Positions 1-64,000 of a DNA stretch of 64,000 bases are shown here, one piece after another (within the stretch, counting starts at the first letter, position 1; each line of letters starts with the position of its first letter). A program made the translations under genes and the position numbers. The stretch lies in NCBI GenBank assembly GCA_020891255.1, contig BQFW01000002.1, positions 744,001-808,000 of the forward strand, in the 5' to 3' direction. The DNA comes from Entomortierella parvispora E1425 (Eukaryota; Fungi; Mortierellomycota). The notes under the pieces are model-generated. The model was not told the origin of the DNA and did no database searches. It saw nothing but the letters and a program-made list of their open reading frames with translations.

Positions 1-27
1 GCTGCAAGGAACAGCGGCCGACGGCTG

Positions 28-73
28 ATTGGGTGCGAGGAGAGACGCCGCACACCGCCCGCTTGCTTTTATA
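28..73 (+). promoter_or_regulatory. Possible pacC core promoter: inverted CCAAT (ATTGG, 28-32) and TATA-like TTTATA, followed by an AUG-free CT-rich leader
   Basis: Motif match and position only. Confidence 0.3.
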
Positions 74-315
74 CGACAGTGTTTCCTTTCTTTTTTGTCT
101 TCTTTGTCCCCCCGCTTCTTTCATTTCTGCGCTCTTTGCTTTGCATTCATTCATTCAATCGCCCGTTCGCTCGTTCGTTTGTTCAATCGACGCAACTACT
201 CCCTCTCTTCTTTCCCTCTCTTCCAACTCACCCCTTCTCTGTGCTCAGTGTCTCGGGGCCAGTGTCGATTCTTTCCCTTCCAACTCAGCCTCTTCCCTTC
301 CAAAAAGAAGAAACC

Positions 316-3300
316 ATGGAAAGCATTCCCTCCCCCCACTCTTTCATCTTCTCGGACGACTACATCTGCCAATGGGACTCGTGTCTCAAGAACTTTGACG
401 ATGCCGAAATGCTCTATGAGCATCTTAGGGACGACCATGTTGGCCGCAAGGCTCACCACAACCTCTGCTTGACCTGTCGCTGGGACAAGTGCTCGGTGCC
501 TACATTTGCCAAGAGGGATCACATTACCTCGCATCTCCGTGTGCATGTTGCCTCGAAGCCGTACCATTGCGACGTAAGTCGACTCTCTCTCATCTCCCAC
601 GCTCTCCACACATGCCAAGGAGAAGTGTCTGGACTGAGCGACTGACCGGGAAACAGCAAGCGAGCACCCAGCCAGCCTGCACAGCGGGCTCGCTTGTTGT
701 TTCTCTTCAATCGGGCGGTCTGACATTATTTCTCTTGGCATTTTTTTTCTTTATCTTTTCCTCCCACCACACTGTCCCTGACCTGACCTGGCTTGGCCTG
801 ACCTGCGGCCGGACTTTGTCTTTCTCTTTGACGCTGTGTCCATGTGCTCTGTTACTCATCTATGCATGCTTGTGTGTTGCTATCTTTTTTCTTCTCCGAT
901 AGATCTGCAGAAAGGGATTCAAGCGCCCCCAGGACTTGAAGAAGCACGAAAAGACTCACCAGGAGGATGGCGAGAATCCCGCACAGGGGCAGCAACAGGA
1001 TGGCGCCCTTTTCGCCCCCAACACGAATTTGCTCGCCACCAGCCATGCCCACTTATACCAACCACCCACACCGCCTTCATACCAGGACCGGTCGCCCTCC
1101 ATCGCGTCATCCACCGTCTCATCCGTTCAATCGCCCTACAACTTGCCCTTGTCCCCAGCCAGCATGGCTGACTCTGGTGACTCGTGGAACCCACACAATG
1201 CCCGTAAGTCTATCTTCTGTTGTGTTTTGATTCATGACCTTCTTTTCTGCTTGTTTGCATGCGCAGTTGTTTTAACTTGCGATCACCTTTTCCTCCCCTT
1301 AGCTTCGCCGTCGTTCTCGACAAATTCTGACTTGTACAGCTCGCCCGGTGCGCCTGATCTGGAACTGGATATGATGAACGCCCAGGCATTTGGCGTTCGA
1401 CCCAACATTGATGTCTCTGGCAACTTTTACGGATCTTTCCCCACGGCTGGTGGCTACGAAGATATGGTCTCGCCCATGAGTGGCAAGCGAGCCCGTGATG
1501 GTTTTGACGACCTCCTCTCCGATACCCTGGGCTCTTTCGCGATGGAGGCCAAGAAGAAGCGTCTGGATCCCTCCTACAACAAAGGTAACGCCGAGGGACC
1601 ATTGCTCAGACACCCTCCTGGAAATGCTTTACTGCGGTATGACAATTCTGACATCGATCTGTTTTTCTTTATCTTTCTACTTTTAGACATGATGGACCGC
1701 CTGAATGCTCTCCAGTCCATCTTGGAGGTGAACCCACTTACGCCCGATCGTCTCCTCTCCTCGTTGCCTGATGTGAATGACTGGAGCCAATTCAACCAGT
1801 TGAACCAGTTCTGCTCGACCTTGTTTGAGGATGTCAGTGGAGAGGTCTTTGAGCCTCAGACTTTCGATACTCCTCTGTTCCCCGACTATGAGCAAAAGCA
1901 GACACCTTTGGCCCTCGATGCCAGCTTCAACATGAACAACCTTGCTGCCTACAACAACCAGATTATTCAGAACGGAGCCAACAACTTGGCCTTTAGCACA
2001 ATGCCCACCTCGGACTCTATCTATAAGGATATCCTCCCTGAAGACACTTACGCCAACCCTACCTCCAGTCTGGGTAACTATGGCGTCCCAGCAATGGCGT
2101 GGGACCCAATGTCGACGCCAACTCAAGGAGTGAGAATTGGAGGTACTCCCAGAAACGTCATGCAGACACAGCAGCCTAGCCGCTTCAACCCCAACTATGT
2201 GGTGCCTCAACAAAGTGCGAACTCGGATGTTAAGGTGGAGAAGGATGATGAGAAGGTCGCTTTGCCCACAGTGACTGTCAAACTTGAGGAGCGCAAGTAT
2301 GCCAGCGTGAGCACTCAGACAAAGGCCAAGCAGGAGCGCCTCGCCGCTGAAGGAGGCATGATGATGATGTCGCGACCCGCAGAGCAGAAGAGACGTCAAA
2401 AGACGTACGAACCAGTCGACCCCGATAACCTGGTCTTGCCCTCGGTACCTGATACTCCCCTGTCTGACCTGGATACGGACGAGCTCACTCCTGATGAGCT
2501 TGCACAGATCGAGGATGAAATTGAAGGCCAAGCTGAGCAGGATGAATCCCGCGATGGTGATGTGACTCCAACAGCTACAAACCCACAGTCGTCCAGCAGA
2601 TTTGGAGGATACGTCGAGAAGGCTCTTGCTAAGCAGGCCGCTGCTGCGGCCGCTTCTGCAGAACCAATGAGCCCAGTGGAGGCAATGACTCTTCAGTTGG
2701 AGCGAACAAGATTGGACGCTGACAACGTCAAGGTCGGTGGTCCCCTGATCAAGCCTGTAATTGAGGGTGACATGGAGCGACAGATGCGCGCAGCCAAGGC
2801 TCGTGCCCTCTGCTCCCAGGACCCCGTTCGCAAACAGCACGCTGAAGTCGTTTTGAACCTTCTCAAGAGCATTGACGCTCTTATGGTTGAACACCGAAGC
2901 AAGGTCGCTCAATACAAGCAGGCGCAAGCCCAAGCAGAGTCTGGATTGGCTGCTCGCACTGGCGTTGCCCGCCCTGGATCTGCTGTCGGCGCCAGTGTTC
3001 CCAGCATGTACCCAAGAGCAGGCGTAAATGTGCAGAGCCAGGGCCAGATCCGAACGGTATCATCCTACCTTCCCCGTCGCACGCCCCATCAGCCCTCGCC
3101 TCTTCACCAGAATCACCAACCCCCTTCCGCTGACCCAGACTATAGCCAGCTTCGCTCAAGCTTGACAGAGGATCGTCGACCTGCTTATAGCCAAAATGTG
3201 GCGTCTGCACCTGCTGCTGATTCTCCTGTTCTCTATCCAACCTCTGATTTGCATCGTCCTGAAGAGGAGGAGCCCTTTGAGCTTTCTGAAGAGGAGAGGA

Positions 3301-3362
3301 GGTTCATTGAGGAGGACAATGCCAAGACGGCAGCGGCGCAAGCCCGATATGTCCATGTATAA
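316..3362 (+). CDS. pacC: pH-response C2H2 zinc-finger transcription factor PacC/Rim101; exons 316-573, 903-1203, 1303-1584, 1687-3362
   Basis: Three C2H2 fingers with the PacC hallmarks: [31 protein letters not shown] and, after splicing, YHCD|[19 protein letters not shown]. Conserved [15 protein letters not shown] segment. All introns are GT-AG and keep frame. Confidence 0.93.
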
Positions 3363-3625
3363 ACTCATTTTTTGTTTGTTTTGTCACGGTGAGAAAGAAG
3401 GGATTCTCATGACTTGTACCCATACATTTGAATAAAAATTAAAAAATATCGAATACTTTAATCGCACACTTTGTTCTTTTCTTTTCCAAAGTTTTTCTCT
3501 TGCTTCCCAAGTTCCAACGTGACAATTCAATTCATGGTTTCATTCTGACATTCTTGCATGCTCTTGTCTGCCTTCCTTCCTCTACTATTTCGCCCGACGG
3601 ATTCGTCTGAAGACCTGAGAACGTC

Positions 3626-6384
3626 ATGTTCAAGAACATCTTTAATACCCCCGAGTCCATCAGAAGCGCAATGTAATTTCAAGAAACTTTGCCAATGACT
3701 TTGAGCACTCTCAGCAACTTTGTTTTTTCTCTTTTCCTCCCAATATGATTAACCAGCCAGTCTTGGCAATTTTGTTTTCTCTTTCTGTTGGGGGACTCGA
3801 TAGTTTGGGGCAGGATGAAATTCGAGCGCGAAGTCAACAAGGGTAAAGAAAAACAAGAACCAACCTGCACTTTCATTGCAAAGAGACAGACATTGGAAAT
3901 ATCAACTATAACATACATTTTTTTGTATCATTGCAGCTTGCAGGCCGTGAGATCAGGCGTGGAGAGCCTCCGAACAGTATTGGCTAATAACCCAGCCCCG
4001 AACGAACTAGGAGGAGGGGTACAGGCACGCGATTCAAATGGAACAGGGGATTCAGGCCGCCCGAGTGAGGCAAAGACAACGACAACGCGTGGACGATCAG
4101 GATCCTGGTCTTTATTGCCACCCTCGCTTTCTGGAAGGTCTCACGCATTCAATACATCGTCCTCGTCCTCATCCTCGTCAGTTTCGACACATGCAGAAAG
4201 GAATCGTACTGGATATCGGCCCGGAGGAGGAGGTGATGGGACCGTAGAAACAGCAAGTCGTCCCAATTCTCTAACAGGATCGTCGTCCATCACCGAATCG
4301 GTCGCAGAGTCGATCAAGAGTTTGAGTACCGGTCTGAGCTTGGCACAGTTTGCTGGTGGTCTGGGGTTAACTGGAACCGGCAGTCTTCATCAACATCACG
4401 GGTCTGGATCTGGATCAGGCTTGGGATCGGGCACGACTCCTCCTTCCCATTCGAGAAGAGGGACCATGGACATGAGTCAGACCTCTCAGTCTTCGATGAC
4501 TACGGTTGGCTCAGGGTCCCAGGTGAGGAAACCGTCGATGCCATTGTCGAACCGGAATCGCGTTTGGACTTGGAATGGACAAGAGGGCGGTGAGGCCGAG
4601 GAGTTTGCTGGGGGAGCAGGCTTGGGATTGAAGACTGGAGTACAAACAGAAGAAGCTGCCAAGGAGACAGAGGCGAGGTTGGCTAGACTGCGTGAACAGG
4701 AGGATGCGTCTCTTGCGCGAAGCCGAAGGATGCCCGAGGTTGAGCAGATGGCTCAAAGGTAAAAATGACAGACGACGGCAACTGGTTTAACCTACAAATG
4801 CACCTTGACATGAATGAAGTGTTGTGGCAACTTACTCATGTACTCATCTCCTCGTTTTTGAATACTCTCAGATACCAGGACTCTTGGAAAGAGATCCACG
4901 AGCATACAGCTCGCAATGCCGAGAAAGCAGATGTAAGAGGCTATGAACCCATCTCTGCTTTGTCATCTTGATATTTTTATTCACATTTTTTCGGCTTTTT
5001 GACTCTTTTTTTTTAGAATGCGGATGAAATTTTGGGAAAAGTCTTGGAGCTTTGCCAGCGTCATGTAAAAGCCTCGAGTTTGATGGAAACAGAATGCAAA
5101 GGGCTCCAGGATTTAGGCAAGAGTCTGGACGACATGGTCGTTGTATCAGGTAGATGATTCTTCGAGAAAGTTTTTCGCTTAGACTCTGAAATACCATGAG
5201 ACCTAACATGCTGTCTTCCACTCTTGTTTTTTTTTTTTTTTTTTTTTTTTCAAAAGGCAATATTCACAAGAAATTGATGGGATTGGAGGCTACGATTGAA
5301 AAGCTAGAGGAGAATCACGAGGAACTGACGTTGGCCGACTGGAAAAAATCAAAAGTCGTGGAGCTCGACAAGTACATGGAATCAAAAAGGTATAGTAGAA
5401 AAAATGGGAAGAAATGTGTTTCCATTATCAATACTGATAATCCCTTTTACGCTTCTTGTTGATAGAAATGAGTTATGGGACAAAGCAGAGTTGCTCTCGA
5501 CTAGAAGTGAGCAGTTTCAAAAGGAAGAGGCTGCCAGGAAACTCAAGCAATATCAAAACCAATTCGAATCCGACATGGCCCACTTTCGGAGAACCCAGGA
5601 AGAAAAGGAGCAAGAATTGCTGTGGAAGGCAGCCCAGCGGGACCCTGTCGCTCTGTCTGAAGACCAGAAACGGGCGATTTTGTCCGACACTACCACACCC
5701 AAAGGAAGCGAGAATTCAGCAAACACTCACCCTGAGGCGAAATCCAGGGACGAGTTCTTGTTTGGGGCCAGGATACCGAGTAGCGCCGCCGTTTTCGCAA
5801 CGGCCTCCAAGCTCTTGTCATCGTTGGAATCTGCAAGACGAGGACAGAGTGCCAACATTGAATCAACAGTGCCCAACTCGGGTTCACTTGAAGCTTCTGT
5901 TCCTACTCCTCTCAGATCACCGCTGCCCCGGACAAGAGAAACTTCGACCTCCCTCCTGGCCATGGAAGATGTTGAGGACTGGAAGGACAAAGAAGATCTC
6001 GACAACTTCCTAGGCCCTTCGACGGACGAGAATGATGTGCATACCGATACCAAACTCACATCAAAGACTCTCCAGGGTGAAGACGAAGAAGAGGACAAGA
6101 AGGAAACCATCATCCTGCAAGACATTGAGTATGAGGATGAGTCGGCTCAGGAAATGCATGGCGATAATGGCGATGAGGAAGAAGACGCTGACGCTGACGA
6201 GGAGACGAGCGAAGAAGACTCGAGCGAAGAAGACGAGGAAGAAGAAGAGGAGCTTGACCCCATTGCGAAGGCACGCCAGGCGAGAGCTGCTGCAGCTGCG
6301 GCAGCCGCCGCTGGTCCCAAGGTATCAACAGGCTCGACAATATCCGCCTTTTCTTCTTTGACCAAGCATCCGTCCAAGACTTGA
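3626..6384 (+). CDS. DTNBP1: Dysbindin (BLOC-1 subunit) homolog with Ser/Gly-rich N-terminal insertion and acidic tail; exons 3626-3672, 3937-4758, 4872-4932, 5017-5149, 5257-5389, 5466-6384
   Basis: The spliced coiled coil RYQDSWKEIH...LDKYMESKRNEL aligns without gaps to human dysbindin as recalled (RYEDTWAALH...LENYKKNKRKEL). QFESDMAHF resembles AFQQDMEQY and EDLDNFL resembles EALDVFL. Splice phases are consistent. The 47-nt first exon is the least certain part. Confidence 0.75.
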
Positions 6385-6591
6385 ATTCTTGTAAGAGTAA
6401 TAAAAAAAAAAGGATACCATTGTCGCTACTTGACTCTAGATTTTTTAGTGAAGATTTTTGCAAGTCGTTTTATTCATGTGCGTGGGTAATTGTAGTTGTA
6501 GTTGCTGTTGTCGTTGGAAAGAGAAACATGGCCATCCGTGCTGGTAGTGAACATAGTATGGCCCTTTTCTGATAATGTTCTCGAATGGTGA

Positions 6592-9493
6592 TTATTCGTC
6601 ATCTCCATCATGATGCAAGGTCACTGAACTGAAATTGGCAAACAAGTTTTTGGCTCCAGGGTGTTGAAGAACCAGCTCCTCGCCCTCGATGTCCAAACTG
6701 ACAGACTCCTGCATGGCCCTGAAATTGATCGCATCGGCTCCAAATGAGGGTTGGGGTATGATCGGTGGAGGCAAATGACGCAAGAGTGCCCAATTGGTGG
6801 TCTTGAAGAATGGATGGGATTTCACATCGCTGGCTCCGGCTTTGGACCCTAACCGAAGCTGATCATCCTTGATCAGCAGTTTCCGAATAACCGACTTGCA
6901 CAGAGACGACACCTGCTGTGCTCCTGGATGGTCTGGGAATTGAACGTCGGTATGCAAGATCGAGTGGAAGGTTGCATTCCGGTCCTTGCCCTTGAACGGC
7001 GTTACTCCAAATAGCATCTCATACATCAGGATACCCAATGTCCACCAATCCACAGCTGATGTATGTCCGGTCCCTTTGATGACCTCTGGTGCAATGTATT
7101 CTGTGAAGTGAAGAAATAGCAGGGCTTGTTAATTGACAGGCCAGTCCAAATCGGGCATTCGTCCCATGCATGTAAATGAGTATATCCTCAGCACGTACCC
7201 TCAGTGCCAACAAAGCTGTTTGTCCTGAGATTAGCTATGCAAGATTTGGTATCAATGGCGGGAGGCATGGAGGGAGATCCGTTTTTGACCACTGTGGGCT
7301 CGCCAGCTGGAGACGATTGCTTGGAGAGATCGAAATCTGTCAACATGATATGTCCTGTCTGGTGCAGCAAAATATCTAGGGGTCGAAACAAAAAAGAACA
7401 ATGCGCAGACGTGAGCCAACAATAAATTCCTCGCGTGGCTCTCAACTGTCCATGAGACAAAGAAAAAGAATTATGAAAAATTAGGTCCGTTGCTTACTCT
7501 CTGGCTTGAGGTCTCGGTAGATGAATCCCATCAAGTGCAGGTACTCCAACGCAGCAATGACTTCTGCAGCATAGAACTTTGCATCCTCCTCTTGCAGGTA
7601 TTTCCCAGGCCGGGTTTGAAGTGCTATTAGTTTTGTTTTTTTTGATGTGGGGCCAATTTGAATTGTTCGGTTAATGATCCATTGCTTCGATATAAATAGG
7701 CTTGTCCAGTCGATTGGTGCCTGACAAATCCCTCCTCCACAGACGCAAACACACACGCACACACACAGATACACACTCACCTCTGAAGAACTCGCCACCC
7801 ATGCAGTACTCCATGCACAGGTAAAGGTAATCTTCCGATTGGAATGAATGGTATAATGTGACGATGAAGGGGTGGTTCGACGTGGCCAGAATCTCTTGCT
7901 CTGCAAAGGCTCGCTTAATCTTGTTGCGCTTGATCATTTCTTTCTTGGACAGCACTGAAGAATAGGAAGAGACAAATCGAGTTAGGGTCCGAGTAGAGCC
8001 ATGACGATCCGCCACAGAGCGGCTCCAAGGGCAATGTTGATCGCATATACCTTTCATGGCATAGAGCCGATCCGTGTCCTTTTGACGAACAAGATACACC
8101 TTGCCGACGTCGCCTTTGCCCAACAGCCGAATCTTGACAAAGCTGCTGGGGGTCACCTCGACCGTCTTTTTCTTGATCGAATTGGATGAGTACGTACGAC
8201 GGAAAGCACCTCTTCGGAGGTCCAGTGCAGAGCCGTTGGGACTCTTTGGAATGTTGAGATGGAGACCGCCGCCGTTGAGTTTGGGCGATGGCGAAGATGA
8301 TGGACTGAAGCTGCTATTACCCGCCGTTGAATCGGTGGCTGTGGTGGTCATAGAAGATGTGGTCATGTTGGAATGGATCGAGCTGTTTGATTTGGCTAGG
8401 GCTGATGGTGCGAGCGGTCCGTTGTTCCTGTCTGCTGCTGTTCCAGGACTACTGGCAATGGCGTCTTCGAGTGTGGCCTTTGCACTGGGAGTCGAGGCGA
8501 CTCTCCGGAGGAACTGCATTGGAGAATGTAAAGAAAGAAAGAAGGGTCAGCATCAAGTCATCACTTGTGGACTTTTGAGTTTGATAGCATGGGGATGATG
8601 ATAATTCGGCATTACAAACGACATTCCACTGATGAATGAGTATCACAAAGTAAGAGCAAGGAAAAGGGGAGGAAGACGTGGAGGAGGTTGGTGATGGAGA
8701 TGAGTACAGGAAGACTGGTCTAGATTAAGATGCAGCGATGACGACGGAGCAGTAAGGCGGGCAACGGTCGTGGCTATTGTTTGCTATGGCTGCAGCGTGA
8801 GCGGGAATAGGGAAAGAGAGGGGAGAAGGGAGTCTGACGAAAGGCGACTTTATCGGCACAAAGGTGAATCGAAAGAGTGAATGGATGAATGAATGGATGA
8901 ATAAATGAATGAACAGAAAAAGATGATGCCCTCAAAAAAGAATGATGCGGCGAGATGATGAGCCAACAGGGAACTGGGGACAGAAAGGCCAGGGAAAGAG
9001 AGGGAAAGGAAAGGGGGGCACACTCTCGCTGGAGGGATGTACATTCGCTGTCTTCTTTTTTTTTTTTTTTTTTTTTGGTCCTTCTGCGCGGGAGTCAAGT
9101 CCCGACCGACTGACATCCTCGGTCCAACTCTGTTTTTCTTCTTCCTCTTGCTCCGACTCTCTCTCTCTCTCTCTCTCTCTCCACAACACTCACACAACCC
9201 ACATCCACACAAGAGGAATAGAATAAATAAAAAAAGGGTCAACTCACATCCTGGTTGTCCTGGGCAGGTGAGCCAGGTGCGGAGCCTAGGGGGGCCGATT
9301 TTTTTGTATATGGGCTGGGTGGGTAGTATGGGTCCTTGGGCGCAGGTCCGGGACTTCGTCGGAAGAACGACTTGAACTTTGAGTACGACGGTGGAGGGGA
9401 CGCAATAATGGTCGACGACGACGACGACGAAAACGAGGCGGAGGGCGAGGACAGGGATGGGGACGGGGGGTAGTGTTCACTCGAGGTCTGCAT
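6592..9493 (-). CDS. FPK1: AGC Ser/Thr kinase, Fpk1/Kin82/Nrc-2 (flippase kinase) family; exons 9493-9248, 8513-8051, 7954-7781, 7623-7498, 7375-7199, 7100-6592
   Basis: [22 protein letters not shown] in place of [17 protein letters not shown], and the C-terminal [11 protein letters not shown] typical of this family. The first exon is inferred from a GTGAGT donor at 9247 and a branch point/pyrimidine tract/CAG acceptor at 8514. Confidence 0.92.
9157..9180. repeat. (CT)n microsatellite in kinase intron 1
   Basis: Direct dinucleotide run. Confidence 0.9.
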
Positions 9494-9963
9494 CACTCTG
9501 GTTTCTGTTTTCAGGCTTGTGGAGAGGATGGACCAGAGGGTCAAAAGTGGCGGTTGTGCTGGAATGCAGGTTCCAGTGGGCAGGCGGGGCAAGTGTGGGG
9601 ATGGATGACAAAGATGGGGATTGAAAGCTAGAGCAAAATGAGGGGATGAAGGTCGATGGGAAAGAACAAAAAGAGGGAAAAAGGGGAGACAACAGCACGC
9701 GCTGTGGCCAAAAACCCCTCTGGTCAATAATTGATTGCAAAGCCCAGTCAACTCTCCCATGCTGACACAGGACACACAGTTGCTCTTTCCCCATATTCGT
9801 CTGTAGCACGCTCCCACTTTCGCGTGGACTTGAACCATGATGGGGAGTAGAGTTTTATTGCACTAACCGTTCGTGGTAGTTTTTATGTGTATCGTGTGTA
9901 TCATGTCTAGAGGTTGAGAGGACGCCATGGCCCCCTCCGTCTTCTCCTTTCGTTCCTTCCTTC

Positions 9964-11607
9964 TTACTCGGTCAACAGTGCGCGCGAGGCAACCAAGCGC
10001 ATGATCTCGTTGGTGCCTTCAAGGATGCGGTGCACACGCGTGTCACGCAAGTACACGTTGACCTTGTAGTCCTTCAAGTAACCGTATCCACCGTGGAGTT
10101 GCAAAGCGTCATCGCAGATCTGGAAGCACTGGTCGGTGGACTGGAGCTTGGCCATGGCGCAGAAGGCTGCGGCACCAGGATGGTCCTCGTCCAACATCTT
10201 TGCTGCCTGGCGGACCATCAGTCTTGAGGACACGAGGCTGGTGGCCATGTCTGCGAGCTTGAACTGGGTGTTCTGGAAGTGGGCAATGGGCTGGTTGAAT
10301 TGCTTGCGGACTTTGACGTGCTCCAAAGCAGCCTCGATCGAGGCTTGGGCAGCTCCCAAACTGCACGATCCAATGTTGATACGACCACCGTTCAATCCCT
10401 TCATGGCCATCGAGAAACCCTGACCCTCGTGACCAATCATGTTCTCAACGGGGACCTCACAGTCCTCCATGATGACTGCACGGGTGGGCTGGGAGTTCCA
10501 TCCGAGCTTGTTCTCCTTCTTACCAAAGCTCAGGCCCTTGAATCCCTTCTCGAGCACAAAGCAAGAGATTCCCTTGGGGCCTGGTCCTCCAGTACGTGCC
10601 ATGACGACGTACGTGTCCGAGCTACCTCCACCAGAGATGAAGGCCTTGCTGCCGTTAAGAACGTAGTGCGAACCCTTCTTGACGGCAGTAGTGGAAAGGG
10701 ACCCAGCGTCCGAGCCGGCACCAGGCTCTGTCAGGCAGTAGGATGCAAACTTCTCCATACTGGTCAAGGGGGGAAGGAACTTTTGACGCTGCTCGTCAGT
10801 ACCAAAATTATCAATCATCCAAAGGGCCATGCTATCGGGGGGAATCGGGGGAGGATGATCATAAACTGTTAGTACTAAAGAAAGGGAGACGAACGATAAT
10901 GACTCGACAAAGTCGGTTTAAACAACATACTTGTGAATACTGATGTAGGCGGTAGTGGACGTGCAGCCGGTAGCGAGGGCCTCAAAAATGACCGAGGTAT
11001 CCAATCGGCTAAGGCCCGCTCCACCAACATCCTCACGGATATAGAGACCACCAAAACCGAGGTCAGCACTCTTGCGGAGCACATCAGCAGGGAAGTGCTG
11101 GTTCTCGTCCCACTAGAAACAGCATTCTCAAGTAGGGTGAGTATATTGTCATACGGTCAAAGAGGCCTGGTTCATACGCAGCGGGAGGTTATCGCACCTC
11201 TTGCATCTTGGGAGCAAACTCTTTGTCAGCAAAGCTGCGCGCAAGACTTTGGAGCTCCATCTGTTCATCTGTGTGGTGTGGGCGGGGCAAGAGTCAGTGA
11301 CTGACAGACACAAAGAGTAGGGTGTTTGAAACAAGGCACAACAGCGTCAGTTATTTACCTGTCAAGCCAAGGCCGGCTATAGTCAAGAATAAGGAAGAGT
11401 CTGATCAGCATGAGAGCAAATGGGCCAATGGGGAGGCAAGATGAGACTGATCAAGCAGAAGCAATGGCGGCATTCTAGTGAAGTGGACCACGTAGACCTA
11501 CCATCAATAGGGGAGGAAAAGTGGCGAATCTGGCTAGAAAGAGCAGATGAGGCTCTTGCAAGGCGGATGGGGGCACGTCTTGCGGCAATGGAGAGGAGTG
11601 ATGACAT
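9964..11607 (-). CDS. ACAD8: Mitochondrial isobutyryl-CoA dehydrogenase-like acyl-CoA dehydrogenase; exons 11607-11502, 11376-11359, 11268-11198, 11112-10931, 10831-9964
   Basis: [68 protein letters not shown] and [11 protein letters not shown] match ACAD8. The N-terminus is an Arg/Ser/Ala-rich presequence. Confidence 0.92.
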
Positions 11608-12101
11608 GTCTTCGAAGAATGTAGAGGAGTAGAGTGGAGAGCAGAGAGTAACGAGTGGAGAAAACGAGTAGAGATGCAACCAGATGAGAGAGACAATGAG
11701 AGGCCCTTTTAAAGAGTCGCAGAAGGCGGACTATACAACCGTGGGAAAAACAAGCCACGCGCACACCTCCGGACCTACTGATTCGACGCGTCCTTCGTCC
11801 TTCGGGGCGGATGGCAGCCACGGCTCATAGCTGCGTACGCTTCAAGAATGGAGACTGAATGGCCTGGCTCCCTGCCGAGGTCAAAATGATATGCACACCG
11901 CCAGCATGCACGCACACAGTGCAAAGAAAATGCGAGGCGATAGGATGAGAAGACCTGTCCCTTACTGCAGCCCTATCTGTAGTTGCCCTCCCGCCCTAGC
12001 AACCTTGCAACACAATTGAATACAAAAAAAAAGAGTAGAACGCGTGCAAAAAGACATTTTTTTTCATTGACTATTTTCCTATTCTGTCCAACCCGTATCT
12101 A

Positions 12102-13255
12102 TCATGCCCGTCGTGTGGTCCTAGATTGGGTTGGCGTAATTGTTTTTGCCCTCTTCTCTGGAGCACAATCATTCGAGGTGGGCTCGGCCTGTCTCTTGGA
12201 GCCGACGGCTTTGGATTTCATCTGCTTTTGTGTGTCAGGAGTCACTTTGTTGGGAGCTTCCTGGCTGTTTTTGATTGGTGAAGACTGCACTTTCCTAGGC
12301 ACGCTGTATTTGTCAAGTATGTACTCGGACCAAAGAGCCATCTCCACCAAGTGCGGAGACGTGACCTTGGCCGACCCCCTTTCCTCCAGTTCCTTGGCCT
12401 TTTCGATCACCTTGGCTGCAAACCGGATATAGTAGGGTATAGTATAGGCGATAGGACCTAGGCCCGGGACAGACGCCATAGTTTCATCCGCCATGAAGGG
12501 CACCTCGGACGGTGCGCCAGAGCACAAGATTGCTACCGTCAACGAGAGCAAATAGGGGAGAAAGCCGACGAGACACGCTTAGCGAAGAAAAAAAAATTCT
12601 AGGAGCAGCGCTGCAGACTGCAGCAAACTACAGAACTTCACACGCCTCTTACCTGACGCAGTTGCGGGTCCCACGCCCTTCAGTTCTGCCATCTTCGTGA
12701 TCGCTGCCCTAAGTCCGGTTGGAATCAGCTTGAAAGCCTCTTCACTTACGCGCTTCACGTCTGCGTCCGAGTTTGACTCTGCCAGCTTGAGCAAGTTGGG
12801 TCGAAACTTGCCTCGCTTTTCACCGTTCGGAAGTGCGCGGAGAGGTTTTTTCTGTTAGTGAGGCGGGCAGCTCCAGGACAGACAGTCAGACTACGAGTTA
12901 CCACACGTACCTTCAGCTTCCAGCTCATCAGCTGACAAAGCTCTTTCGAGGTCATATACACTGGCGAGCGCGTCGCGAGCACGGCTGGAAGCGTTGTTTG
13001 GTACCATTCGTCCAGTTTCAAAAGAGAATTGTCTTTTTTGCTGGCGACATGATGAGAGAGCGCATCTGGGTACTGATCCAAGATGGATTCCCAGAGAGAG
13101 ATGTCGCTCGAGTTGAAAAGTGTCGTCGGCATGGGTGAATGGGATGAGTGTAGATGGGCGACAGCGCGAGCCGAACTTGTTTGGGCACCCCGCCTGCTCT
13201 GAGTAAAAAACGTAGCACTGGCAGCGATATATGTTCGGTGAAGTCTCCCGATCAT
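12102..13255 (-). CDS. Amun-like helix-hairpin-helix (HhH-GPD fold) putative DNA glycosylase; exons 13255 (or 13132)-12911, 12815-12653, 12532-12102
   Basis: ELCQLMSWKLK|RGKFRPNL, the HhH motif LKGVGPATASAIL and PFMADE are characteristic of the Amun/uncharacterised HhH family. There are two in-frame ATGs, at 13255 and 13132. Confidence 0.75.
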
Positions 13256-15469
13256 GGAGGCAGGGTTTGATATATACAGCTTCGTCTTCAAGTCTCCAAA
13301 GAACCATCGATTCTTTAACAAGAAGCAAAGGAGCACCACTCCTGTCGTTGAGCAGAAGAGCGAGGGCGGTTGTTCTAGCGCTAGGGCAAAGGGTCGACGA
13401 CTCCTTGGGAAGAAGAGGCAAAGACGACACGCAATCTATGTTGTTAAGGGTATACTGCACCCGGTTTTTTTTTTTTTTTTTTTTTGGAGCGGTTTGGACC
13501 GTTGGGTGATTTTCATCTCGTTTCCGTCCGCTTGATCAGATTTTGTTTTACGGCGTTGCAATGGGTCTTCCATCTCCTCGGCGGGAAGGTGGACGGGAGC
13601 AACAGACACCACAGGAGCAGCGGAGGGACCTTTCTTTGTCCGCTCTTCATTTCGCCCTCTATTTAGCAGAATTTTGTCTAAACTCTGCTGGAGATTTCAA
13701 AGAGAGAACAGAGACGGTCCAATGGTCCGCCAGTGCATGTATCCTGCTTCCCCAAGCAGTCGAAGAGGGAAAGGCACTTGAGGAAAGTGGAGAAGGACAA
13801 TGGGGGTCAGAGTGAGAGAAACACGTAGCAACGACGCGACGAATGAAATGGTCGACTTGATCACAGGAGGAGCTGTTTGTCAAAGACACCAACCAAGTCG
13901 CCAATTGGCGAGTGGCGGGGTGGACGACGATTTTTTTTCCTCATTACTCTTTCTGTTCAATCCATTGTCCATTGCCATTCTACCTTCATTGGCATTGTTC
14001 TCTGTCCTCGTTGCATCCATCCGCCCTCAACCCCTTCTGATGTGTCCATCCTCGACACGCACTTGACACCTCCGCCACACCCGTCACAGGCAACACACAC
14101 AAGTCCGCAGTACCCGACAAAGAAACAAAGTAATTCACAAAGGGTTGCACTCTTCTTCAGACATCACTTCTCTGCACTCCACACACTGCACCTATGAAGC
14201 ACAACGCAACCCAAGACTTTTCATATTCAAAAACAAGACACCACGGCACTGAAGGCGTTTGTCCCAACAACCCACCGGTTTTTTTTTTGTTGCTGTTTGT
14301 ACTTCCAGGCGGTTGCACACTTCTCCATTTTTTTTCCCTGTGTTCAACTGTCCCTTTGCCCTCCCAGTTCATTTTATGGATCTGTTTGTTTGTGTATTGT
14401 GGTCATGGATTGTTGTTTTTCAGCAACCTGTCCTCTCCCGCAGGTGCTTCCCAATCGAGGTCAAAAGGGGGAGAAGGACGATAGGAAGTGATTTTTATTG
14501 TCGCTCGAAGGAGACTCTGTCACTGCCCCCCCGAAGGGGTGGACGAGCGAACACGCGCCGTTGGCAGTGACAGACCAAAGGGAAATGTGACAGAGTGCGA
14601 ATTCAATGTGGCCTAGCGGAGTCTAGATTGGAGGGCCCGGTTTTTCATGTGTGAAGATGCAGATGGAGACCAGAGGGATGGGCCATGGCCACCTTCCTGA
14701 TTGTGTAGCGACCGATTTCTTGTTGTGTTTGGGTTGGTGTGGATAGAGCAGATGTGTGAGCATGAGGAGCGACCGGGGGACATGAAAGGAGATAGAGGGA
14801 AAAGGAGGAAGGACGAGTCAATCGGGAAGCAGATAGAGCACCGACAGACCTGGGAAATGAAGAGAACAGGACAGAGCATGAACAGCGACGAGAGTGGACC
14901 ATGCGATCGGTTGTTCACGCAGTCAACAGAATGAAATTGAATGAAAAAAGGACCGATCTCCCGCCCCGCTGACGGCACTGCTTGTAACGGCAGCACACAC
15001 AAAGCACGCTACGCACGCACACGCGCACGCACTCTCGCACGTTTTTTTTTCTTTATTTAATTCTTTTTTGACTCTGGACGACAACAAACAGAACGGAAGG
15101 GACGAGGGTAAGAAAAGAAAAGAAAAGGGGTCAACAGAGAAGCAAGAGGGTGAAAGAAAGGGGGAAGGAGGGCACTGGCCAGGAGAGGGAGGGAACTGTT
15201 TCCGAGGCAAAATAGGGCAGAATGTTTGTCATGAGGAGGATGAAGGATGAAGATGGATGGAGAGACGAGGACATGAGTCAAACAGACAGACAGGAAGACC
15301 GACAGGCCGACCGACATAGAGACCGTTGTGTTTTTTTGGGCCGTCCCTTCTTTTTTTATTTTTGTTGTGCGAGCTTTTTTTTACACTTTCCCCCCTTCCT
15401 CCCTTTCTGTTCTCTTTTTTCCCTTCTCATCCTCCCCTCTCGTCATTTCCTTCCTTCTTTTTGTTCGTT

Positions 15470-15510
15470 CATTCCGTTCATTCATTCATTCATTCATTCT
15501 TTCATTCATT
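15470..15510. repeat. (TTCA)n tetranucleotide repeat in the PDE leader
   Basis: ttcattcattcattcattc run. Confidence 0.85.
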
Positions 15511-16231
15511 ACCGCCTGCTCCTTCTCTTGCGCGCGCGTATCTTTTTGCATCCACCTCCTCGCTCCTCGGCCATCCTTCATTGTGCTCATCCGCAGGATC
15601 AGAAATCGTGCCCCAATCGCCATTGCCAGGCACGCGTTCCTTTATCTCTCACATTCCGTTCTTCCATTCTTTTCATTCTTTTCCCTTTTTTTTTTGATCT
15701 CCTTCCAGAGACTCTTCAGATAAAACTGACTGACTGACCGACCCTTGAACCCTTCCCTTCTCTGTTCACATCACACAGATCGTCGGTGCCTTTCATCTCC
15801 CTTCTCCTTCTCTCCATTGCCAGACCCTCGCCGAGCCCGTCTGTATTTTTAATATCACTCTCCAACTGCAAGGCTCCGCTCAGTTCGCGGCTCCCCTCTC
15901 CTGCAGTTCATATCAGACTGTTCGCCCGTCTGCTCTTCTCCCCTCTCCCTTTCCTTCCCCTCCTTCCCTTTCTTCCCCTCTATTTTCAACTCATTCCTCA
16001 TTTTTTTTCTTTCCTTTTACTCTCTCCCTCCCTTCCTCCCTCCCTCCCATTCTCCGTTGATCGCACGACCGGCACACCAAGCACGACTTTCCAGCCTCTT
16101 TACTGACAAGCGTACATTCAACTCGGACAACTCTCTCGCATCTCGACTCTTCCTCCCTGGGAACGGCATTCACCACCGTGGCCATTTACCCCTTTTCTGC
16201 TCAACAGGCCTTGCCCATACCACCGCCCGCC

Positions 16232-19200
16232 ATGGAGCCAACAGAGTACCTGGTGCTTCTTATTGACCCAAATCTCGATACCCATTCAGCAGTTCCCACC
16301 ACCCCTTCTCAACTTGCAGCCTTCGGCTCCATTGCCCACACGGAAACCCTCAGCAATACGTCTTCGCAATCTCTATGCTCATCGACCTCGACAAGTTCCA
16401 CAGCGACCTCGCACACCTCTAACAGTTCGTCCACCCGCCTATCCCCCCTTCGAAAGACTCAAAGAAGCCCTCGCTCAAAGTCAAAATCCACAGGAACCTT
16501 GGACTCTCGGTCGCGTTCAGAGTCTAGGTCCAGCGATGGGAGTGGTCAACTGTCGTCAATACTCCAGTTGGCAGGTCTAAAAGGTATGAAAATCGTACTC
16601 CCTGGGACACATATTCACACGAGCTATATCTATGAAAGAAACGTGCGCACGGCGTGGCAAGGTTTCGTTTTTCTTCATATTTCCCCCTATCTCCATGAGG
16701 ACGACGGAAACGCCGTCTCTGACTGTTGGCGCGAGCAAAGACTTTATGCTGGATTGTGTATGACCTTGGATGTGGGTCCGGACGGGGTCAATGGCGGACT
16801 GTTGTTGATGTGGCAACCACAGGGACGAACGGAAAGAGCAGGACGAAACAGGCACCTGGATGGATGCACACTATTTTGCTCTCATTGCGACCCTTTTTTT
16901 GTTTTTGGGAACACCCCCTTCATGAGACTCTTTACGCCTCCTTTTTTTGTGCTTGCTCCATGAGCCAGTCCGGGCCTTGGGCAGACCCTTTCTGGAGCCC
17001 AAGGCAGTTGGATCGCTCAAGTACTTGAGCAGTGTGAGAAGGAGAGGGGGGCGAGCTGACAAAACGCGGATACTGGAAGCTGGCTGCTCGCACGAGGGTG
17101 GTTTTTTTTTATTTTTACTTTTATTCTCTTTTGGCTATGCTCTCTTGTGCTGGGTGGGGAATGAATAGACCCGACGGGCTAGAAGGGTTGTGGTGAATGT
17201 GGTGCAGTTCCTATCCTCACGGTGCTGGACTTTGGCACTTGGATCTTTAGGACAAGGACTCGTCATTTGCCTTGCTCCCCTACTTCCTTCTCCCCCTATC
17301 CTGGTGTTCTTTGCGCTCATTCTTCATTTCTTCAAAACACACCAGTCTGTGAAGCGTGCGCTGGGGGATCGTTCTCTTTGTGCTCTGTGTGCCTGCGTCT
17401 TTGCTCCTTTTTTCCCTTTGTGTGGTTTTTTTGTTGTATTTATTCATGTGGTGCGTGTTTGTACTGCTTGGGATGTTTTAATCTGCCCAAAAAAAACGTG
17501 GCAGGGCTTGGAAAAGGGGAGAGTGAGGTGGATCCTGTTACTCACTCTCCGCCCAACGGCCCTCGATTGCTGTCACGTTTTTTGTTGTCCTGTTTGTTCA
17601 CCATGTAAACTGACCAAACTCGCTTCTCCGGCTCACCAATAGTCTTGACGACAGCCACTTTTGAGTCAGCAATGGCCCTGTTGGAGCACCGATCTCCTAA
17701 CGAAACACGACCAATGTTGCTGTTGGTCGATGTCGATGGAGAAGGCTACCTGTCACCTGCGCAGCAAAGGTCAGGACTTCACCAGGACCGTCAACCGCTA
17801 TCAAGAGGATTGAACGGCGAGCATGGCATAGAAAGGTTGACGCAGGAGAAAGGCCAACGTCATCTCAGAGCGACTAGCGACAGCACTGTCACCAAACGGA
17901 CTCAGTCCCGATCTCGGAGACCAGTATCGAAATCAACGAGACAGAATGGCTTGACTGGACTCGAGTTTTTAGAAAACGTTTTACAGGGACTTGCCAAGGG
18001 CTCGTTATATCATATTGTCCCTATAGGTAAGCTTTGGACTTGCGCGCGCTCTTCTATTATTATTATATCAATGAGTATTAACAAGTCTAAAACTTGTCTG
18101 TAGCCGTCACCTCCACCGCGTCCCAGGATAAAATCGCAGAGCTGTTCAATCTAGGAGTCGCAGATGTAGTACTAAAGCCAATCCAGCAGCAGGTGGCAAG
18201 GACCTTGTTCTTGGTAAGAGGAATTGACCGACCTTTGGATCGAAATCAACACTCATCTCGATGGGAGTCTTACTCGGATGATTCATTCTCTCTCGTGCTG
18301 TAGAACATCCATCGTTACAGCAAATACCGGACTGCAGTCACCATTCCAAGATATGCCTCTCAAAAGAACACGCTGGCACTCCCAAGTCATTCACGACTTC
18401 GAAACGTGTTTCTCAAGGATCAATGGTATGTCACGAACTTTGACAATCCTTTCATGGTTTCCCTCTTCATCACCTGCATTCTTACGTAGGATCTTTTTGC
18501 CCCTTCATAGGCTTTCGGATATTCTCATCCAGCACTATTGTCCTACGCCGTCGATGCTCTCTCTGCAGGACTTTCCTAGCATGTCATCTCTGGGGGCCAA
18601 GGAACGTGTCGCTCATCTCAAGAAGAGGCTGCTTTCATGGGACTTTCATCCACATGACCTCTGTGAGGAAGATTTGATGCGATGTGTGGTTATTGTCATT
18701 CAAGAGGTCATGAAGTTGGATGGCCTCGGCGATTTGAACATCCCAGAACGTAAGTTGAACTGTCTGCATTCGCTTCTGTGTTGTCGTAACAGGATCTAAC
18801 TCGAGGGAGCTTATTTTTTAATAGATCTCTTGCATCGCTTCGTGATCGGACTTCGGGACTCGTATCATCGATCGAATCCATATCACAACTTTGCGCACGC
18901 AGTGGATGTTCTTCAGGCAACGTTTTATTTCTTGTGCCGGATGGGCAAGTTGCCATTGTCTGGAACTGGCTATCACCCTCTTCCATCCACCGATAGCGAG
19001 CCATCATCCTCAGAATCAGGATCAACCTCATCCAACGACGATCCACCAGGCGAGAATGTGGAAGGTCGTCTGAAGCACATCCGTGTTCAAGACTTTTTGC
19101 GGCCCGAAGACATTTTTGCATTGGTTGTTGCCAGTATTGGCCACGATGTGGGTCACCCTGGTGTCAACAACATGTTTTTGGTATGAGAGCCGTTCTTCTG

Positions 19201-21194
19201 GAGTTTATTTCAAATGACCCATGTGACGACCACCTTACCACAAGGAAATACTAAGGCTCTTTACCAATTCGCTCTATTTTATTTGTTGTAGATCAATGCA
19301 CATACGCCTCTTGCTCAGGTCTACAACGACAGATCTGTCCTCGAGAGCTTCCACTCCATGGCCCTGTTCCAGGTCATGAAGAAACATGGATTCGAGTGCT
19401 TCGATGTGGACTCACAAAACCGCAAGTTTATGGGTAAGCGATTTGTTATAGCACGATCAAAGACTGTCGAGGTACATGGTTGGACTCTTCTCTTACCCCC
19501 ACAATCTTACATGTCGGATATATCTAGAATTCCGCAAAATGGTAGTGAGCACTATTTTGGCCACCGATATGGGTCTTCATTTTGACTATGTAGGCAAGAT
19601 CAAGGAGCAAAGCGAGCGCCTTCGAATGCGGAATACCCCTGCCGGCCAAATACCAAAGCCAAACCAGGCTAGTATAGATGAGCAGGAGAGACTCGTTCTC
19701 TGCGGAACGCTCATCAAGTGCGCCGATATTAGCAATGCCGTAAGTACCTTTTGGCCCTTTTTTACGAACTCTATACGCCTCAAGATCGCCATTTTCTAAC
19801 AGTGCCTTTTCTTTGTCGCTCAAACAGTCGCGTCCTTTCCATGTTGCAGAGAGATGGTCCTCAGTGCTCTTGCAGGAAATGTGTAACCAAGCAGATATTG
19901 AGAAGGAAATGGCAGTGAGCTCTGGATCACAGCCTGTTCCCGACGTGCAGACAAAGAGCCTTGCGAATGATCCCGGCATGCAGATCGACTCACAGTTGGG
20001 CTTTATCCATGGATTTGCCATGCCGCTCTTTGCTAGCGTCAAAGAAATCATCCCTGGTAAGTCCACATCGATCATCAATCAGCCATATCCCTTGTTAGTA
20101 CATTTACCATTGGGAAGGTGCTAACTTGGGAATTATCTTTTTTTTTAGAAATGTCGTACTGCGTGGAGCTGCTTCAAATCAACCACAAGATCTGGCAGGA
20201 CCGAAAGATGGATTACTTGCAAAATGGAGGATCCGGCCCCTTACCCTTTACAATGACCAAACCTGCAAAAGAAGCCAGTGACTTACCACAAAATTCGTCA
20301 AGTCCTCGCAAGACAGGAACTCATATCCGCGCTAGAAGCCATGGACCAAAGCAGCTAGAGATGGATGTAAAAGGCCAAAGACCAGAAAGCGCGGGAGCCC
20401 CTAAGGTACCAAACGGTACCGTGCGACGCATTTCTAAGCCTGCCAGCACTCCGCCTGCTCCAGCACCAGCACCTGAGAGCTCGGCAGGAGGAAGCTCTAT
20501 TCCACGACCTCGTTCAAGGCCAAAAGCGGCCACTTCAGAAGGAGATGTTCTCCCAAAGACGTATGGACAGGAGAGTCGACTGAATGGCCCGTCTCGCATT
20601 CAATCAAATGGTCGAGTAAGGCAACAGAGCTCTCGAGAGCCAGTATCAAGGATCGCAAGTACAGTAGCCCCCGCGTCTGTACCGTCTACACCTTCGGGAT
20701 CGAGGTCCCGCATTCCTGGAGGCAGGCTGGAAGCAGGAATGTCGCCTCTTGGCAAGCAGGGTGACTCTACTCAAAAACTCGAAACGCCATCGAAACTGAC
20801 ACCTCGTGGTCAACGGTCACCTGGACGTCGTTCGCAGGGACCCCAACAAGGTCATGGTACTCAATCTCATGATACGCACCCCAAGCACGAGAAGAATACG
20901 ACACTTTCGCTTGGAAATGGAGGTGTGGGAGGTACGCCATTGGAACATGGGGAAACCATTGTTCTGGGCTCGCTCTTGCCCGTTGACCTCCTATCCAAGA
21001 GTGCCCCGTCCGACAAATCAACAGCCACTTCATCACCATTATCACCACCCCTTCCAAAGACTCCAGGTTCTATCAAGGCAGTCTCCCCAGGCATTCCTTA
21101 TGGCAGTTTGAGTGGAGGAAAGAGGATACACCAGAAGCAGGATTACTTTGGACCTCAAGCGACCGCCACCGCTGCCACTCAAGATGGTCATTAA
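16232..21194 (+). CDS. PDE2: Class I cyclic-nucleotide phosphodiesterase with N-terminal response-regulator receiver domain (RegA-like/Pde2); exons 16232-16583, 17643-18026, 18104-18213, 18304-18425, 18511-18749, 18825-19180, 19292-19433, 19529-19739, 19828-20056, 20149-21194
   Basis: Catalytic motifs YHNFAHAVD, HDVGHPGVNN, SVLESFH, ILATDM, KCADISN and SQLGFI are present. REC motifs: VLLID, LLLVDVD, GLTGLEFL, IVPIAVTS, GVADVVLKP. All nine introns are GT-AG and in phase. Confidence 0.93.
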
Positions 21195-22508
21195 GATCTT
21201 TTTTTTTTTTTTTTGCTTTTTGATTTTGCCTTTTTTTTTTTTTCTTTTTCAGTTCGATAAAGAGATCTCCCTTTTTCAAATGACAAACGAACCAACCCTT
21301 GTTTGAAAGAAGTACAACGGCAATCGATTTTCCAGATCGACGTCTCCATTCAATGTAACTTGTGCATAATGCTCTTTTGCAGGTTTGGTATATCTCTAGT
21401 TCAACAGGAAGTTGGGATTTTACAGCAACGGACCTGCCGTGATGCAATGTCTCCCCTCCAATGTCAAGGCAGATCTCATGTCCAACGGCAGTTACGAGCT
21501 GGGAAGATATTTTATTTTTTCTTTCCACGGCCAGTAGCAGCAGCAAGAAAGGGAATGTGATTCGAGATCCCGCCTGTCACTTGTCCATGATTCCATGATT
21601 CCAAACTTTGAGGATGGATCTCAAAGAACAAAAAAAAGAAGAAAAAAAAAAGACTAAATGAACGTACGATTGAATAACGTTCGGTCTGTGTCCGTTCCTT
21701 TTTTCCTGTCCTGTCTTCTTTGACGGGTAAATGGGATATGGAGGTAGCAAACATTGCGTGACATGGCGGACCAAGGATTGGGGACTGACGAGAAATGATG
21801 CTTCGTCCAACTGTGTTTCGGGACGCGTTCCGTTAGAATTCGTTATGACGGAAGTGAGCGCTTCAACCACTCAAACTCCAGGGAGAGTACGGATATCCGG
21901 AGTGAGAAAGAAAGGTGGGGGAGGGGGCAAAACATCCCAAGGAAACAAGTCTATCCAAGTAGGTGAGTAGGGAACGGAAAAGACAGCCAAGGGAAGGGGA
22001 AAGGACCTTTATTGGAACAGGTCTGCTTTTTTTTACGATCGTTGGGCTTTGGTGCGTTTAATGGGAGGGCAATTGAGCTTCCTTCTTTGTTTCTTGTCAT
22101 CGTTTCCATCTTCTCTATCGCTCTCTCTCTCTCTTTTCTCTCCTTGTTCCTTTATTGTCCAGCTGCTATTGTCCTTTGCTGTGAACTCGTTGGTCTGGAT
22201 TCGATTCACTTCAATTGCACTCCACGCTCTATCCATCGCTGTTGTACGAGTCTGAATCTTTCTCTCTTTCGATTTCGCAACTCCTTTACTTGACGTGCTC
22301 ACTTTGGTAATGCTGGATACACTAGACTAGGATATCGCGCGAGGATCTACCCACACATCTCTAACACATTCTCTCATCTCCACATGGATCGCAGATACAG
22401 AGTGGCTTCTTTCGACCAGCTCAGTCTCGAGTTTCACCAATCCCAGAACAAAGGCACTCAAAGGACACTCAGGAAAAGAAAAGAAAAGCTCATCCGCCAC
22501 TTCTTGCC

Positions 22509-25500
22509 ATGTTGTCCTCCCACCATATTCAGATTCTCTCAAATACTACCTCTTCAACCCCTCCAATCTCATCAGCAGCGACATCACATCCATATTACCA
22601 TGACGGCGGCGAAGATGGGCGGTCCAGGAAGAGAGAGTGTGCGACGGAAAACTATGATACAATCATGGACGATCGACCTCTCTTGAAGCAGGAAATGGAC
22701 GAGGAAAGCATGGACATCCTGTATGATTCGCCAAAGAGACTCCACACTGAAGGGACTTTTGGGGGAGTGCAAACAACAATCGGGCCTCTGTCTCCAAAAA
22801 AGGGCACGAACAAAGCTGTCAGAGAAAAAGATGCCATGGACAACTCTGTTTCTAAAGGAAAGAAGAAGAGCATCAGCAGCAACAGCAACAGCGGCAGTGC
22901 CAGCAATGGACCCAAGCGATCACAGATGCGCAAGGAGCTTTACATTGACACGGACGCGTCGTTGCATTCCTCGTCGCGTGCATTGGCCACCCCACCCTGC
23001 CACGCAGAATCGCCTGTCACAACGACGGCCATCCCTGGATTGACCCCTCACCACCAACATCACCTCCACTCTCACACCCAGCATCGCAGTCGATCTTCAG
23101 GGACAGACGCCGATCATTTTGAGGACTGTGTCCATTGCAACACCCCACCAGCCAATTGTAAAATCCCAATGCCTACTGTAGCGGCGGCAGCGGTTGGAGG
23201 CCTTGCAAGACGATCTTCACTGGCCATGATGACACCTCCCCCAAGCGCGGGTCTTGTGAAATCGGCCACGGTTCATTCTCTGTACGCGTCTTCTTTGACC
23301 TCCTCTCCCGGGCCAACAAAGAGCAGAGCCCCTCAAAGCAATGGATCTTCCAGCAGGAGGTCTTCTGTCCACTTGTCCAATGCTGCAATGTTCACTCCTC
23401 AGAATTTGCAGCAGAGAATGCACACAGATGGATCATCTTACCTGCCCACACCTGCCGACTTGTCCGCCCAAACGTCGACTCTATTCTCTCAGCAGCAACA
23501 ACAACAACAGCAGCAGCAGCAGCAACAACAACAACAATACCAACCTGCACTTCAGGAACGTGCCACGCCTTTTTCTACGGGAATCCACCCGTTTGATGTC
23601 TCATCTTTAGAGTCATGGATGAATCCATCCGAGATCACCCAGAGCATCGAGTATATGCAACATCTTCAGCAGCAACAGATTCAACAGCATCAAATGATCC
23701 AACGTCAACAGCAATATCAGCAATTACAGCAACAACAACAACAACAACAACAAAAGCAGCAGCAGCCCCAGGCCGCCTTCACGGAGGGTTGCCAAACCTT
23801 TGGGATGTTGGGATCCATGGAATCGTGTGTAACAGCGACTCTACAGGATTTAATATCATTGGCAACTCCACAACAAAGAAACACCTCATTAATTCCCTCC
23901 TCTGCGTCCTCTTCCTCTTCCAACGCTTCCAACGCTCCCACAAAGAAGATTGCAAAGATAAAACCAAAGAAACGGGTTGGAAGCGTCCCTGCCAACCCTG
24001 CGGCCCTCCCTCCTTCTGCAATGTCATCATTGTCAGGATCATACAGTTATTCTCAACAGTATCAAGCACAACAGCCACAACAACTATCACAGCCATCTCA
24101 ACAACACGCGAGTTCATCTCAGAGTCAATACCATGGGCCAGCACCTTGTGGAAACCCAAGCCCCTTATATGAGTACCTAGCTTCGCCCACAATCGTCCCA
24201 GGGCTCGAGATCATTGGTCATGATTTTTATGGCAACTATGTCCAAATCCTGCCCATTTGTCCAGAGACAACGTGTGCCATGAACCAGGATCCAGTTTACC
24301 TGAACCTGCTTCAAGCTATCTATGCACACACCATCCCGTTCTTGGATTTGGCGCCCGGCTCGGACGAAGAAATTCAGACCCTTTTGAACCAGGGAGCTCC
24401 GTCCGCGATCACAACCCAGTCCATCCAACCGCCGTTCAAGAATCTATTGCCTTATAACGGTCCCGAGGAAGGAAACAGCAACAGTGCGGCCTCTTTGACC
24501 GCTGCAAGACGGCATTCAACCCCGGCCATCTCAAGAATGACATCTTCGGTTTCCTCACCAGCCTTTCAGCAGTCTTTTTACACGAACGAGTTGGGTGCGG
24601 GTGCCACAGGGGGAAAGGGACTTGCTAGGCTGAATCGCCGTGCTTCGATGGCTGCTATTGGCCAAGAGTACAGCTCACCATTGGGTCCCGCTTCTACAGT
24701 TCGACGATCCAGCACAACTGTCCTCCCTTCTTCTACTTCCATGTCTCTTTTGTCCAACGGTAGTTCCTCCAACAACAACCCAGCCAAGAAGAAAAAGAAC
24801 ACGATCCGAACCCATCCTTACAAATCCACAAGCTGTTTTAAGGAAGATAACCTCATGGTCACAGAGGCCATCTTGAACGAGGTTGGAGGCATTGGAGGTA
24901 TTGGAAACTGTGCGACCGTCAGCGCCACGGACCCAAGACGGACAAAGGTCTCTGAAAAGATGGTCCACATGAGCGAGGCCGAGTATGCATCCCATTACTC
25001 TAGGCATCAGTCGTCCATGAACAAATCCTCGGCCCTCTTGAACGAAAGCGCGCCATTGTACGCAGGATCGACGGTGACCACCCGGGTTCTGGATCTGATG
25101 GGTCAGGATCAAAAGCAGCCTCATTACCCCCCACAGTTCATGAGCTCTTTCATGTCCTCCTCGGTCTCGGCACCTTCTTTTACACTGGCCATGGGCGCAC
25201 TTGTGGGTGGTGCCTCAGGGCAGGCAGGGTCGTCGAGTCAGCTGTCATCATTAGAGTCCACGGGCGCAGTAGATTTCATTCGTGCATTGTCACAAAATGG
25301 CACGACCGGTATGGACTTTGCGGATGACACGTTGTCTAGGAAACGATCCGTGTCAAGGGCTCCTTCAACAGTTGTCTCCGCCACATTGGAGAACCCCGAT
25401 TCTTTTCCTGATCAGGGTCTCCAGAGGTTGGAAAACTTGATGCTCATGGATGATGCAGCCGCTGCCGCCATTCATGCCGCAGCCGTGGCCTCGACTACCC

Positions 25501-26624
25501 CAGTCAGTACCGTGTCCTCCATGGCCTCCTCGAGTTCTGTATGGCCCAACTGGTTTGACCTGCATCAGTTGGAAAAGGATGTCTGCGAGGTGGGTGGACA
25601 GCTCGCGAGATCAGCCGTGTTTTCATCCGCATCCTGCTCCCTTAGCAGCAAGTTACCGCTCTCCAGCTCTACTACGTTGACCTCCTTTGCGGATGAGAAC
25701 CGAGAAGGGGCTGGCTCGGGAGTGGGTCGCACTCAAAGCGTGACAAAGCTTCTTTTGAGCTCTAGCACAAACCTGGACATGATGATGTCGGATGAGGAGG
25801 AAGATGGAGGAAACTCGAGGGCAGATGCTCAAGGATCTCATGACAAGAGCACGAGTCAAGTCTTGGTCTTTGACCCGTCTTCCACCTCTTCCTCCCATGG
25901 TCATCTCCACAAAGACCTGTTTTCGAACGAGTCCAATCTCTCTTTGGTACGTTCGGCTTGGTCGTCCTCTTCGGCACGTATCTCGACTTGCAGCTCATCC
26001 TTCAATTCGTTGTCGTCTCCATCCACCTCATCCTCCTCAAACACTCTCCACTCCTCATCATGTCATTCCTTGTCCGAGGACACTGCCATGGACGAATCCT
26101 CGGATCACGACTCGGGTCGGCACTGCCACCGACGTTCCCATCCACCACCCTCTCACCACCACTCCCACGCCCGAGTCCAACAACACACAGAAGACAAAGC
26201 GATCAAAAAGGAGGAATGTGATGAGGAAGACCACCATGATCGCCACGACCACGAACACCCTCGCGAAGCTATGGACAGCACTTCTACCCTCTCCCTTAAT
26301 GACAACCCATTTCGAACCTCGGTTTCGAACGACCTCTCAGTCCCGTACACATCTTCACTCTTAACCGTCCTCCCCTTCTCGGCCCAGCATTCCCATCCCA
26401 TCTTCCCGACCCGCGGTCAAAACCGTCGCCAGGGCTGGTACAGATCGAAATCTGTGGCCTCTCAGGCCCTCACCGAAATCACCGGTGTCGACTATACGAC
26501 GACTTGCTGGTACGATGTTGAACAACTTCAATCAGTTGTGCGAGAGTCCATCTCATTGCAGGAATTGACTGCCTTGAAGTCCTTGGAAGACTTGACTGAA
26601 CCCTGTCGTCACAAAGACTCTTAA
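22509..26624 (+). CDS. Intronless 1371-aa low-complexity (polyQ, Ser-, His-rich) protein of unknown function
   Basis: 4.1-kb uninterrupted ORF with a gccATG start. No recognisable domain. Confidence 0.85.
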   Translation: MLSSHHIQILSNTTSSTPPISSAATSHPYYHDGGEDGRSRKRECATENYDTIMDDRPLLKQEMDEESMDILYDSPKRLHTEGTFGGVQTTIGPLSPKKGTNKAVREKDAMDNSVSKGKKKSISSNSNSGSASNGPKRSQMRKELYIDTDASLHSSSRALATPPCHAESPVTTTAIPGLTPHHQHHLHSHTQHRSRSSGTDADHFEDCVHCNTPPANCKIPMPTVAAAAVGGLARRSSLAMMTPPPSAGLVKSATVHSLYASSLTSSPGPTKSRAPQSNGSSSRRSSVHLSNAAMFTPQNLQQRMHTDGSSYLPTPADLSAQTSTLFSQQQQQQQQQQQQQQQQYQPALQERATPFSTGIHPFDVSSLESWMNPSEITQSIEYMQHLQQQQIQQHQMIQRQQQYQQLQQQQQQQQQKQQQPQAAFTEGCQTFGMLGSMESCVTATLQDLISLATPQQRNTSLIPSSASSSSSNASNAPTKKIAKIKPKKRVGSVPANPAALPPSAMSSLSGSYSYSQQYQAQQPQQLSQPSQQHASSSQSQYHGPAPCGNPSPLYEYLASPTIVPGLEIIGHDFYGNYVQILPICPETTCAMNQDPVYLNLLQAIYAHTIPFLDLAPGSDEEIQTLLNQGAPSAITTQSIQPPFKNLLPYNGPEEGNSNSAASLTAARRHSTPAISRMTSSVSSPAFQQSFYTNELGAGATGGKGLARLNRRASMAAIGQEYSSPLGPASTVRRSSTTVLPSSTSMSLLSNGSSSNNNPAKKKKNTIRTHPYKSTSCFKEDNLMVTEAILNEVGGIGGIGNCATVSATDPRRTKVSEKMVHMSEAEYASHYSRHQSSMNKSSALLNESAPLYAGSTVTTRVLDLMGQDQKQPHYPPQFMSSFMSSSVSAPSFTLAMGALVGGASGQAGSSSQLSSLESTGAVDFIRALSQNGTTGMDFADDTLSRKRSVSRAPSTVVSATLENPDSFPDQGLQRLENLMLMDDAAAAAIHAAAVASTTPVSTVSSMASSSSVWPNWFDLHQLEKDVCEVGGQLARSAVFSSASCSLSSKLPLSSSTTLTSFADENREGAGSGVGRTQSVTKLLLSSSTNLDMMMSDEEEDGGNSRADAQGSHDKSTSQVLVFDPSSTSSSHGHLHKDLFSNESNLSLVRSAWSSSSARISTCSSSFNSLSSPSTSSSSNTLHSSSCHSLSEDTAMDESSDHDSGRHCHRRSHPPPSHHHSHARVQQHTEDKAIKKEECDEEDHHDRHDHEHPREAMDSTSTLSLNDNPFRTSVSNDLSVPYTSSLLTVLPFSAQHSHPIFPTRGQNRRQGWYRSKSVASQALTEITGVDYTTTCWYDVEQLQSVVRESISLQELTALKSLEDLTEPCRHKDS
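23482..23766 (+). repeat. CAG/CAA polyQ tracts within the 1371-aa ORF
   Basis: Direct triplet runs near 23490-23535 and 23720-23765. Confidence 0.9.
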
Positions 26625-26796
26625 AAAGAAATAAAAAGGATTATATTACATTTTCTCTTTTATTTTTATCATATCGAAACGGCTGAGTATAGGGTTGGAT
26701 GGTATCGTCGACAAGATATCTTTAAAAAACAAAAAAGAAACAAAAGTAGTAGTGGCAACATACCCTTGATCTGAAAATCACAGAAAAAGAAATTCT

Positions 26797-28469
26797 TTAA
26801 AGACGAGCCATGAACTCTGAGCTCTCCTTTGCGCGGACAGACTGAACCTCCTCCTCAGTCACTTCACGAGCCTCGATAGCAGGGTTGTAACCGAAACGCT
26901 TGCGAGAGTCAACATACTTGGGCGAGGATCCAAGCTCGGCCTTCTTATACAAGGAGATAACAACGGCTCCACCGAGACCGACGTTGTGCTGAAGGGCGTA
27001 CTTGCAGTTGGGAACCTGGCGATCACCGCACCAGCCACGGATCTGCCAGACCAACTCGGAGCACTGGGCCAAGCCAGTGGCGCCGAGAGGGTGACCCTTG
27101 GAGATCAAACCGCCGGAGGGGTTGACGACGTACTTGCCACCGAAAGAGACATCGTTGGTGTCAATCAACTTGTGAGCCTCACCGGGCTTGCAGAGTCCAA
27201 GAGCATCATAGGTGATCAGCTCGTTGGCAGAGAAGCAATCGTGCAACTCGACAACCTGAACATCGGTTCCCTGGATGCCGGCCTTGGCGTAGACCTCCTT
27301 GGCAGCACGGCGGGTCATGTCAGCACCAGCCAACTCGATCGACGACTCGTTGAAGAGCTTGGGAGAGTCAGTGGCCATGCTCTGAGCAACCAACTCCACA
27401 GCCTGGTCCTGCAAGTTGTTCTCACGAACAAACTTCTCCGAGGCCAAGATAACACAGGCAGATCCATCCGAGGTAGGGCAGCACTGCAACTTGGTCAAAG
27501 GTCCGAAGACTTTAGCAGACTTCTCAACTTGCTCCAATGTGTAAATATCCCTGAACTGGGAGTAGGGGTTCAAGGCTGAATGACGATGGTTCTTCTCGGC
27601 GATCTTGGCCATGTGCTGAGGGGTGGCACCGTACTTCTCGCAGTACTCGATACCGGCATTACCGAAGATCTGGGCAGCAAAAGGTCCAGCGGTGATGCCG
27701 CGAGTTTCGCTCATCATGGAAACGGTCTTGTCCAAGGGGTTGGTGCGGTCCTGGAACTTGGATCCGAGCGAACCGGCCTCCATCTTTTCAAATCCGAGGG
27801 CCATGGTGCAGTCATAGACACCAAACTCGATTGCCTGACGAGCCAAGTAAAGGGCGGTCGATCCAGTGGAGCAGTTGTTGTTGACGTTCACGATGGGGAT
27901 CTATTTAAATGGGTATGAGGAATGGTCAGTAATGAATCTGGAGGCGGTCAATCTGCTGGTCAAGTAAAGTATCCTCAGTCGTCTTTTTACCTGGTGCATG
28001 CCGAGCTGGTAGAGGACACGCTGACCGCAGGTGCTGTCACCATAGCAGTATCCGACAGCAGCCTAGAGAAGGGTGGAAAGAGTGTGTGGAGAAGACGAGA
28101 GTCAGGAAGGTGAATGGACAACAAACAGCTCGGTTGAACAAATAGGCGAACCGATCCGTGAATTATAAATCTGTGAGAACTTGAAACCGTCTGGTTTGAA
28201 GAGCGTCTTTGGAAGAACCATACCTGCTGGACCTTGTCATAGGTGATTCCGGCATCCAAGAGGGCCTTGGTGGCAGCCTCACGACCCATGTCTAATCAAG
28301 GAATAAAAAAAAGACGACTCAGTTTGTCAGTCAAGAGAGCTCGTGTCAATGGACCCAGTTGAAAGTGCTTGTCGGAGTGGATGTTTTTACCAGGGTAGTC
28401 TCTCAAGTCTCTGGGCTTGATGAACTTGGTCATGCCGACACCGACGACGTAGACTTTCTGGGAAGGCAT
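26797..28469 (-). CDS. SCP2: SCP2-type (SCPx/daf-22-like) peroxisomal thiolase without fused SCP2 domain; exons 28469-28391, 28291-28224, 28062-27991, 27900-26797
   Basis: [11 protein letters not shown], active-site [25 protein letters not shown] and QHNVGLGG. Ends in ARL, a PTS1. Confidence 0.93.
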
Positions 28470-29378
28470 TGTGAAAGTAAAGATGGGTAGAGTTGGGAGG
28501 GTGGGAGAGCGAGGATGGGATGGAGATGAGGAATGTGGAGAAGAGAGAGGGAGGCCCACCTCTTTATACTTTGCTTGGTGGATCACACGTGCCATTTTGA
28601 GCCGAGTTTTTTTTTTTTTTTTCGCTGGCTCCCAATGGAGCCTGCTGCGAGGTCCCAGGGGGCACGCAGGCGGCGGATCCCTCTCCCTCCTTCCCATCCT
28701 CGTCCTCGTCTTCCTTCTCTCCTTCAGAAGTTTGCATCTCAGGATCGCTGTCCGGTTCAGAAACAGCGGGTGAGCGCAGAAAAAGTCTCTACATGTACCG
28801 TTCCGCGACGGAAGCAAAGTGGGCCAGTGATTTTTGAAGCGGTTGGTTCTTTTTTCACGGATCAAACAAATCAACAAATTCAATCCAACCGAATAAAGTG
28901 GCGCCCCAAAGAGCCATAGTTGACCGTGCAAGCGACGCGACAAAATGAACAAGGACCTGTCTGACAGACCATCTTGCAATAGTCCATATCCATTGTGGTC
29001 AAATTTGAAGTTGCTGAGAATGATAGGTCCGAGAGACGCCAAATATTGGGATCGGGAGGAGGGAGCTTCGAAAATGGGAGAGCGAAGGACAAAACTGTTG
29101 CTACGACGGGATCGTACTAAGAGAGAGAGATAACATATCGCCGTATCATCTCTGAAAATACCATCCTTTTCTACCCACTGCGCGGAAACGGGATGCCAGT
29201 TGATGGTCGTGCGTCCAGTCAACCAGTCAATCGGCCCAGACGGTGCCAACTTAAGGGTTTACCGCCTACACTGTCTGCCCAAAATCGCCACCAACTCTCT
29301 CGAGTCGCAATGTTCCCCTCATTTGACTCAGTTCCGCATCTGCTGTAGTTCACCCCTTCAGGAACCAACACATTAACC

Positions 29379-32037
29379 ATGTACAAACACCTATCAAGAC
29401 CTACACTGCCCGAGGCTTCCCAAGCTGTAGCCGAGCGAGAGGAGATTGACGATTATGAATTAGGAGAGACATTGGGCGTAGGAGCATACGCTGTGTAGGT
29501 TCTTCTCACTCCCATTCTTCATTCATTCAATGAAAACAATACATTCACGCGAATGTCAACAAAAATAACCATAATGTCTAACCGGTACGTCCTCAACGGT
29601 GAAAAATAGCGTTCGATTGGCCACTCATAAAACCACCGCCGTCAAAGCCGCCGTGAAGATCATTCCCAAAGATCCCAAGGAAGGACTGGAGAAAACTGTC
29701 CAGAAGGAGTTGACTATTCATAAGGGCCTCAAACATAGGAATATTTCTCGGTTCTTGAAATCTAGAGAAGAACCCGAGTGTCTATACTTGTTTGTCGAAT
29801 ACGCCGCTGCAGGAGAACTTTTCGACAAGATTGGTAAGGGGGACCGAGGATGACTTTGCTCCCATTGCCACTTCTATATCAGTCTGGCATGGCTAACACT
29901 TTGTTTTTTTATAGAGCCGGATCGTGGCATTCAGGAAGACTTGGCCCATCTTTACTTTATTCAATTGTTGGCAGGAGTGGTAGGAGCTCGCTTTATTTGT
30001 TGATCGTATATGATACAATTGGGTCGGCAGACCCGTTCGCCAATTGAGTATTAACGAGTAATCTCGATCCTTCTTGTAGCAACATATGCACAACCTTGGT
30101 ATCTCGCACCGTGACTTGAAGCCAGAGAACATTCTCCTGGACGCATCAGGTATGACCACCACAGAGAGATAGAAAAGCAGGAATCTGTTATAGGAAGCTA
30201 CAGCATGTTAACATCGTCCTCACCATTTACCATTTTCAGGAACACTCAAGATCTCTGATTTTGGGTTGGCGACAGTTTTCAGATATGGAGGACGGTGTCG
30301 GCCCCTACAAACACCTTGTGGGAGCGCACCGTACGTAGCCCCCGAGGTCCTAGAAGAGCAATACAGTGGCGATTCGGTCGATGTTTGGTCTTGTGGCGTA
30401 ATCCTCTACGTCATGATGGTCGGAAGTAAGTGGCAGCTGTCTCTCGTCTATTGAAGTTCGAGACTGAGTACGTGTCCCTAATCTTCGCGTTTCCTTTTCT
30501 GCACGTTTCAACTCGTTAGACACGCCGTGGGAATTGCCTTCAACAGACAGTGAAGAGTTCAGCCTGTATGTACAGAGTGGCGAAAATCCTACACACGAGC
30601 CTTGGAATAGACTTCAAGGGCCAGTACGAAGTATGTAACATCTGGGTTGAATTGTCAAGACTATAGATCTGTGGAATGTCTTCTAACTGGATACAACTCG
30701 TATCTTCAGAGCTTTTACTTAGCATGCTAAAGATTAATCCTTCCAAGAGGATAACGATCAAGGCCATTCTAAAAGACGAGTGGTATCAGAGGTATGGTAT
30801 ACGCGGTACGATGGACCACGGGTTTTTTTGACGTGATGATTGCTACCCTAGCAGGTGCTGACCTTATTTTATCCGTACTTATTTTTATAGACCAAACCCG
30901 CTTCTTACAAATGGTACGGAAGAGGGACAGTTTGAAATGAGAAAGAGGCGACAGGAAAAAGACTGGACTGGCATTGACTGATGCGAAATGTTGTTCTCCC
31001 TCTTTTTCTTTTTTGCTACTTGCTTGACCTATAGGCCAAGTGAACGATCCAGTACAGCTAGCTTCTATGCTCATGGAGAATGTGAGCGAGTCGTGCTCCC
31101 CAGTGTAAGCGTCCAAAGTGTTCAAGAGGGCGTTGGTCATGGAAGTTATGTAGATTGACTGTGTAAACGCTGACTCTGCATGTTTTATTCTCTGTTTCCC
31201 TTCTAGTGTTGCATACTCACAGCCGCTTCACACTGGAAGGATAGCACCCAGTCAAAGTGCTGTCTTTGATCACAGGAGATACGCTTCATCACAGCCTGCA
31301 AGGAATAATGAGAGGGCCTCTGATAGTTCTCTGGGTGCAAGGATTGCGATATCATGGCAGGATGAGGCTCTTGAGTTATCACAACCGGTAAGCCAGGATG
31401 TCACCCTGTCAGCCTGCCAATGGTATTCCGCCCTATGTAGAAAATATTAACATGTTCTACTGCTTTGCTCTGATATGTAGACTACTCAATTGACAGAGGC
31501 AACTTTCTTGGAGGTGTTTTCGTCCGAGCGACTGACCCGTTTCTTTTCAGAAACAGACCCAAGTCAGATCATTGAGGCGCTGGATGATGCCATGGTCAGC
31601 AACCTGGTCGCACATACTGTCCACGAGAGCTTACAAAAGGTAATAGGGAGACGCGTTGGATCGGGACAAGTTCCTTTGTTGGTGTCAGTGAGTAATCTTT
31701 TCTATATGAATGGCTGCTGTCCTTTTAGATTTCGATTTCTACTACCGATCAAAGAAGGTGTTTCTTGACTGGTGAGGTCAAGGTGGTCCCATATGGACCC
31801 AGCAGTCATTTGGTCATGTTTGTGAAGAGTCGGGTACGTTCTACATCACCGTGATGGTTGTGTATAGTATTACAGTATTCAAGCAGAGAAAGAGAGTACT
31901 GACACTGCACGCGTTTTATCCTGTTCAAATGGGGATGATAGGGTGATCCTCTCGAGTGGAAGAGAATGTTCAAGGCCCTTGTGTCAGCGCTGGAGGAGGC
32001 AGAGAATCCTATCCATGTAGAGATGTCCCCCATCTAG
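29379..32037 (+). CDS. CHK1: Checkpoint kinase Chk1 (about 12 exons)
   Basis: Spliced [45 protein letters not shown] and [12 protein letters not shown] motifs (YSQP, SSQP, LSQP). C-terminal RLTRFFS and [11 protein letters not shown] of the KA1 domain. Confidence 0.93.
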
Positions 32038-32183
32038 TTCATACCAAAGAATAGATATAAATCATACACATAAATGAAAAAAACAGCGTGACTGCGAGGA
32101 CAACAAACGGACGCGCTGTTGGCACGAACGGTGGCTTGGCTGGCACACCAGCCAGATCACCGCATTGCAGTGTGCTCTCTGGC

Positions 32184-32203
32184 TGTGTGTGTGTGTGTGT
32201 GTC
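32184..32203. repeat. (TG)n microsatellite between CHK1 and ISWI
   Basis: Direct dinucleotide run. Confidence 0.85.
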
Positions 32204-32481
32204 TGCCTTTCCCTTTCCCTTTCCCTTTGCTCCCATTCCTTCGTTCCATCATTCCCCACCCCCGTCATCCCACAACACATCACTGCTCTCCACTTCACCT
32301 TATCACCTTATCACCGGTCTCGCCTAGCTTGCATCCCTCCTCCCTTCCCTCTGCAGCCTACCCCGACCGCCCCCACAAGGAGACTCTTTCCCCTGTCCCC
32401 TTCTCTCCACTTCTCTACTCTTCTCTACTCTTCTCAACTATCATTCTTTAAACAAAAGACAAAAACCCGAAACGCGTCAAA

Positions 32482-36707
<4,226 letters not shown>

Positions 36708-36982
36708 AAGGAAGGAGATGCATTGTCATATGTTTTCTTGAATTGTTTCTTTTGTCTCTACACTTTACAACAAAAATCTCTACCCAGAAGTACTTTACTT
36801 TTTTTTGCACATCCAAATTGTTTGCTTGCTTGTTGCACCTTTACCTGCCCTCTTTCAACCCTCCTTCCCCTAGTCTGTTAGAAATGAAGAAAAAAAAATC
36901 GAACAAAATATCATTTTTTCCTAAAAAAAAAAAAAAAAAAAAAAGGACCGCGACATTGTATTTGTATGTGAACGGCACCTTT

Positions 36983-37810
36983 TTATTCTGCCAGAGTTTG
37001 AATGTGGAGCTTGAGGTTGAGACCAAACAGGTCGCGGAGGGAATCTCTATACGTCCGAAAATGTGTTTGAATCTTGGGTATCTGGTCGGGTTGGGCTGCA
37101 AACGCAGTCAGCAGCTGCGGCGGCTCGCTGTCCACTTGTCCATTCCTTGAAGCAGATGCGGACGAAATAGGTGAAGGTGGGGTTGGTTGATTCCAGTACG
37201 ATACCTCGATCATTTGTTGCATCTCTGCTTGTGTGGTGGGTAGCCGGCCTGGATAATCCAACAGGACCGCCAGATCCGACTCGGATATCAGTCTAGAGTT
37301 TTCATCCTGGTCTTGTGATGAGGATGTTGTTGCTGTTCTAGGCGGACAAATTCGATTGATGGTACCATGAAGCAAGGCAGCTTGAGGATGCCTCTGAATG
37401 GTCGCGGGGGACCAGATGAGGACACAACCCTGCAAAGGCATCTCTTGCGACGCGATATCTTTTGTAATCAATCGACATTCCAGGGTCAGAGTCGCGTTGT
37501 TGCTCTGATCGTGTGTCCTTCCATCCGCTCCAAAGAGGTTTTCCTGGTCCAGAACCTTGCGCTTGAAATCCAGTGTCAGGGATGGGCTTGGCATCTGGAC
37601 CAACATGGCTGGCTTGAGCCCTGCCAACACAAACGCAAATTCTCCAGAGTGCAATGAACAATTTTCGAGACTCTCTGCCGTGATTTGTTGTTGTTGTTGT
37701 TGTTGTTGCTGTTGCTTTTGAAGCTGTTGTTGTCGGTCATATTGTTGGATCCATAAAAGCTCCGCATCCCGGAAACGCGTGTACATACGTGCTAGACTGG
37801 ATGGGTCCAT
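36983..37810 (-). CDS. Intronless 275-aa hypothetical protein with polyQ tract
   Basis: Clean ATG-to-stop ORF with globular-looking blocks (GEFAFVLAGLKPAMLVQ, LAVLLDYPGRLP, IEVSY, HFRTYRD). Converges on ISWI. Confidence 0.75.
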   Translation of the reverse strand: MDPSSLARMYTRFRDAELLWIQQYDRQQQLQKQQQQQQQQQQITAESLENCSLHSGEFAFVLAGLKPAMLVQMPSPSLTLDFKRKVLDQENLFGADGRTHDQSNNATLTLECRLITKDIASQEMPLQGCVLIWSPATIQRHPQAALLHGTINRICPPRTATTSSSQDQDENSRLISESDLAVLLDYPGRLPTTQAEMQQMIEVSYWNQPTPPSPISSASASRNGQVDSEPPQLLTAFAAQPDQIPKIQTHFRTYRDSLRDLFGLNLKLHIQTLAE

Positions 37811-40800
37811 TTCCGTCCTTTTGTGGCTCGTCGGGCAATAACTTGTGTATCTGGATGAAGGAAAAAAAAAAGAACCCAGGAAAGGGAAAGGACTTCCTTT
37901 GGGTGGCTGAGCAAATCGAGAAAGATATCACATGATCCCTCTTGCGAGAATTTGGTGGCGCATGCACCAGGGGAAAAAAGAAAACACAGTTGAATCTTGA
38001 CCCTGGCGGAGAAGAAGCGGCGCAAAGATGTGGAGCGTGGAGTTTGGATCTGGACTTGAAGGTGGCCCTGCGCCGCTAACCCCGAAAAGAATCAGAAATT
38101 GTAAAAAATAGCCGTTTTTCAACTGCTGTGGTGGAGGTGGGGAAAAGCGTGGATCTGGAATTGTTGAATATTGTAACTATTGTAACTGGGATCAAAGAAG
38201 TGATACAACGACGATCGCCAAGTGAAGTTGATGAGTGTAGAGGGTTCAAGAGAATCAGATGAAAAGAATATGTAAAGACTCCCTCTTGAAGTCCGATAGA
38301 AAGCCGCTGATCTTACAAAGATCAAACAGATCGATCCCATCGATCGTTTGTCCATCGTGGACAAGATCATTCCACTTCAGAAGGGCGTTGTCGGGGTTCC
38401 GAAATGGCTGACCTATTGTTTGAGTGGATCAATGTCCATTCAATGTTCGTGGGTCCTCTCTCTACCCCTTCCTTCATTTTTTTTGCATCTGGACTTTGAA
38501 ACCTGTGTGAGAGAAGTGGTACTTGAACACGGAGCAAAAACCTGAGAGAAGCACGCAATTGGGGCAAGAAGAGTGAAATAAATCCGTTCCCCGACTCACT
38601 GTTCGACGATCGATCGCGTCCCACAAAAGGGGAAGACAGTGGCTCTTTTTGGCTCTTGTTATTGTTGTTGTTGACCGAGACCAGGAGAAAGAGAGGGAGG
38701 GGGAGGGTTCCTTTGTTCTTTATTATTGCCACGATGCGGAGAGGATAACAGATCGACAGGGGAGATGGCGCTAATGTTCAAAGCAAGAAGGATCGAGACC
38801 CTCAAATGGTAACTTTACCCCACACAATTTTCATTTTCCTAGTTCAATTGCCTCAATACCAAAGCGCAGACTGGATTGTGTTGTGAAGGTTTTCATCTCT
38901 CCCCAAAAAAGTGGGAGTCGCACTCATACACACAGAGTTGGGTTAAACAACTCGACTAGAATTTTACCAACGACTTCACTACCCTAACAACTGATGGGAG
39001 GAAGTGCGTAGAAAAAAAAAAAAAACTGGGCAAGCGAGCAAACGAGGGCTCTTTGGCATGTTGTTCATCTGGAGTCGCTGATTCAATCGTCCAAGCAATG
39101 AGGCGAAAAGAAACCTGCTCCTTTTTGTTCAATTCAGTTGCTTGCTCGCTCGTTATTATTATTGCCACGCTTTGGTCCTCAGCTGATACAAGGGACCAAT
39201 GCTTCCGCATGGCGTGTACCACACCATGTGTTTGGTCTAGGCAGGGAAGGGATGACAGACCAGGAAAATTCTTCATCGCAGCAGCGTGTTCGTGGTGCAA
39301 ATTGAACCGTGCAGTTATTGTCAAGCCATGTGGACTGTGGAGCGGTGAGACGAGGTACTGTAGGTTGCAGGGCTTTTTGTCTTTTGGCCCAACGTACATG
39401 TACCAGCCATGAACAGTTTTTGTTTACCGCCGCTTTTTTTTTGTTTTGTTATTTTTGTGTTAAGGTGTTGTGTAGGGGAGCGGAACTTCAACAGAAGTCG
39501 CGCAGAGATGGGAACGAGTGGGTGCCACAGCAACTTTTTGTATTTTGCGCTTTTTGGCCAGGTTCAGGCACGCCCCACAAATTTCCCACGCATCGTCTTC
39601 TTTTGGAAGGACAGAGCAGAAAGTAAAATTTCTGTCGTATTTATTTTCATTGGGGGAGGAGACAACAAAGAGAGAAACGAGTGGGAGTGAGTCGCTGTCT
39701 TGGATAGACAAAACGGTCCTCCACGGAGAAAAAAAAACATGGACAATGACAGCAACGATGACCATCATGGACCATGACGAACAGGCCGGACAAATCTCTG
39801 CGCTGCCGGATGGATGGCAGGTCGAGTGAAAAGGGAGAATTATACCGCAGGGTAATTGTGTTTATCCCTTTCGCCTTTCAATGGGCAGCTGGTCCTACTT
39901 CCAATTTTGGACCTTGCTCCGAAGAGAGAAAAAAAAATTCATCATGACCGTCTGCCTTGATGAGCTCGCCTTTTTGTCCAGTCTACGCTATTTCATTCTG
40001 CTGTCAAAGCACTGACATGTTCTCGTTTTGTTGAGAATGGCCAGGTCCTCTGTTGGATGACACCCACATGGCGAAATGAAAAGGGAAAAGGGGGTCAGGT
40101 CCATTTGTGTGGGGTTGGGTGTCAATTTTTCAATTGGAGCGCGCGAATTGGCCCTGCAGGCGAGTCTAAAACACGGTCAGTCGACAAGGGAGTAGATCGA
40201 GGGTGGGCACGATCCACTTGCTTGCAAATAAGTGGCAGAAAACAGCAAGAAAGCGAAAGAGAAATGAGCCAGAAGTAGCTGGCGACAGTGGCGTCGACAG
40301 TGGCAGTATATTGTAGGCGTTGGCTTGGTTAGTCATTGCTTGCAGTGGATTGCAAAGAAGCAACCATGGCAGCAGTGCCTTGGAAGTGAGGATACACTAG
40401 AGAATGTACTGCTGTGGGAGCGAGAGGAGGCATCCTTGGGAGGAGAGTGAAGCTCAGCACCCCATTTACGCCAGGTGGGTCCTGGAGAAGCCAGAGTGGG
40501 GTAGCAGAGCAAGGTGGGGCAAGGATAGTACAGTAGCGAAGCGAGGCGAGGCGCGGCAAGAAGGCAAGGCGGCCCCCACGGAAGGACGGAAGTCGAGCAG
40601 CCGAGGGTCCTCAAGACGACGACGACGAACGAGCGAACGAACAAACGACGACTGAACGAACCACTCCACCCCCACGGCTGATGTGATTCGAGCGAAGCAA
40701 TTGAATTGAAACTATTTTTATTCTCCAGATTCCCTTTTATTCGCCTGCCTTCGTCGCTCTTTTCCTCTCTTTTCTCTTCTTCTCCTCTTCATCATCCCCA

Positions 40801-40841
40801 CTCTCCCCTCCCCTTCTCTTTTCTTCACATAACATACAGCC

Positions 40842-41675
40842 ATGGTTGCTGCTCTTATCCGTAGAACCCCTGGGTAAGTCGCCTTCCCCTGAATCACTCT
40901 CTGTCTGCCTCTGTTTCCAGAGGAGACCTACACATACCCCAGATGTCAACTCAGGGCGCCTTCTAGGTTGACACGGATGTCGTTGTCGATGGGGGTCGCG
41001 GAACATACACTTTCGCGAGTTGTACTTTTCCCTGCTTTCATCGCCTTCTTGAATCGTCTGTGGATGGATCATCTGCACGGAATGGGCCCTGCCTCCATCT
41101 GTGAATGAACTCCTGACCTGTGTTTCTCGATTCAGTCGATTGATCTCCTGTGCCTAACCTTTTTTTTTCGTTTTTTATTTTTCCACGCTCTATCGTCATT
41201 TTCGGCTGTATTCAGCACTCTTGCCTCGGCTGTCCGCCTCCACCGCGCCGCTGCTGCCGCCCCCGCTCGCTTCTTGAGCACCCATGTCACCAACGCTGCC
41301 TGCGAGGATAACGAGCCTGGTTTCTTGGGCTCTGTCGAGCACTTCTACGATCGCGTACGTGTTTTCCCCTGTTCCTGTTGCTTGTTTATTTGTTGGATCC
41401 ATGCTTGATAGCGAGGCATGGACAGAGAGGAGAAAGAGAGAGAGAGAGAGAGAGGCATGGCGGGCAGGGAGGAGGCAGAGCGCGGGCAAATGGATCATGG
41501 ACCCACTGCAGATAAGGAGGATGGAACCCAAAACAGAGATGACCCGCCCTTCCGACTCCCCAATGGACCACAAACGGATCGAGAGGCCCAGAACAGACGA
41601 CTCCTAGACTTCATTGTCAACGGCGTGATTGTTCTTTTCATGCTCTCTATTTCTGTTTGGTGGTTTGGGAATGTC

Positions 41676-41721
<46 letters not shown>

Positions 41722-43470
41722 CGAGACGATCCGCTGGGGAGAGCTTTTCTTTTTGTTACTGTTGCTGAATGTTGTCCTTGGAGAAGAAATATAAGAACCG
41801 CCTCCCGATCTATACGAAAACAAGCTTCAGTATCCTATCCTAACCCTGCCCCTTCCGATCCGTTTCTGCTTCTCGTTCTATAGGCCGCCGATATCAGTGG
41901 AGTCTCCAGCAAGTCCTTGACCGGAATCAAGGCCGTCGACTCTGTTCTCAGCGTCAAGTTCCCCGTCGAGATTGACCCCGAGACCCATGTCATCATTGAG
42001 GGTTACCGTGCCCAGCACTCTCGCCATCGTCTTCCCACCAAGGGAGGTATCCGTTTCTCGGATGAGGTCGATCTCCAGGAGGTCGAGGCTTTGGCTTCCT
42101 TGATGACCTACAAGTGCGCTGTCGTCGATGTTCCTTTCGGTGGTGCCAAGGGAGGTGTCAAGATCAACCCCAAGAAGTTCACCCCCGCTCAGTTGGAGCG
42201 CATCACCCGTCGCTTCACCCTCGAGTTGTGCCAGAAGAACTTCATTGGACCTGGTATCGATGTCCCCGCTCCCGATGTTGGAACCGGCCCCCGTGAGATG
42301 TCCTGGATCATGGACACCTACCGTCAGTTCAACCCCCAGGATGTCAACGCCGCTGGATGTGTCACCGGCAAGCCCATCTCCCAGGGAGGTGTCCGTGGAC
42401 GTAACGAGGCCACTGGTCTCGGTGTCTACTATGGTGTCCGCGAGTTCTTGCAGTTCCCCGAGGTCCAGAAGATGACTGGTCTCGACGGCGAGATTGCTGG
42501 CAAGACCGTCATTGTCCAGGGATTCGGAAACGTCGGATACTGGGCTGCCAAGTTCTTCGAGAACAACGGGTAAGATATGCTTTTCTTTATCTCATTTACC
42601 TCCTGCCTACTTGTGGCCCCTCCTTCCTTCCTGTTTGTTTCGCGACTTTCTGGGTTGAAACTGCAGACACTTGCGCAAGCTCATGTGTTTGCAGTCAAGG
42701 GGGACATTGAGCTTAATCCAGAGTCTGTCGCATGGGTGATTGTATAGGATGTTCATTCCTAACCTGTTCAATTTGTTTGGTATTCTCTGCATAGTGCCAA
42801 GATCATTGGTATCGGTGAGCACGATGTCTCTGCCTACGACCCCAACGGTCTCGACATCGAGGCCATCTTCAAGCACCGTGCTGAGAAGGGTACTTTCCGC
42901 GGTTTCGGCAACGCCGAGATGCTCGAGGACCCCATCAAGATCATGGAGCGTGAGTGTGATATCTTGATCCCTGCTGCTCTTGAGCGTCAGATCGGTCTCA
43001 AGAACGTCAAGAACATCAAGGCCAAGATCATTGGTGAGGCTGCCAACGGACCCATCACCCCCGCTGCCCACGACTACCTCGTTGCCCAGGGCAAGGTTGT
43101 CATTCCCGACTTGTTGTTGAACGCCGGAGGTGTCACTGTCTCCTACTTTGAGTGGTTGAAGAACTTGTCCCACGTCCGTTTCGGTCGTATGTCCCGCAAG
43201 TGGGAGGAGGCTGGCAAGTCCAAGCTCTTGACCCTTGTTGAGCAGAACGCTGGTCGCCAGTTGACCCCCCAGGAGCGTCGCGCTGTCATCCACGGAGCTG
43301 AGGAGCACGAGCTCGTTTACTCTGGATTGGAGGATACCATGATTGGCGCCTGCGAGGAGACCCGTGCCACTGCTGCCTTGAAGAAGACTGACTTCCGTAC
43401 CGCTGCCCTTGTCAACGCCATCCAGAAGATTGCCACCGTCACTGAGCAGTCTGGAAAGATGTTCATCTAA
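40842..43470 (+). CDS. GLUD1: Mitochondrial glutamate dehydrogenase, animal/ciliate (GLUD1-like) type; exons 40842-40873, 41216-41354, 41884-42569, 42795-43470
   Basis: GYRAQHS, PTKGGIRF, VPFGGAKGG, DVPAPD, GKPISQGG, VQGFGNVG, EAANGP and NAGGVTVSYFEWLKNL. The presequence is rebuilt from exons 1-2. Codon bias is strong. Confidence 0.95.
41428..41720. repeat. (GA)n (about 41430-41454) and (GT)n (about 41680-41720) microsatellites in GDH intron 2
   Basis: Direct dinucleotide runs. Confidence 0.9.
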
Positions 43471-44197
43471 ACGGTGTCTGCATCCACCGGTAGTCTCGTT
43501 CGTTGTTTCCCATGTTTTTCATTTTGTTCCCTTTCCCTCCCACTGTACGATAGACTTCATCTAATAAATCAAAGATAAATAACAAAAAGACTCGAATGAT
43601 ATGTGGCTCGCAAAGGGCAGCCTGGCATTGGCTTTGACCTGCCCTTCCATGTGTGATCCCTTGGAGTGGTGGAGTGGTGCAGTGAATGAGAGAAGAGAGA
43701 GACAGATAGACAGAGAAATGCCGTCCACCCACATCATCCCCACCACAGCAGGGGGAGTGGAGTACCAAAAAAAAAAAAAAAGAAAAAAAATTATTTTTTT
43801 TTGTTATGATTTCCGTTCCCTGCTCGCATCTCGCTTTGATCCCTCTCTTCTCTTCTCTCTTCTCCCCACATCATCATCATCTCTCTCTCGCCCTCGCCCT
43901 CTCCATCCTCATCTCCCATCCCTCCCTCGCTCGTCCTCATCCGCCACTCTCGACCTCGTCCCTCGGCCTCATCTCCATCCCCTGACCTGTTCGTGTGCTT
44001 ATTATAATCAATATTGTTTGTTTTCGTTGTTTTTTCCCTATTATATATATTTTGGTGCTGATTCTTTTCCCTCTTTTCCTGTTTGCCACCCTTTTCCATC
44101 TTTCCCTCTCCACTTTGTCCCTATCCCTTGTCCTTTTTCTCCTTTCCCCCCCTTTCACTCATCTCCATCTTCTGCTTTCGCTACCTTCACTCGCAAA

Positions 44198-45860
44198 ATG
44201 ACTCACGCCAACGTTAATTCGTCCTCTTCTGTTCCCTCCTCTGCCTCGACCTTCAAAACCTCGTTCCCCGCGTTTGAAGGCTTCCAGAACGATACCACCT
44301 CGACCCGCTTCTCAAAGATGTCTCTCCAGAACACCGCCGCCCCTGCCCTCTCGGCCTCCAAGGACGAGTTTGCCAGCAATGCCCAGTATGAGAACGACCT
44401 CATCAAGGAGGGCGAGGCTCCCGATGCCGACGCTCCCTTGACCCTCCGCGCCTTGGTCTCGACCAAGGAGGCCGGTGTGATCATTGGCAAGGCCGGCAAG
44501 AATGTCGCTGATCTCCGTGATCAGACCGGTGTCAAGGCTGGTGTCTCCAAGGTCGTCCAGGGTGTCCATGACCGCGTCTTGACCGTCACTGGTACCATCG
44601 AGGGTGTTGCCAAGGTGCGTCCCATTTTTATCTTTTTCTTTGTTTTATCTTAGGCTCGATTTTTTTGGCGCCGTAAAGCAGAGGAAACAAAGGACAATGG
44701 ACTCAAGTGAAATAACGGAGACAGAGCTCAATGATGACTGTGATTCTATAACATCTGCATGGATCGCTGGCGATGAGCTGCTCATCTTGGACAATACAAT
44801 GCAGCGCATGGACATGGGTGGATTCATGGGACTGATTTGTGCTGGATTAGATTGGACTGGACTGGACTGGACTGGACTGGACTGGACCATGCAGACAGGA
44901 TCTCAAGGATCTAGCTTCAGCCACGGCTCTTGTCGCACAGTGGTCACGACTTGTTTCGGTGTCCATCTGCCACGGTCTTCTTTGTTCTCTTTGGTCAGAC
45001 TCTGGCCACCTTCTCCACGACTGACAAACATCTTTTTCTTGTTCTCTTGTGTTTTCTATCCACAGGCCTTCCAGTTGATTGCCCAGACCTTGCTCGAGAA
45101 CCCCATCACCTCGTCGCCCCCCACCACCCCCGTCAACCCCCTCCGCCCCGTCGCCCAGACCTCTTCCGTCCGTTTGTTGATCTCGCACAACTTGATGGGA
45201 ACCATCATTGGACGTCAGGGATTGAAGATCAAGCACATCCAGGATACTTCTTCCGCCCGTATGGTCGCCTCCAAGGACATGTTGCCCCAGTCGACCGAAC
45301 GTGTCGTTGAGGTCCAGGGATCCGTTGATGCCATCCGCATTGCCATCTACGAGATCGGAAAGTGCCTCGTCGATGATTGGGAGCGCGGTGTCGGCACCGT
45401 CCTCTACAACCCTTCGGCCCCCGGTGCCGGTATGGGTGGATACCAGACTGCTGCGCCCGTTGCCACTGGCGCCCGCACCAGCTACGGTGCCCGCACCGGC
45501 AACGGTTCTGACTTTACTCGTCCCCGTGAGGAGGCCCAGTACCGCCCCCGCCCTGAGCCTGCCTTTGGTCAGGTCAACCACGCTGATCTCCGCACCCAGG
45601 AGATTTCTATTCCCGCCGACATGGTCGGATGCATCATTGGCAAGGGAGGTTCCAAGATCTCTGAGATCCGTCGCCTCTCTGGTTCGCGTATCTCGATCGC
45701 CAAGGTTCCCCATGATGAGACTGGTGAGCGTATGTTCACCATTGTCGGCACCCTCGAGTCGAACGAGAAAGCCCTTTACTTGCTCTATGGCCAGCTCGAG
45801 GTTGAGAAGGACAAGCGCTTGAACATGACCGGTGATCACGTTGAGGAGGATGAGGAATAA
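44198..45860 (+). CDS. Three-KH-domain RNA-binding protein (PCBP/hnRNP K-like; Rnc1/Hek2 type); exons 44198-44614, 45066-45860
   Basis: Three KH motifs: GVIIGKAGKNV, GTIIGRQGLKI, GCIIGKGGSKI. Confidence 0.93.
44853..44886. repeat. (CTGGA)n pentanucleotide repeat in the KH-gene intron
   Basis: ggactggactggactggactggactggactggac. Confidence 0.9.
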
Positions 45861-47339
45861 GTCAAGGTCGCCTTGACTGTTGCTGTGCGTTACATCTCAC
45901 CCGATCGTACGTCGGCCTCACCATGTTCCTCTTGACCTCACTGCCCTTCTGTTGTTCTTCTTTTATTTGCTTTTGAAATGTTTTTATCCCATTTGCGTTT
46001 GTTCCTCCCCAATCCCCTCCTCTTCAGCAACCCTCGCGACCGTTTGATATGATATCTGACCGACACCTATCAATAATGCACATATGCCACCCCATCGCCT
46101 CTCGCCTGTTCTATATTCATTGGATCCTTTGCTACATATTTTCTCTTCTTTTTTTTCTTTCCTTGTTCCATCCATCTTTTTCTCTTTTTTTTTCTTTTGG
46201 CGAGACAAATATCCCTCCTATGGAGCAGGATACCATTTCCTCGTCATCCTTCTCCGCACTTTTTTAACTTTTTTTATCACTTTGAAAACGACACCAGCCT
46301 TTGCAGCAGCTCCATTTTTTTTGTCTCAATAAAAGGAAAAAGAAAAAGCAATTGAACAGAAAAAAAACATATGTTTTCGATGGTATCGGGCTGGAGGTTG
46401 AAAAGAGGAATGAATTCAGACTGTGAGCAAAAGAAAAAAAATGGCACGCGAGTGCGCAATGCGAACAAGGTGGTCGGCACTGGTGTGGCCTCCCGCAAAC
46501 AATGAAATGAATATGAGAAACGATGCAAGGGAAGGGCAGGGCAGGGAGCCAGCAGGGTAAGGAGAAGCATGGCAGGGCAAGAGGGGGCATGGCGGCATGG
46601 GGCAACAGAGCGCTCTCTTCATCTCCAAAAATAGCGGCCTTTTCTTTGTTTTTTTCAGGGCAATTGCCCAGAATGCCAGAAATATGTTGAAGCCCCGGCG
46701 TCGCGTTTGTTCCGCATGCTCTGATGATCGTGTGCCGGGAAGGAATGGGAGAGCCAGCATGCTGGCCAGAACGAAAGAAAGGCGTAAACGAAAATAAACA
46801 TGAATTGGATATCGGTCTCCGCCCGAGTGTGTCTCGCTTTTTTTTACCTTTTGTTCTTTCCTCGGGTTCTCAAAGTGGTTGAGAGTATATCTGTGTCTCT
46901 CTCTGGGTATGTTGGTGTGTATGTTTGTGTGAGAGAGAGGGTGGTGGTGAAGGTGAAAACTCTTTCATTCTTCATTCCTTTTCTTCATCCCATCTCGCTT
47001 TGGCATTCCATTCACACCGTCTCCTCACCCTTCCCCGGGAACTACTCTCTTCCTTCTTCCATCCCCCACAGACGACTGTTCGCTCGTACCACCACAATTT
47101 ATCCTGTAGCAACAGCCCTTTTTTTTTCCTTGGACTTTTTCTCTCTTCTCGCGTGTTCCTTATCTTTTACCGAGAGACCTTTTGCTTTTCTGTCCACTCT
47201 CCCCACATCGCTTCTTGACTGGAAAGGTGTATCCAAAACAATCAACGGTCGCCCTTCTTTCCACTTTTTCTCTTTCTATCCCTCTCTCTTTATATTATTT
47301 TTTCTATCCTTCTTCGGAACAAAAAAGAAAAAGAAAAGA

Positions 47340-48533
47340 ATGCAACGCACCACCTCCGTCTTTACATCAGGAAGGAAAAAGAGCCACCTGTTCTACCTCC
47401 TCTCGACACTTGCTCTCCTCGGCTCGAGGTCAGGCACGACTGTGCAGGCGCAGACCGTGGATTCAACTCTTGTGCTCTCCTTCTTGGGGACCGATGGAAG
47501 TTCGTTGGGTCCTACTCAGACCATCGACTGGAATGACTGCAAGATCCTAGTGGTCCCCGAATCCTCTCCAGGAGTACCCGTCACCTATGCCTCCATCTCG
47601 GCCAGTGATCCCAAGGCGGCCATGAATGTGTACCAGGATCGATTCTGTCAAGTTGCGACAGGCTCCACAGTGGGTGTCCTAGTCAACACGGGCTATCTGG
47701 CGAATGCGGTGGCAGTACGATGGGAAGGCACAGCACACGACGACCGACCCACAGGATCCATCAGTCTCACAGTGTTCCCGCCCAAGATGGAAGTTCAGAC
47801 AGAGATCCCCGTTCCCGACGAAGAGTGGGTCATGGACCCCTCGAGGGGCAAAGTGTTGGTGATCGTGGTTGCAGTCGTGTTGGCCCTTGGCGTGCTCGTT
47901 GGCATCTACCAGGTCTGGGAGGCAGCTCAGTATGTGGCTCCACCCAAGAAGGCCAAGAAGCCAAAGACGGGATTGAATGTGAAGAAGGTCAAGAAGGCGG
48001 ATGCGTACTTCAAGAAACCGGCCATGCGAACGGAGGATCATCAACATGCATTCCAGCGACTGGACACCCCCGAACCTGGGTTCTACAGACATGGCACAGG
48101 AAGCAACAACAGTGCTAGAAACAGCCAATATTCAGAGGCGGCGACAACGTTCGTGGATTGGTCCTCACATCAACAACAGCAACATTCATCCCAGGGACTC
48201 CACAGCCACCAGAAAGCAGGGCTTGGAGGAAGCAGTAATCAATTCAGAGGATACGATTCGGTTTCGATTGACATGCAGCAGCAGCAGCAGCCGCAAAGTG
48301 GCCGTTACAACAACTACAACAACAACTACAGCAGTAGCACAACACGCAGCGGAAGTGCAACGCCGGATCTGGTGCATTTTGAAGAGATGGAGGATTCAAG
48401 GTCGCGTCAACGAGGCAGGGGAGGCGAGGTGTTGGTGCCAATGCATACGTTCGACTCGAATTACCATCATCCATACCAACCAAGTGGCGCACGGACACCT
48501 GTCCGTCGACCCAGCAGCTCCCGATCTCGATAG
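47340..48533 (+). CDS. Predicted type I single-pass membrane protein (397 aa), unknown function
   Basis: Signal peptide LFYLLSTLALLG..VQA, a ~110-aa ectodomain with two Cys, TM helix VLVIVVAVVLALGVLVGIY, a Lys-rich juxtamembrane stretch and a disordered tail. Confidence 0.8.
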   Translation: MQRTTSVFTSGRKKSHLFYLLSTLALLGSRSGTTVQAQTVDSTLVLSFLGTDGSSLGPTQTIDWNDCKILVVPESSPGVPVTYASISASDPKAAMNVYQDRFCQVATGSTVGVLVNTGYLANAVAVRWEGTAHDDRPTGSISLTVFPPKMEVQTEIPVPDEEWVMDPSRGKVLVIVVAVVLALGVLVGIYQVWEAAQYVAPPKKAKKPKTGLNVKKVKKADAYFKKPAMRTEDHQHAFQRLDTPEPGFYRHGTGSNNSARNSQYSEAATTFVDWSSHQQQQHSSQGLHSHQKAGLGGSSNQFRGYDSVSIDMQQQQQPQSGRYNNYNNNYSSSTTRSGSATPDLVHFEEMEDSRSRQRGRGGEVLVPMHTFDSNYHHPYQPSGARTPVRRPSSSRSR

Positions 48534-49310
48534 AAGGATAAGGAACTAGGACGAAGAGATAGACAATGCCGTCGTAATGAAAGAATGAAGAAAAAATGAA
48601 GCAGAAAATGAAAGTGTGTCGTCATGGAAGGGAAAAAAAAGGAAAAGGGGGAAAGGATGAGGGCCGGGATGGGGTCCGATGTGGATCGCGAGCGCGTCTA
48701 GTGTTGCCTCTACGGCCTCCTGGGTGTCCCAGGGCAGCTGCAAGTACAAATACAGGTGCAGACGCCGTGCCAGGCAGGGAGAGGGGGGGCGTGAAGGGGG
48801 TTCTTTGTCTTTGTTCTCCTCTTCATCCCTGAACGAACGAAGCACGAGAACAAAAGTGTAAAGGGAGTAAAAAGAGTAAAAAGAAGAACAAGAAGAAGAT
48901 GAAGAAAAGGGCTCTCAGCCCATGGGACGGGTGTGCAGTGTTCTTTTGGTCCCTTCTTTTCACAAGTCATTTCTCACTGATTTGTCGGCTCCATTGCCAT
49001 TTGAATCTCCTCCCTCTCTCTTCCTTTTCCCTCTCTTCTCTTCACCACTCTGTCGTTTGTCTAGTCCGGTCCATTCATCTCTTTATTGCCCTCCCTCTCC
49101 TCATCACCCCGGCCCTCCCTCTCTTCTCTCCCCCTCACTCTCTCCTGTCTGGCAAGGCATCCCTCAGCGACCTATTCCCTTGCGCGAGTCGAGCGAGATT
49201 CCCTTCTCTCTCCTCTTGCCCCTGCCTCTCCAAACGGGCATTTTCCTTTTTTTTTTTTCTTCTTCTTTTTCTTTTTTCCATTCTCCCCTTGACAACACTT
49301 TCATTTCAAA

Positions 49311-52300
49311 ATGACTACGCAGGCCACCGTCTCCACCCCGTCCGCGGCCTTTGCAAGACGCACTCCCGAAGAGACTGCAGGCCAGCTCGAGACCAGTGCC
49401 GTCAGCGGATTGACTACACAAGAGGCCAACAGTCGCCGTCTGCGTTATGGTCCGAACGAATTCGAGGTGGAGGACGATGAACCCATCTACCTGAAATTCT
49501 TCAAGTCCTTTTACGAGAACCCGCTTATTCTCTTGCTTCTGGCCTCGGCCGTGGTCTCATTGGCCATGGGTCAAAAGGATGATGCCATCAGTATTACGTT
49601 GGTGAGTTGAGTGTTGGTAGCACTGTGATTGGTCATCTCTCCCTCTTTTCTTTCGCTCGACGTTCATCTCGCACAGACTAATGTCATTTCCCTTCTCTTT
49701 TGAAAAAAAAGGCGATCCTCATTGTTGTTACAGGTAATGTGCGAATTCAAGCATTAATTCCATGACAAAAGTAACAGGAGAACAGGATGGGCCTAAGGTC
49801 TGGCAGGAGGCAGGGTACAGGGCCCAGACAGGGTCCAAAGAGGAGCTGGCTCAACCACCATGATCTTTTTATGACTTGATCGGATCGGATCTGGAGCCTT
49901 TCAGGGTTATAAATACCCCCCACCCCACCCCTCCAAGGAAGATAAAGAAGTGCCCCAAACGCACTTTTTTTAGGAACGAGCGAGGCCTGGGAGAAAGAAG
50001 GGAGAGGGGAAAGGCATAGTTCAACTTCGTGGCACAAGGAAGAAGAGGGGGGCGGAGAGGGGCAACATTCAGCACATACTTCGCCAAGCAACGATCCACA
50101 CCAAAAGAGAAAAGGAAACCACGCAAAGGGAAAAGATGTCCTCCTGGACAAGTGGGGCGGACACCCTTCATAGGACTGGGACTGTACAGGAACGGAAAAG
50201 GGGATAGGAGGTCCCGCAGAAAGAGGGTCCCAAGAGGCGAGGTTGACCCTTGTCGCAGAAAAACAGGAGTAACACGCCCTGTCGGTGGTGGCACCCTGAA
50301 CAGATCGGAACGGACAGGTCCCCCGAAAGACTCACTGGACGACGTGTGGACACACTGGGAAGAATGCCTCTGGAACGGATCCACCAAAAGTCAACCAACC
50401 ATACGGAGAGTTGGAACAAACAAAGCCTCCGCCCCCTCCTAAAGATGCGTTGGAGAGAATTCTTAACCCAAGGTCTCATTCTTGTTGATCTGCAAGGCCA
50501 ACTCACCCCTTTCTTTATCTCTGTCTCTCCTCGAAAAAAATAACAGTGGCGTTTGTTCAAGAATATCGTTCCGAGAAATCATTGGAGGCGCTGAACAAGC
50601 TTGTCCCACACTATTGCCATGTTATTCGGTAAGTACCTGCCATTGAGTTTACCACCATATGGGTCCTCTCGCGCTAGCGAAGAGGGAGGGTAACAGTTCC
50701 TCTTGGGAGTGATGGACGATTGGACAGAGCAGAGGACGAGAGCGAGATGGACACTGGTCGTCTTTTTCTGGAGACTGTCCGGTTACAAGAATGAGGCTTT
50801 TTTTTTTCTCTTTCATATTCTGCCTGTTCTGTTTAGAACATTGATCTCCCTGTACGTGTTTGCAGGGAGCAGGCGCGTTCGCCTGTTTTGAGTTGAGTGA
50901 GAAGGAGAGCCCTGCTCTCGCGCGGACAGAGTCCATGCAGCCAGTTTATGCTCGACAGGGACAAAAGGGCAGGGCGGAAGAATACACACCGACCGTGCAG
51001 AGAAGCCTTCCACCGATTGCATTTTAACTTTTGGGTTGAATATTACCCTTTTGCGAGAATACGAATGAGATGGAGTAGATCGATGGAATTTGAATTTTTT
51101 TTTTTTCGCCTGCTGTGGCTCTCATTTTTTTTTTCCCTCAATCTTTTCTTTTTCTGGTCCTCAAAAACGGGCTTCTGGGTCCATCAGTGTTTTTGTTACT
51201 TGCCCGCAGAATCGCTTGGTGATGTCGCGTCTTTGTTCTCCCGAAGTGTTGTATGATGATGATGATGATGATGGCTGACACTGGCTCGTTTATTTGTACT
51301 TAGCGATGACACCCAGACCCTAACCCTTGCTAATCAGCTTGTTCCTGGCGACTTGGTCAAGTTTGGCATTGGAGACAGGATTCCCGCCGACTGCCGACTG
51401 GTCTCTGCTGTTGATCTTGAGATTGACGAATCCAACTTGACAGGAGAGAACAAGCCCTGCAGAAAGTTTATCGATGCAATCTCTGGAAATGAATACTCAG
51501 AGCTGACTATCACAGAGCGCAAGAACATTGCATACATGGGCACTCTTGTCAGAAACGGTCACGGAACAGGAATTGTCGTCGGCGTTGCAAAGGAGACCGA
51601 GTTTGGCGTGGTCTTCTGCATGATGCAGGAGGTCGAGATTCGCAAGACACCACTGCAGCTGAGCATGGACGAACTTGGAAAGAAGCTGTCAATGCTCTCG
51701 TTTGTCATTATTGGCGTGATTGTATTGATCGGACTCTTCCAGGGCAAGCATTGGCTCGAGATGATGACCATTGGTGTCAGTTTGGCGGTCGCAGCCATTC
51801 CAGAGGGTCTCCCTATTGTTGTCACAGTAACCCTTGCTCTGGGTGTCTTGAGAATGGCCAATCGCAAGGCCATCATCAAGAAGCTCCCCAGTGTCGAAAC
51901 TTTGGGTTCCGTCAATGTTGTCTGTGCTGACAAGACTGGTAAGCTGTTGTTTTTTTACGATGGCAAAGTCACTGAACGCAATTTCAAAAGTTGAGAATAT
52001 GATCTGACGGTAGCTTTGATTTGCCATAGGAACGTTGACTATGAACCAGATGACCGTCACCAAGGCTTTTACCTTGGCTGAGGGATTCCCGGTGGATTTG
52101 GACCAAGCAAAGGGCGTCGATGTGGATGTTCACCCTGGACTGCGCCGCTTGCTCCAAGTTGGAAATCTCTGCAACAATGCATTTTTGGATGAGCATTCAA
52201 AGTGGATCGGACAACCCACCGACATCGCACTCATTGAAGTTTTGAGGGGCCTGGGCATCACAGATGAGCGACCTGTACGTTCCAAGATGGGGTTTGAGGC

Positions 52301-54189
52301 TGCTTAAAGGTTTGCAAAGACTTGAGGACTCACACAACTATTCGCTTTATTCCTTGTTCTTTTTAGATTTTCGAGCGTATTTCTGAATTCCCTTTCAACT
52401 CTGAGCAAAAGTTCATGCACGTTCGATGCGCTGTTATCCCTGGAGGTCAACACGGTCACAAGCAGACACCTGAACACGCCATTGACCCCACAAACGCCAC
52501 CGTGAGCCAGAGCGGATCCATGGGAACGTTTTACTTCAAGGGAGCCATCGAGCCAGTCTTGGAGCGGTGTGTCAACTATTACAGGAGTGAGGGCAACAGC
52601 GTTCTTTTTGACGTTGAGGCCAAGGATAGGGTCCTTGCTCAGGCTAACGAGATGGCTTCCCATGGTCTTCGCGTGCTTGCCATGGCCTTTGGAAATGACT
52701 TGGAGCGCCTGACCTTTGTCGGTATCGTCGCTATGCACGATCCTCCTCGTCCAGGCGTTGAAGACAGCATTCGCACCTTGGTGGGCAGTGGTGTCAAGGT
52801 GATCATGATTACAGGAGACGCCGGTAAGTTGGATACAAGTCAATGAGATATCTTGCGTCCGACGAATCAAAAACATACTCATCATTACGATGGTTCTATT
52901 CATTAGATGCTACTGCATTGTCCATTGCTCGACGCCTCGGATTCCCCCTCAATCCTGGCAAGGCATCTTGTATGACAGGAGCAGATATTGAAAGCATGAC
53001 AGAGAGACAACTTCAGGACGCCATAAGCAATATTTCTGTATTTGCCCGCACGACACCTAAACACAAGATGGCGATTGTTTCAGCTTTCCAAGCCAAGGGC
53101 TGCATTGTTGCCATGACGGGAGATGGCGTCAATGATGCTCCAGCTCTCAAGTTGGCCGACATTGGTATCTCCATGGGTCGGAGTGGCACAGACGTTGCCA
53201 AGGAAGCAGCAGATATGATTCTTGTTGATGACGACTTCTCGACTATTCTCGGAGCCGTGGAGGAAGGTAAAGACCCCTCTTGAAAGATGAAAAATGCAAT
53301 CACAAGGCAGGAATTTTGAAGCTGACCCCTTGCACACTATCCCATTAGGCAAATCTATTTTTTACAACATTCAAAACTTCTTGACATTCCAGCTCAGCAC
53401 AAGTGTCGCCGCACTGACACTGATCGCCATGGCGACTCTATTCGGACTGGACAATCCACTCAATGCCATGCAGATTCTCTGGATCAGTAAGTCTTCCTCA
53501 CCCCCTTTTTTATGGCGGGGATGGCCAATGTTTGGATCGTGGAAAGAAAGAAGAAAAAGAAAAATGCATTTCTGACTAATATTGTTGTTTTGCCATCCCC
53601 CCCCCCCCTAGATATTTTGATGGACGGACCACCAGCACAATCCTTGGGAGTAGAGCCTGTGGATGACGATGTGATGAAGAAGCCTCCAAGAGCACGCGAT
53701 GCAGCGATTCTCACGTCCCTTCTCTTGCGCCGTGTACTGACGTCGGCGATGATTATTGTGGCGGGCACGATGTTTGTGTATGTGCACGAGATGACCGACG
53801 GAAGCGTGACGGCGCGCGACACGACGATGACGTTCACGACTTTTGTGTTCTTTGACATGTTCAACGCGCTGGCGTGTCGATCGGAAAAGAAATCGATCTT
53901 TAGCATCGGGTTCACAACGAACAAGATGTTCAACTTTAGTGTATTGGGATCCATCCTGGGCCAGTTCTTTGTGATCTACATGCCCTTCTTCCAGACTGTG
54001 TTCCAGACCGAGGCTCTGACGTTCACGGACCTGTTGGGAATCACATTGTTGACAAGCACAGTCTTCTGGGCCGAGGAGGCACGCAAGTTCTTGGGGGCTC
54101 GGGAGAACCAAAAGATTCGGGGCCGTAATGTAGGACAGGGCTTCCGTCGCGTGGAAACTGAGGAAGGCGAGGCCTTTGAGATTGTGTAA
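49311..54189 (+). CDS. PMR1: Golgi Ca2+/Mn2+ P-type ATPase PMR1/SPCA; exons 49311-49601, 49712-49733, 50547-50628, 51304-51938, 52030-52274, 52367-52823, 52907-53266, 53349-53486, 53612-54189
   Basis: [36 protein letters not shown]|[33 protein letters not shown] and [11 protein letters not shown]. Confidence 0.96.
51253..51273. repeat. (GAT)n trinucleotide repeat in PMR1 intron 3
   Basis: Direct triplet run. Confidence 0.85.
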
Positions 54190-54765
54190 AGGCCTGACTA
54201 TATAGGCAACAAGCAACTATGGCAATCGTAGTAAAAACCCCCCAGAAAAAGGCGCTTTTGGAGCAGCGCAAGGTCGACTAGAAAACACCATTCGACACCA
54301 GTATTATTTTAATGTTCCAACAATAAAAAAATAAAAAAGCAAAGAACAAAGACAGAAGACGCGCGCCGTGTGAGTATTGAACATGAAGAGTGAAGAGTGA
54401 AGAGTGAATGAAGGGTGGCGAAAGAAGGACAGAGAAAAAGCGCGCACGGGCTGCCGTGTCTGTCCTGTGTCTGTTCGTGTCTGTGTGTCTGCCATTGTCT
54501 ATCTGCATGTGTGTCTGCAGATGTCCCCCTTCAGTTCCTTTGTTGCCTTGCCCCCCTGTTTGAGTGAACATGCGGTCTGTCTGCATGTCCCATGCGTGTT
54601 CCTCATTCCTCCCTTTCTTTCTTTCTCATTCTTTCTTTCTTTCTTTTCTTTCCTTTTCTTTCTTCCTTTCCCCTCCATTCCGTCCTCCATTCCTTCCTTC
54701 CACTCTTGTGAACTAGGAAGCCACGCCCTCTCGCTCAACGAACCTCCTCCACACAAGCCCAACCC

Positions 54766-57700
54766 ATGCCCTCCTCCCAAGGCCAGCTGCGCCAGCAAGC
54801 CCTGTGGCTGGCCCAACAATACCCGCCCTGGCTGATGTTGCACATGCTTCTGAAGCACCACCCCGCACTCTTCACCACTCTCCTCCTTGAAGAGCTGCTA
54901 TCGACTGACAGACCTACAGACCTAGGCCCCACATCCTCCAGTTCACAGTCCGCAGCCTCCAACCCTGTTTCCGCTCGCTCGACTTTTCTCGGTCCACCTC
55001 GGCCGTCTCCACCAGGTGGCAAGGCCCTGGCCTGCCTTTCTAGGATCCTGGTCCAACGTCTTCACTTTGGGTATTATGGCAACAACCAGACCCTGTCGGA
55101 ATCCGCGGTCCGGTACCTGACTGCAAGAGCACGGCTCAAATTTGGATATTTCGTCATTCGCGGGCGAGCCTTCTGGAACGTCTGTCAGGATGACCTAGAG
55201 CTCAATAGCTCCAGCAATACAGACTCGGCCTCCTCTCCTTCCAAGGGGAACGACCCTATGTCGACAAAGCTTGGAAAAGAGAGTCGTGATCGTCGGCACA
55301 GGACAGGGACACAGGAACAGAGTCTCTATTCAAACAAGGACGAAGAAATCATTGTCCTACCCGATGGTAGACTAGTCATCAGGAGTGGAAGTGGAAGTGG
55401 GAGCAACAATGGCAGTACAGAATCTATGTCCACTGTTCCGGATGCAGAGGAGCGGCAACTCAAGATCACAGCAGCGAGTGCACGGTGCGAGGAGCGGGAA
55501 GAGAAGCTGTTAATGCTGGAGGCGATTCGATACCTTTCTCGGACAGGGACAACCATAGTTGACGAGCTCTTCAATTTTACTCCTGAGGAGCCAGTATTCC
55601 AACGCGAGAGTACGGCTGCGGCACAGTACTGGTGTAAAGTTGCTATGACCAGCAGCATGGACACCAACGATCCTGACATGGAAGATTTGATCAAGACGCC
55701 GCCCTCGCCTTTCTTGAACAGAAGGGCTGACCGACATTGGATGCAGACACTTCAACGATACCGCCGTCCCAGCATCACACCAGGACGCCGCATCCCTCGG
55801 CATGAGCAACATGGCATGTCCATGATTCAGGATGACGCCCGGTTCTTCCAGACTGCCTCAGGCATCTTTGACGGTCTAGCCACATACCCGCGAAAGTCAA
55901 AGAAACCTATCCATAATATCATTGATGGGCCCTTGTCTCAATCCACAGAGACAATACGAAAACTGATTACAGAGTACAACTACATGCCCCTTCCAGAGGA
56001 TGAGCGGGACCGAAAGTTTCATTACAAAGGCGGAGACAGGACCCGGACTGACCCAACTCTGTCATTCCCCAGCGATGGAACCCATGCCGTGAGTCTACGG
56101 GATGTCAAAGGCCCAGGGACCTCGATATGGTATTTCTATGATCTACAGAGGATCGAGGTCATGGTTGTCTATCTGATGCACAGAGCGCCTGACATTTTGG
56201 ACTTGATGTTTGATCGAGGACTGAAGCTGGATGCAGATCTTGGAGAGATGAGTGTCTCCCCTTCGTTGTTGCTGGCGTGCTGCATGCCTGGATGTCATGC
56301 GATGGTCCGGCATCTTTATAGATCCTCGACGACGTCGCACCTGATGCCGGCTTCCTTGGTGGTCAAGATCATCAAGGAGGAGCTCCTGGGCTTTGGCAGG
56401 AAGCCGAAGCGGTTTGAATTTAAACGCGAGGACTTTGTTTCAGTGCTGCGAGGGGTGATTCCGGCCTACCTGAGTTATTTGCTGGAGGTCATGACAGATC
56501 TGGGGATGGACAACTCTGTGGTCCAGGATCGGCTCACAGAGGTCATCACTACACCGAGGGGTCCATGGCCTGACGACGTGGAGCAGGACGTTTTAAAGAT
56601 TTTGGTAAGAATATCTGGGTGTTTTTTTTTTTTTTTAATTTTTTTTAAGGATGGATGATGTCTATGTTGGTGAAAAGAATCGACATCCAGACTCACTGCT
56701 TGTATTTTGTAGTTTATCAAATCAGCCAAGGACAATACTCATCGGAGTCTGCTGGCTCGCAACGATAATTTTCACTTGAGCTTTCAAGAACACCTCGATG
56801 TTCAAGTGGACTTGAGTCAAGCATTGGATCGAGAGTGGCGACTGGGCTTTGAGGACGTGTTGAGGCAACTCAGGATGGGATCTCATTTGGTGCATACGGC
56901 TGTATCGCGCTGGGTCTATACCTCCTTCTCTCCAACAACGCCGGCGTTTCAGATTTGTTTTGACCACTCGCTACTAGAGGCGCTTGTGGGAATCCTTCGT
57001 TGGAATCAAAACCAGATCAAGCGCGTCCAACGGTGGGCTGGATCTCAGGAGCATGAGGCTAAAATCAAGAGTATCAAGACTGGACGCCAATGGGTAGAGA
57101 TCAAGAGGCACTTGATGGAAGCGCAGGGGTTGTGTCAGGAAGAGGAAAGCTACATGTTCATGGACGAGGACGACCGTGAATCGATGGATGAAAAGGGTCA
57201 TGCTGACAATGGGGAATGGATAAATCTGGACATTGAATGGGTCACGAACGAGCAGGTGGATGTAGCGACGGCAGCCAATGTCGCCAACCTGTCCAAAGGC
57301 AGTGATATGGTTCGACTTAGTGACGATGGTCATCTCTTGGTCGACAATGGATGCCTGGACCAGGGGCTCTTGCTCTGTGACCAAGGCAGGACTGGCGAAG
57401 ACAGCACGTTGGACTCGAATTTGGGCGTGCGCGACTTTTTGAGGAAGGGAGCCATCGTTCAGGAAAAGCACTTTATGTGGCTCGCACTGGGCTTGGTGAC
57501 AGAGTCTCTCCAGGGCACTGCAGTGACGGCGATTCGACAGACTTCGTTAAAGTCAAGGCGGCGGCGACCTTTAGAGCAACAGCCATCATGGGGATCCGGG
57601 AGAAGGAGCGGAAGAAATGTTGGGGTCGATGGAGATGACAATGGCGGGGGCGAAGAAGATGGCGGGTCTTTTTCCGAGCCCGTCCTCTGCTCGATCCCCT

Positions 57701-58164
57701 TCAAATTGGCCTGTTCACCCGAGGCTTATCAGCTTGTGTGGATGTTGGCATTGGCCTATGTTCGACAGTCGATGGCGGCAGATGAGGCTCGTAGGGCGGC
57801 CATGGAGACCCCGCGGCTCAAGAGTATGATGATGGAAGCAGACGACTCCTCCACGACGATTGCAGTATCGGCAGCGCTGGCGTCTATGGCAGCGACAACC
57901 ACATTTGCATACCTAGAAATGGATCTGGACGGATCCTTGGAACCCCTGGCACCACAGCCCACCATGGAGGAACTCTTCCCCCCTAGTCCAAATCCAGTGT
58001 CAAAGTCACTGACATGCTATGGAAGATTGAGGGCACTGCAAAAGCACCTTGTGGAGAATCTTGGACCAGGAGCGCAGCTGATGGCTGATATTCTATCCGA
58101 GATTGAGCTCGATGTCGAGGAGATGGCGATGCTGGCCACAGTGGACCAGGAGCATGAGCAATAA
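54766..58164 (+). CDS. Hypothetical ~1100-aa protein; exons 54766-56604, 56713-58164
   Basis: Two long ORFs joined in phase by a GT-AG intron at 56605-56712. No family recognised. Confidence 0.8.
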
Positions 58165-58483
58165 AAAGAAGATGAAAGGTGGATAGAATAGAGCAAAGAC
58201 GCGTGGAGTATCCTTCTCCAGACCTCCTTGCAGGGGCACGGTCCGCATTCCCCTCTTTGGGTCATCACCGAGGGAGCGCCAATGGGATGGGGAATGGAGG
58301 CAGTCACTTCTCGCTCGCTACAAGCCCATTCTTCTCGCTCTCTTTCATCACTCATCTCTATCCTCATCCCCATCCCCTTGCTTGCCTGTCTGGTCCCCTG
58401 GAAGCGTTGGTCCCCGTCCCCATCCCCGTCATCTCTTCATCCAGACCATCTCCCCTCCTGCCTTCCCTTCTCTTTCGACTCTG

Positions 58484-60826
58484 ATGAAGTCCCATTCCTT
58501 TGGCATCCCTCTCGTCGCGACCCTTGCCCTGAGTCTTGCAGTGGCCCAGGCCACGGCCAGCGCTGGAACTGCCTCTCCTCCCCGAGGCGTGTCGCCCTCC
58601 AGTATGGCCATTGCCCTCTATTCACTGTTCTCTTTTTTTTATTTCAACTTTTTTATTTTTCTAAAATCGATCGACTGATGAATCCTCGGTAAATTTTGAG
58701 TAGAGGCCAACCTTTACGTGCCTGATAGATCCAGCCAGTGGAAATGCTTGGATGGTTCAAAGACGATCCCCTTTAATGCTGTCAATGACGATTACTGCGA
58801 TTGCCCTGACGGTTCAGATGAACCAGGTAGGATCCCCCTTCCCCTGAATGGACTTTGTGATAATTGTGCGACGCCTAGGGGGACAGATATTCACCCATGG
58901 TTCCTTTTTTTTTTTTGGAAACTCTTAGGAACTTCGGCATGCGGCACTGGACACTTCCATTGTGCCAACGTGGGCCATGTGGCCTCGGATATCAAATCTT
59001 CCCGTGTCAATGACGGTGTCTGCGATCCAGAATGCTGTGACGGAAGTGACGAGTACAATGGAGCGATCCACTGTCCGAACGTGTGTGACGAGGTCGGAGC
59101 CGAGGCTGGTTTGGAACGGGAAAGGGTTCGAGCCATCGAGGCGGAAGGAAGTCGGTTACGAAAGGTTTATATCGAACATGGTCAGAACACCAAGTTGCAA
59201 TGGACGGAGGACTTGTTTGGGTTGCGGGAAAGAACAACCACCGTCAAGAAGGAGGCCACAAAGGCTAAAGGTATGTCAAAAAGAAAAAAAAGAAAATTCT
59301 TTGTCTCTTGTTGTTCAAAGAACCACGAATCTGTTTAGCTTGAGACTCATTACCTTGTTTGCTATTAGAACAATTGGATTTGGCCAACGAGGAATTGGAC
59401 AAGTTCTTGGAGGGATCCAAGGCGACTCGGGAGGCTGAGCGTAGAGCTCAGCTGAAGCCATATCTGGAGCAACAAACTCAACGCTTGATTCGTGTCAAGG
59501 AATCCAAGGCCTTCCTTGAAAAGGCTCTTCAGGATCTCAAGGAGAACTACAACAAGAACTATCACGACTTGGCTGTCAAGAACACGGTTTCTGGATTTGA
59601 TGAGCTTATGGGCACAGGGACCGTAGGAGATCAGGAAGTCGAGGAGACTGAGGAGACTGTTGCAGCTACTGAGGAATACCAGCCCCCGACGGCGGATCAG
59701 GCATTAGAGGGAGAGCAGTCTCCTGACAGACAGTTCTCGGCCCTTCAGGACGAGTCTTATTCGATTCAGCGCGAGATTGGGCGTCTTCATGACTTGCTGG
59801 TCGGCATGAAGCACGAGTACAACACAGAGTATAATGATGAGGCAGTCCTGAAGGCCATCCAGATTGCAGATGACTTTGAAGTCGAGTGGGATACCAGCTT
59901 GAATGAGTTCAAGGGCGAACTTCCTATTGATATCCCAGTCGAAGATTCGGACGACGGACCCGAAGCGGAGAAGTTTAAAGCAGGTATGAAGAGCTTTACT
60001 GTGCGCAGAAGTAGAAAAAGACTCGAAAGATCCAAGGTTATTGACTTGAATGTTTTTATTTTTTGAATCTGATATAGTGGCTGATGAAAAGCAGTCGGCG
60101 TTTGACTCGGCTTCGGAAGAGCAGCGCGTGGTCGAGGAGAAGATCCGGGACATTGAAAAGAAGCAGCGCGTGGATTTCGGACCTGATGGCACCTTTGTGA
60201 GAATGATGGACGAGTGCTTTGAGTTCAAGGATATCGAGTAAGATCCGAAATGCGATTTTGTTCAGAAAAAAACGTGGAGGAGGCATGGCCTTTGTTTTTG
60301 TATGTTTTGGTCTCCTTTCATTAATAATGATCTTGCTGGTTCTCTTTCCAGGTACACGTATTCGCTCTGCATGTTTGGATCTGCAAACCAAAAATCCCAC
60401 TCTACAACATTTCTCGGGTAAGAGAACTTGGATTTGCATTTATATGTCCACTCCTCCCCTTCCTTCTTTTGAAAATGGAAAAACTGATTCTCGGATGACT
60501 TTTTGCGTTATTTATTTCTTTTTAGAAAATTCTCCAACTGGGTCGGAGACGATTACAACACCCAGATGTACACGGGAGGAACAAAGTGCTGGAATGGACC
60601 CGATCGCTCCGTCAAGCTGATCATGACCTGCGGCACCGTCAACGAGATTGTCTCTGTGGCTGAGCCTGAGAAGTGTGAATACGTCTTCAAGATGCAGACA
60701 CCCGCTGTCTGCGCTGTTCTGGACGATGCCGTGTCGAACGAGGAGGAAAGATCTTCAGAGGAGTCTGTCCCTCCCACGTCCAATGTGGAGCCAGAAGTAG
60801 AGGTCAAGAAGCGTGATGAACTATAG
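58484..60826 (+). CDS. GTB1: Glucosidase II beta subunit (PRKCSH); exons 58484-58601, 58703-58826, 58929-59270, 59369-59983, 60078-60237, 60352-60417, 60526-60826
   Basis: Signal peptide, LDLa-like CLDGSKTI..VNDDYCDCPDGSDEPGTSAC, VNDGVCDPECCDGSDE, coiled coil, MRH domain (GTKCWNGPDRS..EPEKCEY) and C-terminal RDEL. Confidence 0.95.
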
Positions 60827-60989
60827 ATTTTTTTTTTGCAATTTTCCAGAAATGAAGCAAAATCAAAAACCATTTACATACAGACGTATGTTTCCCTTCC
60901 ACCATCTCACAAAGGACCAAGAGCTGCAGGATGAACAAAAGCTGATATCGGTATATTTTCTAGACTACTTTTTTTTCCCCCAATGGTAT

Positions 60990-63672
60990 CTAAACCACAA
61001 TATCACCATAGACTTTGGAGTATCTTCCCAAGGCCCAGATGGTAAAGATGTGCTTGTAGTTGCCGTACGAGATGGAGCAAGAGTGGTTAAAGATGCCCTC
61101 GATGGCCTCCTGCTTCCACTGTCCATCAGGTTGCTGACGGTCCATGATCATCTTGACTCCGCGACGGATCGCCTCCTGGTTCGGGCACTTGGCAGCCATC
61201 AAGGCCATCAAAGCCCAAGAGGTCTGAACCACCTGGGTCTCGTCATGCTCCACATAGCGATGCTGCTCGCACGACTTGTAAGATTCGCCCCAACCACCGT
61301 CCGCTCTCTGCTTCGACAACAAGAACTCGCAGGCCTTTCGGACGGGTTCGCTGTTCTCATAGGACTGGCCGACGCTGGACAGACTCTCGCAGGCAAACAT
61401 GGTGGCATAGGTAAAGCAAATAGCCCAAGAGCCGTACCAGGAACCGTCTGCGCGCTGGTCCTTCAAGATAAAGCCCACAGCGCGCTCAATGGTGCTGTCA
61501 ATCTCTTCCCGACGGTAATCGGGTCGCTGCTCTCTAAAGTAGGTCAAACCGAGGACACAGGCGGTGGAGCACTCGGGGTAGCAGTACTCGATCATGATGT
61601 TGCCAAAGACCTCGGCGGGGTTGATCAGCTCAAGCCATTGAGGTCCGCGCACACTTTCGTAACTGGCAAAGCCTCCGTTCTTGTTCTGCATGGCCAAGAC
61701 AATGTCGACGGCCTGCTTCATGCGCTCGGTCGAGACACGCTCCTTGGTGTAGCTAAAAAGTTTGTTTTGTAATGACACAACAGCTATTAGGCTATATTCT
61801 TTTCTATAACAAGGGGAAGGAAGGGTCGAGATCATTTTCTTACCTGAGCTTTTGCAACAACAGAACGGCCTTGAGACCCTCAGAGGTACAGTCCGAGACG
61901 GTGTAGCCCTGGAACTTGTTGCTGAAGGGCCAAGCTCCCAAGGTGGGATCACGCCAACCTTCCTTCATGAAAGGAGGGTTCTTCTTGATCTGGCAATCAT
62001 CCAAGAACATGAGACCCTTGTTCATAGAGTCGTGGTTCTGCTTCTCCTGAGCCAATCCAGATTCGATCACACCCTGGATCAACAATGCCGTATCCCAAAG
62101 TTGAGAACCGTTGGTACCGTTCATCATCATACCCTCGCTCGACATCCTGCGAACAAAAAGAGAGGAAGAGTCACAGTTATTATCAGGTGATTCAGCTTGC
62201 GGATGAAATTCAGGGGGCTTCTTCTGACATCCTGCCTTACCACATAAAGTCAATGTTGTTTTTGGCATGCATCTTGAAAGCGTCCGAGTCAGGACCCTCC
62301 TCGTAAAAGACAGACAACATGTTCATCATCTTGTTGACAGGACCAATGTCCAGATAGTGCGTGTTCTCATCCTCGTACTTGACCTGGGCATAGGCAGCCC
62401 TCAAGGCCTGGGTGCGGATCAAAGTCCTGGACGTGATCTTTTCGATACCGACCAAACCTCCGTTCAAAAAGTTCAAGAGACGGGTATGAGGGTAGTATTC
62501 ATCGGCTTTGCAAATGTTGTTTCTCTGCTGGTGCCAAGGGATCGAGTCGTAAGACTGGGTATACAATTCCTCACGCAATTGACGGGTCAGATCGTCCAGT
62601 GGTGCTGTGGCCTGACGGCCGTAGAGGTAACTCATGGGAATGTACACGTTACGGGTGTGGCACCAGTAACGGGCTGGGTGGATGGGGAGGAAATGAGGCA
62701 ACAACCAGAGCTCTGGGGGCACAGGGTTCATGCCCTCCCAGTCATACACGCCCAAGGTCGCCATCCAGAACTTGCCCCAGGAAGGTGATCCAGTAGCGCC
62801 ACCTGCATTGAAATAAATTGACGTTCGAGTCAGTCAAAGTGTCTAACGGGGAAAGGAAGGGAAAAAAAAGACAACAGCGAAATGTGGACGTTACCGAGCT
62901 TGTGAAGAGTTCCGCGAGCCTTGACACAGACGGGGTGCTCAGCATCGACACCCAAGAGACGAAGGGCAACATAGTTGAGGGCCGTTCCAAAGACGGTCGA
63001 GTGTCCCTCGATGTGCCTAATGAAATGGAGAAATGTGCTCAACACAAATATTAAGAACGGATTCAGGAAAAGAAAGTCAAACCGAGTTCCTGTAGAAGAG
63101 TCTCCGTTCGACTTACAATCCCCAGCCGCCATCGTCCTTGTGGGCACGGTTGAACAGGTACTGAATGATCTCCTGGCCCCACCCCTCGGGCATCTTGGCC
63201 TTTGTGATATAGTAGGTAATGACAAGACCAGGCAACAAGAACATGGGTCCACCATATTCTCCTGACCAAAAGCCCTCCTCGTTCTGAAGACGCTTAAAAA
63301 ACTCGAATCCGTTTCTGGCAGACTCGAGCGCCGTCTTGGCCTTTGGTAGTTGTGGAGCATCCTGAGAGTGTTTTCAAACAAAAGGGGGGGATGATGGGTA
63401 AGTTCAACGTTTGGTTTGGTCCATGGATCCGATGATTCGAATTAAAAGTACGGAATCGATCAAATATCATTTTTCACATGAAAAAGTGTCCCACTGCAAA
63501 GGAGCGTTACCAAGGGAAGACCGAGCCAGTACTTTTCAATGTCAGTCTGGGGGTTGGCCTTGTGCTCTTGTTCGCTCAGGTAGTGCCAGGTCTGTCGGCC
63601 TTCGTCGGCTCTCAGTCGCCAGCGGGTCCTGTCCGTTGGGAGATGGGTTGTTTTGATGGCAGAGCCAGGCAT
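60990..63672 (-). CDS. ERG7: Lanosterol synthase (2,3-oxidosqualene cyclase); exons 63672-63511, 63361-63117, 63016-62895, 62802-62241, 62146-61844, 61752-60990
   Basis: [28 protein letters not shown], catalytic DCTSE, and QW repeats ([28 protein letters not shown]). Confidence 0.96.
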
Positions 63673-64000
63673 TGCAGAAGGAAATGAGGACAAAAGCGAA
63701 AAGGAGAGGGAGAGGGATACAAAGACGAGTACGGTCGGTACGAGAGTGAAGGAATGAAACCAAGGAAGGACTGAAGAGTGGAGAATGCGAGAGATGAATG
63801 GACTGATGAATGAATGAATGAACAAAGAGAAGGAACAGAAAGAAAGGAGACAGAGTGCCACCAATTTATAGAATTCATAGGACCTAATTAGAGTGGCCTG
63901 ATTTTTTGGGTTCCCACTGGTGGAGGTCGGATGTTCGCTCTCTGGAGGACACAGGCCACCCGAACCTGTTTATGTCGTCGGTTGTGTTTGTTTGTTTGTT

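What the first reader, a model, noticed from the sequence alone, without database searches (positions are those of the whole stretch)
16232..21194. RegA-like receiver-domain phosphodiesterase: candidate direct His-Asp phosphorelay control of cAMP in a fungus
Seen: the spliced N-terminus holds every element of a CheY-type receiver domain in the correct order. These are beta1 VLLID, alpha1-beta2-alpha2 LSSILQLAGLKVLTTATFESAMALL, beta3 LLLVDVD (candidate phospho-Asp codon 17729-17731), GLTGLEFL, beta4 IVPIAVTS with the conserved Thr, and ELFNLGVADVVLKPI with the conserved Lys-Pro. The domain is split by two Ser/Arg-rich insertions and two introns (one of 1059 nt), so the ORF track hides it. An intact class I PDE domain follows. 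Established: Dictyostelium RegA (REC-PDE) is activated by phosphotransfer from RdeA. Mammalian PDE8 has a REC-like domain. The canonical Dikarya response regulators are Ssk1, Skn7 and Rim15. Inference: this is an additional fungal response-regulator class that couples hybrid histidine kinases and Ypd1 to cAMP/PKA.
Basis: partly seen in the sequence, partly recalled or inferred. Interest (0 to 1): 0.75.

Follow-up and report, generated by a model that had tools for sequence, protein, structure and literature searches.

The report
Hidden receiver domain on cAMP phosphodiesterase
A soil-fungus gene for the enzyme that destroys the messenger cAMP starts with a well-hidden, split copy of the bacterial-type 'receiver' switch domain; the fold is real and shared by early-diverging fungi, but it lacks a key metal-binding residue, so it is unclear whether phosphate transfer still switches it.

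Summary
A 10-exon gene (16232-21194, + strand, 1070 aa, all introns GT-AG, intron 1 = 1059 nt) encodes a Mortierellaceae Pde2/PdeH-type class I cAMP phosphodiesterase. Its first ~290 residues form a complete CheY-type (beta-alpha)5 receiver (REC) fold, interrupted by two disordered Ser/Arg-rich loops.

- **Exon joins:** an intron-free transcript contig of an ortholog and conserved exon 1 in three other genomes support them.
- **REC homology:** a profile of 96 fungal N-termini hits solved receivers (E 1e-9). An AlphaFold model of the ortholog superposes on CheY (Z 15.2, 2.2 A, 126/127 residues).
- **Active site:** the Asp57, Thr87 and Lys109-Pro equivalents (D147, T248, K270-P271) are about 95% conserved. 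The Mg2+-binding acidic pair is not: the window has Asp-Pro.

I read it as an atypical receiver. A RegA-like His-Asp relay to cAMP is possible (about 0.3) but unproven.

It is not wholly new. Bourret et al. 2021 list one Umbelopsis family member as an "atypical receiver + PDEase_I", and some Mucorales homologs carry Pfam REC hits. What appears new here is the full fold, the exon 1 that public Mortierellaceae gene models miss, the conservation across Mucoromycota, and a profile link to Pezizomycotina PDE N-termini.

The parts
16232..16583 (+). Exon 1: start codon, beta1 (LVLLID, D12 at 16265-16267), disordered Ser/Arg-rich insert 1 (about 16268-16543), alpha1 (LSSILQLAGLK); ends in phase 1
   Evidence: Conserved in the ortholog transcript P0160 and in genomic DNA of three Mortierellaceae, 1.0-1.35 kb upstream of their annotated starts.
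16584..17642 (+). Intron 1, 1059 nt, GTATGA...CAATAG
   Evidence: A long phase-1 intron at the same place in L003, L004 and L006. No Rfam match.
17643..18026 (+). Exon 2: beta2, alpha2, beta3 (LLLVDVD; D147 at 17729-17731 = CheY D57 equivalent; D149 at 17735-17737), disordered insert 2 (about 17741-17947), alpha3 (GLTGLEFLENVLQGL), start of beta4
   Evidence: Secondary structure comes from the model of the ortholog.
18027..18103 (+). Intron 2, 77 nt, GTAAGC...CTGTAG
18104..18213 (+). Exon 3: end of beta4 (T248 at 18109-18111 = T87 equivalent), alpha4, beta5 (GVADVVLKP; K270-P271 at 18175-18180 = K109-P110), alpha5
   Evidence: Pfam Response_reg E 0.018, profile positions 74-104. All four PDB hits are receiver domains (RssB/Hnr). 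Column counts.
18304..18749 (+). Exons 4 and 5 (18304-18425, 18490-18749): linker and helical region before the catalytic core
   Evidence: Colinear with orthologs P0160 and P0005.
18825..20056 (+). Exons 6-9 (18825-19180, 19292-19433, 19528-19739, 19828-20056): class I PDE catalytic domain with YHNFAHAVDV, GHDVGHPGVNN, LATDMG and KCADISN metal/substrate motifs intact
   Evidence: Pfam PDEase_I on exons 6, 8 and 9. Invariant columns. The best PDB sequence match of the family is fungal PDE 6CPT, E 4e-51. The catalytic fold scores Z 38.7 in the P0022 model.
20149..21194 (+). Exon 10: last helices of the catalytic domain, then about 320 residues of low-complexity Ser/Pro/Arg-rich tail (one RRIS site) and the stop codon
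   Evidence: No Pfam family on this ORF. The C-terminal tail of the P0022 homolog (residues 577-720) is modelled as disordered.

Best explanation
The gene encodes the Mortierellaceae ortholog of the fungal high-affinity class I cAMP phosphodiesterase (Pde2/PdeH type). Its N-terminal ~290 residues are a true CheY-like receiver (REC) domain, with two long disordered Ser/Arg-rich loops inserted beside the old phosphorylation pocket (beta1-alpha1 and beta3-alpha3). Shown here: the gene model, the REC fold, the intact PDE, and family-wide conservation of the Asp57, Ser/Thr87 and Lys109-Pro equivalents. Also shown: the Mg2+-binding acidic pair is incomplete (Asp-Pro here). Inferred: the domain is an atypical receiver that regulates the attached PDE. 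Most likely it no longer works by canonical Mg2+-dependent His-Asp phosphotransfer. Instead it would act as a conformational or docking module whose state is set by Ser/Thr phosphorylation or by partner binding at the two inserted loops. That would be consistent with the PKA feedback on Pde2 known from yeast (from memory, not checked here). A residual or re-engineered phospho-Asp chemistry remains a live alternative, because an acidic residue two places after the Asp is conserved in 92% of relatives (a D-x-D motif). The confidence of 0.55 is for the whole statement, including the inferred phosphotransfer-independent mechanism. The REC-fold-plus-PDE part alone I hold at about 0.95.
For: Gene model: an open 1070-codon frame over 10 exons, all GT-AG. 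The ortholog P0160 is encoded by 3.6-kb contigs with an uninterrupted 3420-nt ORF that joins the exon 1, 2 and 3 equivalents. Exon 1 and its long intron are conserved in three more genomes. REC identity: 82 of 96 family N-termini hit Pfam Response_reg at E<=0.1 (best 1.7e-9), and no other family recurs in more than two. The profile search against PDB is best at 9.6e-10 (ARR1), and 59 of the 60 shown hits are receivers. The AlphaFold model of P0160:1-291 has beta1-alpha5 in REC order with core pLDDT above 90. All 50 top Foldseek hits are receivers with probability 1.0. VIA gives Z 15.2, rmsd 2.2 A, 126/127 residues against CheY. The window N-terminus scores E 6e-21 against a profile of distant relatives. 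Atypical status: at the D12 equivalent Asp occurs in 19/75 sequences and at the D13 equivalent in 11/74 (the window has D, P). By contrast the D57 equivalent is D in 92/97, the T87 equivalent is S/T in 90/94, the K109 equivalent is K in 93/97 and Pro follows in 97/97. Specialists classed a family member as an 'atypical receiver' (PMC8510515).
Against: The 95% conservation of Asp, Ser/Thr and Lys-Pro, and of an acidic residue at D+2, is hard to explain if no phosphate chemistry or phosphate-like ligand is sensed. In Pezizomycotina, where the domain is clearly degenerate, Lys and Thr have drifted. The RegA precedent has the same architecture. Earlier notes of this scan report hybrid histidine kinases and a Skn7-like regulator in this genome (unchecked). 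I had no model coordinates, so another acidic residue could complete a metal site, for example the conserved Asp in the L-D-T motif four residues after D12, or D149. No biochemical or expression data exist for this organism.
Confidence: 0.55

Rival explanations
1. RegA-like response regulator: D147 accepts a phosphoryl group from Ypd1 downstream of hybrid histidine kinases, and this switches PDE activity, coupling two-component sensing directly to cAMP/PKA.
For: REC N-terminal to a class I PDE, as in RegA. D147, T248 and K270-P271 are present and about 95% conserved across Mucoromycota, plus a conserved acidic D+2. The triad decays in Dikarya, which suggests it is under selection where retained. 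Histidine kinases are noted elsewhere in this genome (unchecked).
Against: The CheY D13-equivalent Mg2+ ligand is Pro here and missing in about 85% of relatives. Many Mucorales keep the triad with no acidic residue at either aligned pocket position after beta1, so triad conservation does not require the canonical site. Disordered inserts of 70-90 residues sit in the two loops that form the HPt docking face. The CheY Y106 switch position is Val in this lineage. Single sequences stay below Pfam's cut-off.
Confidence: 0.3
2. Exon 1 (beta1 to alpha1) is not part of the main transcript. The protein would start in or near exon 2, as in all public Mortierellaceae gene models, leaving only a truncated, non-folding receiver remnant.
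For: All annotated orthologs (P0005, P0007, P0158-P0185) lack exon 1. A 1059-nt intron is unusually long for a fungus. No RNA run was listed for this DNA. An internal promoter in intron 1 cannot be excluded.
Against: The transcript-type contigs L001/L002 of an ortholog carry exon 1 joined in frame. The coding ends of exon 1, its phase-1 donor and the long intron are conserved in four genomes, while the middle of the exon drifts. AlphaFold packs beta1 and alpha1 into the fold at pLDDT above 90. Distant relatives with short or no introns have the same N-terminal M-D/E-P-x-x-C-x-V beta1.
Confidence: 0.05
3. The receiver-like motifs are a chance resemblance in a low-complexity N-terminus, and there is no REC domain.
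For: Exon-wise Pfam gives only E 0.018 on 39 residues. Exon 2 alone gives only weak calmodulin noise in PDB.
Against: Profile, fold and conservation evidence all agree.
Confidence: 0.01

Closest known systems
Dictyostelium/Acanthamoeba/Naegleria RegA (REC + class I cAMP PDE)
   Same: Same domain order: an N-terminal receiver, then a class I PDE. Phospho-Asp, Thr/Ser and Lys positions are present. One Lichtheimia homolog is even auto-named 'regA'.
   Different: RegA homologs are described with a response-regulator domain whose phosphoryl-accepting Asp is the target of the histidine-kinase relay (PMC3906536). That paper does not mention fungi. The receiver here lacks the second acidic pocket residue, has two 70-90-residue inserts in active-site loops, and stays below Pfam's threshold. 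Orthology to RegA was not tested because no RegA sequence was available by reference.
UramaRR1 of Umbelopsis ramanniana and CanguRR10 of Catenaria anguillulae (Bourret et al. 2021, PMC8510515, Tables S1/S4)
   Same: UramaRR1 belongs to this very family; its listed segment matches the Umbelopsis homologs P0198/P0204/P0219. It is catalogued as an unclassified response regulator with an atypical receiver and PDEase_I. CanguRR10 shows the same 'D-x, D, S, K' pattern with loop inserts and an HD-type phosphodiesterase output.
   Different: That catalogue describes UramaRR1 as missing beta1-alpha1-beta2-alpha2, with an unidentifiable phosphorylation site. Here the full (beta-alpha)5 fold and the Asp are identified. 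The Mortierella elongata regulators listed there do not include this PDE.
Fungal high-affinity cAMP PDE Pde2/PdeH (Candida albicans PDE2 structure 6CPT; Pezizomycotina PdeH-type proteins)
   Same: The catalytic domain is closest to 6CPT (E 4e-51). Pezizomycotina N-termini are homologous to the REC-like domain (hhalign probability 99.3%, E 4e-20 over 172 columns).
   Different: Pezizomycotina have lost the Lys and Thr, and Pfam sees no receiver in them. Budding-yeast N-termini, the region solved in 6CPT, show no detectable similarity to the REC profile (probability 0.6%).
Animal PDE8 (REC-like N-terminus + PAS + PDE)
   Same: A receiver-like N-terminus on a high-affinity cAMP PDE. A PDE8 cluster is the second-nearest by language-model features (score 0.92, a lead only).
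   Different: No PAS domain and no PDE8A_N Pfam match in any family member scanned. The PDE8 catalytic domain is not the best PDB match (E 1e-37, against 1e-42 for PDE4/PDE9).
Plant type-B ARR1 receiver (8XAT, 9H6E)
   Same: The best solved-structure sequence match of the family profile (E 1e-9). It shares Ser at the T87 position and a closely similar G-A-x-D-Y-L-I-K-P motif. VIA gives Z 14.2.
   Different: From general knowledge, not tested here: ARR1 is a canonical, phosphorylatable receiver with a DNA-binding output.

Membership tests
CheY-like receiver (REC) domain, Pfam PF00072 | (beta-alpha)5 doubly wound fold | tested here: met
   The model of ortholog P0160:1-291 (51% identical to the window N-terminus) has E7-11, H94-107, E111-115, H118-126, E136-141, H224-236, E243-249, H254-263, E267-270 and H275-290. 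It scores Z 15.2, rmsd 2.2 A, 126/127 residues against CheY. The window's own spliced protein was not folded because it has no reference.
CheY-like receiver (REC) domain, Pfam PF00072 | Significant sequence/profile similarity to receivers | tested here: met
   Family level: 82/96 N-termini hit Response_reg at E<=0.1, and the profile search against PDB reaches 9.6e-10. Single-sequence level is below Pfam's gathering score: exon 3 gives 15.6 bits and P0160 16.4 bits, against 30.2.
CheY-like receiver (REC) domain, Pfam PF00072 | Phospho-acceptor Asp at the C-terminal end of beta3 | tested here: met
   D147 (17729-17731). The column is Asp in 92/97 sequences. Strand E136-141 of the model ends on it.
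CheY-like receiver (REC) domain, Pfam PF00072 | Thr/Ser at the end of beta4 and Lys(-Pro) at the end of beta5 | tested here: met
   T248 and K270-P271. The columns are S/T in 90/94, K in 93/97 and P in 97/97.
CheY-like receiver (REC) domain, Pfam PF00072 | Acidic pair after beta1 that binds Mg2+ (CheY D12, D13) | tested here: not met
   The window has Asp12-Pro13. The family has Asp in 19/75 sequences at the first position and 11/74 at the second. By the usual five-residue criterion this makes it an atypical receiver.
RegA-type REC-PDE response regulator | Receiver N-terminal to a class I cAMP PDE in one polypeptide | tested here: met
RegA-type REC-PDE response regulator | PDE activity switched by phosphotransfer from an HPt protein to the receiver Asp | not testable with these tools
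   This needs biochemistry. The incomplete acidic pocket argues against the canonical mechanism.
RegA-type REC-PDE response regulator | Common descent with amoebozoan RegA (orthology) | not tested
RegA was not among the 150 best representatives.
Class I cyclic nucleotide phosphodiesterase (PF00233) | HD-type catalytic core with H-N-x-x-H, H-D-x-x-H-x-G-x-x-N, T-D and C-A-D motifs | tested here: met
   Exons 6, 8 and 9 hit PDEase_I. All columns invariant in 66 relatives are present in the window model.
Animal PDE8 | PAS domain between the receiver-like region and the catalytic domain; PDE8A_N family match | tested here: not met
   Neither PAS nor PDE8A_N appeared in any Pfam scan.

The most novel reading that the evidence does not exclude
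The ancestral fungal cAMP phosphodiesterase was a RegA/PDE8-like receiver-PDE. In Mucoromycota, including this gene, the re-engineered receiver (a D-x-D motif instead of the classical acidic pair) is still phosphorylated via Ypd1. Hybrid histidine kinases would then control cAMP/PKA directly in early-diverging fungi, a fourth functional response-regulator class that Dikarya later let decay.
Probability: 0.3. Interest if true: 0.8.

Novelty: new variant of a known kind. Interest (0 to 1): 0.55.

Why it matters
Fungal two-component signalling is usually drawn with three outputs (Ssk1, Skn7, Rim15), and cAMP control as a separate pathway. This gene and its relatives show that the high-affinity cAMP PDE of early-diverging fungi carries a full receiver fold with the phospho-Asp, Ser/Thr and Lys triad under strong conservation. 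Profile comparison also shows that the enigmatic N-terminus of Pezizomycotina PDEs is its degenerate descendant. That gives a concrete, testable candidate for direct cross-talk between histidine-kinase sensing and cAMP/PKA in Mucoromycota, which include mucormycosis agents and mycorrhizal fungi. It also offers an evolutionary bridge between amoebozoan RegA, animal PDE8 and fungal Pde2. On the practical side, public Mortierellaceae gene models of this gene miss the first exon and with it half of the domain.

Tried and rejected
1. RNA evidence from this organism: the look-up of sequencing runs listed no run.
2. Exon 2 alone against PDB gave only calmodulin EF-hand-loop noise from 'DVDGEGYLS' (E 0.26-1.5). 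I rejected it as chance.
3. The search for homologous proteins could not be started from the window, because exons are too short for the length window and read-through is not accepted. Full-length relatives were reached through the representative search with exon 6 and then with P0007. The window's own protein was not returned.
4. The budding-yeast Pde2 N-terminus (solved in 6CPT) as a degenerate receiver: hhalign probability 0.6%. Not supported.
5. Searching PDB with the full-length P0022 model to see its N-terminal domain against 6CPT: the list was filled by catalytic domains. Uninformative.
6. PDE8 relationship: only a language-model lead. No PAS or PDE8A_N match.
7. Rfam on the gene and the long intron: nothing.
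8. Ten literature searches found no paper discussing a fungal REC-PDE in its main text. The only mention found is in the supplementary tables of PMC8510515. The caPDE2 structure paper could not be read.
9. The joined spliced protein was not given to any search or fold tool.
Full report
**Gene model**

The region is one + strand gene of 10 exons:
- 16232-16583
- 17643-18026
- 18104-18213
- 18304-18425
- 18490-18749
- 18825-19180
- 19292-19433
- 19528-19739
- 19828-20056
- 20149-21194

All nine introns begin GT and end AG. The spliced frame is open for 1070 codons.

I built the joined model only inside scripts, from window coordinates, for local alignments. Those tools received single exons by reference, or database orthologs.

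Exon by exon, Pfam finds PDEase_I on exons 6, 8 and 9 (E 8.5e-16 to 9.8e-10). It finds a sub-threshold Response_reg match on the 39-residue exon 3 translation (E 0.018, 15.6 bits, cut-off 30.2, profile positions 74-104). The four weak PDB hits of exon 3 are all receiver domains. Exon 2 alone gives only EF-hand noise.

**Organism and relatives**

My searches agree. A search of 1.8 billion representatives with exon 6 returns Mortierellaceae PDEs first, then Mucorales, Glomeromycotina, Calcarisporiella, Basidiobolus, Olpidium and Ascomycota. A follow-up search with P0007 returned 1221 homologs at E<=1e-20. None of the listed proteins is the window's own. The best full-length identities are about 60%, and up to 75% over partial models.

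**Are exons 1-3 really joined to the PDE?**

No RNA run was listed for this DNA, so there is no direct evidence from this organism. The indirect evidence is strong.
- P0160 (1139 aa) is encoded on Logan contigs of 3.6 kb as one uninterrupted 3420-nt ORF.
- The orthologous genes in the window and in three other genomes carry a first intron of more than 1 kb, so these contigs must derive from spliced mRNA.
- P0160 aligns with the window model from residue 1, is 51% identical over the first 290 residues, and reads straight across the exon 1/2 and 2/3 junctions.
- All public Mortierellaceae gene models start in or just before exon 2. tblastn nevertheless finds exon 1 1.0-1.35 kb upstream in Mortierella claussenii, Entomortierella chlamydospora and M. 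alpina.
- In those genomes the two ends of exon 1 (M-D/E-P-T-E-Y-L-V-L and L-S-S-I-L-R-L-A-G-L-K), the phase-1 GT donor and the long intron are all conserved. The Ser-rich middle of the exon drifts.

**Is it a receiver domain?**

Yes.
- Of 96 N-termini of this PDE family, 82 hit Pfam Response_reg at E<=0.1 (best 1.7e-9). No other family recurs in more than two.
- A profile of these N-termini finds 187 PDB chains at E<=1. Of the 60 shown, 59 are receiver domains and one is a de novo designed protein; the best is plant ARR1 at 9.6e-10.
- AlphaFold2 on P0160:1-291 with this alignment gives beta1-alpha1-beta2-alpha2-beta3-alpha3-beta4-alpha4-beta5-alpha5 with core pLDDT above 90. It also gives two disordered loops, residues about 18-93 and 145-222.
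- The 50 best Foldseek matches are all receivers at probability 1.0.
- VIA-align superposes 126 of 127 CheY residues at 2.2 A, Z 15.2.
- The window's own N-terminus scores 61 bits (E 6e-21 for a one-sequence search) against a profile built only from non-Mortierellaceae members. That alignment runs from alpha1 in exon 1 to alpha5 in exon 3.

**Active-site audit**

In the alignment of 97 sequences:

| CheY position | Window residue | Family conservation |
|---|---|---|
| D+2 | D149 | acidic in 89/97 |
| T87 | T248 | Ser or Thr in 90/94 |
| K109 | K270 | Lys in 93/97 |
| P110 | P271 | Pro in 97/97 |
| D12 | D12 | Asp in 19/75 |
| D13 | P13 | Asp in 11/74 |

The classical acidic pair after beta1 is therefore not conserved. 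The model places beta1 at residues 7-11, as in CheY, so D12 pairs with CheY D12 and the Mg2+ ligand D13 is missing.

Many Mucorales paralogs have no acidic residue at either position yet keep the triad. One subclade keeps an Asp at the second position. The CheY Y106 position is Tyr or Phe in most lineages but Val in Mortierellaceae.

By the usual five-residue criterion this is an atypical receiver. That is also how Bourret et al. classed the one family member they catalogued (PMC8510515).

**Catalytic domain**

All motifs that are invariant in 66 relatives are present in the window model. The closest solved sequence is the fungal PDE 6CPT (E 4e-51 for the family's catalytic region). A model of a compact homolog matches PDE9/PDE4 catalytic domains at Z 38. 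The C-terminal ~320 residues are low-complexity. No Pfam family matches them, and the corresponding tail of P0022 is modelled as disordered.

**Wider family**

Pezizomycotina PDE N-termini give no Pfam receiver hit. Their profile nevertheless aligns with the Mucoromycota REC-like profile over 172 columns, from beta1 to alpha5 (hhalign probability 99.3%, E 4e-20). They keep the beta3 Asp but have lost Lys (Asn/Ser-Pro) and Thr.

Budding-yeast N-termini, the region solved in 6CPT (E 5e-43 to their profile), show no detectable similarity (probability 0.6%).

The receiver thus looks ancestral to the fungal Pde2-type enzyme. It is well kept in Mucoromycota and Basidiobolus, degenerate in Pezizomycotina, and unrecognisable in yeasts.

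**Mechanism**

What is shown is a receiver fold fused to an active-looking cAMP PDE. It has a conserved Asp/Ser-Thr/Lys pocket, an incomplete metal site, and two long disordered Ser/Arg-rich loops inserted exactly in the loops that flank the pocket and form the HPt docking face.

I judge an atypical, probably phosphotransfer-independent regulatory receiver most likely (about 0.55). Control would come through the inserted loops. These contain conserved islands ('SRSRSESRSSDGS', 'RHLRATSDST') that look like kinase or docking motifs. This step is inferred.

The RegA-like phosphorelay gets about 0.3. The triad and the D-x-D motif are conserved far better than in the clearly degenerate Dikarya domains, and earlier notes report histidine kinases and a Skn7-like regulator in this genome (unchecked).

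**Novelty**

The architecture is known from RegA of Dictyostelia, Acanthamoeba and Naegleria. The paper I read on it does not mention fungi (PMC3906536). It is also known from PDE8.

For fungi I found only database-level traces and two rows in the supplementary tables of PMC8510515. The database traces are precomputed PF00072 on some Mucorales homologs and one 'regA' name. The supplementary rows are:
- UramaRR1, described there as missing beta1-alpha1-beta2-alpha2.
- CanguRR10, from Catenaria anguillulae.

The Mortierella elongata regulators listed there do not include this PDE.

As far as I could search, four points are new:
- the complete fold;
- the exon 1 that public models miss;
- the conservation statistics;
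- the link to Pezizomycotina.

I class it as a new variant of a known kind, of moderate interest.

Noticed in passing
L003:3418-3777, L004:3596-3928, L006:3289-3651 (and window 16232-16583): All public Mortierellaceae gene models of this PDE seen here (P0005, P0007, P0158-P0185) omit exon 1. It lies behind a conserved first intron of 1.0-1.35 kb. Only the transcript-derived P0160 has it.
   Followed up: yes
window about 16505-16543 and about 17850-17890: Inside the fast-evolving disordered inserts, two short islands are conserved across Mortierellaceae: 'SRSRSESRSSDGS' just before alpha1 and 'GQRHLRATSDST' in insert 2. They are candidate Ser/Thr-kinase or docking motifs beside the receiver pocket.
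   Followed up: partly
alignments A4 and A3 (Pezizomycotina proteins P0152, P0124, P0138, P0134, P0098): The N-terminus of Pezizomycotina high-affinity PDEs is homologous to the Mucoromycota REC-like domain (hhalign probability 99.3%, E 4e-20), although Pfam sees nothing there. The beta3 Asp is kept; Lys and Thr are lost.
   Followed up: yes
alignment A3 (e.g. P0044, P0059, P0206, P0208, P0239, P0241, P0203): A Mucorales subclade has V-V-[T/A]-D after beta1, an Asp at the CheY D13-equivalent, and P0203 has D-D. Other paralogs in the same order have no acidic residue there. Paralogs may therefore differ in phospho-competence.
   Followed up: no
window 17729-17755: 'LVDVDGEGYLS' after beta3 resembles an EF-hand loop and draws weak calmodulin hits (E 0.26-1.5). 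It is not conserved in orthologs (D-V-D-T-D-L-E-L) and is taken as chance.
   Followed up: partly
window 15500-16100: The 5' flank of the gene is a strongly pyrimidine-rich tract on the + strand (GC skew about -0.5, AT skew -0.42). It may be a promoter or 5' UTR, though I found no direct evidence for that.
   Followed up: no
P0087 (1945 aa) in alignment A1: One member of alignment A1 also matched nucleoporin domains (Nucleoporin2, FG repeats, Nup98 GLEBS). I assume it is the 1945-aa P0087, which was not checked. This is probably a fused gene model.
   Followed up: no
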